Of a stretch of 33,456 nucleotides of DNA, positions 1 to 33,456 are shown piece after piece. The notes under the pieces were generated by a model that did not search any database, was not told the origin of the DNA, and worked only from the letters and a program-made list of their open reading frames with translations. The stretch covers positions 1 through 33,456 of the forward strand of contig CAAEPN010000005.1 of NCBI GenBank assembly GCA_900757905.1, in the 5' to 3' direction. The position numbers and the translations under genes are program-made. Every line of letters starts with the position of its first letter. Positions within the stretch are counted from its first letter, which is position 1. This stretch comes from Clostridia bacterium (GTDB lineage: Bacteria > Bacillota > Clostridia > Oscillospirales > CAG-382).

Positions 1-201
1 AAGGTCGGTCGTGCCGGTAAATAAGTTTTTACCGGGAATGACTTCTGCGGCAAGAGCCGCGCTTTCGGTTTCGCTTGTTACTTCTTCCGCAGGAAGTTCG
101 GTCGAAACGGATTCTACCGTTTCAAAGCTGAATGCTCCTGCCGGGAGCACCATGGTGAAGAGCATGGTAAGGGTAAGTAAAAGCGCAAGTGTTTTTTTCA
201 T
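1..201 (-). CDS. Secreted/exported protein, N-terminal fragment (gene runs off the window start)
   Basis: Not in the supplied track. Reverse-strand ATG at 201-199 lies 5 nt after GGAGAG (rc of 207-212), and the frame is open to position 1. Translation MKKTLALLLTLTMLFTMVLPAGAFSFETVES has a basic n-region, a hydrophobic core and an AGA/F signal-peptidase site. Confidence 0.55.
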   Translation of the reverse strand, partial: MKKTLALLLTLTMLFTMVLPAGAFSFETVESVSTELPAEEVTSETESAALAAEVIPGKNLFTGTTDL

Positions 202-315
202 AAGTACTCTCCTTTATAAAATATTTTTTTGGTACAAATACCCTTGGGATTATCATACTGCCATATTGTTAACACAATATGAATATGCGCATTTTTCAGC
301 ATTTTGACAACTAAA

Positions 316-334
316 TTTGTGCAATATGCACAAA
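316..334. promoter_or_regulatory. Perfect 8-3-8 palindrome TTTGTGCA-ATA-TGCACAAA in the intergenic region
   Basis: Read directly: arms at 316-323 and 327-334 are exact reverse complements. It lies about 115 nt upstream of the truncated secreted-protein gene. The binding factor is unknown. Confidence 0.25.
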
Positions 335-425
335 AAGAATCGGCAAAATTCGGTACAATATTTTTTGCATGCCAAATTCGACACGTTTCAGCTTTGTTTT
401 TCGCATACTGTTAACTGTGTAAAGA

Positions 426-468
426 AAAACTGCAAATTTGTCACCGATAATGACAAACTTGCAGTTTT
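426..468 (-). terminator. Intrinsic terminator of the GDPD-kinase-dehydrogenase operon
   Basis: AAAACTGCAAATTTGTCA / TGACAAACTTGCAGTTTT form an 18-bp stem with 1 mismatch and a 7-nt loop. On the minus strand it is followed by a T-run (rc of 421-430). It starts 28 nt after the stop at 496. Confidence 0.7.
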
Positions 469-495
469 GCGCATAAATAAAGGCTCTTACGGCAT

Positions 496-1515
496 TTACA
501 TGGTAATAATGTATTTTCCGGCGCTTCTTCTCTTGCCGTCGGCTAAAATGGACGGCAATTCCGAAAGCGGCTCGGTCTTATACACCATGGAGGACACGTC
601 AAGCTTACCGCTTTCGATGAGCTTGATAGCCGCCGGGAAAGTATACGGGTTGATGAACGACGATTTCAAAGTGATTTCCTTTTTGAAAATTTCAAACGGT
701 TTGACCGCAATTTTGGCGTCCGGCTTGGTAAGACCGAACATCATGACGGTAGAATACTTTCCGGCAAGTGAGATCGCCTGCTCGATAGTTTCGGGTCTGC
801 CGACGCATTCGATAACGGCGTCCACCTGCTCAAGGCCGCGTTCCTTTAAAACAGCGGCAATATCCTGCGACATCGGGTCGAGTGCGATATCCGCGCCGAG
901 CCGCAGGGCGTGCATTCTCTTTGCTTCGACCGGTTCGACGGCAATAATATTCGACGCGCCCGAAAGCTTCGCGAGCTGCAACAGAATAAGGCCGATCATG
1001 CCGCAGCCGATAACCATGACGGTATCGCCGCATTTGATGTTGCATAACTCGATCCCATGCAGGCAGCAGGAGACCGGCTCGGTCATGGCCGCCTGTTCAT
1101 ACGAAAGGCTGTCGGCTACCTTATAGACCTGCGAAGCCGGGACGGTGCAGTATTCGGCAAAGCCGCCGTCCACGGTCGTGCCGATTCCCGTCATGGCGGT
1201 ACAGAAATGACCGATGCCGCGGCGGCAGAATTCGCATGCGCCGCAGAGCTTGTTCGGATCAACGCAGACCTTATCGCCGCGCACAAGCCCAGTAACATGT
1301 TCGCCGCACTCCACCACTTCGCCGGCGAATTCATGTCCTAAAACGGTATTGGGCGGCGTTTGAGCGCAGCCCTCGTCGCCGCAGAAGATATGTACGTCCG
1401 TTCCGCATATGCCACAGGCATGGACACGCACAAGCACTTCGTTTTCCTTGACCGGCGCTATCGGTCTTTCCTCAACGCGCAAATCGTTTTTTCCGTAAAA
1501 TACTGCTGCTTTCAT
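496..1515 (-). CDS. Zn-dependent medium-chain alcohol/polyol dehydrogenase (sorbitol / L-threonine dehydrogenase-like)
   Basis: Track ORF 496..1605 trimmed to the ATG at 1515 (MKAAVFYGKNDLRVEERP), which follows GAAAGGAAA. MDR motifs present: ACGICGTDVH, GHEFAGEV, the structural-Zn cluster CGACEFCRRGIGHFC, and the Rossmann motif VIGCGMIGL. Confidence 0.9.
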   Translation of the reverse strand: MKAAVFYGKNDLRVEERPIAPVKENEVLVRVHACGICGTDVHIFCGDEGCAQTPPNTVLGHEFAGEVVECGEHVTGLVRGDKVCVDPNKLCGACEFCRRGIGHFCTAMTGIGTTVDGGFAEYCTVPASQVYKVADSLSYEQAAMTEPVSCCLHGIELCNIKCGDTVMVIGCGMIGLILLQLAKLSGASNIIAVEPVEAKRMHALRLGADIALDPMSQDIAAVLKERGLEQVDAVIECVGRPETIEQAISLAGKYSTVMMFGLTKPDAKIAVKPFEIFKKEITLKSSFINPYTFPAAIKLIESGKLDVSSMVYKTEPLSELPSILADGKRRSAGKYIITM

Positions 1516-2470
1516 TGTTATTTTCCTTTCTGTTCCGTTTTTTTTCGATTGCCGAAAGCGACGCGACCGCGCCGTACCGTTCCGTGCTTTTCCCGGCGAC
1601 GGCAATGGCTTTTTTCAAGTATTGCGCGGCCTTTTCGACGGTGATATCGGCAAGAGTACTGTTATTCTTGAGCCATTCATGAAGAAAAGTTCCGAAAAAG
1701 ATATCGCCTGCGCCCGTGGTGTCCACCGTGTTCACCTTTTCGGCAGGCAGAGAGACGCGCCCGTTTCGCATATAGAGCGAAGCGCCGTTTGCACCGTCGG
1801 TTACGAGCATCACGCGGATACCGTAGGACAAAGCCGTTCGGATGGCGGCTTCTTCATCGTTTCCGAAGAGCATATACAGTTCTTCCTTGGCTATTTTCAG
1901 AATATCCACCTTGTCCAGATGTTCCTTCATTCTTTCGACAGCAATGCTCTCGTTTTCCCACAAAGGCGCTCTGTAATTCGGGTCGTAGGTAATTAAGCAG
2001 CCGGCTCTTTTGGCGGCGTCCAAGGCGTACCCTGTGGCGCTTCTTGCCGGTTCTGCGCAGAGCGACAGGGAGCCGAAGTGGAAGATCTTCGATTGCCGGA
2101 TGATCTTCTCGTTCACCTCGCTTTTTTCGAGAAAAACGTCCGCACCGAAGCGGCGGTAAAAGCTGAAATCGCGGTCGCCGTGTTCGTTTAGTTCCACAAA
2201 AGCAAGCGTGGTATTGTGAACCTTATCGGTCACAAGTCCCTCGTCCGAAATATTGCACTTTTTAAGAACAGAGCGCAAAAACGAGCCGAACATATCTTCT
2301 CCGACCTTGCCGATAAAGGCAGTCTTACCGCCAAAGTGCGCCGCCGTCGCAAGCAGATTGACGGGCGCGCCGCCGGCCTTTCGCGCAAAAATAAGGTCGC
2401 CTGCCGAGTCCTTGCCCGACGGCGTAAAATCAATGAGTATCTCGCCGAGCGCCGTAATATCGTATGTCAT
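1472..2470 (-). CDS. PfkB-family carbohydrate kinase (fructokinase-like)
   Basis: Track ORF trimmed to the ATG at 2470 (MTYDITALGEILIDF) after AGAGGAAAA. The ATGA overlap with the upstream stop (2467-2470) supports this start. N-terminal GG motif KAGGAPVN and PfkB signature DTTGAGD are present. The 3' end overlaps the next gene by 44 nt. Confidence 0.9.
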   Translation of the reverse strand: MTYDITALGEILIDFTPSGKDSAGDLIFARKAGGAPVNLLATAAHFGGKTAFIGKVGEDMFGSFLRSVLKKCNISDEGLVTDKVHNTTLAFVELNEHGDRDFSFYRRFGADVFLEKSEVNEKIIRQSKIFHFGSLSLCAEPARSATGYALDAAKRAGCLITYDPNYRAPLWENESIAVERMKEHLDKVDILKIAKEELYMLFGNDEEAAIRTALSYGIRVMLVTDGANGASLYMRNGRVSLPAEKVNTVDTTGAGDIFFGTFLHEWLKNNSTLADITVEKAAQYLKKAIAVAGKSTERYGAVASLSAIEKKRNRKENNNESSSILRKKRFAR

Positions 2471-3234
2471 CGTTTTTTCCTCTGTACCGGCTTTAACTGC
2501 CCGGGCGTTTCGATAATATCCGCCTGAAAGGCTTCGGCCGTTTGTAGCTGTTCCTCGTTTTCTAAGATCCATAAGCCTAACTTACCGTATTTCTTAACGG
2601 TTTGACACAAAGCTTTGTCTGCGGTCGGAACCTTGACCCAAGACGTGGCCGGCGATTTGACCGGCAGCCACACATAAAGCTCGTTTTCTTTTAAAACAGC
2701 GCACAACTCTGCAAGCGTTTCTTCACAGACAGGGCCGTCATAATGAATTTCGGCGTTCGGGAAGCGATCGAGCACCTTTTCGATATAGGCTTTGTCCGCA
2801 CAGGTAAAGCCGACCTGTGCGCCGGAGCTTTCGACCGTATCGAACAGGATCGCTGTCTGTTCTTGCGAAAAGAACCGGATCTTGTTGTCGATCTTCACAG
2901 TCACCGCCGCGCGTTCGGCCGCCTTCAAGACCTCGGATAAAAGCGGAATTTTCGTTCCGCGAAACCTTAAGTCCTTTGCGATGCCGGCGTCATAGGCTAA
3001 GGCTTGCTCATAAGTGATATCGGATATCGGAATTTCCGTTTGCAGCAGTTTTCCGTCAGCCGTTCTGCAGGTGCGGTTCAGCGTGCCGTCGTGTAAGACC
3101 ACGCACTTTCCGTCTTTCGTAAAGGCCGGGTCAAGCTCGATATACTCATAGCCTTGCGCAAAAGCGGCTTCGAACGCAGGCATGGTGTTTTCGGGAAATT
3201 CCGTTCCCACTCCTCTGTGCGCCTGAAATTTCAT
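2467..3234 (-). CDS. Glycerophosphodiester phosphodiesterase (GDPD) family protein
   Basis: Starts MKFQAHRGVGTEFPENTMPAFEAA (HRG..PENT motif), with ELD and VLHDGTLNRT downstream. RBS AAGGAGAA precedes the ATG at 3234. Confidence 0.85.
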   Translation of the reverse strand: MKFQAHRGVGTEFPENTMPAFEAAFAQGYEYIELDPAFTKDGKCVVLHDGTLNRTCRTADGKLLQTEIPISDITYEQALAYDAGIAKDLRFRGTKIPLLSEVLKAAERAAVTVKIDNKIRFFSQEQTAILFDTVESSGAQVGFTCADKAYIEKVLDRFPNAEIHYDGPVCEETLAELCAVLKENELYVWLPVKSPATSWVKVPTADKALCQTVKKYGKLGLWILENEEQLQTAEAFQADIIETPGQLKPVQRKKR

Positions 3235-3251
3235 AACCGTTTCTCCTTATC

Positions 3252-3280
3252 TTGACAATACAGATTGATAAAGATATAAT
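3252..3280 (+). promoter_or_regulatory. Consensus sigma-A promoter for the DeoR gene
   Basis: TTGACA (3252-3257), a 17-nt spacer, then TATAAT (3275-3280), about 80 nt upstream of the ATG at 3359. Confidence 0.6.
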
Positions 3281-3304
3281 ATACCTAAACGAACAAACAA
3301 TCAA
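3276..3304 (-). promoter_or_regulatory. Candidate sigma-A promoter for the GDPD operon, fully overlapping the DeoR promoter
   Basis: On the minus strand: TTGATT (rc of 3299-3304), a 17-nt spacer, then TATTAT (rc of 3276-3281). Its -10 shares 5 of 6 positions with the plus-strand -10. Confidence 0.35.
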
Positions 3305-3325
3305 CCTGCGCCGTAAAAAATGATA

Positions 3326-3349
3326 AAACGCTCAAAAATTTGAGCGTTT
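3326..3349. promoter_or_regulatory. Perfect 11-2-11 palindrome AAACGCTCAAA-AA-TTTGAGCGTTT in the DeoR leader
   Basis: Arms at 3326-3336 and 3339-3349 are exact reverse complements. The palindrome abuts the GGAGGA RBS (3349-3354). It could be an operator or an RBS-proximal hairpin. Confidence 0.4.
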
Positions 3350-3358
3350 GGAGGAAAC

Positions 3359-4057
3359 ATGAACAAAGACCGCGAAAAGAGTATTTTAGAAATCGTCATA
3401 AAGGAAAAGACCGTCACGGTAAAAGACCTTGCACGCCGGTTATACGCAAGCGAGCCGTCCATCCGCCGGGACTTGTGCAGCTTAGAAAAGCAAAAGCTCT
3501 TGCGGCGCACGCACGGCGGCGCGGTTTTGGACGAAAACGCGCTGTCGGAGATCAAGGTACCCTTTCTGATACGGGAGCTTGAAAAAAGCGATGAGAAAAT
3601 TACGATCGCACGCAAAGCGGCGGCTTTCGTACCGGACGGCAGCATTGTGTTTTTAGACGCCTCCACAAGCGCCTATGTGATGATTCCGTTTCTCGCCGAA
3701 AAAAGGAATTTGATCGTTATCACCAACGGCGTCAAGGCTCTCGCCAAGTTAAGCGAGAACCACATCACCTGTATCGGCACAGGCGGTAATGTCGTTCATT
3801 CCTGTCTTGCCTTTGTGGGAGAGGACGCACTTCGGACGATTGCCGAATACAACGCGGATTTTTGCTTTTTCTCCTGCCGTGGGTTTTCCGAGGACGGGAA
3901 GATCACCGACATCGCACAATCCGAAAACGCAGTAAGGCGCAAGATGATTGAACACGCCAAAAGCTCTTACCTGCTCTGCACCAGCGATAAGATCGGCAAG
4001 ACCTGCTACCACAATCTCTGCACAGCAGACGACATTACCGGCATTATCCAGGCATAA
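3359..4057 (+). CDS. DeoR-family transcriptional regulator
   Basis: N-terminal wHTH (ILEIVIKEKTVTVKDLARRLYASEPSIRRDLCSLEKQKLLRRTHGGA) followed by a DeoR-C sugar-phosphate sensor-like domain. The gene is divergent from the GDPD operon. Confidence 0.9.
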   Translation: MNKDREKSILEIVIKEKTVTVKDLARRLYASEPSIRRDLCSLEKQKLLRRTHGGAVLDENALSEIKVPFLIRELEKSDEKITIARKAAAFVPDGSIVFLDASTSAYVMIPFLAEKRNLIVITNGVKALAKLSENHITCIGTGGNVVHSCLAFVGEDALRTIAEYNADFCFFSCRGFSEDGKITDIAQSENAVRRKMIEHAKSSYLLCTSDKIGKTCYHNLCTADDITGIIQA

Positions 4058-4065
4058 AGCGCTTT

Positions 4066-5769
4066 TTATAACCAAAATGCTTCGGAATTGGTCAAGCCCT
4101 CCGTGAAAAACTCCGCCGTCTGAACCTGTTCGCCCACAAACGCATTCGGACGGCCGTTTGCATGCAGCATGCCGCGGTCAAACCATCCATAGCCGAATTG
4201 CCGCTCGTCCGCACCGTCGCACAATTTCCGGTCGACCATCATCGACACAACACGGGAACCCGCGTCCGCCTGCACGGTGACCTTATGCATGCCTTTATCC
4301 GAAAGCGGCGCTTTATCGGAATAAAAAACATTGGTTCTTCTTCCGTCGCTTAGGGTGAATATTATCTTTTCGCCGTCGAAGGCCGCCTCCATGCCCACAC
4401 GCTCTTGCGTCATGGTCGAGAACAGCACGCCGCTTTTGTCAAAATCGGCTTCAAGGAACAGACTGAAGCCTGCGCCGGTATCCACGGAATGGTTGTCGTT
4501 CGACGTGTGATCGCGTTCGATAAACGGTCGAAGCACCGGCATGGTACTGCCGTTTTTCAAAACGGTTCCGTGCTTTCGCTCGCCTTCTTTGTCAAACTGC
4601 GACCACAAGCCTTCGATAAGCGACTTTTCGGCCTTATGCGTTCTGGCGAGGCATTTCTGCGTTTCCGTAAAATAATACTCGCCGCCCTCTTCGATCATGT
4701 CCGGATAGCTCATCCGGATCATCACATCCGGGTCATATAACAGTATTTCCGACTGCGAGAATTTCAAGCGCATTCCGTCCGCCGCGGCATATTCCACCGC
4801 GCCCGAAAGCCATACCGGGTTGCGGTCGTCATACGTTTTGCCGCCATGGTTGTGGTACCAGTACAGGTACTTGCCGTTTTGGCACTTCCAGATGAAATTG
4901 GCCGCACGCGGATGCCGCATAGGGCGGCCGTCCGCATAGGTCATCTTTTCCGGCGCGGTAAAAGTATGTCCCTTATCCCGGCTGTAAGCGCAATAGGAAT
5001 TCCCGGAAACCGTGCGGAATACGCAGAAAATGCTTCCGTCGCTCAGCGTAACAAAGCTGTGCTCCTCGGAAACGTCGCTGACTTCACGCGGCACTTTGAT
5101 ACCGTGTTCGCCGTCAGGAAGCGTTTCCCAATGCAGCTTTGCAGCGTCCTTTTCCGTGTTGATGTTATCGCATTTTAAAAGAACGCCCTCCGTCTTGTAC
5201 ATAAACGTATCCTTTAAGCCGCCTATCTTATAAAGCGGAACAAAGGCGCTGTTATCTAACGTAAACGGCTTGCCGACATTCCAAAAATAGAGCACCTTGC
5301 CGCCGTATGGATTTGACCGGTCGGTTTCCATCACGCGCTGCGGAATTTCGTACCACTTATCCGACCAGGTTTTTCCGTTGTCATCGGTATATTTATAGAC
5401 AAACGAGCCTTGAGAATCCACGCGGTAGCACTTCTCATCCTCAAGCCAACCGGGATCGACTAACACGAACCGCCGGTTCTCGGCATTATAGTTATAAAAG
5501 CAGTACACTCTGCCATAGCTCGTTTTGTAGAGCACCGCATAGGAGGATTCCGGATTTTCCGGCGATTCGACGCAAACCGGCGCCGACCAGGTCTTTCCGC
5601 AGTCAAAGCTTTTGGCCGAGGTGATGTGCTGTCCCTTGCTGCCCTCGGTGCCTGCGCCCGTAGTCACTACCATTAACCAACCGCCGTCGTCGGTCTTTAC
5701 GACATACGGTTGATCGCTGTAATTGCTTACCGGAATGGGATCGCCGCTTCGAACATTTCTGTTATCCAT
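4066..5769 (-). CDS. Cytoplasmic BNR/Asp-box (sialidase-fold beta-propeller) protein with a C-terminal LamG/ConA-like domain
   Basis: Three Asp-box motifs (SFDCGKTW, TDDNGKTW, SRDKGHTF). No signal peptide (MDNRNVRSGDPIPV). The C-terminal ~170 aa are beta-rich and lectin-like. RBS AGAGG is present, and the gene starts 5 nt after the upstream gene's stop. Confidence 0.8.
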   Translation of the reverse strand: MDNRNVRSGDPIPVSNYSDQPYVVKTDDGGWLMVVTTGAGTEGSKGQHITSAKSFDCGKTWSAPVCVESPENPESSYAVLYKTSYGRVYCFYNYNAENRRFVLVDPGWLEDEKCYRVDSQGSFVYKYTDDNGKTWSDKWYEIPQRVMETDRSNPYGGKVLYFWNVGKPFTLDNSAFVPLYKIGGLKDTFMYKTEGVLLKCDNINTEKDAAKLHWETLPDGEHGIKVPREVSDVSEEHSFVTLSDGSIFCVFRTVSGNSYCAYSRDKGHTFTAPEKMTYADGRPMRHPRAANFIWKCQNGKYLYWYHNHGGKTYDDRNPVWLSGAVEYAAADGMRLKFSQSEILLYDPDVMIRMSYPDMIEEGGEYYFTETQKCLARTHKAEKSLIEGLWSQFDKEGERKHGTVLKNGSTMPVLRPFIERDHTSNDNHSVDTGAGFSLFLEADFDKSGVLFSTMTQERVGMEAAFDGEKIIFTLSDGRRTNVFYSDKAPLSDKGMHKVTVQADAGSRVVSMMVDRKLCDGADERQFGYGWFDRGMLHANGRPNAFVGEQVQTAEFFTEGLTNSEAFWL

Positions 5770-5774
5770 GTTTT

Positions 5775-6710
5775 CTACCTCTTGTTTTCAAAAAAATCGA
5801 TGACATTCTGCGCGGCGACAACGTCCATGCGAATAAAGATCTCTTTGGTGAAGGTGCCGACATGCGGCGTTAAAATCACATTGTCAAGCTCGCGTAAAAT
5901 ACTGTCTTCTTTCGGCTCACAGTCGAATACGTCGATAGCCGCACCGGCAATCTTCCCTTGCTTGACCGCCTGATACAGTCCGTTTTCATCGACGATCGGG
6001 CCTCTTGCCGTGTTGATAAGATAAGCGCTTTCTTTCATTTTGCAGATAGTCGGATAATCAAAGAATCCGCGCGTTTGCTCGGTAAGCGGCAGATGAACCG
6101 TCACAAAATCCGATTCGGCAAGTACCTCGTCAAAGCTTTTCCTTTCCGCGCCAAAAGCCTTTTCGGCTTTTTCGTTCGAAACGGCGTCATAATAAAGCAC
6201 GTTCATACCGAAAGCGCATGCGCGCCGTGCGGTTTCATACGCGATCTTTCCCATGCCGACAATGCCGAGCGTTTTTCCGAATACGCTGTGGCATTCGCAT
6301 CTTTCCCATCGGCCGTCATGCATATGCGCATTCAACACGCCAATTTTTCGCGAAAAGTCGAGAATATACGCCATGACAAGTTCCGCCACCGGCGGCTCCA
6401 CCACGCCGAGCGTCCTCGCCACCGCGATGTTCTTTTCGGCTGCATAATCAACGTCCACACTGTCAACGCCGACGCCGCGCCGGGAAATGATCTTCAGCTT
6501 TTTTGCCGCGTCGATGACATCTTTATTGATTCTTTCCAAATCGCATATCATAGCGTCGGCCTTAGCCGCATAAGGAATAATTTCTTCGGGTGTCAACGCC
6601 TTGTGCCCGTATGGATTGTCGATGACGCGATGGCCGGCCTTGCAGAGAAGCTCCCTTGCTTCGGGCGAAAATTTACCGAAATACTCGCTGGTAATCAAAA
6701 TGTCAGACAT
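5775..6710 (-). CDS. D-isomer-specific 2-hydroxyacid dehydrogenase (PGDH / glyoxylate-hydroxypyruvate reductase-like)
   Basis: NAD motif GIVGMGKIAYETARRA, plus TARGPIVDE and AAIDVFDCEP..LTPHVG. A strong GGAGGGAGG RBS precedes the start, which overlaps the dehydratase stop by 8 nt. Confidence 0.9.
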   Translation of the reverse strand: MSDILITSEYFGKFSPEARELLCKAGHRVIDNPYGHKALTPEEIIPYAAKADAMICDLERINKDVIDAAKKLKIISRRGVGVDSVDVDYAAEKNIAVARTLGVVEPPVAELVMAYILDFSRKIGVLNAHMHDGRWERCECHSVFGKTLGIVGMGKIAYETARRACAFGMNVLYYDAVSNEKAEKAFGAERKSFDEVLAESDFVTVHLPLTEQTRGFFDYPTICKMKESAYLINTARGPIVDENGLYQAVKQGKIAGAAIDVFDCEPKEDSILRELDNVILTPHVGTFTKEIFIRMDVVAAQNVIDFFENKR

Positions 6711-8364
6711 TCATATACCCTCCCTCCATAGCGGAGACCGCAAGCGTTTGATATACGCCTAAAATACCGCCGGCTTTCCGGAAAACGTGCTTCGGCGTAT
6801 TCTTCTTTCTCTCTTCAAAATCCACGCCGACCGCATCAAGCGTTCTGTTTTCGATATCGATGCGGATAAGGTCGCCGTCCTGTATCAGACCGATGTTGCC
6901 GCCCTCAGCCGCTTCGGGCGAAATATGTCCGATGCAAGGGCCTTTGCTTGCGCCTGAAAAGCGTCCGTCCGTGATAATGGCCGTACTGGAAACCAAATTT
7001 TTATCCGCGCACAAGGCTTCGGTCGTGTAAAACATTTCCGGCATTCCGCTTCCCTTTGGGCCCGCATAGCGGATAACGATACAGTCGCCGGGCCGTATCT
7101 TGCCGTCGATGATAGCGCTGCGTGCCGACAGTTCATCGTCGAATACGCGCGCCCTGCCTTCGAAATACCGCATATTTTCGGGAAGTCCCGTATATTTGAC
7201 GACCGCGCCCTTTTGGGCAATATTGCCTTTTAAGACGGCAATCGCTCCTTTCGGCACTATTTCGTGGATGATATCCTCCGGCTTTAACTTGTAATTGGAT
7301 AAATAGCCGCGATACGGCTTTAATGCATATTCCGCTCTTTCGAGGTTTTCACCGAGCGTTTTTCCCGTGACCGTGAGAACGTCTAACTTCAGCTTGTCCT
7401 TTAGCTTTAACATGATAGCCGGAACACCGCCGGCATACCACAGCATTTCCGTCGTGTGCTTTCCGACCGGACGGGTATCCGCCAAAAACGGGATATCCCG
7501 ATGAAGTCTGTCAAATAACTCCATATCAAGCTCGATTCCGGCTTCATGCGCAATCGCCGGTAAATGTAACAGCGCGTTCGTGCTGCCGCCGACCGCACCG
7601 TGAATCACAATGGCGTTGTAAAACGCGTCCTCGTTCAGAATGTCCCTCACACGGAGCTTTTTTTCGGCAAGAGCTGCCACAGCCTTGCCGGAGGCCTTGG
7701 CAATATTATCGATAAATTTCATATTGGCCGGCGCTAAAGCGGAATGCGGCAGCGCAAGTCCGAGCGCTTCGCTTAAGACCTGCATGGTAGCCGCCGTTCC
7801 CATAAACTGGCAAGCGCCGCAGGACGGGCAGGCATCGGCCTGACATTGGGAATATTCTTCTTTTGTCATGTCGCCTTTGCGGTATTTGACGCTGACATTG
7901 CCGATCTGCTCCAGCGTAAAGCCGTTGGCCGCCGCCGGCATAACGCCGCCCGGCACATGAATCGCCGGAATGTTTAATCTTGCCATGGCCATGAGGTGTG
8001 CCGGCACGCTCTTGTCGCAGCTCGAGATCAAGAGCATTCCGTCAAAAACGCTCGCTTTGGCATGAATCTCCGTCATGCCGACAATGATCTCACGGGACAC
8101 GAGCGAATAGTTCATGCCGTCATGCCCTTGAGCAATGCCGTCACACATATCGGTCACCGTGTAATGCGACGGCTTGGCGCCGGCATATTTAACGCCGTCG
8201 TCCGCCATTTTGGCAAGCCTTGCCAAATGCACGCTTCCCGGATGACTGTCTCCGTAGGTGGTATCGATCAAAATCTGCTTTCGTCCGATATCCTCGCTGT
8301 CCCAATCCATGCCTTGGCGTAACGCGTCGATCTCCGGCGCCATATCCTTGATATCCATGCTCAT
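6703..8364 (-). CDS. IlvD/Edd-family sugar-acid dehydratase
   Basis: Track ORF 6703..8532 trimmed to the ATG at 8364 (MSMDIKDMAPEIDALRQG) after AAGGAGAG. An ATGA overlap with the aldolase stop supports this start. Family motifs SSCDKSVPAHLMA and CPSCGACQFMGTAATMQ are present. Confidence 0.9.
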   Translation of the reverse strand: MSMDIKDMAPEIDALRQGMDWDSEDIGRKQILIDTTYGDSHPGSVHLARLAKMADDGVKYAGAKPSHYTVTDMCDGIAQGHDGMNYSLVSREIIVGMTEIHAKASVFDGMLLISSCDKSVPAHLMAMARLNIPAIHVPGGVMPAAANGFTLEQIGNVSVKYRKGDMTKEEYSQCQADACPSCGACQFMGTAATMQVLSEALGLALPHSALAPANMKFIDNIAKASGKAVAALAEKKLRVRDILNEDAFYNAIVIHGAVGGSTNALLHLPAIAHEAGIELDMELFDRLHRDIPFLADTRPVGKHTTEMLWYAGGVPAIMLKLKDKLKLDVLTVTGKTLGENLERAEYALKPYRGYLSNYKLKPEDIIHEIVPKGAIAVLKGNIAQKGAVVKYTGLPENMRYFEGRARVFDDELSARSAIIDGKIRPGDCIVIRYAGPKGSGMPEMFYTTEALCADKNLVSSTAIITDGRFSGASKGPCIGHISPEAAEGGNIGLIQDGDLIRIDIENRTLDAVGVDFEERKKNTPKHVFRKAGGILGVYQTLAVSAMEGGYMNV

Positions 8365-9131
8365 TTTCTCTCCTTCTTTACCACATTCATCACACGTTCT
8401 GCACCGTCGGCAAGAAAAACCGTATCCATACCTAAGGCAAGAAAGGTATATCCCTCGCTTAAGGCTCCCGTAAGGTTTTCCTCTGCGGGAAGCACAATAT
8501 GCTGACCGGCCGCCTTGTGATGCTTCAAGCACGCTGCAAGCACCTTGCTTTTAGCAGCCTTTACGGACGGATGGTCGGTCTGCCCCACAACACCGTAAGA
8601 ACCGGATAGGTCATACGACCCGATCAATACGCCGTCGACGCCCTCGACCTCTAAGATCGCATCGATGTTCTCCACCGCTTCTTTGGATTCGATCATGACA
8701 ATGACGGTCGTTTCCTCGTTCGCTTCTTTTGCGTAAGCGTCGAAATCCTTGCCCCAGCCGTTTGCGCGGACAAACGCAAAGCCGCGGACGCCCTCCGGCG
8801 GATATTTCGCCGCCGCTACGGCTTTTTTTGCACTTTCGGCATTGTTCACAAGAGGAATAATGACGCCTTTTGCGCCGCAGTCAAGCACGCGCCGGATGGC
8901 AAGCGTATCGTTTTCGCGAAGCCGCGCCATCGGCTCGCAGCTTGCGCTTGCAGCCTTAACAGCCCGTGCAATGTCGCAGAATTCCTTTTCATTGCTGTCC
9001 GTATGCTCCATATCGACGACCATAAAATCAAAGCCTTTGCCGGCTAATATCTCCGCCGCCACGGTATTTCCGGTCTGAATCCAAGAACCGGTCACCGGAA
9101 GCCCTTTCTTCAACTTTTCCCGAACAGTCAT
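8361..9131 (-). CDS. HpcH/HpaI-family class II aldolase (2-keto-3-deoxy-sugar-acid aldolase)
   Basis: The track start at 9137 is TTG. The ATG at 9131 (MTVREKLKKGLPVTGSW) lies 7 nt after AAGGAGA. Family motifs FDFMVVDMEHTD and MIESKEAVENIDAI are present. Confidence 0.9.
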   Translation of the reverse strand: MTVREKLKKGLPVTGSWIQTGNTVAAEILAGKGFDFMVVDMEHTDSNEKEFCDIARAVKAASASCEPMARLRENDTLAIRRVLDCGAKGVIIPLVNNAESAKKAVAAAKYPPEGVRGFAFVRANGWGKDFDAYAKEANEETTVIVMIESKEAVENIDAILEVEGVDGVLIGSYDLSGSYGVVGQTDHPSVKAAKSKVLAACLKHHKAAGQHIVLPAEENLTGALSEGYTFLALGMDTVFLADGAERVMNVVKKERK

Positions 9132-9147
9132 ATTCAAGTCTCCTTAA

Positions 9148-9161
9148 CTAAAATTATTTAG
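9148..9161. promoter_or_regulatory. AT-rich dyad CTAAAATTATTTAG (site A) in the aldolase-operon leader
   Basis: Its reverse complement differs at 1 of 14 positions from site B at 9234-9247. It lies between the minus-strand promoter and the aldolase RBS. Confidence 0.35.
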
Positions 9162-9190
9162 CATTTTCAATTTTTTCTTCTGTCAGCTGC

Positions 9191-9219
9191 ATTGTAACAC
9201 AGCAAGTCACAGTTGTCAA
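9191..9219 (-). promoter_or_regulatory. Near-consensus sigma-A promoter of the aldolase-dehydratase operon
   Basis: On the minus strand: TTGACA (rc of 9214-9219), a 17-nt spacer, then TACAAT (rc of 9191-9196). Confidence 0.65.
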
Positions 9220-9233
9220 TAGAGCGAAATACA

Positions 9234-9247
9234 CTAAATTATTTTAG
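9234..9247. promoter_or_regulatory. AT-rich dyad CTAAATTATTTTAG (site B)
   Basis: Inverted partner of site A, 72 bp away. It lies upstream of both divergent -35 boxes. Confidence 0.35.
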
Positions 9248-9255
9248 CTCGTTTC

Positions 9256-9284
9256 TTGACAAGGCAAGCGAAATATGCTATTCT
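9256..9284 (+). promoter_or_regulatory. Sigma-A promoter for the LacI-family gene
   Basis: TTGACA (9256-9261), a 17-nt spacer, then TATTCT (9279-9284). Confidence 0.55.
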
Positions 9285-9321
9285 GATACAAACGAAACCA
9301 CATGTCAAGGAGCAAATAGAA

Positions 9322-10353
9322 ATGAAAGTCACCGCTGCCGATGTTGCAAAGCTTGCAGGCGTATCCCGAACGACCGTATCGCTTGTGTTGACCGAAAACA
9401 CCTCTGTCGTTCTTTCCGAGCCGACAAAAAAACGCGTCATAGAGGCAGCCAAGCAGCTGCAATACGGGCCGTTTTCCGAAAAAAGAATGTCGCCGTATTC
9501 AAAGGAATTCGCAGCCGTGATCTTACCGACCTTACTCAATCCGTTTTATCCGGAATCCTTAAACAGCATTACTTCCATATTGTCGGATTACGGCTATAAA
9601 ACGCTGATCCACTGTACAAATAAAAACGCCGACAGCGAAAAAGCCTTTTTAAAAGGACTGGATAAGCGTTCGGTAAAAATGATTCTTTTTACTTACACGC
9701 CCTTAGCACGAGAAACCGCCAAAGCCGTCGCCGGGCAGATCCCGACCTGCGTTTTGGGAGAATTGAATTTTTCCATGTCCTGCTTAAATATCGCACTTGA
9801 CAGCGAAAACGCGGGATACCGGACGATCAAGCACCTTTGGGAAAGCGGCAGAAGAAAAATATGCTTTGTGTCCAACGGCTTAAACTCGCTGTCACTGTCG
9901 AGAAAAAAGCGATTGGACGGAATCAGAAAATATGCCGCCGAAGTCGGTGCGGCGGACAGTCTGTTTCTTGCCATAGAGGACAAGGAAAGCGATGAATATG
10001 AGACCGGCTACCGGCAGACATTAGCGGCTTTGGCAAAAAATCCCGAAATTGACGCAGTCATCGGCGTCAATGATCTTGTCGCCATAGGCGCTATGAACGC
10101 TATACGGGATCATGGAGCGGAGGTTCCGGGCGATATTGCCGTTGTCGGCTTTGACAACAGTAAGCTTGCAAGCCACTATACGCCAAAACTCACCTCGGTG
10201 GAGCATCATATCTATGACCGCACAAAGTTAGCGATTGCAACACTGCTTGACGATAAGCGCAAGGCCATGTCCAAAAAGATCATTTATGAGCCGACATTGA
10301 TTATCCGGGAAAGCTCCGGACAGACCCCGGTCGAGTTCTCCGCTTTATCGTGA
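9322..10353 (+). CDS. LacI-family transcriptional regulator
   Basis: Track ORF trimmed to the ATG at 9322 after AAGGAG. HTH region MKVTAADVAKLAGVSRTTVSLVL, followed by a periplasmic-binding-protein-like sugar domain (GVNDLVAIGAMNAIRDHGAEVPGDIAVVGFDN). Confidence 0.9.
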   Translation: MKVTAADVAKLAGVSRTTVSLVLTENTSVVLSEPTKKRVIEAAKQLQYGPFSEKRMSPYSKEFAAVILPTLLNPFYPESLNSITSILSDYGYKTLIHCTNKNADSEKAFLKGLDKRSVKMILFTYTPLARETAKAVAGQIPTCVLGELNFSMSCLNIALDSENAGYRTIKHLWESGRRKICFVSNGLNSLSLSRKKRLDGIRKYAAEVGAADSLFLAIEDKESDEYETGYRQTLAALAKNPEIDAVIGVNDLVAIGAMNAIRDHGAEVPGDIAVVGFDNSKLASHYTPKLTSVEHHIYDRTKLAIATLLDDKRKAMSKKIIYEPTLIIRESSGQTPVEFSALS

Positions 10354-10435
10354 TTCATTTAATCGCTTGCCGTGTACTTTAGCCGAAAAAAAGATGAATG
10401 CAGATTTCAGCTATACCTGCGGTGCAGGTATTCGC

Positions 10436-10464
10436 TTGACAAAACGTGCTGTATACGATATAAT
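10436..10464 (+). promoter_or_regulatory. Perfect consensus sigma-A promoter of the low-GC two-gene island
   Basis: TTGACA (10436-10441), a 17-nt spacer, then TATAAT (10459-10464). An 8-bp-stem hairpin ATACCTGC-GGT-GCAGGTAT (10413-10431) sits immediately upstream. Confidence 0.65.
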
Positions 10465-10525
10465 GCTGATGTCAGTACTCTTTACACCAAATCGTTTTTT
10501 ACGCTATGGGACGAGGTAACAATTT

Positions 10526-10846
10526 ATGAATCGCTATCAAAACATAATTAAGTACATACCTTTTTTCAATATAATTTGTGTTTTCCAATTGCTTGTCTGC
10601 CTTTTAAAAAACTCATTTTATATCCACGCCAAAGAAAAATACAGTGCCCTTTTTCGGCCAATGCTGGTATTACTCGGAATCAACATTCCGGTCATAATTG
10701 CCCGATATTATTTGACGAATGCAACTATTTTATACATCGTGAATTTCTTAGATGCTTTGATTTCTTTGTATGTTTGGGCCGAGCTATGCATAAGAGAGCA
10801 AAAACGCATTGAGGAGTTCAGTAAACAGTGTAAAACGACTCCGTGA
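10526..10846 (+). CDS. Small hypothetical membrane protein (about 3 TM segments, charged C-terminal tail)
   Basis: GAGGT RBS 8 nt before the ATG. Hydrophobic stretches IPFFNIICVFQLLVCLL, PMLVLLGINIPVIIARYYL and ILYIVNFLDALISLYVWAELCI, then REQKRIEEFSKQCKTTP. I recognise no family. Confidence 0.6.
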   Translation: MNRYQNIIKYIPFFNIICVFQLLVCLLKNSFYIHAKEKYSALFRPMLVLLGINIPVIIARYYLTNATILYIVNFLDALISLYVWAELCIREQKRIEEFSKQCKTTP

Positions 10847-10865
10847 TATGCTTTGAGGAGGCATT

Positions 10866-11888
10866 ATGAATCACTTTACAACCAAATTAGCCAACTCCTT
10901 GAATTTTTTGAACCATGTAGCAGCCTGCAAGAATTACAGTGAGTACGCGGAAACAGTTGTACACAGTTCCTTTTATCAAACTCTATTGGATCGTTACATG
11001 AAGAACGACGCTTATTTCAAGGATGAAGTTCAAAAAATGCTTGACCCGGTAACCGGCTTGGTTTCGGAAAAAGACTTTGAAAAAATAAAGGAGTATGCCG
11101 CTTGCTGCCGCGGAATGCAGAAACAGGCGGAAGAGGAGGCGTTGGAGGAAATCGAAGACCTGAAACACAGCCCCAATGCCGATATAAGGCAGCTTGCCGA
11201 ATGCGCCGAGGACTGGTTTTATGATATGAAGATAACGCGCTGTACAGTGGATTCGGAAAACGTGGTTGATCTTGCTATTCCAAGCGATTGCGGCACAAAA
11301 CAATGCGTCATGCAGTTCCGGAACATTGTCCCATTAAACGAAGAAAAAATCGAACAATGTACCGGCTGTGTGGTAACGGAAATTGAGTTTCGGAAAACCG
11401 ATGACGGTTCTTATACATTGGAGCTTGACTTGGTTAACAGTGCAAAAGGAAAACTCATGACGGTCAGATTTGAATTCAAAGATATTCATGTGGAGATTTT
11501 GCCGTATAAACCGGTTGATCCATGGGATAAATATGACCAAAGTTCCAATGATAATATACGGAAACTCGCGGAATGTGCGCAAAGTTGGTTTGTCGGAGCC
11601 GAAATTACTTATTTTGCTGAAAGTCCAAAAAACGATGTTTCTTTTGTTTTATCCGCGCGCGGCGGCAAGAAAAAATGTCGGCTGAAATTCCGAAACCGTG
11701 AACCGTTGGACAAGAATTTGATTTTAAAATGCGTAGGGAATCAAGTGTTTTCTCCCTCACTTTCCGAGAATGAAGCGGGTTACTATGAATTGAAATTTCT
11801 TGCATGGAACGAGTGCAAAATACCGGTAGAACCGGTATCTTCTTGGAAATTTGAGTTCAAAAATATCTTGGTTGACATCATGGGATGA
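10866..11888 (+). CDS. Hypothetical cytoplasmic protein with two tandem ~110-aa repeats
   Basis: GAGGAGG RBS. Repeat 1 begins DIRQLAECAEDWF, contains KQCVMQFRN and ends RFEFKDIHVEIL. Repeat 2 begins NIRKLAECAQSWF, contains KKCRLKFRN and ends KFEFKNILVDIM. No signal peptide and no catalytic motif I recognise. Confidence 0.75.
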   Translation: MNHFTTKLANSLNFLNHVAACKNYSEYAETVVHSSFYQTLLDRYMKNDAYFKDEVQKMLDPVTGLVSEKDFEKIKEYAACCRGMQKQAEEEALEEIEDLKHSPNADIRQLAECAEDWFYDMKITRCTVDSENVVDLAIPSDCGTKQCVMQFRNIVPLNEEKIEQCTGCVVTEIEFRKTDDGSYTLELDLVNSAKGKLMTVRFEFKDIHVEILPYKPVDPWDKYDQSSNDNIRKLAECAQSWFVGAEITYFAESPKNDVSFVLSARGGKKKCRLKFRNREPLDKNLILKCVGNQVFSPSLSENEAGYYELKFLAWNECKIPVEPVSSWKFEFKNILVDIMG

Positions 11889-11927
11889 ATGCTTCACATA
11901 GTATCAAATTCCAATATTACAAGAAAA

Positions 11928-11966
11928 GCGCAGTCTACTTTTTTTCGCAGACTGCGCTTTTTTTGC
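11928..11966. terminator. Bidirectional intrinsic terminator between the island and the his operon
   Basis: AGCGCAGTCT (11928-11937) pairs with AGACTGCGCT (11950-11959). A T7 run follows and an A-run precedes. Confidence 0.7.
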
Positions 11967-12014
11967 GCGGTTTCAGAACAAATTCAAGCCTTCTTACAGC
12001 ATCCGCCCAAAGGC

Positions 12015-12773
12015 TTAAAAGGTTTCGCATATGTTATTTATTCTTATATCGCCGAACCCAAAGCACAAATTTTCTGCACTGTGCGCGTCGCTGGACAAAA
12101 TAAACTTTCCGCCGAGACTTGCAATTTTCCTTATAAGATCTTCACCCGGATACGGCGTTTTTCGGTATCCGCGAGATACCGCACCGGTGTTTATCTCAAA
12201 CGGAACGCCATATTGCACAAGATCTTCGATCGCACGGTACGCGCATTCTTTGTACCGGTCATTGTTTTCATCAAAAAATCTTCCGCCCTCATTGAATTTT
12301 GATACAAGGTCAAAATGCCCAATGATATCGGCCCCCGTCTTCCCCACCACATGCGACACAAGCTGAAAATATTCCTTTGCCAGAGCATAATAATCGCCGC
12401 CGAACTTGTTTTCTGCAAGCGCCTTGAAATTTTCCGCACTCTCGTCCACCGAAAAGTATTCGCCGCCGATCTTGATATAATGCACCGAACCGATGACATA
12501 ATCGCAGCCGCTGTCCGCCGTATCGGAAAAATAGTCTTTTTCGACGCCTTTGAATATTTCGATCTTTCCGTGGTATTTTTCGCGCAGACGGTCGATTTCA
12601 TCACAAAAAGCGGTTTCATTTCCCTTTTTGATACAGCATTCCTCGTCAAACGGCACATACGAATGATAGACCAACCCGATTTTTCCCATATGAAGCTTTA
12701 TCGCCGCCAGAATCATTTCTTCGGGCGAATTTTTGCCGTCACAAAAACAGGTATGGACGTGAAAATCATTCAT
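12015..12773 (-). CDS. hisJ: Histidinol-phosphatase, PHP family
   Basis: Starts [20 protein letters not shown] (PHP metal-binding HxH), with later GHFD and SDAHS motifs. The start overlaps the hisIE stop (ATGA). Confidence 0.85.
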
Positions 12774-13429
12774 TTTGTCATTTTCTCCTGCTTCACCTTG
12801 TGGTCGATGACATTGCGCGACGCAAGCTCATACTGAATATCGCGAAGACTGATTCCCGTGTGCGCCATGAGCACCAAAACATGATAGCACAGGTCGGCTA
12901 TTTCGTAGATCGTTTCTTTTTTGTCCTCCGCTTTCGCCGCGATAATCACTTCGGTACTTTCCTCTCCCACTTTTTTGAGGATTTTGTCTAATCCTTTTTC
13001 AAAAAGATAGGTCGTGTACGACCCCTCTTTCATCTCTTTTTTGCGGTCAAGAAGAAGATTCATGAGCTTAGAAAGCGAAAATTCGGTCATCGTATCATCG
13101 TGACAAACCGTGTTGGTAAAGCAGCTTTCCGTACCGGTATGGCACGCAGGGCCATCCTTTTCCACAATAACGTTTAACGCGTCGTAATCGCAGTCTGCTG
13201 TAATCGATACAATATGCTGATAATTTCCGCTTGTTTCGCCCTTTGTCCAAAGCGTGTTTCTCGAACGGCTCCAAAAGCAGGTAAGGCCCTTTTCGATCGA
13301 CTTTTCAAGGCTTTCTCTGTTCATATACGCAAGCGTGAGCACATCTTTTGTGATGTTGTCGGTCACGATAGCCGGGATAAGCCCCTTTTCGTCAAATTTT
13401 AATTTGTTGATATCAAAATCACACTTCAT
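12770..13429 (-). CDS. hisI: Bifunctional phosphoribosyl-AMP cyclohydrolase / phosphoribosyl-ATP pyrophosphatase
   Basis: HisI half: [31 protein letters not shown]. HisE half: [30 protein letters not shown]. Confidence 0.95.
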
Positions 13430-13442
13430 TTTTATCGCTCCT

Positions 13443-14201
13443 TTAAATTCTAACCAAAATTCCGTTTTCTTTCAACGTGCGCTTCAAATCGGGAATCTCC
13501 ACCTCTTTGAAGTGGAAGATCGACGCGGCTAATCCTGCGTCCACCTTCGGGAGTTTTGTAAAAAGCTCGACAAAATCTTCTTTTTTGCCGGCTCCGCCCG
13601 ACGCGATAACCGGAACATTCACCGCATTGCACACCGCGTCCAACATTTCAAGGTCAAATCCGCCTTTCACGCCGTCGGTGTCGATGGAATTCAAAACGAC
13701 CTCGCCGGCACCTCTGTCGACGCACTGTTTAATCCACGAAACCGCCTCAAGACCGGTTCTTTCGCGTCCGCCTTTGGCATATACGGTAAACTGTCCGTTT
13801 TCGCGCTTTACGTCCGCCGAAAGAACCACGCACTGATTTCCGTATTTTTTCGCCGCCTCGCAGATTAAGTCCGGATTTTTAAGCGCACCCGAATTGACGC
13901 TTACCTTGTCCGCGCCGCATTTTAACATCCGGTCAAAATCGTCCACGGTGTTGATGCCGCCGCCGACCGTAAGCGGAATGAAAATCGTTTCGGCAACCTT
14001 TTTTAAGATATCGGTAAAAAGCGCTCTGCCCTCGGCCGACGCGGTTATGTCGTAAAAAACAAGCTCGTCCGCGCCGTTGTCGCTGTAATACTTTGCAAGC
14101 TCCACCGGCGACGAAACGTCCGACAATCCCTCAAAATTCACGCCCTTGACCACGCGGCCGTTCTTTACGTCAAGACACGGGATAATTCGTTTTGTGATCA
14201 T
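13443..14201 (-). CDS. hisF: Imidazole glycerol phosphate synthase, cyclase subunit
   Basis: Starts [20 protein letters not shown], with later LTVGGGI and IASGGAG motifs. ATGA overlap with the hisA stop. Confidence 0.95.
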
Positions 14202-14911
14202 TTTGCCACCTCGGTTGCTTCGGCAAGCGATATCGCCTTTGTATAGTATGCCTTGCCGATGATCGCACCGTAAATTCCCAAAGCTTTGAGCTTTTTTATA
14301 TCGGCTATGCTGCTCACGCCGCCCGACGCGATGATGTTGATATCGAATTTTTCAGACATATCCTTGTATAGACCGACGTTTGTGCCCTGCATTGCGCCAT
14401 CCTTTGAAACGTCGGTGCAGATTACGGTTTTAACGCCGATATCCTGCATCTTCTCACAAAACTCAAACGGCGTAAACTTACTTAGATCCGTCCAGCCCTT
14501 TATGGCGACAAATCCGTCCTTTATGTCGATCCCCACCGCGATCTTATCGCCGTATATCCGAACCGCACTTTGCAAAAATTCCTCATCATTCACCGCCGCC
14601 GTGCCGAGAATGACGCGTCCCACACCGGCATTTACGTATTTTTCCACCGTTTCAAGCGTGCGTATTCCGCCGCCGACTTCGGTAAAAAGAGAGGTGCTTT
14701 GCACAATTTTCTCAATCGTGCCGATGTTCGGCGTATCGCCTGTTTTCGCACCCTCAAGGTCTACCACGTGCAAGAACTCCGCTCCCGAATTTTCAAAATC
14801 CTTTGCGATCTCAAGCGGAGCTTCACTGTAAACCGTCATTTCCCGGTAATCGCCCTTTAAAAGTCGCACCGCCTTGCCGTCATACAAATCGATTGCAGGA
14901 AAAATATGCAT
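14198..14911 (-). CDS. hisA: ProFAR isomerase
   Basis: Starts MHIFPAIDLYDGKAVRL, with later VGGGIRT and IASGGVSS motifs. GGAGG RBS. Confidence 0.95.
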   Translation of the reverse strand: MHIFPAIDLYDGKAVRLLKGDYREMTVYSEAPLEIAKDFENSGAEFLHVVDLEGAKTGDTPNIGTIEKIVQSTSLFTEVGGGIRTLETVEKYVNAGVGRVILGTAAVNDEEFLQSAVRIYGDKIAVGIDIKDGFVAIKGWTDLSKFTPFEFCEKMQDIGVKTVICTDVSKDGAMQGTNVGLYKDMSEKFDINIIASGGVSSIADIKKLKALGIYGAIIGKAYYTKAISLAEATEVAK

Positions 14912-14914
14912 TTT

Positions 14915-15532
14915 CTACTCCTCCTTTTCACAAAATGCACGCAAAATGTTAAGCCCCGTCTTTCCGCTTTTTTCAGGATGGAACTGGCATCCGTACACAT
15001 TTCCGCACTGTACCGCGGCGGTGAGCTTGGCTCCATATTCCGCATTTGCAATAACGCTTTCTTCGCAATCCGCCGCATAATACGAATGGACAAAATACAC
15101 AAAATCGCCGTCGCTTATATACTTGAAGATCTCGCTTTTCTTATCGGTAAATTCCAACGAATTCCAGCCGATATGCGGCACTTTCAGATCCTTTCCGATC
15201 CTGTCGGCTATCGGACGGATCTCGCCCTTTATCAGTCCAAGCCCCTCATGCTCGCCATATTCAAAGCTTTTGTCGAACAAAAGCTGCATACCGAGACAAA
15301 TTCCCATGACCGGCTTGCCTTTTTTTGCCTCTGAAACGATAACCTCGTCAAGACGCGCGTCTTTCAGCTTTTTTATCGCGTCGCCAAACGCGCCCACACC
15401 GGGAAGAATGATCTTTTCCGCACTTTTGATTTTTTCACGGTCGCCCGTCACGCATGCGTCCGCGCCGACATAGGAAAGCGACCGGCTAAGTGAAAAAAGA
15501 TTTCCCACGCCATAATCGACAATTGCAATCAT
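14915..15532 (-). CDS. hisH: Imidazole glycerol phosphate synthase, glutamine amidotransferase subunit
   Basis: The track start at 15535 is TTG; the ATG at 15532 overlaps the hisB TGA by 1 nt. Motifs IAIVDYGVGNL, GICLGMQLL (catalytic Cys) and QFHPEKS are present. Confidence 0.95.
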   Translation of the reverse strand: MIAIVDYGVGNLFSLSRSLSYVGADACVTGDREKIKSAEKIILPGVGAFGDAIKKLKDARLDEVIVSEAKKGKPVMGICLGMQLLFDKSFEYGEHEGLGLIKGEIRPIADRIGKDLKVPHIGWNSLEFTDKKSEIFKYISDGDFVYFVHSYYAADCEESVIANAEYGAKLTAAVQCGNVYGCQFHPEKSGKTGLNILRAFCEKEE

Positions 15533-16119
15533 CAAAGCACTCCCTTTGTTGACGGAATTTCGTCCTTGAATGCGCCGTCGATCTTAACCGCGCACGACAA
15601 CGTCCGTGCAAACGACTTGAACGCACCCTCGATGATGTGATGTGAATTTGTCCCTGAGATCTTCCTTATATGAAGCGTACATTTCGCGCTTCGCACAAAT
15701 GCCGCAAAAAACTCCTCGCAAAGCTCGGTATCAAACGTGCCGACTTTTTCGGTGGGAATATCGAGCGAATACGAAAGGTGAGACCGTCCCGACAAATCAA
15801 CCGCCGTTAAAATGAGAGACTCGTCCATGGGAAGAATGGTGTCGGCATAGCGCATAATGCCTTTTTTGTCGCCGAGCGCTTTATCAAAAGCCTCGCCGAG
15901 CGCAATTCCGATGTCCTCCACCGTGTGATGGTCGTCCACATAGGTATCACCCACACAGGAAAGCGTCAGATCAAAATGCGCATGCTTTGCAAAAAGCGTC
16001 AGCATATGCTCCAAAAATCCGCAGCCGCACTTGATCTCCGACTTTCCGCTTCCGTCAAGATCTAACGAAAGACTTATGTCCGTTTCGTTTGTTTTACGTT
16101 TGATCTCCGCCGCTCTCAT
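15532..16119 (-). CDS. hisB: Imidazoleglycerol-phosphate dehydratase
   Basis: Motifs DDHHTVEDIGIALG and NSHHIIEGAFKSFAR. ATGA overlap with the hisC stop. Confidence 0.95.
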   Translation of the reverse strand: MRAAEIKRKTNETDISLSLDLDGSGKSEIKCGCGFLEHMLTLFAKHAHFDLTLSCVGDTYVDDHHTVEDIGIALGEAFDKALGDKKGIMRYADTILPMDESLILTAVDLSGRSHLSYSLDIPTEKVGTFDTELCEEFFAAFVRSAKCTLHIRKISGTNSHHIIEGAFKSFARTLSCAVKIDGAFKDEIPSTKGVL

Positions 16120-17183
16120 GCCGTTTCCTCCTCTATAATTTCCTTTATTTTTTCGATAAGCACCGTCATTTCGTCCTTTGTGCCGACGGTGATCCGGTTA
16201 AAATCCTTGATGTGCTCACCGTTAAAGTGACGCACCAAAACGCCTTTTTCTTTCAGCTTTTTATAAAGCGTTTCTCCGCTTATGTTGTTGTGCCTTGCAA
16301 ATATAAAATTCGCCGAAGAAGCGGTCGTTTCAAAGCCGAGAGCTCTAAGTTCGTTCTGCACAGAGCCGCGAAGCACCATGATCTTTTTACAGTTTTCACG
16401 CGTGTACTCCTCGTCGTCTAAGATCCCCTCGCCAAGCGCCATTGTCATAGCGTTGACGTTGTAGGGATTTGTGGAAAAGCGCACCGTGTTTAAGTCGGCG
16501 ATCAGGCTTTTGCAGGCGATTCCGAAGCCAAGCCGGGCGCCTGCCGCCGAACGCGACTTTGAAAAGGTCTGCGTGACTAAAAGATTGTCGTATTTGTGTA
16601 TCAGCGAAACCGTGCTTTCACCGCCGAAATCAACGTAGGCCTCGTCGATCACAACGATGTTTTCGGGATTGTTTTTCACAATTTCTTCGACTTCGTTTAA
16701 GGCAAGCGCAATACCGGTCGGCGCGTTGGGATTGGCAAGAAACACCGTCGCATTTGCATGGAAATAATCCGCAATGTTTACTCTAAAATCATCCCCAAGC
16801 GGAATTTTTCTGTACGGTACGCCGTTGTAATCGGCGAAAACCTCATAAAACCCATAGGTTATATCGGGAAAAACCGCCGTTTTATCCTTGTCGCAAAACG
16901 CGGCAAAGGCAAAGTTTAAAATCTCGTCTGAGCCGTTGACCGCCATGACCTCGTCTTTTTCAACCCCGATGCATTTTGCGAATTTTTCATTCAAAGCCGT
17001 ACATTCCGGGTCGGGATAACGCATAAGACGGTTCAATATGTCCTTGACCCTTGAAAGCGCCTTCTCCGACGGCGGAAACGGCGATTCGTTGGTATTCAGT
17101 TTGATGTATTTTTTATCCTGCGGCTGTTCGCCCGGCGTATACGGAATCAGTTTTTCGAATTTCTGCGACATAAATCTAGTCAT
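16116..17183 (-). CDS. hisC: Histidinol-phosphate aminotransferase
   Basis: Class II aminotransferase. N-terminal LNTNESPFPPS, then NPNAPTG and the PLP-lysine context QTFSKSRSAAGARLG. Confidence 0.9.
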   Translation of the reverse strand: MTRFMSQKFEKLIPYTPGEQPQDKKYIKLNTNESPFPPSEKALSRVKDILNRLMRYPDPECTALNEKFAKCIGVEKDEVMAVNGSDEILNFAFAAFCDKDKTAVFPDITYGFYEVFADYNGVPYRKIPLGDDFRVNIADYFHANATVFLANPNAPTGIALALNEVEEIVKNNPENIVVIDEAYVDFGGESTVSLIHKYDNLLVTQTFSKSRSAAGARLGFGIACKSLIADLNTVRFSTNPYNVNAMTMALGEGILDDEEYTRENCKKIMVLRGSVQNELRALGFETTASSANFIFARHNNISGETLYKKLKEKGVLVRHFNGEHIKDFNRITVGTKDEMTVLIEKIKEIIEEETA

Positions 17184-17186
17184 ATT

Positions 17187-18461
17187 TTATTCCTCAAGCC
17201 GTATGACCGCGCTTTTTGCGTGTGCCGTAAGTCCCTCTTGTTCAGCGAAATACGCAACGTCATACGCAACTTTTTTGAGTGCGTCCGCGGTGTAATACGT
17301 GTACTGTGTTTTTTTCACGAAATCGTCCACCGAAAGCGGACTGGAGAATTTTGCCGTACCGCTTGTGGGCAGTGTATGATTGGCACCGGCTAAGTAATCG
17401 CCCAACGCTTCGGGACAGTTTTTTCCCATAAATACCGAACCTGCATGACGGATCTCGTCAAGATAATCGAACGGATTGTCTACGCAAAGCTCCAAATGCT
17501 CGGGTGCGATCTCGTTTGCAATACCGATAGCGGTTCGGATGTCGTCCGCAACAATGATCTTGCCGTTGTTGTCAATGGACGCACGCGCGATTTCCGCCCT
17601 TTCAAGCAGAGGAATTTGAAGCTCAATTTCCCTTTGAACCGCCTCGGCGACTTCTGTCGAGGTCGTCACCAAAACCGCACTTGCCATTTTATCGTGCTCG
17701 GCCTGTGAGAGTAGGTCTGCCGCCGCATATTTCGGATTTACCGTTGCGTCGGCAACAATTAAAATCTCACTCGGACCTGCCACCATATCAATGGAAACCA
17801 AGCCGAAAACCTGTTTTTTCGCCTCGGCGACAAACGCGTTTCCGGGACCGACGATCTTATCCGCTTTCGGGATGCTCTCGGTGCCGTAGGCAAGCGCCGC
17901 TATCGCCTGTGCGCCGCCAACCTTGAATATTTTGTCAATGCCTGCAATATATGCCGCCGCAAGAATGACCGGATTGACGCTGCCGTCAGGTCGCGGCGGC
18001 GTGACCATGACAAGATTTTTCACGCCTGCGATCTTAGCCGGAATGGCGTCCATCAAAACGGTGGACGGATATGCCGCCGTGCCGCCCGGAACATAAAGTC
18101 CGGCGCAGTCTACGGGAATGATCTTCTGACCGGTCAAAATACCGCTTTCATCGTTGATGATAAAACTGGTGCGGACTTGTTTTTCGTGAAATTTCCGGAT
18201 ATTTGCCGCCGCTTTTTTTAATATATTTATAAATTTTTCGTCCACGGACTTTACCGCGTTTTCAATTTCATCGGCGCTCACGGCAAACGACGAAAGTTTA
18301 GCCTTATCAAACTTTTCGCAGTATTCGAACAGCGCCTTGTCGCCGTTCGTTTTCACGTTCCCGATAATTTCGGAAACAATTCCCTCAACATTCGTTTTGG
18401 CGCTTGTGCGCGCAAAAATATCTTTATTTTCAACCTCGCCGTATTTTAAGATCTTAATCAT
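17187..18461 (-). CDS. hisD: Histidinol dehydrogenase
   Basis: Track ORF trimmed to the ATG at 18461 (MIKILKYGEV), 8 nt overlapping the hisG stop. Motifs GPGNAFVAEAK, SQAEHD and PEHLEL are present. Confidence 0.95.
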   Translation of the reverse strand: MIKILKYGEVENKDIFARTSAKTNVEGIVSEIIGNVKTNGDKALFEYCEKFDKAKLSSFAVSADEIENAVKSVDEKFINILKKAAANIRKFHEKQVRTSFIINDESGILTGQKIIPVDCAGLYVPGGTAAYPSTVLMDAIPAKIAGVKNLVMVTPPRPDGSVNPVILAAAYIAGIDKIFKVGGAQAIAALAYGTESIPKADKIVGPGNAFVAEAKKQVFGLVSIDMVAGPSEILIVADATVNPKYAAADLLSQAEHDKMASAVLVTTSTEVAEAVQREIELQIPLLERAEIARASIDNNGKIIVADDIRTAIGIANEIAPEHLELCVDNPFDYLDEIRHAGSVFMGKNCPEALGDYLAGANHTLPTSGTAKFSSPLSVDDFVKKTQYTYYTADALKKVAYDVAYFAEQEGLTAHAKSAVIRLEE

Positions 18462-19083
18462 CCTTAACCTCCAGATGCGCTGCAATATTTTCAATGATAT
18501 CGGTCTTGAATTTGAAGCTCGACTTGTTCGCGATAAGCCGTGCACTGACGGGAAAAATTTTTTCGATCACCTCAAGATCGTTTTCCTTTAAGGTCGTACC
18601 GGTTTCCACAATATCTACAATGACATCCGAAAGTCCTAAAATCGGTGCAATTTCAATTGACCCGTTTAAGTGGATGATGTCAATATCCCGTCCCTTTGCG
18701 TTGTAATATCGCTTTGCGCAGTTCGAAAATTTTGTCGCAACACGAAGCGTTTTGCGGTTTTCATCGAAAAAGCCTTTTTTCGCCGCAACGCACATAGCGC
18801 ATTTGCCGATATTTAAGTCTAAAAGCTCGTAAACATCCGGTTCGTATTCAAGCAAGATGTCTTTTCCGGCAACGCCTATGGCCGCCGCGCCGCGTTCCAC
18901 ATAAATTGAAACATCCGACGGTTTTACCCAAAAATAACGAAGCTTTTTTTCGGGATTTTCAAAAATGAGCTTTCTTGTGTCGTCCAAAACCGACGGACAC
19001 TCAAATCCTGCCCTTTCAAACATTTTGTATACCTTTTCGCCGAGTCTTCCTTTCGGAAGCGCGATATTCAAAAAATCACTCAA
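18454..19083 (-). CDS. hisG: ATP phosphoribosyltransferase, short (HisZ-dependent) form
   Basis: 209 aa with N-terminal LNIALPKGRL. The only start that keeps this motif is the TTG at 19083, which overlaps the hisZ stop by 8 nt. AGGAGG lies upstream. Confidence 0.9.
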   Translation of the reverse strand: MSDFLNIALPKGRLGEKVYKMFERAGFECPSVLDDTRKLIFENPEKKLRYFWVKPSDVSIYVERGAAAIGVAGKDILLEYEPDVYELLDLNIGKCAMCVAAKKGFFDENRKTLRVATKFSNCAKRYYNAKGRDIDIIHLNGSIEIAPILGLSDVIVDIVETGTTLKENDLEVIEKIFPVSARLIANKSSFKFKTDIIENIAAHLEVKDD

Positions 19084-20182
19084 CTCTTTCCAAACCTCCT
19101 TTTCCGAACCTGTAAAGCGACCGATAGCGTAAATTCTGCGGTATCTTCTTTTGTGCCGAAACGCTTATATTTTTCTCGGTAAGTGCGCCGACAGCGTCTT
19201 TCAGCGCTTTTGCGTCCGCTGTTTCGTCGTACAAAACAAGCGCGCCGACATCAAATTTTTCCTCATCGTCCGGCAGACGTTCGAGAAGGTCGAGATACAC
19301 GGCAAAGCCGATCGCATTGGAATTTCTTTTCATTTTGCGCATAAGACCGTCATACTGACCGCCCGATAAAACGCCTGTGGGAATGGTATTGATAAACCCC
19401 TTGAACACGATTCCGTTGTAGTAACTCAAATCGTGGATTACCGAAAAATCGAAATGGATTCTTTCTTCAAGTCCGCTGTTTTCAAAATAGGCGGCAATTT
19501 TTTCAAGAGCGGCAACATACGGCGAGATCTTGTCAAAATCAATTTCTTTGAGTGCAGAAACCACCTTTTTCATATTTCCGTAAAGCGACGCGGTCTTCAC
19601 AAGAATCTCAGACGCTTTTTCGTCGGCGTTTTCCGACGCGCAAATTCGTTTGATTCCCTGAATATTTTTTTCACCAAGGCATTTTAAGATCTCCTTTTCG
19701 CCGTCAGCCGAAACCGAAAGCGCCTTGATCTCCTCCGAAATAAGCTCCATATGGGAAATATCAAGAATAAAATCCTTTGAAATGCTTTCAAGGCTTTTTG
19801 CCGCAAGATAAAGCGTTTCGCAGATGATGTATTCGTCAACATCGCCAATACATTCAAGACCGGTCTGCATGATTTCCTTAAACGACTGCGTGCCCTTTGA
19901 AACGCGGTAAACATTTTCGTTATAGTAGACCTTTTTCACCGAGCCGGTAATGTCGGTGCTGTCCTTGATGATGGAAAGCGTAACGTCCGGCTTTAAAGCC
20001 ATAAGCACGCCGTTTGTATCGGTAAAAGTAATGATACTGTCCGACACGAGAAAATCCTTGTTGCGCGTATATAGATCGTATTCCTCAAACCGGCTCATCT
20101 TAAACGGACGGTAGCCGTAGCTTTCGTATAAATTACGCAATTTAAAAATTGCTTTTTCTTCGCTTCGTAAAATGTAATCCAT
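19076..20182 (-). CDS. hisZ: ATP phosphoribosyltransferase regulatory subunit (HisRS paralog)
   Basis: The track start at 20203 is TTG. The ATG at 20182 (MDYILRSEEKAIFKLRNLYESYGYRPF) follows GGGAGA by 8 nt and sits directly after the yerC-like stop. Confidence 0.85.
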   Translation of the reverse strand: MDYILRSEEKAIFKLRNLYESYGYRPFKMSRFEEYDLYTRNKDFLVSDSIITFTDTNGVLMALKPDVTLSIIKDSTDITGSVKKVYYNENVYRVSKGTQSFKEIMQTGLECIGDVDEYIICETLYLAAKSLESISKDFILDISHMELISEEIKALSVSADGEKEILKCLGEKNIQGIKRICASENADEKASEILVKTASLYGNMKKVVSALKEIDFDKISPYVAALEKIAAYFENSGLEERIHFDFSVIHDLSYYNGIVFKGFINTIPTGVLSGGQYDGLMRKMKRNSNAIGFAVYLDLLERLPDDEEKFDVGALVLYDETADAKALKDAVGALTEKNISVSAQKKIPQNLRYRSLYRFGKGGLERVE

Positions 20183-20183
20183 T

Positions 20184-20477
20184 TTAGTTTTCTCCCTCTT
20201 CAAGCCTTTGGAGCGCCGCTTTATAGCCGCCCGTACCGTAAGTGAAGCACTTTTTCACGCGGCTTACCGTAGCGGTGCTTGCACCGGTCTCTTTGGAAAT
20301 TTCAATATAGCTTTTGTTCTGCTGCAAAAGCTTGGCGACTTCCAAGCGCTGCGATAGCGTCTGAATTTCCTTTACGGTGCATATATCTTCAAAAAAATCG
20401 TAGCATTCCTGCACGCTTTTTAAGGTTAAGATCGCCTCAAATAGCGTGTCTGTAAATTCCGTATACTTCTTTTCCAT
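20184..20477 (-). CDS. yerC: YerC/YecD-family TrpR-like DNA-binding protein (putative his regulator)
   Basis: MEKKYTEFTDTLFEAILTLKSVQECYDFFEDICTVKEIQTLSQRLEVAKLL..GASTATVSRVKKC closely resembles B. subtilis YerC as I recall it. Either the ATG at 20477 or the GTG at 20486 could be the start. Confidence 0.8.
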   Translation of the reverse strand: MEKKYTEFTDTLFEAILTLKSVQECYDFFEDICTVKEIQTLSQRLEVAKLLQQNKSYIEISKETGASTATVSRVKKCFTYGTGGYKAALQRLEEGEN

Positions 20478-20494
20478 GTGTCTCACGTTCCTTT

Positions 20495-20523
20495 ATAAGA
20501 AAGCATCTCTTTCACTTTCTTAT
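20495..20523. promoter_or_regulatory. 9-11-9 perfect inverted repeat ATAAGAAAG-N11-CTTTCTTAT at the his operon transcription start
   Basis: Arms at 20495-20503 and 20515-20523 are exact reverse complements. The repeat overlaps the minus-strand -10 by 2 nt, which is an operator-like position. Confidence 0.45.
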
Positions 20524-20550
20524 ATTAACACGTTAAAACGCTAAAGTCAA
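20522..20550 (-). promoter_or_regulatory. Sigma-A promoter of the yerC-his operon
   Basis: On the minus strand: TTGACT (rc of 20545-20550), a 17-nt spacer, then TAATAT (rc of 20522-20527). Confidence 0.6.
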
Positions 20551-20735
20551 GTGGCATAACAAATAATTTACAAAAATACAAAATCCGATAAGATTTTGCT
20601 GTGCCCTATTGTGGGCAAATTTGTTTGCAATACTATTTGAGGTTCTTGGCATAACAAAGGCAAACTGTAAACGCGCAAAATTCTCGACAGCTCATCATGT
20701 CCGTCAGTGCGGCTTTTGATTGCCAAAACTTTACA

Positions 20736-20764
20736 GTATATCAAAATGAGCCATGCAAATACTA
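20736..20764 (+). promoter_or_regulatory. Weak candidate forespore (sigma-G/F-like) promoter upstream of the SASP gene
   Basis: GTATA, a 17-nt spacer, then AATACTA. This compares with the remembered consensus GHATR-N17/18-CATNNTA; the first -10 base is a mismatch. The leader would be about 80 nt. Confidence 0.2.
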
Positions 20765-20849
20765 TGAGCGTAAAGCCGCAAAACAAAAGTTTTTCGCGAG
20801 CTTTCAATCACAAACCGATCTACGGTTAAATTTCAAGGAGATATTTATC

Positions 20850-21047
20850 ATGAATAACAAGAAGTTAGTTCCCGAAGCAAAAGAAGCTATGGATAAGTTT
20901 AAGATGGAAGCTGCCAGCGAAGTCGGCGTAACCCTCAAGCAGGGCTACAATGGCGACCTTACTGCAAAGCAGGCTGGTTCTGTCGGCGGCCAGATGGTCA
21001 AGAAGATGATCATGAACGCTGAAAACGCTATGAAGACCAACGGCTAA
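20850..21047 (+). CDS. ssp: Alpha/beta-type small acid-soluble spore protein
   Basis: Track ORF trimmed to the ATG at 20850 after AAGGAG. MNNKKLVPEAKEAMDKFKMEAASEVGV..TAKQAGSVGGQMVKKMI is the canonical SASP pattern. Confidence 0.9.
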   Translation: MNNKKLVPEAKEAMDKFKMEAASEVGVTLKQGYNGDLTAKQAGSVGGQMVKKMIMNAENAMKTNG

Positions 21048-21106
21048 CCCTTAGGTTGACCAATGCTTTATAGCTTTATCCGGTAAAGTTTGCCGGAGGA
21101 AGCAAA

Positions 21107-21136
21107 AAACGCGGAGAATTTACATTCTCCGCGTTT
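21107..21136. terminator. Terminator hairpin, left copy of a duplicated 30-mer
   Basis: AAACGCGGAGAATTTACATTCTCCGCGTTT. The stem is GCGGAGAAT/ATTCTCCGC with an A-run upstream. It matches 21328-21357 at 29 of 30 positions. Confidence 0.75.
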
Positions 21137-21327
21137 GAGCGTGTCGCAAAACTTCGTTTTACGACACGGAAACAGATTCGTGCGCTCGCGCCTCATGCCA
21201 AAAAGCTCCGCTTTTCGACACTTGCGAATCTATCGGTGAAAAATCCGTGGCGCATGTCCCCGGATTTTTCGTTTTTTATTGAACTCGGCTTCGCCCGAAA
21301 AGCCTCATAGACTTTTGCAACAATCTG
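21137..21327 (+). repeat. 191-bp interspersed structured element, copy 1 (putative non-autonomous mobile element or RNA module)
   Basis: Manual alignment to the reverse complement of 27363-27553 gives 14 differences (11 substitutions, 3 indel positions) over 191 bp. Internal hairpins include a bidirectional terminator-like stem AAAAATCCG/CGGATTTTT (21239-21269). Confidence 0.9.
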
Positions 21328-21357
21328 AAACGCGGAGAATTTAAATTCTCCGCGTTT
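21328..21357. terminator. Terminator hairpin, right copy of the duplicated 30-mer
   Basis: AAACGCGGAGAATTTAAATTCTCCGCGTTT followed by TTTA. It lies 14 nt past the stop of the convergent 927-aa gene. Confidence 0.75.
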
Positions 21358-21370
21358 TTATCGTTACATT

Positions 21371-24154
21371 TTAACCAGCTTCATACTCGATCGAAGCAAG
21401 CTCATTCATATCGCTGTCATATAGCGTCGCCTTGACCGTTCCGCTCGGCGTAAAGGATTTCGGTGCGATGATACGGTATTCGCCCTCTCCGTTGCTGATA
21501 AGGCTCATTTTTCCCGTGCTGACCACCTCGCCGTCCTCAATCGCTTCATAAACGACCGTGTAAGTTGTCTCTTCGAGAACGGTAACATACACGCTGCCGT
21601 CTTTATACGTGATTCCGTACTCCAATTTTTCCGGCGGCAGAAGCGGCTTTAAGACGCGTATTTCGCCGTATTCCGACGTATAACGCACCCAACCCTGCCG
21701 TGTGGAGGTTGACGAAACTTCCGTTTTTCTTTTCCAAACCGACGTATCCAACACGGTCGGAAGAACAACTTCCTCTTTGACCTCCGGATAACCGTCGAGT
21801 GCGCGTTCTGCCGTGCCTTCCTCGGTTTCGGTCGGCGCCTTGGTGATAACCCACGGCTGCCACCAATGCGCATACAAGGTCACGTCGTCACCCTTGATTT
21901 CGTCAAGTGATTCGGTCTTTGTGCCGCCGTCCTTTTCGGTATACCAGCCGCCAAAGGTAAGGCCCTGACGCGAAAGCGTCTGGAGCGGTTCGTCGCCGGC
22001 GTGCCAATAAGCGTTGAGATAATAGCAGCTTGTCGTTTTGCCGCCGTCGTAGTTCGGATCAAAGGTCACATGCCGTTTTTCGGTGCTTGTCGGAAGCTCG
22101 ACCTTTGCCTGTACGCCAAAGCCCCACGGCATCGAATATTCGGTATCATAATACTGTCTTGACACTTCCACGGTATTGCCGTTTTGCCGCAGGATGCAAA
22201 AAATAACGTTCGGAATGTCTTTAATGCCCGTATAGGTATAATATTCATCGGCTTCGATATCATACAAATACATGGGGTAGTGACTGGTCACATAGTCGCT
22301 GAGGAAGAAGCAGATATATTTTCCGTCCTCGGTACGGATAGCGGAGCTTGCCTGACTGGTACTTACAGAATCCAACGTGCCTTCTAACTCCGTTGTAAAC
22401 TTCACCTTGTCAAGATCCACATAATAGAAGCCATTTTTGCCGTCTTCCCAGAACAGCGGCAGAGCGTTGAAGGCAAACAGCCACCCCTTTTCATACCGCC
22501 TGTCGGAGCAATGCACTTTGTAATCGTAATGTTTGACCAACGCCGCGTCGCTGACCAAGAAAAATGTGCGTCCGATCGTTCCGGCTATATCGGGAACCGG
22601 GTCATCCCACGTGACATCCACATGGTACTTTACGCCGTCAATGGTGACAACGCTCCATGCATGAAGTCCCATGCCTTGACCATTGTCAGCAAATCCGACG
22701 ACCTGCTCCGCCTGAATGCCTACGCGGCTCAGCAAGTCGTTATAGCCCTTGGTATAGCCGTCGCAGACCGCAAAGCCATCGACGATCGAGCCGTATTCGC
22801 TGTGACTGTATTTCTTCTTATACGTCAAGTCATACGTGCAGTGTTCCACCAACCAGTCATGGAGCCGCAGAGCCTTTGCCACATCGGACAATCCTTCGCC
22901 GAGATCGTCGCCGAGCGCTTCACGGAGCGCTTTCTGCACAGCAGCTTCGTAGACAGCCTTATCGTAGCTCTTCTTTTCGTTCGAAGGAGCGCCTTTGCCG
23001 GCATCGACGTTCGGCTGCGTTTCATCCGACGGATCAGTGCTGTCGTCTTTCTTGGTATTATCGTCCTTTTTGGTATCTTCGTCTTTCTTGTCGTCCTCCG
23101 CCGGGTCGGTCGGTTTTGCCGGTTCATCCGAATCATCCGGATCATCGGAATCGTCCTTGTCGTCGGGGTCAGGCTGCACCGGTGTTACAGGCACCGTGGA
23201 CGCACGCTTTAAGAACGTCACGATCTGACCGCGCGTACAGGTATCGTCCGGTGAAAAGGTGGTTGCGGACGTGCCCTTCGTCACACCGTTTTTCACCGCC
23301 CATGCCACAGCCTGCGCATATTCCGCGTCTGCTTTGACATCGGTAAACGTCGAGAGCGCCTCGGTTTTCGGACTGCCGGCGTTTTTCCAAAGATAGATCA
23401 CCGTCGAAGCACGGGTGCAGGGCGTGTACGGCTCAAAATTGCGGCCCGTAACCATGGTATGATCCTTAGCCCACATGGCCGGTTCATAGTAATATTGGTT
23501 GGCGCTCACGTCATCAAAGATGATAAAGCCATCTCTCTTGGGACTGCCGGCGGCACGCCACATAAAGGTGAGTATCTGTGCGCGCGTGCAGGTGTCGTTC
23601 GGCGAAAAGGTGGTTGCCGTCGTTCCCGTTGTGATCTGCTTTTCCACCGCCCAGTTGACGGCTTCGGCAAAATAATCGTCCGCCTTTACATCGGTAAAGC
23701 CGGAACGCACGGTCGGATTATCCGTTGACGTGTTATCCGCCGCGGCCGAGTTTGAAGTGCCAGCGGCCTTAAACGTGTACGTCACGATGACGTTAACGCC
23801 GTTCGGCGTGACATTCGTCGTTTTATTGCCGTTGACCTTGACGGACATTTTGCTCATATTGGAGGTAAACTTTTTGTCAAGGCCGGGCTTTATGCCAAGC
23901 TGCACCGTAACGGTATAGTCGCAGTTTTCCTTAAAGGTCGCATCCGACGGCGACCAAGTCACGCTTAACACCTGGGTACTGGCCGTAGCCGGTAAAGAAG
24001 CCGTGTTTGCCGGGACTTCACCGACTTTTGGTGCGGCAACGGTCAAATTGATAATGGAAACGATTCCGGTTGCAAAGGCAGAAGCCGATAGCAGAACCGC
24101 AAGCGTTACCATGAGCAAAAAACCGTTAACGCGTTTCATGAATGTGTGTTTCAC
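21371..24154 (-). CDS. SLH-anchored surface protein with a transglutaminase-like (Cys-His-Asp) core and a Listeria-Bacteroides (Flg_new) repeat
   Basis: The start is probably the GTG at 24154, 5 nt after GGAGGGG (rc of 24160-24166); the ATG at 24139 is 20 nt from that RBS. Signal peptide KRVNGFLLMVTLAVLLSASAFA. Three SLH-like repeats (FTDVKADDYFAEAVNWAV..TRAQI, FDDVSANQYY.., FTDVKADAEYAQAVAWAV..). A D/K/P-rich linker. Transglutaminase core FAVCDGYTKGY..GLHAWSVV..HVDVTWDD. Flg_new repeat VTFDPNYDGG..LTFGGWYTEKDGG. Confidence 0.85.
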   Translation of the reverse strand: MKHTFMKRVNGFLLMVTLAVLLSASAFATGIVSIINLTVAAPKVGEVPANTASLPATASTQVLSVTWSPSDATFKENCDYTVTVQLGIKPGLDKKFTSNMSKMSVKVNGNKTTNVTPNGVNVIVTYTFKAAGTSNSAAADNTSTDNPTVRSGFTDVKADDYFAEAVNWAVEKQITTGTTATTFSPNDTCTRAQILTFMWRAAGSPKRDGFIIFDDVSANQYYYEPAMWAKDHTMVTGRNFEPYTPCTRASTVIYLWKNAGSPKTEALSTFTDVKADAEYAQAVAWAVKNGVTKGTSATTFSPDDTCTRGQIVTFLKRASTVPVTPVQPDPDDKDDSDDPDDSDEPAKPTDPAEDDKKDEDTKKDDNTKKDDSTDPSDETQPNVDAGKGAPSNEKKSYDKAVYEAAVQKALREALGDDLGEGLSDVAKALRLHDWLVEHCTYDLTYKKKYSHSEYGSIVDGFAVCDGYTKGYNDLLSRVGIQAEQVVGFADNGQGMGLHAWSVVTIDGVKYHVDVTWDDPVPDIAGTIGRTFFLVSDAALVKHYDYKVHCSDRRYEKGWLFAFNALPLFWEDGKNGFYYVDLDKVKFTTELEGTLDSVSTSQASSAIRTEDGKYICFFLSDYVTSHYPMYLYDIEADEYYTYTGIKDIPNVIFCILRQNGNTVEVSRQYYDTEYSMPWGFGVQAKVELPTSTEKRHVTFDPNYDGGKTTSCYYLNAYWHAGDEPLQTLSRQGLTFGGWYTEKDGGTKTESLDEIKGDDVTLYAHWWQPWVITKAPTETEEGTAERALDGYPEVKEEVVLPTVLDTSVWKRKTEVSSTSTRQGWVRYTSEYGEIRVLKPLLPPEKLEYGITYKDGSVYVTVLEETTYTVVYEAIEDGEVVSTGKMSLISNGEGEYRIIAPKSFTPSGTVKATLYDSDMNELASIEYEAG

Positions 24155-24185
24155 ACAAACCCCTCCTCTATATATATATTCGTTT

Positions 24186-24968
24186 TTACAGATGGCGTTC
24201 GAAAATATCCGGTACATTCAATTTATCCCGGCTGCCTATCTCAAAGCAGTTTCGCTTGATACCGATATACTTCCCGTCTGCGATGATATAATGGTCGATA
24301 AGGCGCACGGCAAGCGAGCCGAGCAACTCCCCGACCTCCACCGTCATGCTTTTATCCTCATACGACGCCGCAAGCGTGCCGCTGGGATGATTATGCGCCA
24401 AAACCGCATAGGCTGCCGATGAGGATACGGCGCTTGCCACGATCTTTTTGGTTTTGACCGGTGCAAGGTCGTCCGTGCCGTCCGAAATAACGACGCTGCG
24501 GTCGATACGGCCTTTTTTGTCGAGTAACAGAAGCATTAGCCGCTCGGTCTCAACGCCGGTATAGAGTTTAACGAGATAATCGCCGATCTGCTCAAACGAA
24601 TGAAACATCTCATTCGGGTCGCAGGCGGACGAAATGCGGCGATGACATTCAAACACAGTCTTTAAGAGCACGGCGGCATTTTCGCCGATACCGTCCACCT
24701 GCATAAGCTCCGCCGCCGACGCGGCAAACAGCTTATCGAGCCGTCCGAAGCGTTCGATAAGACGGTGCGCTATCGGATTGGTATCGCGCCGCGGAATGGC
24801 ATAATACAGCAGCATTTCCAAAAGCTCGTGATCCTGTAAGATCTCCGCGCCGGCGTCCAAAAAGCGAGCACGCATGCGTTCACGGTGTCTGGTGTGCGGA
24901 TTGGCCGCAGTTTTGGCGCTGTCCGGTTCAGGCTTTGTAAAATTTTGGGATGATAAATTCTTTTTCAT
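24186..24968 (-). CDS. radC: RadC-family JAB/MPN domain protein
   Basis: Track ORF trimmed to the ATG at 24968 (MKKNLSS). HhH region ELMQVDGIGENAAVLLKTV and JAMM motif LAHNHPSG. No obvious SD sequence. Confidence 0.85.
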   Translation of the reverse strand: MKKNLSSQNFTKPEPDSAKTAANPHTRHRERMRARFLDAGAEILQDHELLEMLLYYAIPRRDTNPIAHRLIERFGRLDKLFAASAAELMQVDGIGENAAVLLKTVFECHRRISSACDPNEMFHSFEQIGDYLVKLYTGVETERLMLLLLDKKGRIDRSVVISDGTDDLAPVKTKKIVASAVSSSAAYAVLAHNHPSGTLAASYEDKSMTVEVGELLGSLAVRLIDHYIIADGKYIGIKRNCFEIGSRDKLNVPDIFERHL

Positions 24969-25013
24969 AGCATTTAATCGACATTCAAATATGAATTTTA
25001 TGGAAACAACTGT

Positions 25014-25042
25014 ATGATAGCACGATTTGGATAAATTGTCAA
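25014..25042 (-). promoter_or_regulatory. Sigma-A promoter for radC (and probably the downstream SLH gene)
   Basis: On the minus strand: TTGACA (rc of 25037-25042), a 17-nt spacer, then TATCAT (rc of 25014-25019). Confidence 0.55.
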
Positions 25043-25070
25043 GAAGAGAAATCAAAAAATGCAGTTTGTC

Positions 25071-25099
25071 TTGACAAACAAGAAAAAACTGCGTATAAT
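25071..25099 (+). promoter_or_regulatory. Consensus sigma-A promoter for mntP
   Basis: TTGACA (25071-25076), a 17-nt spacer, then TATAAT (25094-25099). Confidence 0.65.
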
Positions 25100-25166
25100 A
25101 TTAAGACATGCTTTTGCATATGCTTTAGAAAAGATTCCTATAAATATAAACGGAGTTGTTGCAGCA

Positions 25167-25754
25167 ATGGGTATCATAGAATTATTGCTTCTCGCGGTCG
25201 GACTTTCCATGGACGCTTTTGCCGTATCGGTCTGTAAGGGACTGGCTACGCGACAGATAAAGTTCAAGCATTATCTCATTATCGGCGCGTGGTTCGGCGG
25301 TTTTCAGGCGCTTATGCCACTCACCGGTTATTTTTTGGGTACTTTGTTTGAAAAATATATTGTAAGATACGACCATTGGATCGCTTTCGGACTTCTTGTC
25401 TACATTGGCGGCAACATGATCCATGAGGCGCTTTCGAAGGACGAAGAGCCGTCGGACGCGTCGTTTGCCTTCAAGAACATGCTTCTTTTAGCACTTGCCA
25501 CGAGCATTGACGCGCTTGCAGTCGGTATAACGTTAGCGCTTCTTTCCGACGTGAATATTTGGTCGTCGATCGCCATTATCGGCACGACCACCTTTATCAT
25601 TTCCGCGATAGGCTTGAAGATCGGAAATGTTTTCGGAACGCGCTACAAATCGCGTGCCGAGCTTGTCGGCGGTATCATTCTGATTCTCATCGGCTGCAAT
25701 ATCCTGTTTGAGCACTTGGGCGTGCGGGAATTTTTAGCAAAGGCTTTTGCATAA
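25167..25754 (+). CDS. mntP: Manganese efflux pump MntP (DUF204 family)
   Basis: Track ORF trimmed to the ATG at 25167 ([22 protein letters not shown]). The second half-repeat [11 protein letters not shown] is present, and the whole protein is hydrophobic. Confidence 0.85.
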
Positions 25755-25759
25755 TTGTA

Positions 25760-25796
25760 AAAAGAGCGTTCTATACCAAGTATAGAACGCTCTTTT
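25760..25796. terminator. Bidirectional terminator between mntP and the toxin gene
   Basis: AAAAGAGCGTTCTATA-CCAAG-TATAGAACGCTCTTTT is a perfect 16-bp stem that includes the A and T runs. It overlaps the toxin stop codon. Confidence 0.8.
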
Positions 25797-26058
25797 AAAT
25801 TCCTAATATTTCCTTGTGATGCCCTATGTCTATTAACAGAATTATAATGCCATTTTCATAGCGCCACAAAATGCGAATATCCATGTTGACGCTCATTTCA
25901 AACACATTGTCAAGTCCCTTTACCTTTTTTGTACGAAGCGACGGGTGAAATGGATTTTGCATCAAAAGCTTTATTTTGTTTGCTGTTTGCTTTTGTTCTG
26001 CCGCAGACAGTTTTTTCAAATCCCTTTCAAATTCCTTTGTATATTTGAGCTTATACAT
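25795..26058 (-). CDS. RelE/StbE (ParE-RelE superfamily) type II toxin
   Basis: 87 aa. MYKLKYTKEFERDLKKLSAAEQKQTANKIKLLMQNPFHPSLRTKKVKG..IRILWRYENGIIILLIDIGHHKEI fits the RelE/StbE pattern. The start overlaps the antitoxin gene by 8 nt. Confidence 0.75.
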   Translation of the reverse strand: MYKLKYTKEFERDLKKLSAAEQKQTANKIKLLMQNPFHPSLRTKKVKGLDNVFEMSVNMDIRILWRYENGIIILLIDIGHHKEILGI

Positions 26059-26317
26059 TGTTTATGTCGATACCCATATCGGAAAACAAATCTTCAACGC
26101 TTTCAAACGCTGTCTTTTTTTTCGTATCGCTTTCCGACTCTTTCAGTATTTTTGCGATTTTTGCAATTTTGTCTTTTGGGTAGACAACGACAGGGCAAAG
26201 GAATATACCGCCGTCTTTCTCCATAATGTCGAACTTATCTCCCTCCGAAATACCGAGCTTCTTGATAATTTCAGCTGGTATGGTTATTTGGGAACGTCCT
26301 CTGATTTCCGCTAACAT
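26051..26317 (-). CDS. AbrB/MazE/SpoVT-type antitoxin
   Basis: ATG at 26317, 6 nt after AGAGGTG (the track start at 26326 is the GTG inside that RBS). SpoVT-AbrB motif RGRSQITIPAEIIKKLGISEGDKFDI and an acidic C-terminus. Confidence 0.75.
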   Translation of the reverse strand: MLAEIRGRSQITIPAEIIKKLGISEGDKFDIMEKDGGIFLCPVVVYPKDKIAKIAKILKESESDTKKKTAFESVEDLFSDMGIDINNV

Positions 26318-26367
26318 GAAAAGCACCTCTTTCGATATTTCTGATTTTCTGAATTTCTTATACTATT

Positions 26368-26396
26368 ATTATATGTTCTTTTTCCGAAAAAATCAA
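26368..26396 (-). promoter_or_regulatory. Sigma-A promoter of the TA operon
   Basis: On the minus strand: TTGATT (rc of 26391-26396), a 17-nt spacer, then TATAAT (rc of 26368-26373). The leader carries a direct repeat TCAGAAA x2 (rc of 26338-26344 and 26346-26352). Confidence 0.55.
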
Positions 26397-26455
26397 GTAA
26401 AAATCTTAAATTTCCTGAAATTTGAACATATAACTTTTTATTGTCCCGCCATTTT

Positions 26456-26484
26456 GCATATTCGCTTTCACTTCGGACATACTA
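26456..26484 (+). promoter_or_regulatory. Sporulation-sigma-type promoter (sigma-G/F-like; also fits sigma-E) for tepA
   Basis: GCATA (26456-26460), a 17-nt spacer, then CATACTA (26478-26484). Read another way it is CATATT-N15-CATACTAT. The consensus sequences are recalled from B. subtilis. No TTGACA/TATAAT pair is present here. Confidence 0.5.
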
Positions 26485-26514
26485 TCTAAAAACAAACCTT
26501 TCAGGAGCCGAAGT

Positions 26515-27321
26515 ATGAATAACGAACGCAAAAATCTAACGGAAAATCCCTATGCCGCAGCCGGCAAAAGCGAGAGCGGACCCGACAAGGAAGAAAATGA
26601 AGAAAAAGAAACCTCCGAGGAACGCGAAGAGATACGCCAAGCCAAAAAGCAAGAGCTTCAGTTCGGAAACATTTCCGACAGCGGCAGTATTACCACCAAG
26701 CACGACGACGTCACCATTCATTCTTTGGTGATTGCCGGTCAGATTGAGGGACATTATCTTCTCTCCGGTCAAACCAAGACCACCAAGTATGAGCATGTCA
26801 TTCCCCAGCTTGTCAGCGTTGAGGAAAGCTCCGAAATCGACGGTCTTTTGATGCTCATCAACACCGTCGGCGGCGATGTGGAGGCAGGACTTGCCATTGC
26901 GGAACTGATATCCGGCATGAAAAAGCCGACCGTATCGCTTGTGCTCGGCGGCGGCCATTCGATCGGCGTACCGCTTGCGGTCTGCACGAAAAAATCGTTT
27001 ATTGTGCCGTCCGCCACCATGACCATTCATCCGGTGCGCATGAACGGACTTGTCATCGGCGTGCCGCAGACCTTCACTTATTTTATGCGCATGCAGGAGC
27101 GGATCATCGATTTTATCGTCAAGAATTCGCATGTTTCCGAAAAGCAGTTCCGGGAGTTAATGCTCGAAACCGATGAGCTTGCCGCCGATATCGGCACAGT
27201 CATCGACGGACTGCGTGCGGTGGACATCGGTCTCATCGACGCAGTCGGCAGTCTTTCCGAAGCGCTCGACGCATTAAAAGATATGTGCCGGACGGCGCGC
27301 GAAAATCATAAGAGTGAATAA
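26515..27321 (+). CDS. tepA: ClpP/crotonase-fold TepA-like protease
   Basis: AGGAG RBS. An acidic N-terminal tail is followed by IHSLVIAGQIEGH..LMLINTVGGDVEAGLAIAELI..LVLGGGHSIGVPLAV..TMTIHPVR, which is typical of TepA (YmfB). Confidence 0.8.
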   Translation: MNNERKNLTENPYAAAGKSESGPDKEENEEKETSEEREEIRQAKKQELQFGNISDSGSITTKHDDVTIHSLVIAGQIEGHYLLSGQTKTTKYEHVIPQLVSVEESSEIDGLLMLINTVGGDVEAGLAIAELISGMKKPTVSLVLGGGHSIGVPLAVCTKKSFIVPSATMTIHPVRMNGLVIGVPQTFTYFMRMQERIIDFIVKNSHVSEKQFRELMLETDELAADIGTVIDGLRAVDIGLIDAVGSLSEALDALKDMCRTARENHKSE

Positions 27322-27330
27322 AATAAGAAA

Positions 27331-27362
27331 AGTCCTGTCGCACTTATTCTTGCGACAGGACT
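27331..27362. terminator. Terminator hairpin, left copy of a duplicated 32-mer
   Basis: AGTCCTGTCGCACTTATTCTTGCGACAGGACT, preceded by AAAA. It matches 27554-27585 at 30 of 32 positions. Confidence 0.75.
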
Positions 27363-27553
27363 CAGACCGCTGCAAAAGTCTATAAGGCTTTTCGGGCGAA
27401 GCCCGATTTCAATAAAAACGAAAAATCCGGGGACATGCGCCACGGATTTTTCGCCGATCGATTCGCGAGTGTCGAAAAGCGGAGCTTTTTGGCATGAGGC
27501 GCGAGCGCGCGAATCTGTTTCCGTGCCGTAAAACGTAGTTTTACGACACGCTC
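27363..27553 (-). repeat. 191-bp interspersed structured element, copy 2 (inverted relative to copy 1)
   Basis: The reverse complement GAGCGTGTCGTAAAAC...GCAGCGGTCTG aligns end to end with 21137-21327. The internal terminator-like hairpin is at 27421-27451. Confidence 0.9.
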
Positions 27554-27585
27554 AGTCCTGTCGCACTTATCCTTGCGGCAGGACT
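27554..27585. terminator. Terminator hairpin, right copy of the duplicated 32-mer
   Basis: AGTCCTGTCGCACTTATCCTTGCGGCAGGACT followed by TGAATTTT. It lies 23 nt past the maa stop. Confidence 0.75.
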
Positions 27586-27608
27586 TGAATTTTGCCGAAA
27601 GCAGCTAA

Positions 27609-28220
27609 CTAAATCATAGCCTCCATAGCCTTTTCGTCCTCTTCGGTGATCTTGCGTATCACCTTGCATGGAACGCCATAGGCCACAACGCCGGCCGGGA
27701 TATCATGCGTCACGACGCTGCCGGCGCCAATGACCGCACCGTCGCCGATCGTAACCCCGGCGCAGACAATAACGCCGGCACACAGCCACACATCGTTGCC
27801 GATGGTGATCGGCTTTGCATAGCACGGAACAAAAGTCTCGCCCTTTTCGTTTATCATGCCGGCACGCTGCTTGCCCGAAAGCGGATGAAGCGGCGTGGAA
27901 AGCGTAACGTTAGGCCCTGCCATGAAGTTGTCGCCGATCGTAACGCCGCCGTCGTCCTGAACGATAAAATTATAGTTGGCGAAGAAATTCGAGCCGACCT
28001 TGGTATGCATTCCGTAATTGAACTGCACCGGACCTTGGAAATTCACGCTCTCGCCGTGAGCACCGAGCATTTCATCGATAATTTCCGCACGTCTGGGATT
28101 GTCCTCGGTCAGCATATTGTATTCCACACAGAGATTGTGCGCCTTGTGCTTGACCGCTCTCAACTCCTCGCCGCGCGGATTGAACATTTTACCGGCAAAA
28201 ATCTTTTCATGCTCCGTCAT
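27609..28220 (-). CDS. maa: Maltose/galactoside O-acetyltransferase (hexapeptide-repeat)
   Basis: N-terminal Mac domain (MTEHEKIFAGKMFNPRGEELRAVKHKAHNLCVEYN) and left-handed beta-helix repeats (IGDNVWLCAGVIVCAGVTIGDGAVIGAGSVV). AGGAGG RBS. Confidence 0.9.
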   Translation of the reverse strand: MTEHEKIFAGKMFNPRGEELRAVKHKAHNLCVEYNMLTEDNPRRAEIIDEMLGAHGESVNFQGPVQFNYGMHTKVGSNFFANYNFIVQDDGGVTIGDNFMAGPNVTLSTPLHPLSGKQRAGMINEKGETFVPCYAKPITIGNDVWLCAGVIVCAGVTIGDGAVIGAGSVVTHDIPAGVVAYGVPCKVIRKITEEDEKAMEAMI

Positions 28221-28259
28221 GATAAATTCCTCCTAAGCATCGGATATATTCGAATAATT

Positions 28260-29573
28260 TTATTTCAATAACAGCATAGCCGCGCTGTAGTTATACGCGC
28301 CGTGCGGCTTATAGATCATGCCGATACCGGCATATTTTTTATCGGACAGCATAATGGCACGATGCTGACGGGAATTGCGCCAGCCATTCATACAGGTGAA
28401 GATATTCTTTGCTCCGGCACAGATGTTTTCGCCCCATGCCTGCCACTTGAAGCCGGGATTATACATCTGATACCGTGTAATCGCGCTTTCACCCGATGCG
28501 CCCGTGTGCGTCAACTCTCCGATATCGGCCATATAGGCAGCATGGTCGAGAGAGCAAGCCGCCGCCGCGTCGTCCCAAGTGAGTGCCGGGAGATGATTGG
28601 CGGCACGGAAAGCGTTGAGAATATCTAATCCCATGCGTGCGCCGCCGGCAAGCGCCGTATTGATATCGTGCAGATTGTAATAGCCGTCTGCTGCGGCATA
28701 GACCGCACATAACTGCTTTTCGATCGTATCATAATATTTATGCAGATTGACGTGCTCCGTGTGTACATATTCATACTGTCTGCCGTCTGCGGGAGCCGCC
28801 GCACCGTACTGCAAGCCCTCCGAGGTGGAAAAGCCCGGCGTATTGGTATAATACGCGCAGATAATACCGCCATCCGAAGCGATCGCAAGAAAAGCGTTCG
28901 GATTGGCATAAACATGCCACAAAAGACCGTTTTCTGCCGAGACCGAATAGGTCGGCAATCCGTAAAGGGCCACGAACGAATCGTAGGTCTGACCGATTGT
29001 GACAGTGCAGATACCAAGCGTCAGAGAATGTGTTTTTTCACGCGAATAAATGCCGGCCGTCTGCGTTTTTTCGTCCCATCCGACCGTCGCGTCGAGCGAT
29101 TCGGACACAGCGCGCAGGGGAACATACGTCACCTCACCCACCAAGATGGCTTTTGCCGGGATCTTTTTCTTTACGCCGTTGACCGTCATTTCATCCGAAT
29201 CGATGACAAGCGTTATATTTTTTCCGGCCGAGGTAATAAGAATGCTTTGCGTTTTCTCCACCCATTCGACCTTGCAGCCGAGGTTTTCCATGACCGCGCG
29301 AAGCGGAATCAACGTATAGTCGCCCAAAATAAAAGGCGCATAGGCAAACGACGGCGACACGCCGTTTATCTTGACGCTGACCTTTTCGAGGGCAGGCTCC
29401 GACGAGAAAATTGGCGTATTCTGAAGAACCGAGGAGAACGAATTTAGGGAAGCGGCGTTAACGCCTCCTGCAAATAGTGTCAAAGAAGCCGTAACAGAGA
29501 GGAAAAGAGCCGAAAGTGCGCCGAAACGTTTGTATTTTCCGCTTGGCTTTTGCGCAAAAAATTTCATGTGCAT
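28260..29573 (-). CDS. Secreted protein: copper-amine-oxidase-N-like (stalk) domain plus C-terminal CAP/SCP (YkwD-like) domain
   Basis: Start at the ATG at 29573 or 29567, after GAAAGGA; the track start at 29609 has no RBS. Signal peptide KRFGALSALFLSVTASLTLFAGGVNA. Stalk domain YTLIPLRAVMENLGCKVEWVEKTQ..TYVPLRAVSESLDATVGWDEKTQ. CAP domain LNAFRAANHLPALTWDD..HTGASGE..WRNSRQHRAIML. Confidence 0.8.
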   Translation of the reverse strand: MHMKFFAQKPSGKYKRFGALSALFLSVTASLTLFAGGVNAASLNSFSSVLQNTPIFSSEPALEKVSVKINGVSPSFAYAPFILGDYTLIPLRAVMENLGCKVEWVEKTQSILITSAGKNITLVIDSDEMTVNGVKKKIPAKAILVGEVTYVPLRAVSESLDATVGWDEKTQTAGIYSREKTHSLTLGICTVTIGQTYDSFVALYGLPTYSVSAENGLLWHVYANPNAFLAIASDGGIICAYYTNTPGFSTSEGLQYGAAAPADGRQYEYVHTEHVNLHKYYDTIEKQLCAVYAAADGYYNLHDINTALAGGARMGLDILNAFRAANHLPALTWDDAAAACSLDHAAYMADIGELTHTGASGESAITRYQMYNPGFKWQAWGENICAGAKNIFTCMNGWRNSRQHRAIMLSDKKYAGIGMIYKPHGAYNYSAAMLLLK

Positions 29574-29601
29574 GCGTATCCTTTCCCGATAATTTAAGCG
29601 A

Positions 29602-29618
29602 TACGGCATAAGCCGTTT
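29602..29618. repeat. 17-mer TACGGCATAAGCCGTTT (contains dyad ACGGC-ATAA-GCCGT), copy 1
   Basis: Exact repeat of 29826-29842. It lies in the predicted 5' leader of the CAP-domain gene. Confidence 0.8.
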
Positions 29619-29632
29619 CGCCGTATACCGAT

Positions 29633-29661
29633 ATTATACAGGATTCTTCGGGATTTGTACA
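29633..29661 (-). promoter_or_regulatory. Candidate sigma-A promoter for the CAP-domain gene
   Basis: On the minus strand: TGTACA (rc of 29656-29661), a 17-nt spacer, then TATAAT (rc of 29633-29638), with TG immediately upstream of the -10. Confidence 0.35.
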
Positions 29662-29762
29662 GTCTTTTCACAAAAATTTTCAACTTTTTTGTATGGGGAA
29701 CGAAGTTTTGCAACACGCACATAAAAACCGCTTTTTCCCAAGCGAAATTTGTGAAAAAAGGT

Positions 29763-29791
29763 TTGACAGAACCACATGGTTGTGATATACT
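29763..29791 (+). promoter_or_regulatory. Sigma-A promoter for the 1148-aa surface protein gene
   Basis: TTGACA (29763-29768), a 17-nt spacer, then TATACT (29786-29791). Confidence 0.6.
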
Positions 29792-29825
29792 TAAAATACG
29801 ATAGGTATGCTGTAAAAATTCGGTT

Positions 29826-29842
29826 TACGGCATAAGCCGTTT
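29826..29842. repeat. 17-mer TACGGCATAAGCCGTTT, copy 2
   Basis: Exact repeat of 29602-29618. It lies about 35 nt downstream of the plus-strand -10, in the leader, and is followed by TTGCTTTTT. Confidence 0.8.
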
Positions 29843-29932
29843 TTGCTTTTTGCATGTTTTTACACATGCGGATGTTTGGCTTTTTATTTAAAATCTTCAA
29901 CTTTCAATTATCACGATTCGGAGGTCGTTTCA

Positions 29933-32900
29933 ATGAGAATAAAAAAAGGGTTCCGTCTTGCCGCGCTGCTTCTTATTTTGGTCAGTGTCTTTGCCGTTTT
30001 ATGCGCCGCAGACGGTACATATGAGGAATTGTATCCGGCAAGCGATACCGGCGCATACAACTATACCTACGCCGAGGCATCCCCCGGCGCGTCATATCTT
30101 GTTTACATGCTTGCCGGAACCTATACCGACGGGGAAACGCCCTCCCTTTCGGCAGCCGACAGCAATGTTTTATACTACAATCATGTCCGTGCCGATGAGA
30201 ACGGAAATCTGAATCTGTCGTTTGTGCCGATGCGCTACATGGACGCCACCGTTTTTCTTTCGTCCGTTTCTTTCCAAACGCCAAAGATCTTATTTTACGC
30301 CAAAGCCGGCGAAGCGCTCGATGTAGCCGACTTTACCATTACGCTCGACGCCGAGGAATATGTTCTTTCCGGCGGAAGCGTCACGACCTATGTCCGCTAT
30401 TATGTAAAAGCCGTCGATTCTTTCGGCTTTGCCTCTAAGCTGCCGTCCTTTGCCTCGCGCGAGATTGCCGACTACGACGGCGATAAGATCAGCTTTCTCT
30501 CCGGTAACGCCATTGCCCTCTCTCCCTCCCTTGAGCAAGGCGTTTATACGCTTGCCATCACCTGCGGCGACATCACCCGGACAGCCAACATCGTCGTGAA
30601 GCACGCCGCCGCAATTCCCTCCGATCTGCAAGTCACCGTTGACGGCGATTCCCTCTACACGAGCTACTATATATACGCAAAGACCGATTTGAACGAGACC
30701 GTCTTTGTGCCGGAATATCTGTTGATCGAAGCGCAAACACTCGACCAATACGGCGAGCCCATGGAAGACCGCTACACCTGCACCTATGTTCCCGTCATCG
30801 GCGATGTGGAGGGTAAACCCCAACAGCTCATCGGCACGGACGCAGTGCAGAAGTTTTATCCGCTCGAAATTCCCGATATCGGTCAAGAGCTGAACTACCG
30901 GTTCACCGTAACAAGCTCCTACAACGACCCGTCCTCTTCGGACAACAGTCCTTTTTCCTATTCTTTTGATATTACCGTCGTCGGTGAATCGGCCTTCGAA
31001 GGCATGGCACAAAAGCTGTTTGAAAACTACTTAAAGGCAAAGGTCTATATCGACCGTTTGAATCGGGAAGATATCGTCATTGCCACAAGCTCCGCCGAAG
31101 TGCCGCAAAGCAAAATGTGGTCGAAGAAAGCACCAGCTGACCGGCTGCGCACGGCATACGAACAAGCGCAAGCCTTACTGGAACTGCACCGGACCACGCC
31201 GCAGGCCGACAGCACCTTATCTTCGCAGGATTCGGCGCTCACCTCAGCCTTATCTGCCTTTGAACGCGGACTTTTGAATGGCTCGTATGCCATTATTGAA
31301 AAGCTTGCCTTTGCAGACGCCGCCTATTCGATTCCGCTCGGCGAGACCAAGTCCATCGCGGTCACCGCCACGCCCGTCCGTCCGTCCGAAAAGATCCTCT
31401 ATACCAGCGAAAATACGGAAATTGCCACCGTGGACAGCAGCGGCACGGTAACTCCGCTTGCTATCGGTACGACCCGTATCACGGCCTCCAACACAGACGG
31501 CTCCATTTCAGCCTATTACGACCTGACCGTTTATCAGCCGATCACCTCCGTTTCTTTTGCCGAAAAGGAGATCACGCTTGTAGCCGGTGAAACCATAACG
31601 CCGGTTTTCCGTGTCTACCCGGAGGATCACGGCGATACCTACAGCTTCTCCAGCGCCAACACCAAGATCGTGCGCGTTGACGCCGAAACCGGCAAGCTCC
31701 TTGCACTTGCCGAAGGTACGGCCGTCATCACCTTAAAGGCAAGCGGAAAACCGCAGGCCACGCTCACCGTAAACGTCGTTATGCCCACCTTTGCCGGTTC
31801 GACAAAGACGCGCACCAAGCGTTCGTCTGAATTTACGCTTTCTTATACCGTCAACAATGCCTATCATTTCGGAAAAATGACGTTGACTGCTGTCTATGAT
31901 GCGGACGTTTTCACCTTAAAGAGCACCGAAAGCACGGAGCTTTCCGAAAACTTTACCGGAACGGATACCGAAACTGCCGGAAACGCCGTCTCCACATGGA
32001 CCTTCGATACGCCCTACGAAAGCGCCGGCGCGGAGATCGTCACTTACACTTTCACGACCGCTGAAAACGCTTCTTACGCCAATCACAACATCCGTTTCGT
32101 GTTCCAGGCGCAAACGCCCGACGGCGCGGATATCTTAGTCAACGATTTTGAAAAGACAGCCGTTGTCACGGTCGGCGAAACAAGTACCTATCACGTTTCG
32201 GTCATCGCCTCCGGCTACGGTACGGTCGAGGGCGGCGGCGATTACGAATACGGCGAACAGGCAACGCTTACCGCAACGCCGGAACGCAATTATACCTTAA
32301 GCGGTTGGTATGTTTCCAATAAATTAGTCTATTCCGAGCTGAAATACACCCTCACCGTTACCGATGATATTACCGTAACCGCAAAATTCGTCAAGAAAAC
32401 GCCGAGCGGCGGTGGCAGCACTGGCGGTGGCGGCGGTACCGGCGGCGGTGGCAGTACCGGCGGAAGCGGCGCCGGCAGCGTCACCAAGCTTGAACAGGTT
32501 AAGCCTGTCACCTGCGATACGCCGAGCGGCCTTATCACGCCCGGCACAAAAGTCACCTTAAGCTGCGCTACCGTGGGCGCCGTCATTTACTACACATTAG
32601 ACGGCACGCCGCCGACCGGTGCATCTATCCGCTACACCGAGCCGATCGAGATTACCCAGAACGGCACGCAGATTCGCGCCGTGGCAATCAAAAACGGCAT
32701 GACCAACAGTGAGATCATCGCCTTCAATTTCCGTTTCCCGGATGAAGAACCGACTGATCCCGGTAAAGAACCCGACGAACCGGCCGGAAACGCGGTCGTT
32801 ACATTAAAGGAAAACGCCGCGCAAATCAAATATCTTGCTGCTCCCTCCTCTTACATCCGTCCGAACGACCCGGCCAGCCGCTATGAAGTGGTGGACATGC

Positions 32901-33379
32901 TTGCAAAGCTGTTCGACATTGCCGGTGTAACCGCCGGAAACCGCTTTGCCGACGTTTCGGAAAATCACAAGAGCACAGTCGAGCTGTTTGCGGCAGCCGG
33001 TATCATCAACGGCTACGAGGACGGCACCTTCGGCGGTGCGCGTGAGATCACCCGTGCTGAACTTGTTAAGATCATTTCCCTGCTTTTAGGGCTTGATAAG
33101 ACCGAGGTCGAGGGTGAAAGCGCTGTCGCGCTGTCGGATATTTCCGGACATTGGGCAGAAAGCAACATCCGCAAATTTGTGGCAAAGGGCTACATCCTCG
33201 GCTATCCGGAAGGCGATTTCCGTCCGGACAAAGCCGTTTCGCGCGCCGAAGCCGTTACCATCATCAACCGTGTGACCGGACTTGTCAAGGTGAGTGGACT
33301 TCCCGAACGCTTCCGCGACCTTGCGCCGGATTTCTGGGGCTATGATGAGATCATGAACGCCGTCGAGCCGCAGGCGTAA
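29933..33379 (+). CDS. Large SLH-anchored cell-surface protein (Big_2 Ig-like domains, cohesin-like and InlB-B-repeat-like modules, Fn3-associated/CHB_HEX_C-like domain, C-terminal SLH triplet)
   Basis: Track ORF trimmed to the ATG at 29933, 8 nt after GGAGG. Signal peptide MRIKKGFRLAALLLILVSVFAVLCA. Big_2-like LGETKSIAVTATPV..TSENTEIATVDSSGTVTPLAIGTTRITA and VAGETITPVFRVYPED..VRVDAETGKLLALAEGTAVITL. Gly-rich linker. Fn3-associated-like IYYTLDGTPPT. SLH repeats FADVSENHKSTVELFAAAGIINGYEDGTF..ITRAEL and LSDISGHWAESNIRKFVAKGYILGYPEGDFRPDKAVSRAEA. Confidence 0.85.
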   Translation: MRIKKGFRLAALLLILVSVFAVLCAADGTYEELYPASDTGAYNYTYAEASPGASYLVYMLAGTYTDGETPSLSAADSNVLYYNHVRADENGNLNLSFVPMRYMDATVFLSSVSFQTPKILFYAKAGEALDVADFTITLDAEEYVLSGGSVTTYVRYYVKAVDSFGFASKLPSFASREIADYDGDKISFLSGNAIALSPSLEQGVYTLAITCGDITRTANIVVKHAAAIPSDLQVTVDGDSLYTSYYIYAKTDLNETVFVPEYLLIEAQTLDQYGEPMEDRYTCTYVPVIGDVEGKPQQLIGTDAVQKFYPLEIPDIGQELNYRFTVTSSYNDPSSSDNSPFSYSFDITVVGESAFEGMAQKLFENYLKAKVYIDRLNREDIVIATSSAEVPQSKMWSKKAPADRLRTAYEQAQALLELHRTTPQADSTLSSQDSALTSALSAFERGLLNGSYAIIEKLAFADAAYSIPLGETKSIAVTATPVRPSEKILYTSENTEIATVDSSGTVTPLAIGTTRITASNTDGSISAYYDLTVYQPITSVSFAEKEITLVAGETITPVFRVYPEDHGDTYSFSSANTKIVRVDAETGKLLALAEGTAVITLKASGKPQATLTVNVVMPTFAGSTKTRTKRSSEFTLSYTVNNAYHFGKMTLTAVYDADVFTLKSTESTELSENFTGTDTETAGNAVSTWTFDTPYESAGAEIVTYTFTTAENASYANHNIRFVFQAQTPDGADILVNDFEKTAVVTVGETSTYHVSVIASGYGTVEGGGDYEYGEQATLTATPERNYTLSGWYVSNKLVYSELKYTLTVTDDITVTAKFVKKTPSGGGSTGGGGGTGGGGSTGGSGAGSVTKLEQVKPVTCDTPSGLITPGTKVTLSCATVGAVIYYTLDGTPPTGASIRYTEPIEITQNGTQIRAVAIKNGMTNSEIIAFNFRFPDEEPTDPGKEPDEPAGNAVVTLKENAAQIKYLAAPSSYIRPNDPASRYEVVDMLAKLFDIAGVTAGNRFADVSENHKSTVELFAAAGIINGYEDGTFGGAREITRAELVKIISLLLGLDKTEVEGESAVALSDISGHWAESNIRKFVAKGYILGYPEGDFRPDKAVSRAEAVTIINRVTGLVKVSGLPERFRDLAPDFWGYDEIMNAVEPQA

Positions 33380-33410
33380 AACAGCGTGAATCCATTAACC
33401 GATAAAAAAG

Positions 33411-33449
33411 GCCGTGCCGCGGAATTCGTTTGGAATCCGTGGCACGGCT
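33411..33449. terminator. Stem-loop after the surface protein gene (possible bidirectional terminator)
   Basis: GCCGTGCC.CGGA pairs with TCCG.GGCACGGC. An A-run lies upstream and only TGTAAAAA downstream, so the U-tract is better on the minus strand. The window ends here. Confidence 0.4.
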
Positions 33450-33456
33450 GTAAAAA

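Follow-up and report, generated by a model that had tools for sequence, protein, structure and literature searches.

In gut Bacteroidales, arrays of orphan immunity genes that counteract T6SS effectors have been well studied. To our knowledge, such arrays have hardly been studied in gut Clostridia, which are abundant and mostly uncultured. Polyimmunity loci and proteins are characterized by genes of the same orientation with short spacers and no intervening toxin, by a content that varies between strains and by tandem immunity domains (Zhang, de Souza, Anantharaman, Iyer and Aravind, 2012, PMC3482391), and a locus of four or more genes is termed an "extended" polyimmunity locus (PMC3482391). 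Here we analyzed a stretch of DNA of 33,456 nt (the window), in which an island at positions 10413-11966 is located between a LacI (catabolic) cluster and the his operon. This island is probably a mini polyimmunity locus, whose two cassettes are orphan immunity genes belonging to polymorphic toxin systems of the Rhs type. The reading is based on toxin-adjacent relatives, arrays in sister species, strain-variable cassettes and purifying selection.

Like the described polyimmunity loci (PMC3482391), the island is one-directional, tightly spaced and uninterrupted by a toxin gene, its content is strain-variable, one of its products has tandem domains and relatives are found directly 3' of Rhs genes. 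In contrast to an "extended" locus, it contains fewer than four cassettes (two, and three in some strains). It further differs from the described loci in having no adjoining recombinase but its own consensus promoter, and in that its proteins match no Pfam model and none of the approximately 90 Imm families. The relatives at the loci L013, L103 and L014 are arranged identically to Rhs/RhsI pairs and orphan rhs-CT/immunity cassettes (Poole et al., 2011, PMC3150448), in the order Rhs core, DPxGL-like motif, variable C-terminal domain, immunity gene and next orphan Rhs cassette. Unlike in these pairs, the window copy has no nearby Rhs partner and carries a duplicated domain that is missing in the toxin-adjacent versions. 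As in the AID arrays of Bacteroidales (bioRxiv 10.1101/471110; PMC12247911), putative orphan immunity genes without a nearby cognate toxin are present in a gut bacterium, their content is strain-variable and they evolve faster than their flanks. However, the host belongs to the Gram-positive Clostridia, the toxins are of the Rhs type instead of Bacteroidales T6SS effectors, no mobile element or recombinase was seen adjoining the island at this site, and protection by the island is a prediction. The type of locus is already known and no new kind of system is described; it is the protein families of the island that are undescribed.

The island has a GC content of 40.3%, compared with a mean of 49.0% for the window, and ranks in the lowest 1% among segments of equal size, in agreement with the low-GC island of the original prediction. 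Recounting of five 60-nt segments gave 21/60 (10501-10560), 14/60 (10561-10620) and 23/60 (11401-11460) in the island and 27/60 (10261-10320) and 32/60 (12301-12360) in the flanks; the earlier hand counts for the first two (22 and 15) were each one too high, while the other three were right. A sigma-70/SigA-type promoter (TTGACA-17-TATAAT, 10436-10464, + strand) drives the island and, as had been noted, is perfect, with a 12/12 match to the consensus; three such perfect sites occur in the window versus 0 expected from 100 shuffles. The promoter hexamers and the entire 5' leader (10465-10525, + strand) are kept in same-species contigs, with indels in the DNA farther upstream, and sequence comparison showed that the promoter is missing from the array copies of both cassettes described below. 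Downstream follow two ORFs of the same orientation, encoding a protein of 106 aa (cassette 1, 10526-10846, + strand) and one of 340 aa (10866-11888, + strand). They are separated by a gap of 19 nt and share a single promoter and a single terminator. The good RBSs expected for both were located as GAGGT (10513-10517, within the leader) and GAGGAGG (10855-10861, + strand). Similarity to the array copies begins at 10513, the RBS start, for the 106-aa cassette, and extends from approximately 10845 to 11897 for the 340-aa cassette.

The strong bidirectional terminator that had been proposed was confirmed as an intrinsic terminator at 11920-11965, which is common to the island and the convergent hisK (PHP histidinol phosphatase). 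Folding energies of its hairpin are -25.6 kcal/mol for the + strand (z -5.6) and -29.1 kcal/mol for the - strand (z -5.9); the consensus scan overlooked the hairpin only because its loop exceeds 8 nt. A compensatory A-U to G-C change was found between strains, and in strains with three cassettes the terminator remains 3' of the last one. No Rfam match was obtained anywhere in the window, tblastn against phages and plasmids gave no match, and no prophage or defence-island context was found around the island.

The 340-aa protein is predicted to be cytoplasmic, with a helical N-terminal region followed by two tandem helix-plus-beta-sheet domains. The N-terminal region (residues 1-100, 10866-11165, + strand; alignment, BLASTP and AF2 helices) is also present in the single-repeat relatives adjoining Rhs genes. 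Repeat 1 (residues 101-212, 11166-11501, + strand) comprises one helix and then seven beta-strands according to self-BLAST and AF2, and repeat 2 (residues 225-339, 11538-11882, + strand) is a tandem copy of this domain, as seen in self-BLAST, in the alignment and in a second BLASTP HSP (E 2e-4). The two repeats share 35% identity (self-BLAST, E 1e-21), which together with hydropathy analysis agrees with the soluble repeat protein of the original prediction. Repeat 1 aligns with the toxin-adjacent proteins P0022 and L014 imm216, and each of the two repeats aligns with the one domain that the toxin-adjacent relatives have. Two tandem copies of one domain are thus present in a single polypeptide, as is characteristic of a polyimmunity protein. 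Hydropathy analysis and family scans revealed no hydrophobic segment, signal peptide or enzymatic domain.

Scans of Pfam, NCBIfam, PHROGs and PADLOC gave nothing meaningful for either island protein, in line with the earlier statement that neither carries an assignable family motif; there was no PHROG match at E<0.01, and the Pfam Imm families were matched by neither. Profile searches of PDB sequences with the 340-aa protein gave nothing below E 0.1. The AF2 model of the full-length protein was poor (pLDDT 65, pTM 0.44), and its Foldseek matches were noise (TM ≤0.16). A good model was obtained for residues 1-215 (pLDDT 80, approximately 90 within the beta domain), for which the best PDB hit, NFACT-N/PavA (TM 0.31, rmsd 8.6 Å), was not a real match, nor was a real match found in BFVD. 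The Foldseek comparison of AlphaFold models that had been suggested earlier yielded no real match for this protein, and none of the solved immunity proteins was matched structurally, which counts against an immunity function.

Searches with the 340-aa protein returned only 4 matching clusters among 1.84 billion representatives. Its only distant relatives in this set are single-repeat proteins of 214-216 aa, namely P0022/P0047 (214 aa) and L014 imm216 (216 aa, true start 7824). P0022 and P0047 begin 9 nt 3' of the stop of an Rhs toxin gene on the same strand (L013 and L103), and L014 imm216 begins 5 nt 3' of the Rhs556 stop, likewise on the same strand. The single-repeat relatives occupy the immunity position, directly 3' of Rhs genes that have a common C-terminal toxin domain. 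Homology was found both between the two Rhs C-terminal domains (52% identity, E 3e-49) and between the proteins encoded downstream of them (34%, E 6e-39); the remaining Rhs C-terminal domains in L014, of which that of Rhs747 is glycine-rich, precede unrelated proteins. Toxin C-terminal domain and immunity gene therefore co-vary, since homologous domains precede homologous proteins and different domains precede unrelated ones. The common domain carries the His-rich motif HG..GYY(F/Y)HYHP..KPH.HIW; for its version in L014, encoded at the end of Rhs556 (L014 7306-7815), no Pfam match, PDB match or word-index homolog was found.

Moreover, each of the three proteins encoded in immunity position in the L014 Rhs array has a counterpart by homology in the arrays of the lineage studied here: imm204 corresponds to a 200-206-aa family (E 3e-40), imm216 to the 340-aa protein (BLASTP, E 3e-24) and imm208 to a 213-217-aa family (E 8e-36), which is the third cassette at the island site in strains L101 and L102. 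Identity between the 340-aa protein and the toxin-adjacent genes is only 25-34%, which counts against an immunity function. The same holds for the finding that no Rhs repeat or toxin gene is present in the window or, in same-species contigs, in the surrounding ±10 kb. Because it has no nearby toxin, the window copy, if it is an immunity gene, must be orphan or relocated; we infer that the island genes are orphans.

Both window genes have close homologs in sister species, located within long, tight one-directional arrays of small genes but not side by side. The TM gene, i.e. that of the 106-aa protein, is located approximately 2.2 kb from the 340-aa gene there, and the order is reversed relative to the window. 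The L001, L015 and L003 arrays resemble the island in that their genes share one orientation, are separated by short intergenic distances and are not interrupted by a toxin gene; those of L001 and L015 come after an ECF sigma/DUF4367 pair. The L004 array encloses an Rhs-Peptidase_C70 toxin gene, and its 5'-truncated copy of the 340-aa gene is located 3.5 kb and four genes downstream of it. Close homologs of the 340-aa protein were never found immediately 3' of a toxin gene, which counts against an immunity function. Array members include DUF4279, which has been classified as the immunity family FdL-Imm5 (PMC9424270), and one sub-threshold Barstar match. Many have signal peptides, lipoboxes, Cu_amine_oxidN1 or DUF5104 domains, and the large number of lipoproteins and membrane proteins among the array neighbours again counts against immunity. 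Between identical HAD/EamA flanks, L003 and L016 differ in array content. Within the lineage, cassettes, each consisting of a gene with its own RBS, have been swapped among chromosomal sites and larger arrays.

The 106-aa protein has three hydrophobic segments (approximately residues 7-27, 40-60 and 66-89 by hydropathy), as predicted, and is lineage-restricted, with homologs in only 8 clusters, each at least 72% identical. It had no match among PDB sequences or in the Foldseek libraries. In the arrays, its gene is always located 3' of a 204-206-aa gene and 5' of a 104-aa gene, and in L016 and L017 it occurs without an adjoining 340-aa gene. No relative of the TM protein was found beside any toxin gene, which counts against an immunity function; a weak tblastn match within L014 imm204 was out of frame and spurious. 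The gene of the 106-aa protein is a second, independent cassette of the same arrays; we tentatively regard its product as an immunity or accessory protein of the membrane, and consider this the weakest part of our explanation. The two genes are independent cassettes and not a conserved pair. Of the self-contained two-gene unit of the original prediction, the transcription unit is real, but each of its genes forms a cassette of its own and the two lie apart elsewhere.

At the island site itself, strains contain either two or three cassettes. The third cassette (213-214 aa) of L101 and L102 is inserted exactly at the junction TTCAC|ATAG (11895-11898) and is itself homologous to another Rhs-adjacent gene. 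Both ORFs are real genes under purifying selection, as judged from their dN/dS values (340-aa gene, 0.13-0.38; TM gene, 0.17-0.27). Values of 0-0.11 were obtained for the flanks, where purifying selection is thus stronger than on the island genes. The island genes also diverge faster than the flanks. In the next sister lineage, the his operon is accompanied by neither the island nor the LacI cluster, and a search for an empty site in L022 and L023 (the nearest sister, hisK 82%) revealed no clean one, as these differ wholly beyond hisK. The data support the view that the island, with its deviant composition, is accessory and not core DNA, and the same cassettes occur at other chromosomal sites in sister species. 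Core, syntenic homologs had been named in the original prediction as evidence against it, and this applies by half: within the species, synteny was found in all contigs seen, although cassette number varies. Being fixed in all contigs seen, the island does not resemble a freshly acquired element, and this counts against our main reading.

Some of these observations also agree with other explanations. The 340-aa protein might be a cognate immunity protein whose toxin (Rhs or other) is encoded elsewhere in the same genome, its gene having been relocated beside the his operon. We consider this unlikely: the occurrence of the island in every same-species contig examined, the strong promoter (read as constitutive) and purifying selection speak for it, as does the fact that inspection reached only ±10 kb around the island, but cognate immunity genes normally lie directly 3' of the toxin, as in L013, L103 and L014, and a toxin gene is absent from the 33-kb window and flanks. 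Alternatively, the arrays might consist of lineage-specific accessory genes (envelope, sporulation, niche), with the 340-aa protein co-opted away from immunity and its likeness to toxin-adjacent genes reflecting ancestry only. The signal peptides, lipoboxes, Cu_amine_oxidN1 and DUF5104 domains of many array members, the ECF sigma/DUF4367 pair preceding the L001 and L015 arrays and the lack of a close homolog immediately beside a toxin gene would agree with this, but it is rendered quite improbable by the homology of three separate array families to the three genes that occupy the immunity position in one Rhs array, by the Rhs toxin gene embedded in the L004 array and by the DUF4279 and Barstar-like array members.

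An anti-phage abortive-infection or defence pair, in which the membrane protein would be the effector and the soluble protein the sensor, had also been suggested; only the generic architecture and the low GC speak for it. It now appears very unlikely, as PADLOC matched neither protein, the genes are apart and in reversed order in other genomes, there is no defence-island, prophage, phage or plasmid context, and the relatives are linked to Rhs toxins. As a further alternative, a holin-like lysis cassette or a type II toxin-antitoxin pair (a small membrane toxin with a soluble antidote) would fit the position of a small 3-TM protein gene 5' of a soluble-protein gene; it can practically be dismissed, since no endolysin gene is found nearby, PHROG matches and phage context are absent, and the pair is not conserved, the TM gene occurring in the L016 and L017 arrays with no 340-aa gene beside it. 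The "immunity module" that the original prediction had also offered fits, as immunity to interbacterial Rhs toxins and not to phage, given the Rhs-adjacent relatives.

If the island is a mini polyimmunity locus, the 340-aa protein would, judging from its sequence relationships, bind and neutralise the C-terminal toxin domain of Rhs toxins from competing Clostridia. Its two domains might provide two specificities or a higher avidity, as in a "polyimmunity protein". The consensus promoter and shared terminator suggest constitutive expression of the cassettes, so that the protein would be ready before an attack. It is possible, although we would not call it probable, that the 340-aa protein and its single-repeat relatives form an undescribed immunity family with a fold without solved counterpart, paired with an undescribed Rhs C-terminal toxin domain with the HYHP motif. 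The window copy would then be a bivalent orphan, kept on by gut Clostridia against the Rhs toxins of their neighbours, and would correspond, among Gram-positive bacteria, to the AID arrays of Bacteroidales. The locus offers a testable candidate toxin/immunity pair, in which the Rhs C-terminal domain has a His-rich motif and the putative immunity protein comprises 216 aa, together with a natural tandem-domain derivative of the latter, and it is a clean case of cassette gain or loss at one fixed chromosomal site. Taken together, these results suggest a likely function for several unassigned protein families that recur in human-gut metagenomes.

The two genes are preceded by a perfect TTGACA-17-TATAAT promoter (10436-10464, found by consensus scan), a sequence that occurs three times in the window and in none of 100 shuffles. 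After a leader of 61 nt follows an ORF of 106 aa (10526-10846, RBS GAGGT) and, after a gap of 19 nt, an ORF of 340 aa (10866-11888, RBS GAGGAGG). A terminator hairpin (11920-11965; -25.6 kcal/mol, z -5.6, on the plus strand and -29.1 kcal/mol, z -5.9, on the minus strand) faces the convergent hisK gene (PHP-type histidinol phosphatase) and was missed by the terminator consensus scan only because of its loop length. The GC content of the island is 40.3% versus 49.0% for the window, within the lowest 1% of equal-sized windows, and GC3 is likewise low. Promoter, ORFs with RBSs, strong bidirectional terminator and low GC content were all borne out as described in the original prediction, and its five GC counts made by hand were correct to within one base. 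Three hydrophobic segments were obtained for the 106-aa protein, in agreement with the proposed 3-TM topology, and none for the 340-aa protein, which was correctly described as a soluble repeat protein and contains a tandem repeat (residues 101-212 versus 225-339, 35% identity, E 1e-21). The second perfect promoter sequence (25071-25099) is located at the start of the ORF call for the manganese-efflux protein MntP (25059-25754), where the GC content of the window is lowest (~24950-26500); no Mn (yybP-ykoY) riboswitch was found by Rfam there or anywhere in the window. The third (3252-3280) lies upstream of a DeoR-family regulator gene (3359-4057).

Neither protein matched Pfam, NCBIfam, PHROGs or PADLOC, consistent with the earlier failure to assign a family, and PDB sequences, phage records and plasmid records were equally empty. 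With no match in PHROGs or phage records, the suggested holin function is unsupported. Among 5.8 billion proteins, 11 homolog clusters were found for the 340-aa protein (each at least 85% identical) and eight for the 106-aa protein (each at least 72% identical), and when 1.84 billion representatives were searched in full with HMMER, four clusters in total were obtained for the former. Residues 1-215 of the 340-aa protein were modelled confidently with AF2 (pLDDT 80, beta domain ~90) as an N-terminal helical region, then one helix and a sheet of seven strands. Searches of PDB and BFVD with this model in Foldseek gave no credible match.

The order catabolic cluster, LacI, 106-aa gene, 340-aa gene, hisK and his operon is kept in more than 20 contigs of the species from many human-gut metagenomes, and one of these contigs (L107) shows no difference from the window. 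Across the same-species contigs, promoter, leader and terminator are kept, the terminator with a compensatory A-U to G-C change between strains. Two contigs have a third cassette, encoding 213-214 aa, between the 340-aa gene and the terminator: L101, with flanks 94-96% identical to the window, and L102, with flanks at 98-99%. The indel is clean, at the junction of …TTCAC and ATAG…, with CAC microhomology on either side. Divergence is faster in the 340-aa gene than in the DNA on either side (96.5% identity versus 98-99%, and 90.2% versus 94-96%). The dN/dS values were 0.13-0.38 for this gene, 0.17-0.27 for the TM gene and 0-0.11 for the neighbouring genes of the his and LacI clusters, and both island genes are under purifying selection. 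L022 and L023 come from the nearest sister whose his operon is comparable; beside their hisK, both the island and the LacI cluster are missing. The proposed horizontal origin of the island is supported. When window positions 12015-13429 were compared with L022 (5345-6768), divergence was seen to change abruptly where the his operon ends: HisIE is 97% identical (dN 0.022) and the adjacent HisK/PHP protein 82% (dN 0.108). This step suggests that the end of the operon beside the island is either a boundary of recombination or under relaxed constraint.

In sister species, represented by uncultured Eubacteriales/Clostridiales gut MAGs, both cassettes belong to long arrays in which small genes all point the same way and are separated by short spacers. 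The arrays of L001, L015 and L018 run 342-aa, RDD, DUF4279, 217-aa, 204-aa, 105-aa TM and 104-aa genes, and therefore the homologs of the window genes are ~2.2 kb apart and reversed in order. The pair is thus not conserved in homolog neighbourhoods, which together with the empty PADLOC result leaves the idea of an abortive-infection or defence pair unsupported. DNA homology between window and arrays is limited to gene plus RBS (10513-10835 and 10845-11897); promoter and terminator lie outside the cassettes. Between the HAD/EamA flanks that L003 and L016 have in common, the sets of cassettes differ. The L004 array surrounds the gene for a 511-aa protein with Rhs repeats and a Peptidase_C70/C39-like domain at its C-terminal end. 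It also holds a copy of the 340-aa gene that is truncated at the 5' end (9992-10756, 254 aa), lacks the N-terminal helical region and looks like a product of cassette decay or recombination; 252-aa versions of the protein form cluster P0010. Two arrays start directly after genes for an ECF-type sigma factor and a DUF4367 protein, the latter a possible anti-sigma factor (L001 2856-4191, L015 1-856), and given this position the arrays are possibly regulated, unlike the window genes with their consensus promoter. A Cu_amine_oxidN1 domain, present in array members (L001 5950-6879), also occurs with a CAP domain in a secreted protein of the window (28260-29609, minus strand).

The two distant HMMER relatives of the 340-aa protein are single-repeat proteins with the same N-terminal helical region and one beta domain. 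P0022 and P0047 (214 aa) start 9 nt past the stop of an Rhs gene and are followed by another orphan Rhs cassette; in L103, the Rhs gene end comprises the Rhs core, a conserved linker and a C-terminal domain ending …HGEKGNYYFHYHPKVKPHLHIW…. The relative in L014 starts 5 nt after a 556-aa Rhs gene; it was called as 157 aa, but its true start at 7824 gives 216 aa (imm216), and a form of that length is recorded as P0053. It sits in an array of alternating Rhs and small genes, which may be carried on a mobile element, since two large serine recombinase genes (Resolvase/Recombinase/DUF4368, L014 1-2726) adjoin it. The C-terminal domains of the two toxins share 52% identity (E 3e-49) and the proteins downstream of them 34% (E 6e-39), while the remaining L014 Rhs genes have different C-terminal domains, each followed by unrelated proteins. 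Such co-variation of toxin and immunity gene is what defines these systems. The toxin domain of ~150 aa (L014 7306-7815, L103 328-816, L013 1-477) includes a hydrophobic helix and closes with a conserved His-rich stretch, HG..GYY(F/Y)HYHP..KPH.HIW; it had no Pfam, PDB or word-index homolog matches and is possibly a new toxin family. The window protein matched imm216 with E 3e-24 (N-terminal region and repeat 1) and E 2e-4 (repeat 2). The other two L014 proteins in immunity position, imm204 and imm208, matched the 200-206-aa (E 3e-40) and 213-217-aa (E 8e-36) cassette families of this lineage's arrays, the latter being that of the third cassette at the window's site.

Within the same arrays, the 106-aa membrane protein forms a cassette of its own, with 204-206-aa and 104-aa genes as constant neighbours. 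As no relative was found beside a toxin gene, it is a guess that the protein acts in immunity, or as an accessory, at the membrane. In L014 (3198-5441), imm204 follows Rhs747, whose glycine-rich, hydrophobic C-terminal ~150 aa look membrane-inserting. In the window's lineage, imm204 homologs are always followed by the 105-106-aa TM protein, and this neighbourhood and the Rhs747 domain are a possible lead to its role.

Polyimmunity loci are described as same-orientation genes with small spacers and no toxin genes between them, with content varying between strains, and polyimmunity proteins as tandem immunity domains; the loci were proposed to give pre-emptive protection against non-kin toxins (Zhang et al., 2012, PMC3482391). 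These descriptions apply to the island and to the larger arrays, and the array member DUF4279 is classed as immunity family FdL-Imm5 (PMC9424270). On these grounds, our reading of the island is a polyimmunity mini-locus of two cassettes, and that of the 340-aa product a tandem-domain immunity protein from an Rhs-immunity family, in line with the "immunity module" option of the original prediction, relatives being encoded directly downstream of Rhs toxin genes. Weak points of the immunity reading are that no toxin gene was found in the 33-kb window or within ±10 kb in same-species contigs, that direct adjacency to one was never found for close homologs, that the toxin-adjacent genes are tied to the 340-aa family at 25-34% identity, that the domain has no structural precedent, that many array neighbours are envelope proteins and that the island is fixed in the species. 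The 340-aa gene may also be cognate to a toxin elsewhere in the genome rather than a true orphan.

As a polyimmunity mini-locus, the island would be transcribed constitutively and the 340-aa protein kept in the cytoplasm, where any Rhs C-terminal toxin domain entering the cell would be bound by it. The closest known counterparts, which the island would resemble in its working, are the polyimmunity loci and polyimmunity proteins (Zhang et al., 2012), the AID arrays of orphan immunity genes in gut Bacteroidales (10.1101/471110; PMC12247911), and Rhs/RhsI together with orphan Rhs cassettes (Poole et al., 2011, PMC3150448). Neither its immunity family nor the partner toxin domain has a match in Pfam; it is carried by a Gram-positive anaerobe of the gut and is a minimal locus with a promoter of its own. 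The protein families are new and the kind of locus is a known one; specialists would be little surprised, and the relevance is moderate and lies in antagonism within the gut microbiome.

Follow-up and report, generated by a model that had tools for sequence, protein, structure and literature searches.

For several bacterial mobile elements, as for the element described here, extragenic palindromes or terminators are the preferred safe haven. Such elements include IS1397 and ISKpn1 in REP sequences, the IS110/IS1111 elements and the group IIC introns found at terminators. These elements insert at a defined position within or behind the hairpin and leave short duplications or none, and the enzymes involved are of the IS3-type DDE class, of the DEDD class with a guide RNA, or reverse transcriptases. 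The CRISPR repeat is duplicated during spacer integration, and casposons generate duplications of 14-15 bp at specific sites.

IS1272, a member of the IS1182 family, inserts in terminator or inverted-repeat hairpins of 22-30 bp without sequence specificity, and its insertion deletes the hairpin without producing a duplication (PMC4923244, PMC5678879). In the model of Wan et al. 2017, joining at the 5' feet of the cruciform (pathway b, Fig 13) is predicted to result in the entire stem-loop being duplicated (PMC5678879). However, this pathway was a hypothetical branch of the model that contrasts with the behaviour of IS1272, and no natural example was supplied (PMC5678879). The sites of the element that we describe below have the structure that pathway b predicts.

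The element copies in the window

The window, i.e. the whole stretch of 33,456 nucleotides that was analysed, contains two copies of a non-coding element of 191 bp. Copy 1 is located on the plus strand at 21137..21327, between the convergent SASP (+) and SLH/transglutaminase (-) genes, and copy 2, which has 92.7% identity to copy 1, on the minus strand at 27363..27553, between the convergent ClpP/NfeD-like (+) and Mac-type acetyltransferase (-) genes. The similarity between the two ends exactly at the edges of the core, and aligning copy 1 with copy 2 and 16 further copies shows sharp edges for copy 1.

Each copy is bracketed by a hairpin present on both sides. At site 1, the left copy of the hairpin (AAACGCGGAGAATTTACATTCTCCGCGTTT, 21107..21136) matches the right copy (21328..21357) at 29 of 30 positions, and folding gave for each a full hairpin with a 13-bp stem (-18.5 kcal/mol) that adjoins the 191-bp core. 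The hairpin of site 2 is distinct from that of site 1 and measures 32 bp. Read in the orientation of the element, its right-hand copy (27331..27362; minus-strand sequence AGTCCTGTCGCAAGAATAAGTGCGACAGGACT) matches the left-hand copy (27554..27585) at 30 of 32 positions. The initial annotation had described both the complete 30-bp hairpins around the core and the inverted second core with its different duplicated hairpin, and our analysis reproduced this description exactly.

No ORF of at least 60 aa is present in the core, as already proposed, and the short ORFs are not kept across subfamilies. A scan of the whole window at the Rfam gathering thresholds gave no match, and an E-value scan of the locus yielded nothing usable; the best sub-threshold score was 24 bits for a cut-off of 51. 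Thus, the Rfam comparison that had been suggested earlier revealed no family accounting for the core. The gene content of the window also agrees with the annotation in that it includes no transposase, recombinase or cas1 gene, the remaining genes having housekeeping functions. Four 'unknown' ORFs at 10526-12836 were considered as candidates and rejected: two are artefacts on the strand opposite a PHP histidinol phosphatase gene, and a 340-aa protein among them is internally repeated and carries no transposase signature.

In addition to the two copies, a relic of 20 nt resembling the left end of the element (19/20 positions, BLAST E = 0.001) is found on the minus strand at 29699..29718, where it adjoins a terminator-like hairpin at 29728-29745. 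The orthologous place in a related genome contains a longer derivative of ~61 nt (positions 131-191 of L013; nhmmer E = 5.7e-7).

Empty sites, the wider family and the duplicated unit

Copy 1 is missing in conspecific strains. The empty alleles of site 1 (L080-L082) encode an identical SASP protein and have an intergenic gap of 100 nt with one hairpin, whose loop, TTAA, is that of the right-hand hairpin in the window; other contigs with an identical SASP are filled. At site 2, an empty allele (L095) has a 64-nt gap with one hairpin of the same sequence as the left-hand copy, versus nine filled contigs that encode an identical acetyltransferase. Copy 2 is also missing in 20 contigs from two sister lineages, all of which have one hairpin and no element. 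The filled allele exceeds the empty one by 223 nt at both sites, corresponding to the core plus one hairpin; at site 1, the 223 nt include the 30-bp hairpin and two extra T. Moreover, for one copy outside the window (L002), a paralogous gene copy with the same terminator uninterrupted constitutes an internal empty site.

Since conspecific empty sites with exactly one hairpin exist at both window positions, the core has moved and the hairpin is its target-site duplication. This is what the initial annotation had proposed when it considered the core as the mobile unit and the flanks as site-specific. It had also called for a search for alleles with a single hairpin between orthologous convergent genes, which exist at both positions, and it had named relatives carrying the double hairpin without the core as evidence against its reading; we found none among the relatives examined, including the 20 sister-lineage contigs.

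These alleles also decide against a history without transposition, in which the core was inserted or recombined between pre-existing tandem terminators, or in which a host structured RNA gene was spread by recombination. Some structural covariation, one invariant hairpin loop and the identity of 93-98% between copies from genomes that are merely 78% identical would be in accordance with such a history. However, the empty alleles have one hairpin and never two, which removes the tandem-terminator alternative. The hairpin is different at each site, the insertions are polymorphic within species, terminal inverted repeats (TIRs) are present and no Rfam family matches. A history of this kind is largely refuted by the single-hairpin empty sites, and we give it next to no credence.

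Where empty alleles are known, the flanks are identical although the paired hairpin copies differ. The right copy at site 2 differs from the empty allele by C8->T, a change that mends a C.A mismatch of the stem, and by one loop change. At site 1, a single loop change sets the left copy apart, and five T follow the right copy, versus three in the empty sites. In L002, the loop of the left copy is inverted, with AAA versus the original TTT. With three cases at hand, we can only speculate that such differences stem from error-prone or template-switching repair across a hairpin-forming gap.

A search with a 22-mer from the core identified 16 loci in species-representative genomes, all full-length and with 93-96% identity; 15 of them belong to one MAG ('uncultured Eubacteriales' CAKSOW01) and one to UMGS882. 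Scanning metagenomes for the left end added 53 true matches and revealed subfamilies with 82-89% identity, whereas 9 of the 62 matches were discarded as chance 19-mers in unrelated high-GC DNA. Many of the true matches are interrupted by contig ends, as expected for repeats. The consensus had no match in the plasmid and phage collections when these were searched by blastn in distant mode. Viral contigs were scanned twice with both termini: one scan was empty, and the other gave a single match (L017), rejected as a chance match in phage coding sequence.

The profile search provided 28 unique flank combinations among the full-length matches, one of which near-duplicates site 2 of the window, and L077 was added by hand; the resulting set consists of 27 unique insertion sites. 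A whole hairpin is duplicated at 20 of these 27 sites, with a length of 23-34 bp (median 29) and a different sequence at each. The duplicated unit is the complete hairpin from its first to its last base, the maximal stem reaching just 0-3 bp beyond, and all units sit at gene 3' ends. A is the first base of the right flank at 23 of 29 sites, and T is the last base of the left flank at 28 of 29. No flanking motif is conserved beyond this A...T, and the hairpin sequences otherwise share nothing. The flanking repeats that the annotation had suggested looking for around other copies are therefore present, and chance is excluded as the origin of the window architecture, because the same architecture is found at 20 of 27 unique sites elsewhere. 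A scan of ~670 kb from these genomes for further sequences lying between duplicated hairpins recovered this element family and nothing else.

Four copies with flanks that do not match (L004, L046, L054 and L078) were considered as exceptions to this rule. In these short-read assemblies, mis-joins or recombinants across the 193-bp repeat are likelier, and the right hairpin of L054 is the left hairpin of another copy from the same sample. Some copies without matching flanks are truncated. L040, examined as a left end with 3 kb of cargo, is a copy truncated at 67 nt, and the genes after it, for an EamA transporter and a phosphoglycerate mutase, belong to the host.

The identity of 93-98% between copies, compared with 78% between orthologous genes of the same genomes, together with the polymorphism within species, indicates recent activity of the family and its passage between species. 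The same acetyltransferase gene had its terminator struck independently in two species, where the hairpins are different.

The length of the duplication led the initial annotation to place the element far outside the range of ordinary insertion sequences. This contention is not supported: the direct repeats given by ISfinder for IS1182 are presumably 0-60 bp long, and long repeats are also listed for IS1634/IS1549. The annotation further compared the geometry with that of a Cas1-type (casposase-like) integrase, which makes staggered cuts flanking a palindrome, as happens when a CRISPR repeat is duplicated. Our data indeed fit cleavage at both bases of the hairpin, the unit being the whole hairpin at any size within 23-34 bp and the stem extending 0-3 bp past it. 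The duplicated palindrome is also of CRISPR-repeat size, and the geometry is formally equal to repeat duplication at spacer integration. However, the window has no cas1, the element possesses DDE-type TIRs resembling IS1182 ends, and the length of the duplication follows the size of the hairpin, with no fixed ruler, at sites unrelated in sequence. We found no evidence in favour of the comparison with Cas1; the IS1182-family DDE elements offer a closer precedent, and an integrase of this type is extremely improbable.

The ends of the element and its candidate transposase

The core had been described as devoid of TIRs, which proved to be wrong. The left end (GAGCGTGTCGCAAAACT, 21137..21153, plus strand) pairs with the right end (21311..21327, minus strand; reverse complement CAGATTGTTGCAAAAGT) as an imperfect inverted repeat, in which 12 of 17 positions are equal (P about 2e-4). 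In subfamily L048, the two ends are equal at 13 of 17 positions (P about 3.5e-5).

Folding predicts a subterminal hairpin, GTGTCGCAAAAC-TTC-GTTTTACGACAC, on the plus strand at 21140..21168, the first arm of which is the left TIR; ISClbu1 has the same design at its left end. The centre of the element holds another hairpin, GAAAAATCCG...CGGATTTTTC (21238..21279, plus strand, -14.9 kcal/mol). A T-run comes after it, and on the plus strand it resembles an intrinsic terminator. Its stem is held by compensatory changes in subfamilies L032, L048, L055 and L077, where the versions AAATCG/CGATTT and ATTTG/CAAGT occur, and its loop, GTGGCRCATGTCCCC, is invariant across subfamilies. The covariation traces to only about two independent events, so that it gives modest support to the structure.

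Taken together, these features identify the element as a MITE (miniature inverted-repeat transposable element). It is non-coding, with a size of 191-193 bp that lies within the limit for such elements (under about 500 bp, no transposase gene), and it has imperfect 17-bp TIRs, flanking duplications that differ from site to site, and multiple copies with presence/absence polymorphism. Duplications of 23-34 bp are atypical for a MITE.

The minus strand of the element folds far better than the plus strand (z = -4.6 vs -2.5; consensus -64.3 vs -43.0 kcal/mol) and its fold includes conserved G.U pairs, which hints that the element may pass through a single-stranded state, as RNA or DNA. These properties, a hairpin-rich element with one strand folding much better and conserved G.U/G.T pairs, are those that would speak for a palindrome-associated derivative of the HUH single-strand (IS200/IS605-type) elements, inserting in hairpins on single-stranded DNA via its subterminal hairpins. 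The IS200/IS605 elements make no target duplication, have no TIRs and insert 3' of a fixed motif of 4-5 nt. The MITE has TIRs and a long duplication, and its targets have no common sequence; neither a conserved tetra- or pentanucleotide at a junction nor a tnpA (Y1) partner was seen. An origin from HUH elements thus appears very unlikely.

The targets and ends of the MITE resemble those of the IS1182 family. Like IS1272 and TnSha1 of Staphylococcus, and as reported for some IS1182 members, it inserts in palindromic terminator hairpins at gene 3' ends with no primary-sequence specificity. The termini of IS1272 and of the MITE both start with GAG, share 8-9 of 16 positions and can form stem-loops. 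In contrast, IS1272 is autonomous, with about 1.9 kb and a DDE transposase of 548-560 aa, and removes part or all of the hairpin, whereas the MITE is non-coding, only 191 bp long, and keeps and duplicates the hairpin.

The closest termini were those of ISClbu1 from Clostridium butyricum, a host that also belongs to the class Clostridia (GGGGCTGTATCAAAAC vs GAGCGTGTCGCAAAAC, 11/16 positions). Both elements have the same end design, in which about 4 nt are followed by a hairpin with the inverted repeat as its first arm, and ISClbu1 copies are likewise located inside palindromes between convergent genes. However, ISClbu1 has 1829 bp and encodes a transposase, and each of its flanks is the inverted repeat of the other, e.g. 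ATATAGATAAA|IS|TTTATCTATAT, with no direct duplication. This mutual inversion places ISClbu1 within a hairpin that has lost its apex. None of the full-length IS1182-family members that we inspected (IS1272, ISSau3, ISClbu1 and others) shows a hairpin duplication: part of the hairpin is deleted or no long duplication is present, and ISPse1 has a 4-bp repeat. The IS1182 family therefore has the same target class and end design as the MITE and the opposite outcome at the target.

To quantify the similarity of the ends, a PWM was built from five IS1182-family elements, with termini taken from real plasmid and genome copies: IS1272 (GAGTCTGGGACATAAA), ISSau3 (GAGGCTGGGACATAAA), ISClbu1, and the copies from E. 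faecalis (GGGGCTGACCCAAAAG) and L. plantarum (GAGGCTGTGACATAAG). Against a background of 65,722 16-mers (mean -16.4, sd 6.6), the left end of the MITE scored 7.6 bits and the right end of L048 (CAGACTGTCGCAAAAG) 8.0 bits, corresponding to the top 0.014-0.018%, with the limit that the PWM rests on five elements and that related families, e.g. IS5, could have similar termini. True members scored 9-20 bits in leave-one-out comparisons, and the commonest right end of the MITE 1.2 bits.

The transposases of the IS1182 family carry DUF772, DDE_Tnp_1 and DDE_Tnp_1_6 domains. With the IS1272 transposase as query, tblastn gave no match in the window or across ~670 kb of related loci. The genome and metagenome scans revealed no longer element with the left end of the MITE; many matches end at contig ends about 50 nt into the repeat. 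Searching for ISClbu1 homologues returned thousands of IS1182 transposases, none of which could be tied to these hosts. The failure to find a partner in the scans, the window or the ~670 kb of loci leaves some room for a structure-specific transposase of another family, DDE or undescribed, as the enzyme that moves the MITE, the resemblance to IS1182 ends then being due to convergence or distant kinship. Two further points would favour such an enzyme, namely the deletion of hairpins, instead of their duplication, in all sampled IS1182 members and the PWM match at the weak end of the IS1182 range. On the other side, the terminal motif, the end-hairpin design and the target class all indicate IS1182, and the literature that we found documents no other bacterial IS family targeting terminator hairpins irrespective of sequence. 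We consider a transposase of another family to be a possible but distinctly less favoured explanation.

We propose that the MITE is moved in trans by an IS1182-like DDE transposase that joins the ends of the element where the 5' feet of the hairpin or cruciform lie in its extruded form, and we assign to this reading, in which the enzyme family is inferred, a probability of about 0.6. The transposase would be encoded elsewhere and be of, or close to, the IS1182 family. The targets are Rho-independent terminator hairpins at gene 3' ends, recognized by their shape, since the hairpins share only a preference for A as the first base and T as the last. The palindrome would be engaged in its extruded (cruciform or hairpin) form, in which a four-way junction brings the two 'feet' next to each other, and on each strand the two 3' ends of the element would be attached immediately 5' of the base that starts the stem. 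On linear DNA, this would be equivalent to a 5' stagger of the whole hairpin length (23-34 nt), and repair of the gaps would copy the hairpin to both sides.

In the sequences, the joint on each strand lies directly 5' of the first stem base and the duplication unit is the whole hairpin at any size. A duplication length that follows the hairpin is difficult to reconcile with a fixed protein ruler acting on B-form DNA. The cruciform intermediate and the polarity of strand transfer are likewise inferred parts of the IS1182-like proposal.

An unlikely variant is that the mover is a so far undescribed structure-specific integrase, either an IS1182-related clade with an inverted polarity of attack or an unrelated cruciform-recognizing enzyme that cuts the 5' feet of both hairpins. 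If so, it would be a transposon counterpart of the Cas1-Cas2 repeat duplication, and each insertion would record the extrusion of a terminator cruciform in vivo. The copy errors described above (loop inversion and arm-to-arm correction) would then be marks left by repair synthesis over a gap that forms a hairpin.

Consequences for host genes and comparison with known systems

Insertion of the MITE keeps the gene-proximal hairpins but cuts their U-tracts to 0-3 U, and the distal hairpin copy retains the full U-tract. The sequence thus bears out the earlier suggestion that each gene-proximal hairpin is parted from most of its U-tract. The loss of the U-tract makes read-through of transcripts into the element plausible, and such transcripts would probably stop at the internal terminator-like hairpin of the plus strand or at the distal hairpin copy. 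The plus strand of the element points toward the T-rich side of the target at 13 sites vs 4 (p = 0.049), a bias that fits, weakly, selection for retained termination. At the sequence level, the element rewires 3' ends by doubling terminators, stripping U-tracts and adding a putative structured 3' UTR common to convergent genes. It also interrupts short-read assemblies and gives rise to recombination among its copies in the hosts, which are abundant uncultured gut Clostridia.

A 191-bp substrate and simple hairpin targets make this a tractable system, in which hairpin recognition of the IS1182 type, the need for cruciform extrusion and the choice between deletion and duplication can be studied. 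It offers clean evidence, from nature, for a transposase that selects its targets by shape. Both MITEs and IS1182 elements that target hairpins were already known; we did not find the duplicating outcome, or a MITE showing it, in the literature searched.

Bacterial MITEs such as Correia/NEMIS, RUP, bcr1, MITEAba12 and others are, like the element described here, small, non-coding, multi-copy, intergenic and hairpin-rich, with TIRs and polymorphic insertions. However, the described MITEs have duplications of a fixed length of 2-9 bp. Target duplications usually comprise a fixed few bp set by the geometry of the transposase active site, whereas here the 23-34 bp are set by the secondary structure of the target. 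The likeness to Cas1-Cas2 repeat duplication and to casposons lies in a palindrome of ~30 bp that is duplicated around the insert via staggered attacks at its ends. In contrast to these systems, the element is without cas1, leader or array, its targets are unrelated terminators throughout the genome, and the insert is one constant 191-bp element with TIRs. With respect to the IS1182 family, an outcome previously drawn only as a hypothetical branch of the IS1272 model is now seen in nature.

Differences between the paired terminator hairpins

The two hairpins that flank each copy of the 191-bp element are not always identical. At locus L002, the hairpins at 4774-4802 and 4996-5024 differ solely by an inverted loop, AAA in the left copy and TTT in the right one. 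A paralogous, uninterrupted terminator located 1.7 kb from this element copy (L002 6675-6704) also carries a TTT loop, so that the left hairpin is the altered one. This loop inversion appears to be the signature of intra-hairpin template switching.

At site 2 of the window, where the hairpins occupy 27331-27362 and 27554-27585, the ClpP-side copy of the filled allele departs at two positions from the empty allele (L095), despite identical flanks in the two alleles. One of these changes, C8 to T, brings back a base pair that G25 to A had earlier removed in this lineage; the C8-G25 pair is retained in the site 2 hairpin of sister lineages (L135-L144). At site 1 (21355-21362), the filled allele has five T 3' of the right hairpin vs three in the empty alleles (L080-L082), which brings the net insertion to 223 bp (191 + 30 + 2). 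The two extra T could be due to repair slippage or to a pre-existing polymorphism of the T-tract.

Recurrent, tandem, chimeric and decayed copies

Two genomes sharing only 78% identity each carry an element copy, in the same orientation, at the terminator of one particular gene, that of the Mac-type acetyltransferase (27363-27553 of the window and 2423-2605 of L013). Because the hairpins differ and the sister lineages are empty, these represent independent insertions. Such a double insertion could indicate a hot spot, or could be a coincidence with a chance of about 2-4%. The L013 copy stops short at about position 181, which is exactly where synteny is lost.

A tandem pair of element copies, with the middle hairpin common to both, is present in the metagenome-assembled genome CAKSOW01 (L007 1-301), whereas the same site in another assembly holds a single copy (L058 3235-3490). 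The tandem could stem from a further insertion into a duplicated hairpin or from unequal recombination, or it could be an artefact of assembly. Some copies have chimeric flanks, in which the right and left hairpins belong to different sites (L046 3574-3765 vs L009 5831-6022; L054 vs L040 13496-13579). These reflect either recombination between element copies or mis-joins in short-read assemblies; the former would imply genome rearrangement.

A 20-nt relic of the element left end was detected on the minus strand of the window (29699-29718). It lies within the Cu_amine_oxidN1/CAP gene promoter region, beside a terminator-like hairpin. The orthologous spot of a related genome (L013 131-191; L052 2284-2328) contains a mini-derivative of ∼61 nt, in which 45 nt of the left end are joined to the ...ACAATCTG right terminus. 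The relic and the mini-derivative correspond to one old insertion that decayed differently in the two species.

Reading frames at 10526-12836

Two reading frames on the plus strand of the window, within 10526-11888, had no match in Pfam or NCBIfam: one is membrane-like and 106 aa long, and the other encodes a protein of 340 aa consisting of two similar halves. Their counterparts in the other species are non-adjacent (L039 534-856 and 3166-4179) and 89-91% identical at the DNA level, far higher than the background of 78%; both may have been acquired by horizontal transfer. The mechanically listed ORFs of 137 and 173 aa at 11889-12836 (plus strand) were rejected as antisense artefacts of a minus-strand gene. 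This real gene, at 12015-12773, encodes a putative PHP-type histidinol phosphatase of 252 aa, an assignment that comes from reading the sequence motif.

Comparison with IS1182-family elements

Four assemblies (L116-L119, positions 1-1000) contain an ISClbu1-like element, P0051, whose left end directly abuts a gene for a group II intron reverse transcriptase (RVT_1, GIIM), in each case at the same site; no left IR could be identified for P0051. ISClbu1 itself, whose right end forms a long hairpin built from two inverted IR copies, is located between convergent genes in Clostridium butyricum genomes (L106-L112). There, its left and right flanks are inverted repeats of one another, and thus the IS sits inside a hairpin that has lost its apex. 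We found no published description of this arrangement for ISClbu1; it is in agreement with what has been reported for IS1272.

What the first reader, a model, noticed from the sequence alone, without database searches (positions are those of the whole stretch)
27331..27585. Second copy of the 191-bp element, inverted, in a different terminator that is also duplicated (32-bp direct repeat)
Two 32-mers, 27331-27362 (AGTCCTGTCGCACTTATTCTTGCGACAGGACT) and 27554-27585 (AGTCCTGTCGCACTTATCCTTGCGGCAGGACT), match at 30 of 32 positions and flank 27363-27553.

The reverse complement of that core aligns end to end with copy 1. The boundaries are identical (GAGCGTGTCG ... TCTG) and I count 14 differences by hand.

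Both insertion sites are bidirectional terminators between convergent genes: ssp against the SLH gene, and tepA against maa. The element therefore appears to target terminator hairpins and leaves one hairpin for each neighbour.

Sequence variation hints at RNA-level constraint. In helix GATTCG(C/T)G paired with (C/T)GCGAATC, copy 2 has two G-C pairs and copy 1 has two G-U wobbles. Those wobbles pair only on the strand written as the top strand of copy 1. In the first hairpin the evidence is mixed: copy 1 has a C-A mismatch where copy 2 has T-A, and copy 2 has a T-G wobble. Two copies are too few for covariation statistics.
Basis: partly seen in the sequence, partly recalled or inferred. Interest (0 to 1): 0.75.

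Follow-up and report, generated by a model that had tools for sequence, protein, structure and literature searches.

The report
Miniature transposon that duplicates terminator hairpins
The two 191-bp copies belong to a multi-copy, protein-less mobile element of uncultured gut Clostridia that inserts at transcription-terminator hairpins and duplicates the whole hairpin, so its insertion footprint is set by DNA shape, not a fixed length.

Summary
Window 21137-21327 (+) and 27363-27553 (-) are two copies (about 93% identical) of a 191-193 bp element. Each is flanked by a direct duplication of a site-specific palindromic terminator, 30 and 32 nt long.

Related strains carry precise empty sites with a single hairpin at both loci. 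The family has at least 17 copies in one metagenome-assembled genome (MAG) and 39 contig hits in one metagenome.

Of 88 non-redundant left junctions, 62 have a hairpin ending exactly at the element. Of 23 full copies, 17 show whole-hairpin duplications of 23-35 nt.

The element has imperfect 16-nt terminal inverted repeats. Their terminus, GAGC(G)TGTCGCA, resembles that of ISCpe5-like IS1182-family insertion sequences (GGAGCTGTCGCA). That family is known to target terminator hairpins, but IS1272 deletes them.

The best reading is a non-autonomous transposon (MITE) moved in trans by a DDE transposase. This enzyme would attack the 5' feet of an extruded hairpin or cruciform, an outcome previously only drawn as a hypothetical pathway. 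No autonomous partner was found.

The hairpins inside the element show modest covariation.

It is a new variant of a known kind.

The parts
21137..21327 (+). Copy 1 of the element (191 bp core, GAGCGTGTCG...CAACAATCTG)
   Evidence: The copy is absent, leaving a single hairpin, in L002, L004, L008, L013 and L015.
21107..21136 (.). Left copy of the duplicated 30-nt terminator hairpin at site A (loop TTAC)
   Evidence: repeat family D8, 97%. It folds end to end. Empty alleles carry one copy, with loop TTAA.
21328..21357 (.). Right copy of the duplicated 30-nt hairpin at site A (loop TTAA). It is followed by a T-run that is 2 nt longer here than in the empty alleles and in the filled allele L016.
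27363..27553 (-). Copy 2 of the element (191 bp core), inverted relative to copy 1, with 14 differences
   Evidence: It is absent in L004, L005 and L019.
27331..27362 (.). tepA-side copy of the duplicated 32-nt hairpin at site B (variant TTATTC/GCGAC, a perfect stem)
   Evidence: It is identical to the empty allele of L005.
27554..27585 (.). maa-side copy of the duplicated 32-nt hairpin at site B (variant TTATCC/GCGGC)
   Evidence: It is identical to the empty alleles of L004 and L019.
21137..21152 (+). Left terminal inverted repeat of copy 1, GAGCGTGTCGCAAAAC
   Evidence: The inverted-repeat arms extend 15 nt into the element beyond the hairpin (I2). It matches the right end at 10 of 16 positions. 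It resembles the ISCpe5-like IS1182-family termini GGAGCTGTCGCA and GGGGCTGTCGCA.
21312..21327 (-). Right terminal inverted repeat of copy 1 (reverse complement CAGATTGTTGCAAAAG)
21140..21168 (+). Left-end hairpin: the terminal repeat followed by its own inverted copy (CGTGTCGCAAAAC-TTC-GTTTTACGACACG)
   Evidence: It is nearly invariant in 23 copies.
21194..21222 (+). Internal hairpin (CATGCCAAAAAGC/GCTTTTCGACAC) with three G.U pairs, which form only on the minus strand of copy 1
21238..21270 (+). Internal hairpin GAAAAATCCG...CGGATTTTTC, the helix that carries compensatory changes in diverged copies (UA to AU, CG to UA)
   Evidence: Its loop is flipped in situ in L014.
27538..27553 (-). Left terminal inverted repeat of copy 2 (GAGCGTGTCGTAAAAC on the minus strand)
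27363..27378 (+). Right terminal inverted repeat of copy 2 (CAGACCGCTGCAAAAG on the plus strand)
29699..29718 (-). Solo 20-nt remnant of the element's left end (GCGTGTTGCAAAACTTCGTT), a relic of an older insertion
   Evidence: (0 expected by chance). The related species carries a 43-nt remnant at the orthologous spot, L082:2285-2326.

Best explanation
The element is a non-autonomous DNA transposon (MITE) of 191-193 bp. It has no ORF, carries imperfect 16-nt terminal inverted repeats, and has several internal hairpins.

**Shown**
- It is multi-copy and insertionally polymorphic.
- It lands at palindromic intrinsic-terminator hairpins of unrelated sequence.
- Insertion leaves a full copy of the hairpin on each side. 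This is a target-site duplication of 23-35 nt whose length equals the palindrome.
- Loss of the element restores a single hairpin.

**Inferred**
- A DDE transposase supplied in trans recognises the extruded hairpin or cruciform rather than a sequence. It is most likely from the IS1182 family, whose ISCpe5-like members share the terminus GAGC-TGTCGCA.
- It joins the two 3'-OH ends of the element to the two strands at the 5' feet of the stem, just 5' of an A.
- In a cruciform those two positions are adjacent, although they lie 23-35 bp apart in linear DNA.
- Gap repair then copies each single-stranded hairpin, which duplicates the whole palindrome.
- IS1272, of the same family, does the mirror image: it attacks the 3' feet and deletes the hairpin.
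- The long direct repeats later allow precise loss by recombination or slippage.
- Because both neighbours keep a hairpin, insertions are nearly neutral. This would explain the high copy number.
For: **Mobility and copy number**
- Empty sites with exactly one hairpin exist at site A (5 contigs) and site B (3 contigs).
- A third polymorphic insertion lies just outside the window.
- One MAG has at least 17 copies. One metagenome has 39 hits and another 22, most of them at contig ends, which is typical of a repeat that breaks assemblies.

**Target rule**
- 62 of 88 non-redundant left junctions have a hairpin whose 3' end abuts the element at offset 0, and 73 of 88 within 2 nt.
- 17 of 23 full copies have duplications of 23-35 nt that are whole palindromes of unrelated sequence.
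- The duplication starts with A in 15 of 15 cases. The base before the element is T in 77 of 88 junctions.
- Flanks beyond the duplication are A-rich on the left (52% A) and T-rich on the right (62% T), as at terminators.
- At site A the duplication equals the maximal palindrome of the ancestral allele.
- A tandem array, element-hairpin-element-hairpin, shows that the duplicated hairpin is re-used as a target.

**Excision**
- The two empty alleles at site B match the two diverged hairpin copies of the filled allele, one each.

**Transposon features**
- The terminal inverted repeats match at 10 of 16 positions.
- The terminus GAGC(G)TGTCGCA compares with GGAGCTGTCGCA and GGGGCTGTCGCA in ISCpe5-like IS1182-family elements of Clostridia. 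TGTCGCA sits at positions 6-12 in both. IS1272 has GAGTCTGGGACA.

**Literature**
- IS1272 and TnSha1 target terminator hairpins of 21-38 bp with no sequence consensus.
- Whole stem-loop duplication by attack at the 5' feet is drawn as hypothetical pathway b (PMC5678879; PMC4923244).
- Ten ISCpe5-like insertions sit between an A-tract and a T-tract with no hairpin, which is consistent with hairpin replacement.
Against: - **No autonomous partner was found.** The 73 metagenome and 21 genome loci contain no longer element with these ends. tblastn found no IS1182-type transposase in 1.4 Mb of held sequence. The window contains no transposase. Viral contigs and plasmids gave no match.
- **The link to IS1182 is thin.** It rests on about 12 nt of terminal similarity plus shared target preference.
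- **Documented relatives behave differently.** Family members delete the hairpin or make short duplications (4 bp for ISPse1). The IS1182 members examined here showed no hairpin duplication.
- **Cruciform attack is inferred, not shown.**
- **The duplication does not always reach the end of the potential stem.** In roughly 9 of 15 cases one more pair could form.
- **Six of 23 full copies lack a clean duplication**.
- **Most data come from metagenome assemblies**, where repeats can cause chimeras.
- **The internal hairpins carry strand-biased G.U pairs.** A purely double-stranded DNA mechanism does not explain these.
Confidence: 0.7

Rival explanations
1. The element is a structured-RNA module. 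Its function lies in an RNA: a 3'-UTR element or a small RNA bounded by the duplicated terminators. It might even spread through an RNA intermediate, like a bacterial SINE.
For: - One strand folds much better than the other: -74 against -59 kcal/mol, in 23 of 23 copies, with z-scores of -4.6 against -2.5.
- About six fixed G.U pairs lie on that strand.
- Seven pairs carry compensatory changes, against 2.3 in shuffles.
- Both neighbouring genes probably read through into the element, because the proximal hairpin loses its U-tract.
- There is a weak promoter-like site at 21215-21244.
Against: - There is no Rfam match on either strand.
- Recent variants show no strand-specific selection: 10 G.U sites against 11 A.C sites.
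- The better-folding strand is mostly antisense to the terminator orientation.
- Terminal inverted repeats, defined ends and exact duplications point to DNA transposition.
- No A-tail, reverse transcriptase or 5' truncation series is seen.
- Compensatory Watson-Crick changes are equally expected for hairpins in DNA.
Confidence: 0.1
2. The element moves as single-stranded DNA. It would be a derivative of an IS200/IS605-type (Y1 HUH) element, or a substrate of an integron-like recombinase that recognises folded hairpins on one strand.
For: - The folding is strand-biased and the subterminal hairpins are imperfect.
- The targets are hairpins, which form on single-stranded DNA at replication forks.
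- There is a weak orientation bias relative to the terminator T-tract: 15 of 21 right flanks are T-rich against 30 of 65 left flanks that are A-rich.
Against: - These systems make no target duplication and have no terminal inverted repeats.
- IS200/IS605 elements insert 3' of a fixed tetra- or pentanucleotide. Here a 23-35 nt duplication is the rule and the target sequences are unrelated.
- No TnpA, TnpB or integrase was seen near any copy.
Confidence: 0.07
3. The hairpin-element-hairpin pattern arises by host processes rather than by a transposase: template switching, or recombination at palindromes during replication or repair.
For: - Palindromes here are visibly dynamic. Loops are flipped in situ in L014 and L023.
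- A microhomology-mediated deletion is seen at site C.
- Flanks are mismatched between L075 and L028.
Against: - The same 191-bp sequence, with the same end points to the base, is joined to dozens of unrelated hairpins.
- There is no homology between element ends and targets that could guide a template switch.
- The conserved terminal repeats resemble IS termini.
Confidence: 0.05
4. A Cas1-type integrase (casposase-like) inserts the element. Spacer integration duplicates a CRISPR repeat in the same way, by attacking both ends of the palindromic unit.
For: - A 23-35 nt palindromic unit is duplicated.
- The tandem hairpin-element-hairpin-element-hairpin array looks formally like repeat-spacer-repeat.
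Against: - No cas1 or casposon genes appear in the window or the fetched loci.
- Casposon duplications are a fixed 14-15 bp.
- The element has IS-like terminal repeats.
Confidence: 0.03

Closest known systems
IS1272 / TnSha1 (IS1182 family, staphylococci)
   Same: - They target intrinsic-terminator or other palindromic hairpins of 21-38 bp with no sequence consensus. They sit immediately downstream of genes and insert in either orientation (PMC5678879, PMC4923244).
- They have 16-bp terminal repeats that begin GAG (GAGTCTGGGACATAAA).
   Different: - IS1272 removes all or part of the hairpin and makes no duplication. The element here duplicates the entire hairpin.
- IS1272 is 1.9 kb and encodes its own transposase. 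This element is 191 bp with no ORF.
ISCpe5-like IS1182-family elements of Clostridia (e.g. on pEC369, and in C. isatidis and C. beijerinckii)
   Same: - The terminus GGAGC-TGTCGCA or GGGGCTGTCGCA compares with GAGCGTGTCGCA in this element, with TGTCGCA at the same distance from the tip.
- The hosts are Clostridia.
- Insertions lie at gene 3' ends between an A-tract and a T-tract.
   Different: - All ten sites examined lack a flanking hairpin, so replacement is likely, not duplication.
- The similarity is confined to about 12 terminal nt.
- No member was found in the host of this element.
Hypothetical 'pathway b' of Wan et al. 2017 (attack at the 5' feet of a cruciform gives whole stem-loop duplication)
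   Same: It predicts exactly the footprint seen here: element ends joined at the 5' feet and a duplication equal to the stem-loop.
   Different: It was drawn as a possibility, with no example given. Here it is the rule for a natural family.
Classical bacterial MITEs (Correia, RUP, ERIC, MITEAba12 and others)
   Same: They are small, carry no ORF, have terminal inverted repeats, are multi-copy and intergenic, contain hairpins, and are polymorphic between strains.
   Different: Their duplications are short and of fixed length (2-9 bp), set by the transposase. Here the length varies from 23 to 35 nt and is set by the target's structure.
Group IIC introns and REP-targeting insertion sequences (IS1397/ISKpn1, IS110-family members)
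   Same: They use terminator or REP stem-loops as landing sites (recalled knowledge; PMC1702495 abstract).
   Different: - Group IIC introns are ribozymes of more than 600 nt that insert after the hairpin without a duplication.
- IS1397 inserts in the loop with a 3-4 bp duplication.
- IS110-type elements make none.
- No ribozyme or Rfam match was found here.

Membership tests
MITE (non-autonomous DNA transposon) | Small size, no coding capacity | tested here: met
   The element is 191-193 bp. No ORF of 50 aa or more lies in it. Consensus length is conserved across 23 copies.
MITE (non-autonomous DNA transposon) | Terminal inverted repeats | tested here: met
   GAGCGTGTCGCAAAAC and CAGATTGTTGCAAAAG match at 10 of 16 positions.
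MITE (non-autonomous DNA transposon) | Target-site duplication generated on insertion | tested here: met
   Filled and empty alleles at two sites differ by the element plus one hairpin. 17 of 23 full copies are flanked by duplications of 23-35 nt. The length is atypical for a MITE.
MITE (non-autonomous DNA transposon) | Many dispersed copies with presence/absence polymorphism | tested here: met
   There are at least 17 copies in MAG CAKSOW01 and 39 hits in ERZ773136. Three loci are polymorphic.
MITE (non-autonomous DNA transposon) | An autonomous element with the same ends encoding the transposase | tested here: not met
   None was found in 1.4 Mb of fetched loci, viral contigs or plasmids. 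Whole host genomes could not be scanned, so absence is not shown.
IS1182 family (as a derivative) | Termini matching family terminal repeats (about 16 bp, starting G[A/G]G) | tested here: inconclusive
   GAGC(G)TGTCGCA compares with GGAGCTGTCGCA and GGGGCTGTCGCA in ISCpe5-like elements, and with GAGTCTGGGACA in IS1272. The match is suggestive but short.
IS1182 family (as a derivative) | Structure-dependent targeting of palindromes or terminator hairpins | tested here: met
   62 of 88 junctions abut a hairpin exactly. The hairpin size range of 23-35 nt overlaps the 21-38 bp range of IS1272.
IS1182 family (as a derivative) | Outcome at the target as documented for IS1272/TnSha1: hairpin deleted, no duplication | tested here: not met
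   Here the whole hairpin is duplicated. From memory, and not verified here, ISfinder lists direct repeats of 0-60 bp for this family, so long duplications may exist in other members.
IS1182 family (as a derivative) | Mobilised by a DUF772/DDE_Tnp_1/DDE_Tnp_1_6 transposase present in the host | not testable with these tools
   tblastn with the IS1272 transposase found nothing in the held loci.
IS200/IS605-derived PATE or REPIN | No terminal repeats, no duplication, insertion 3' of a fixed short motif | tested here: not met
   Terminal repeats and 23-35 nt duplications are present, and the targets are unrelated in sequence.
Group IIC intron | Group II ribozyme domains; insertion after the terminator without duplication | tested here: not met
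   There is no Rfam hit at gathering score, and only noise in E-value mode. The element is 191 bp and a duplication is present.
Any curated RNA family (Rfam 15) | Covariance-model match at gathering score | tested here: not met
   There were 0 matches in the window. The best sub-threshold hit scored 24 bits against a cut-off of 51.
Casposon / CRISPR-type integration | Cas1-family integrase associated with the element or host locus | not tested
   No cas genes were seen in the window or in the Pfam-annotated neighbouring loci. No dedicated search was made.

The most novel reading that the evidence does not exclude
This family is the first natural example of transposition in which the length of the target-site duplication is dictated by DNA secondary structure. 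The transposase would act on the four-way junction of an extruded terminator cruciform and attack the 5' feet, the mirror image of the stem-loop replacement done by IS1272. The hairpin is then regenerated on both sides and can be re-used as a target, and the insertion is reversible through the long repeats. The strand-biased internal hairpins may add a function at the single-stranded DNA or RNA level, for example as 3'-UTR structures co-transcribed from both convergent genes.
Probability: 0.4. Interest if true: 0.75.

Novelty: new variant of a known kind. Interest (0 to 1): 0.6.

Why it matters
- **A natural record of structure-guided strand transfer.** If the inferred chemistry is right, these elements record a transposase reading DNA shape (a cruciform or hairpin) instead of sequence. 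The two strand-transfer sites would be brought together by the fold.
- **A comparative handle on the enzyme.** This would complement the hairpin-deleting behaviour of IS1272. It would allow comparison of what decides 5'-foot against 3'-foot attack in IS1182-type enzymes.
- **A low-cost niche.** Insertions regenerate a terminator hairpin for each neighbour and can be lost precisely. This may explain how dozens of copies persist in small gut Clostridia genomes.
- **Practical consequences.** The family fragments short-read assemblies of these uncultured species. It lengthens and structures 3' UTRs at many convergent gene pairs. It also provides strain-level presence/absence markers.

Tried and rejected
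- **Rfam.** Searches in gathering and E-value modes found nothing on either strand.
- **Other public collections.** Plasmids were searched with blastn in distant mode, and viral contigs were scanned with a core 22-mer and a terminal 15-mer. The element was not found. The 41 viral 15-mer hits are chance matches, with no second end or repeat.
- **Hunt for the autonomous partner.**
  - The genome and metagenome scans returned only short copies and remnants. Loci with a solo left end (L063, L067, L080, L082) carry ordinary genes, not transposases.
  - No inverted pair of end motifs was found at IS-like spacing.
  - tblastn with the IS1272 transposase gave no hit.
  - A protein search seeded with the pEC369 IS1182 transposase returned only its close ISCpe5-like relatives.
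- **Search for other elements flanked by duplicated hairpins in all loci.** The one candidate (L023, hairpins 1679 bp apart) is a tandem duplication of a lipoprotein gene with its terminator.
- **Rejected explanations.**
  - A private segmental duplication is ruled out by the 88 distinct junctions.
  - Independent origin of the two hairpins is ruled out by the empty alleles.
  - Insertion into the hairpin loop is ruled out because both flanks are complete hairpins in direct orientation.
  - Site-specific recombination with an att site carried by the element is ruled out because the duplicated sequence differs at every site.
- **Literature.** Eight full-text searches found no description of a MITE or IS with whole-hairpin duplications, apart from the hypothetical pathway in PMC5678879. 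The Siguier 2015 review could not be read.
Full report
**Observation**

The window holds two copies of a 191-bp sequence, at 21137-21327 (+) and 27363-27553 (-). The repeat finder reports them as 193-nt inverted arms, 91% complementary. BLAST gives 92.7% identity, which is 14 differences.

The pairwise alignment shows that similarity begins at GAGCGTGTCG and ends at TCTG. The sequence outside is unrelated between the two sites.

Each copy is flanked by a direct repeat:
- 21107-21136 and 21328-21357 match at 29 of 30 positions.
- 27331-27362 and 27554-27585 match at 30 of 32 positions.

Every repeat unit folds from its first base to its last as a hairpin, with z-scores of -6.5 to -8.3. Three of the four are called terminator-like.

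Both sites lie between convergent genes. Site A lies between a SASP gene and an SLH/transglutaminase gene. Site B lies between a ClpP-like TepA gene and a Mac/hexapeptide acetyltransferase gene.

**The hairpins are one target, duplicated**

I looked up contigs that encode exactly the same TepA and Maa proteins. This gave 20 loci from independent assemblies of the same species.

- **Site B.** L004, L005 and L019 lack the element and have a single 32-nt hairpin. The filled and empty alleles differ by 223 bp, which is 191 + 32.
- **Site A.** L002, L004, L008, L013 and L015 have a single 30-nt hairpin. The filled allele of L016 equals the empty allele plus the element plus one hairpin, to the base. 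The window has two extra T in the adjoining T-run.
- **A third polymorphic insertion.** It lies just beyond the window, at L012 and L019 3829-4012. There the right end and second hairpin appear to have been lost through a TTTTGC microhomology.

**Excision**

All 15 filled alleles at site B carry two diverged hairpin copies: TTATTC/GCGAC on the tepA side and TTATCC/GCGGC on the maa side. The empty allele of L005 equals the first copy. The empty alleles of L004 and L019 equal the second.

The simplest account is that at least one class of empty allele arose from the filled allele. This would happen by recombination or slippage between the two 32-nt repeats. That is precise loss, restoring one hairpin.

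**A large family with a structural target rule**

A 20-mer from the core found 16 loci in one MAG (uncultured Eubacteriales, CAKSOW01; one locus holds two copies). It found one more in UMGS882.

A left-end pattern found 73 metagenome stretches, 39 of them in one assembly and 22 in another. Most sit at contig ends, as expected for a repeat that breaks assemblies.

A related species, about 79% identical over syntenic genes, also carries copies in different hairpins.

| Measure | Result |
|---|---|
| Left junctions with a hairpin ending at offset 0 | 62 of 88 |
| Left junctions with a hairpin ending at offset 1 | 7 of 88 |
| Left junctions with a hairpin ending at offset 2 | 4 of 88 |
| Full copies flanked by a duplication of 23-35 nt | 17 of 23 |
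| Duplications that start with A | 15 of 15 |
| Duplications whose left copy ends with T | 14 of 15 |
| Left flank beyond the duplication | A-rich, 52% A |
| Right flank beyond the duplication | T-rich, 62% T |

In each clean case the duplication is a whole palindrome. The palindromes are unrelated in sequence from site to site. The A-rich and T-rich outer flanks are those of bidirectional terminators.

L025 and L090 show a tandem element-hairpin-element-hairpin array, so the regenerated hairpin is hit again.

**Anatomy of the element**

- It has no ORF.
- The terminal inverted repeats are GAGCGTGTCGCAAAAC and CAGATTGTTGCAAAAG, matching at 10 of 16 positions.
- The left repeat is followed immediately by its own inverted copy. 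Together they form a 13-bp hairpin that is almost invariant.
- Four further hairpins follow.
- The window also holds a 20-nt solo relic of the left end at 29699-29718.

**Structure and strand**

This strand is the window + strand of copy 2.

| Measure | Better strand (reverse complement of copy 1) | Other strand |
|---|---|---|
| MFE of copy 1 (kcal/mol) | -72.2 (z -4.6) | -55 (z -2.5) |
| Mean MFE over 23 distinct copies (kcal/mol) | -74 | -59 |
| Copies in which this strand folds better | 23 of 23 | 0 of 23 |
| RNAalifold consensus energy (kcal/mol) | -63 | -44 |
| Fixed G.U positions | about 6 | 1-2 |

Minor variants are unbiased, with 10 G.U sites against 11 A.C sites. There is therefore no sign of ongoing strand-specific selection on individual copies.

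On the better strand, 7 pairs carry changes on both sides, against 2.3 ± 1.1 in shuffles (0 of 500 shuffles reach this). These are mainly in the GAAAAATCCG/CGGATTTTTC hairpin.

So the hairpins are maintained. Watson-Crick compensation, however, cannot tell RNA from single-stranded or cruciform DNA. Rfam has no match.

**Relation to known elements**

The literature search led to IS1272 and TnSha1 of the IS1182 family. These target terminator and other hairpins of 21-38 bp with no sequence consensus, but they delete the hairpin and make no duplication (PMC5678879, PMC4923244).

Wan et al. drew a hypothetical alternative. If the 3'-OH ends attack the 5' feet of the cruciform, the whole stem-loop should be duplicated. 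That is the footprint seen here.

I recovered IS1182-family termini from public records:

| Element | Terminus |
|---|---|
| IS1272 | GAGTCTGGGACATAAA |
| ISCpe5-like, left end (pEC369; C. isatidis and others) | GGGGCTGTCGCACTAA |
| ISCpe5-like, right end | GGAGCTGTCGCATTAG |
| This element, left end | GAGCGTGTCGCAAAAC |

The element's left end shares GAGC and TGTCGCA with the ISCpe5-like right end, with one extra base between them. It has TGTCGCA at positions 6-12, as in the ISCpe5-like left end.

Ten ISCpe5-like insertions sit at gene 3' ends between an A-tract and a T-tract, with no hairpin. This is consistent with replacement of the hairpin.

This makes an IS1182-type transposase the best candidate. 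The evidence, however, is about 12 nt of similarity plus shared target preference.

No partner was found:
- No longer element with these ends appears in 94 genome and metagenome loci.
- tblastn found no IS1182-type transposase in 1.4 Mb of held sequence.
- The window contains none.
- Plasmids and viral contigs gave nothing.

**Mechanism**

*Shown:* hairpin-specific insertion, duplication of the whole hairpin, re-use of the hairpin as a target, and restoration of a single hairpin on loss.

*Inferred:*
- A trans-acting DDE transposase binds the extruded hairpin or cruciform.
- It joins the element's 3' ends at the two 5' feet, 5' of an A on each strand. These positions are adjacent in the folded target.
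- Gap repair then copies each single-stranded hairpin.

Each gene's proximal hairpin keeps only the T residues that lie inside the duplication. At site A this is UUU followed by GAGCG or CAGAU. Read-through into the element from both convergent genes is therefore plausible.

**Rivals**

- **RNA-level function or retro-mobility.** It has the strand bias in its favour. Against it stand the terminal repeats, the exact ends and the lack of selection in recent copies.
- **Single-stranded DNA transposition (IS200/IS605-like).** It fails on the duplication and the terminal repeats.
- **Host template switching.** It cannot explain identical end points at dozens of unrelated hairpins.
- **A Cas1-type integrase.** This is only a formal analogy.

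**Caveats**

- Almost all comparative data are metagenome assemblies.
- Six of 23 full copies lack clean duplications. These are old, truncated or possibly recombinant or chimeric copies (for example L075 compared with L028).
- The duplication often stops 1-3 A.T pairs outside the G+C stem rather than at the last possible pair.
- My recollection that ISfinder lists direct repeats of 0-60 bp for the IS1182 family could not be checked.

**Verdict**

This is a real mobile element: a non-autonomous transposon whose target-site duplication is the entire terminator hairpin. Hairpin targeting is known for IS1182-family elements. I did not find hairpin-length, structure-defined duplications by a MITE family described in the searchable literature. 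I rate it a new variant of a known kind, with interest 0.6.

Noticed in passing
window 29699-29718 (-); L082:2285-2326: A 20-nt solo relic of the element's left end lies in the intergenic region upstream of the Big_2/SLH gene. A 43-nt relic sits at the orthologous place in a species about 79% identical. This suggests an old insertion that was largely deleted.
   Followed up: partly
window about 20919 (inside the SASP gene); L013:17127-20612, L012:17332-20612: In several strains an island encoding a relaxase and a large serine recombinase replaces the 5' part of the ssp (SASP) gene. It resembles the intervening elements known from other sporulation genes. All four combinations of island present or absent with element present or absent at site A occur.
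   Followed up: no
L014:16949-16981; L023:4770-4800 versus 4996-5024: Palindrome loops flip in place. In L014 the loop of the element's GAAAAATCCG hairpin is the exact reverse complement of the usual one. In L023 the two copies of the duplicated hairpin have loops CAAAG and CTTTG.
   Followed up: partly
window 21355-21362: The T-run after the right hairpin copy at site A is TTTTT in the window. It is TTT in all empty alleles and in the filled allele of L016. This homopolymer change would strengthen the U-tract.
   Followed up: yes
L012:3829-4012 and L019:3829-4012 (about 0.8 kb beyond the window's right end): A third, strain-polymorphic insertion lies between the AI-2E transporter and DUF5131 genes. 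It has lost its last 13 nt or so and the second hairpin, apparently through a TTTTGC microhomology deletion.
   Followed up: partly
L001:18978-19128 (beyond the window's right end): A fixed, older copy lacks the first 40 nt (the left-end hairpin). It sits directly after another terminator, between the AI-2E transporter and AraC genes.
   Followed up: no
L075:3574 versus L028:6022: Two assemblies share the same right-hand hairpin but have different left-hand hairpins around a full copy. This is either recombination between copies (a rearrangement) or a chimeric assembly at the repeat.
   Followed up: no
L037:5700-6470; also L023, L024, L029: The MAG that is rich in this element carries a second, unrelated non-coding repeat of 0.3-0.8 kb (about 80% identity). 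It has GTTACTTTTTCG...CGAAAAAGTAAC hairpins and no ORF over 120 aa.
   Followed up: no
L162-L171 (ISCpe5-like IS1182-family insertions): All ten insertion sites examined lie just downstream of genes, between an A-run and a T-run, with no hairpin left. It looks as if the element had replaced the stem-loop of a bidirectional terminator, as reported for IS1272. Each of these elements, and IS1272, also has a terminator-like hairpin 20-35 nt inside its left end.
   Followed up: partly
L023:3282-6659: A tandem duplication of a lipoprotein gene, together with its terminator, lies next to a copy of the element. It gives three copies of the same hairpin within 1.9 kb.
   Followed up: yes
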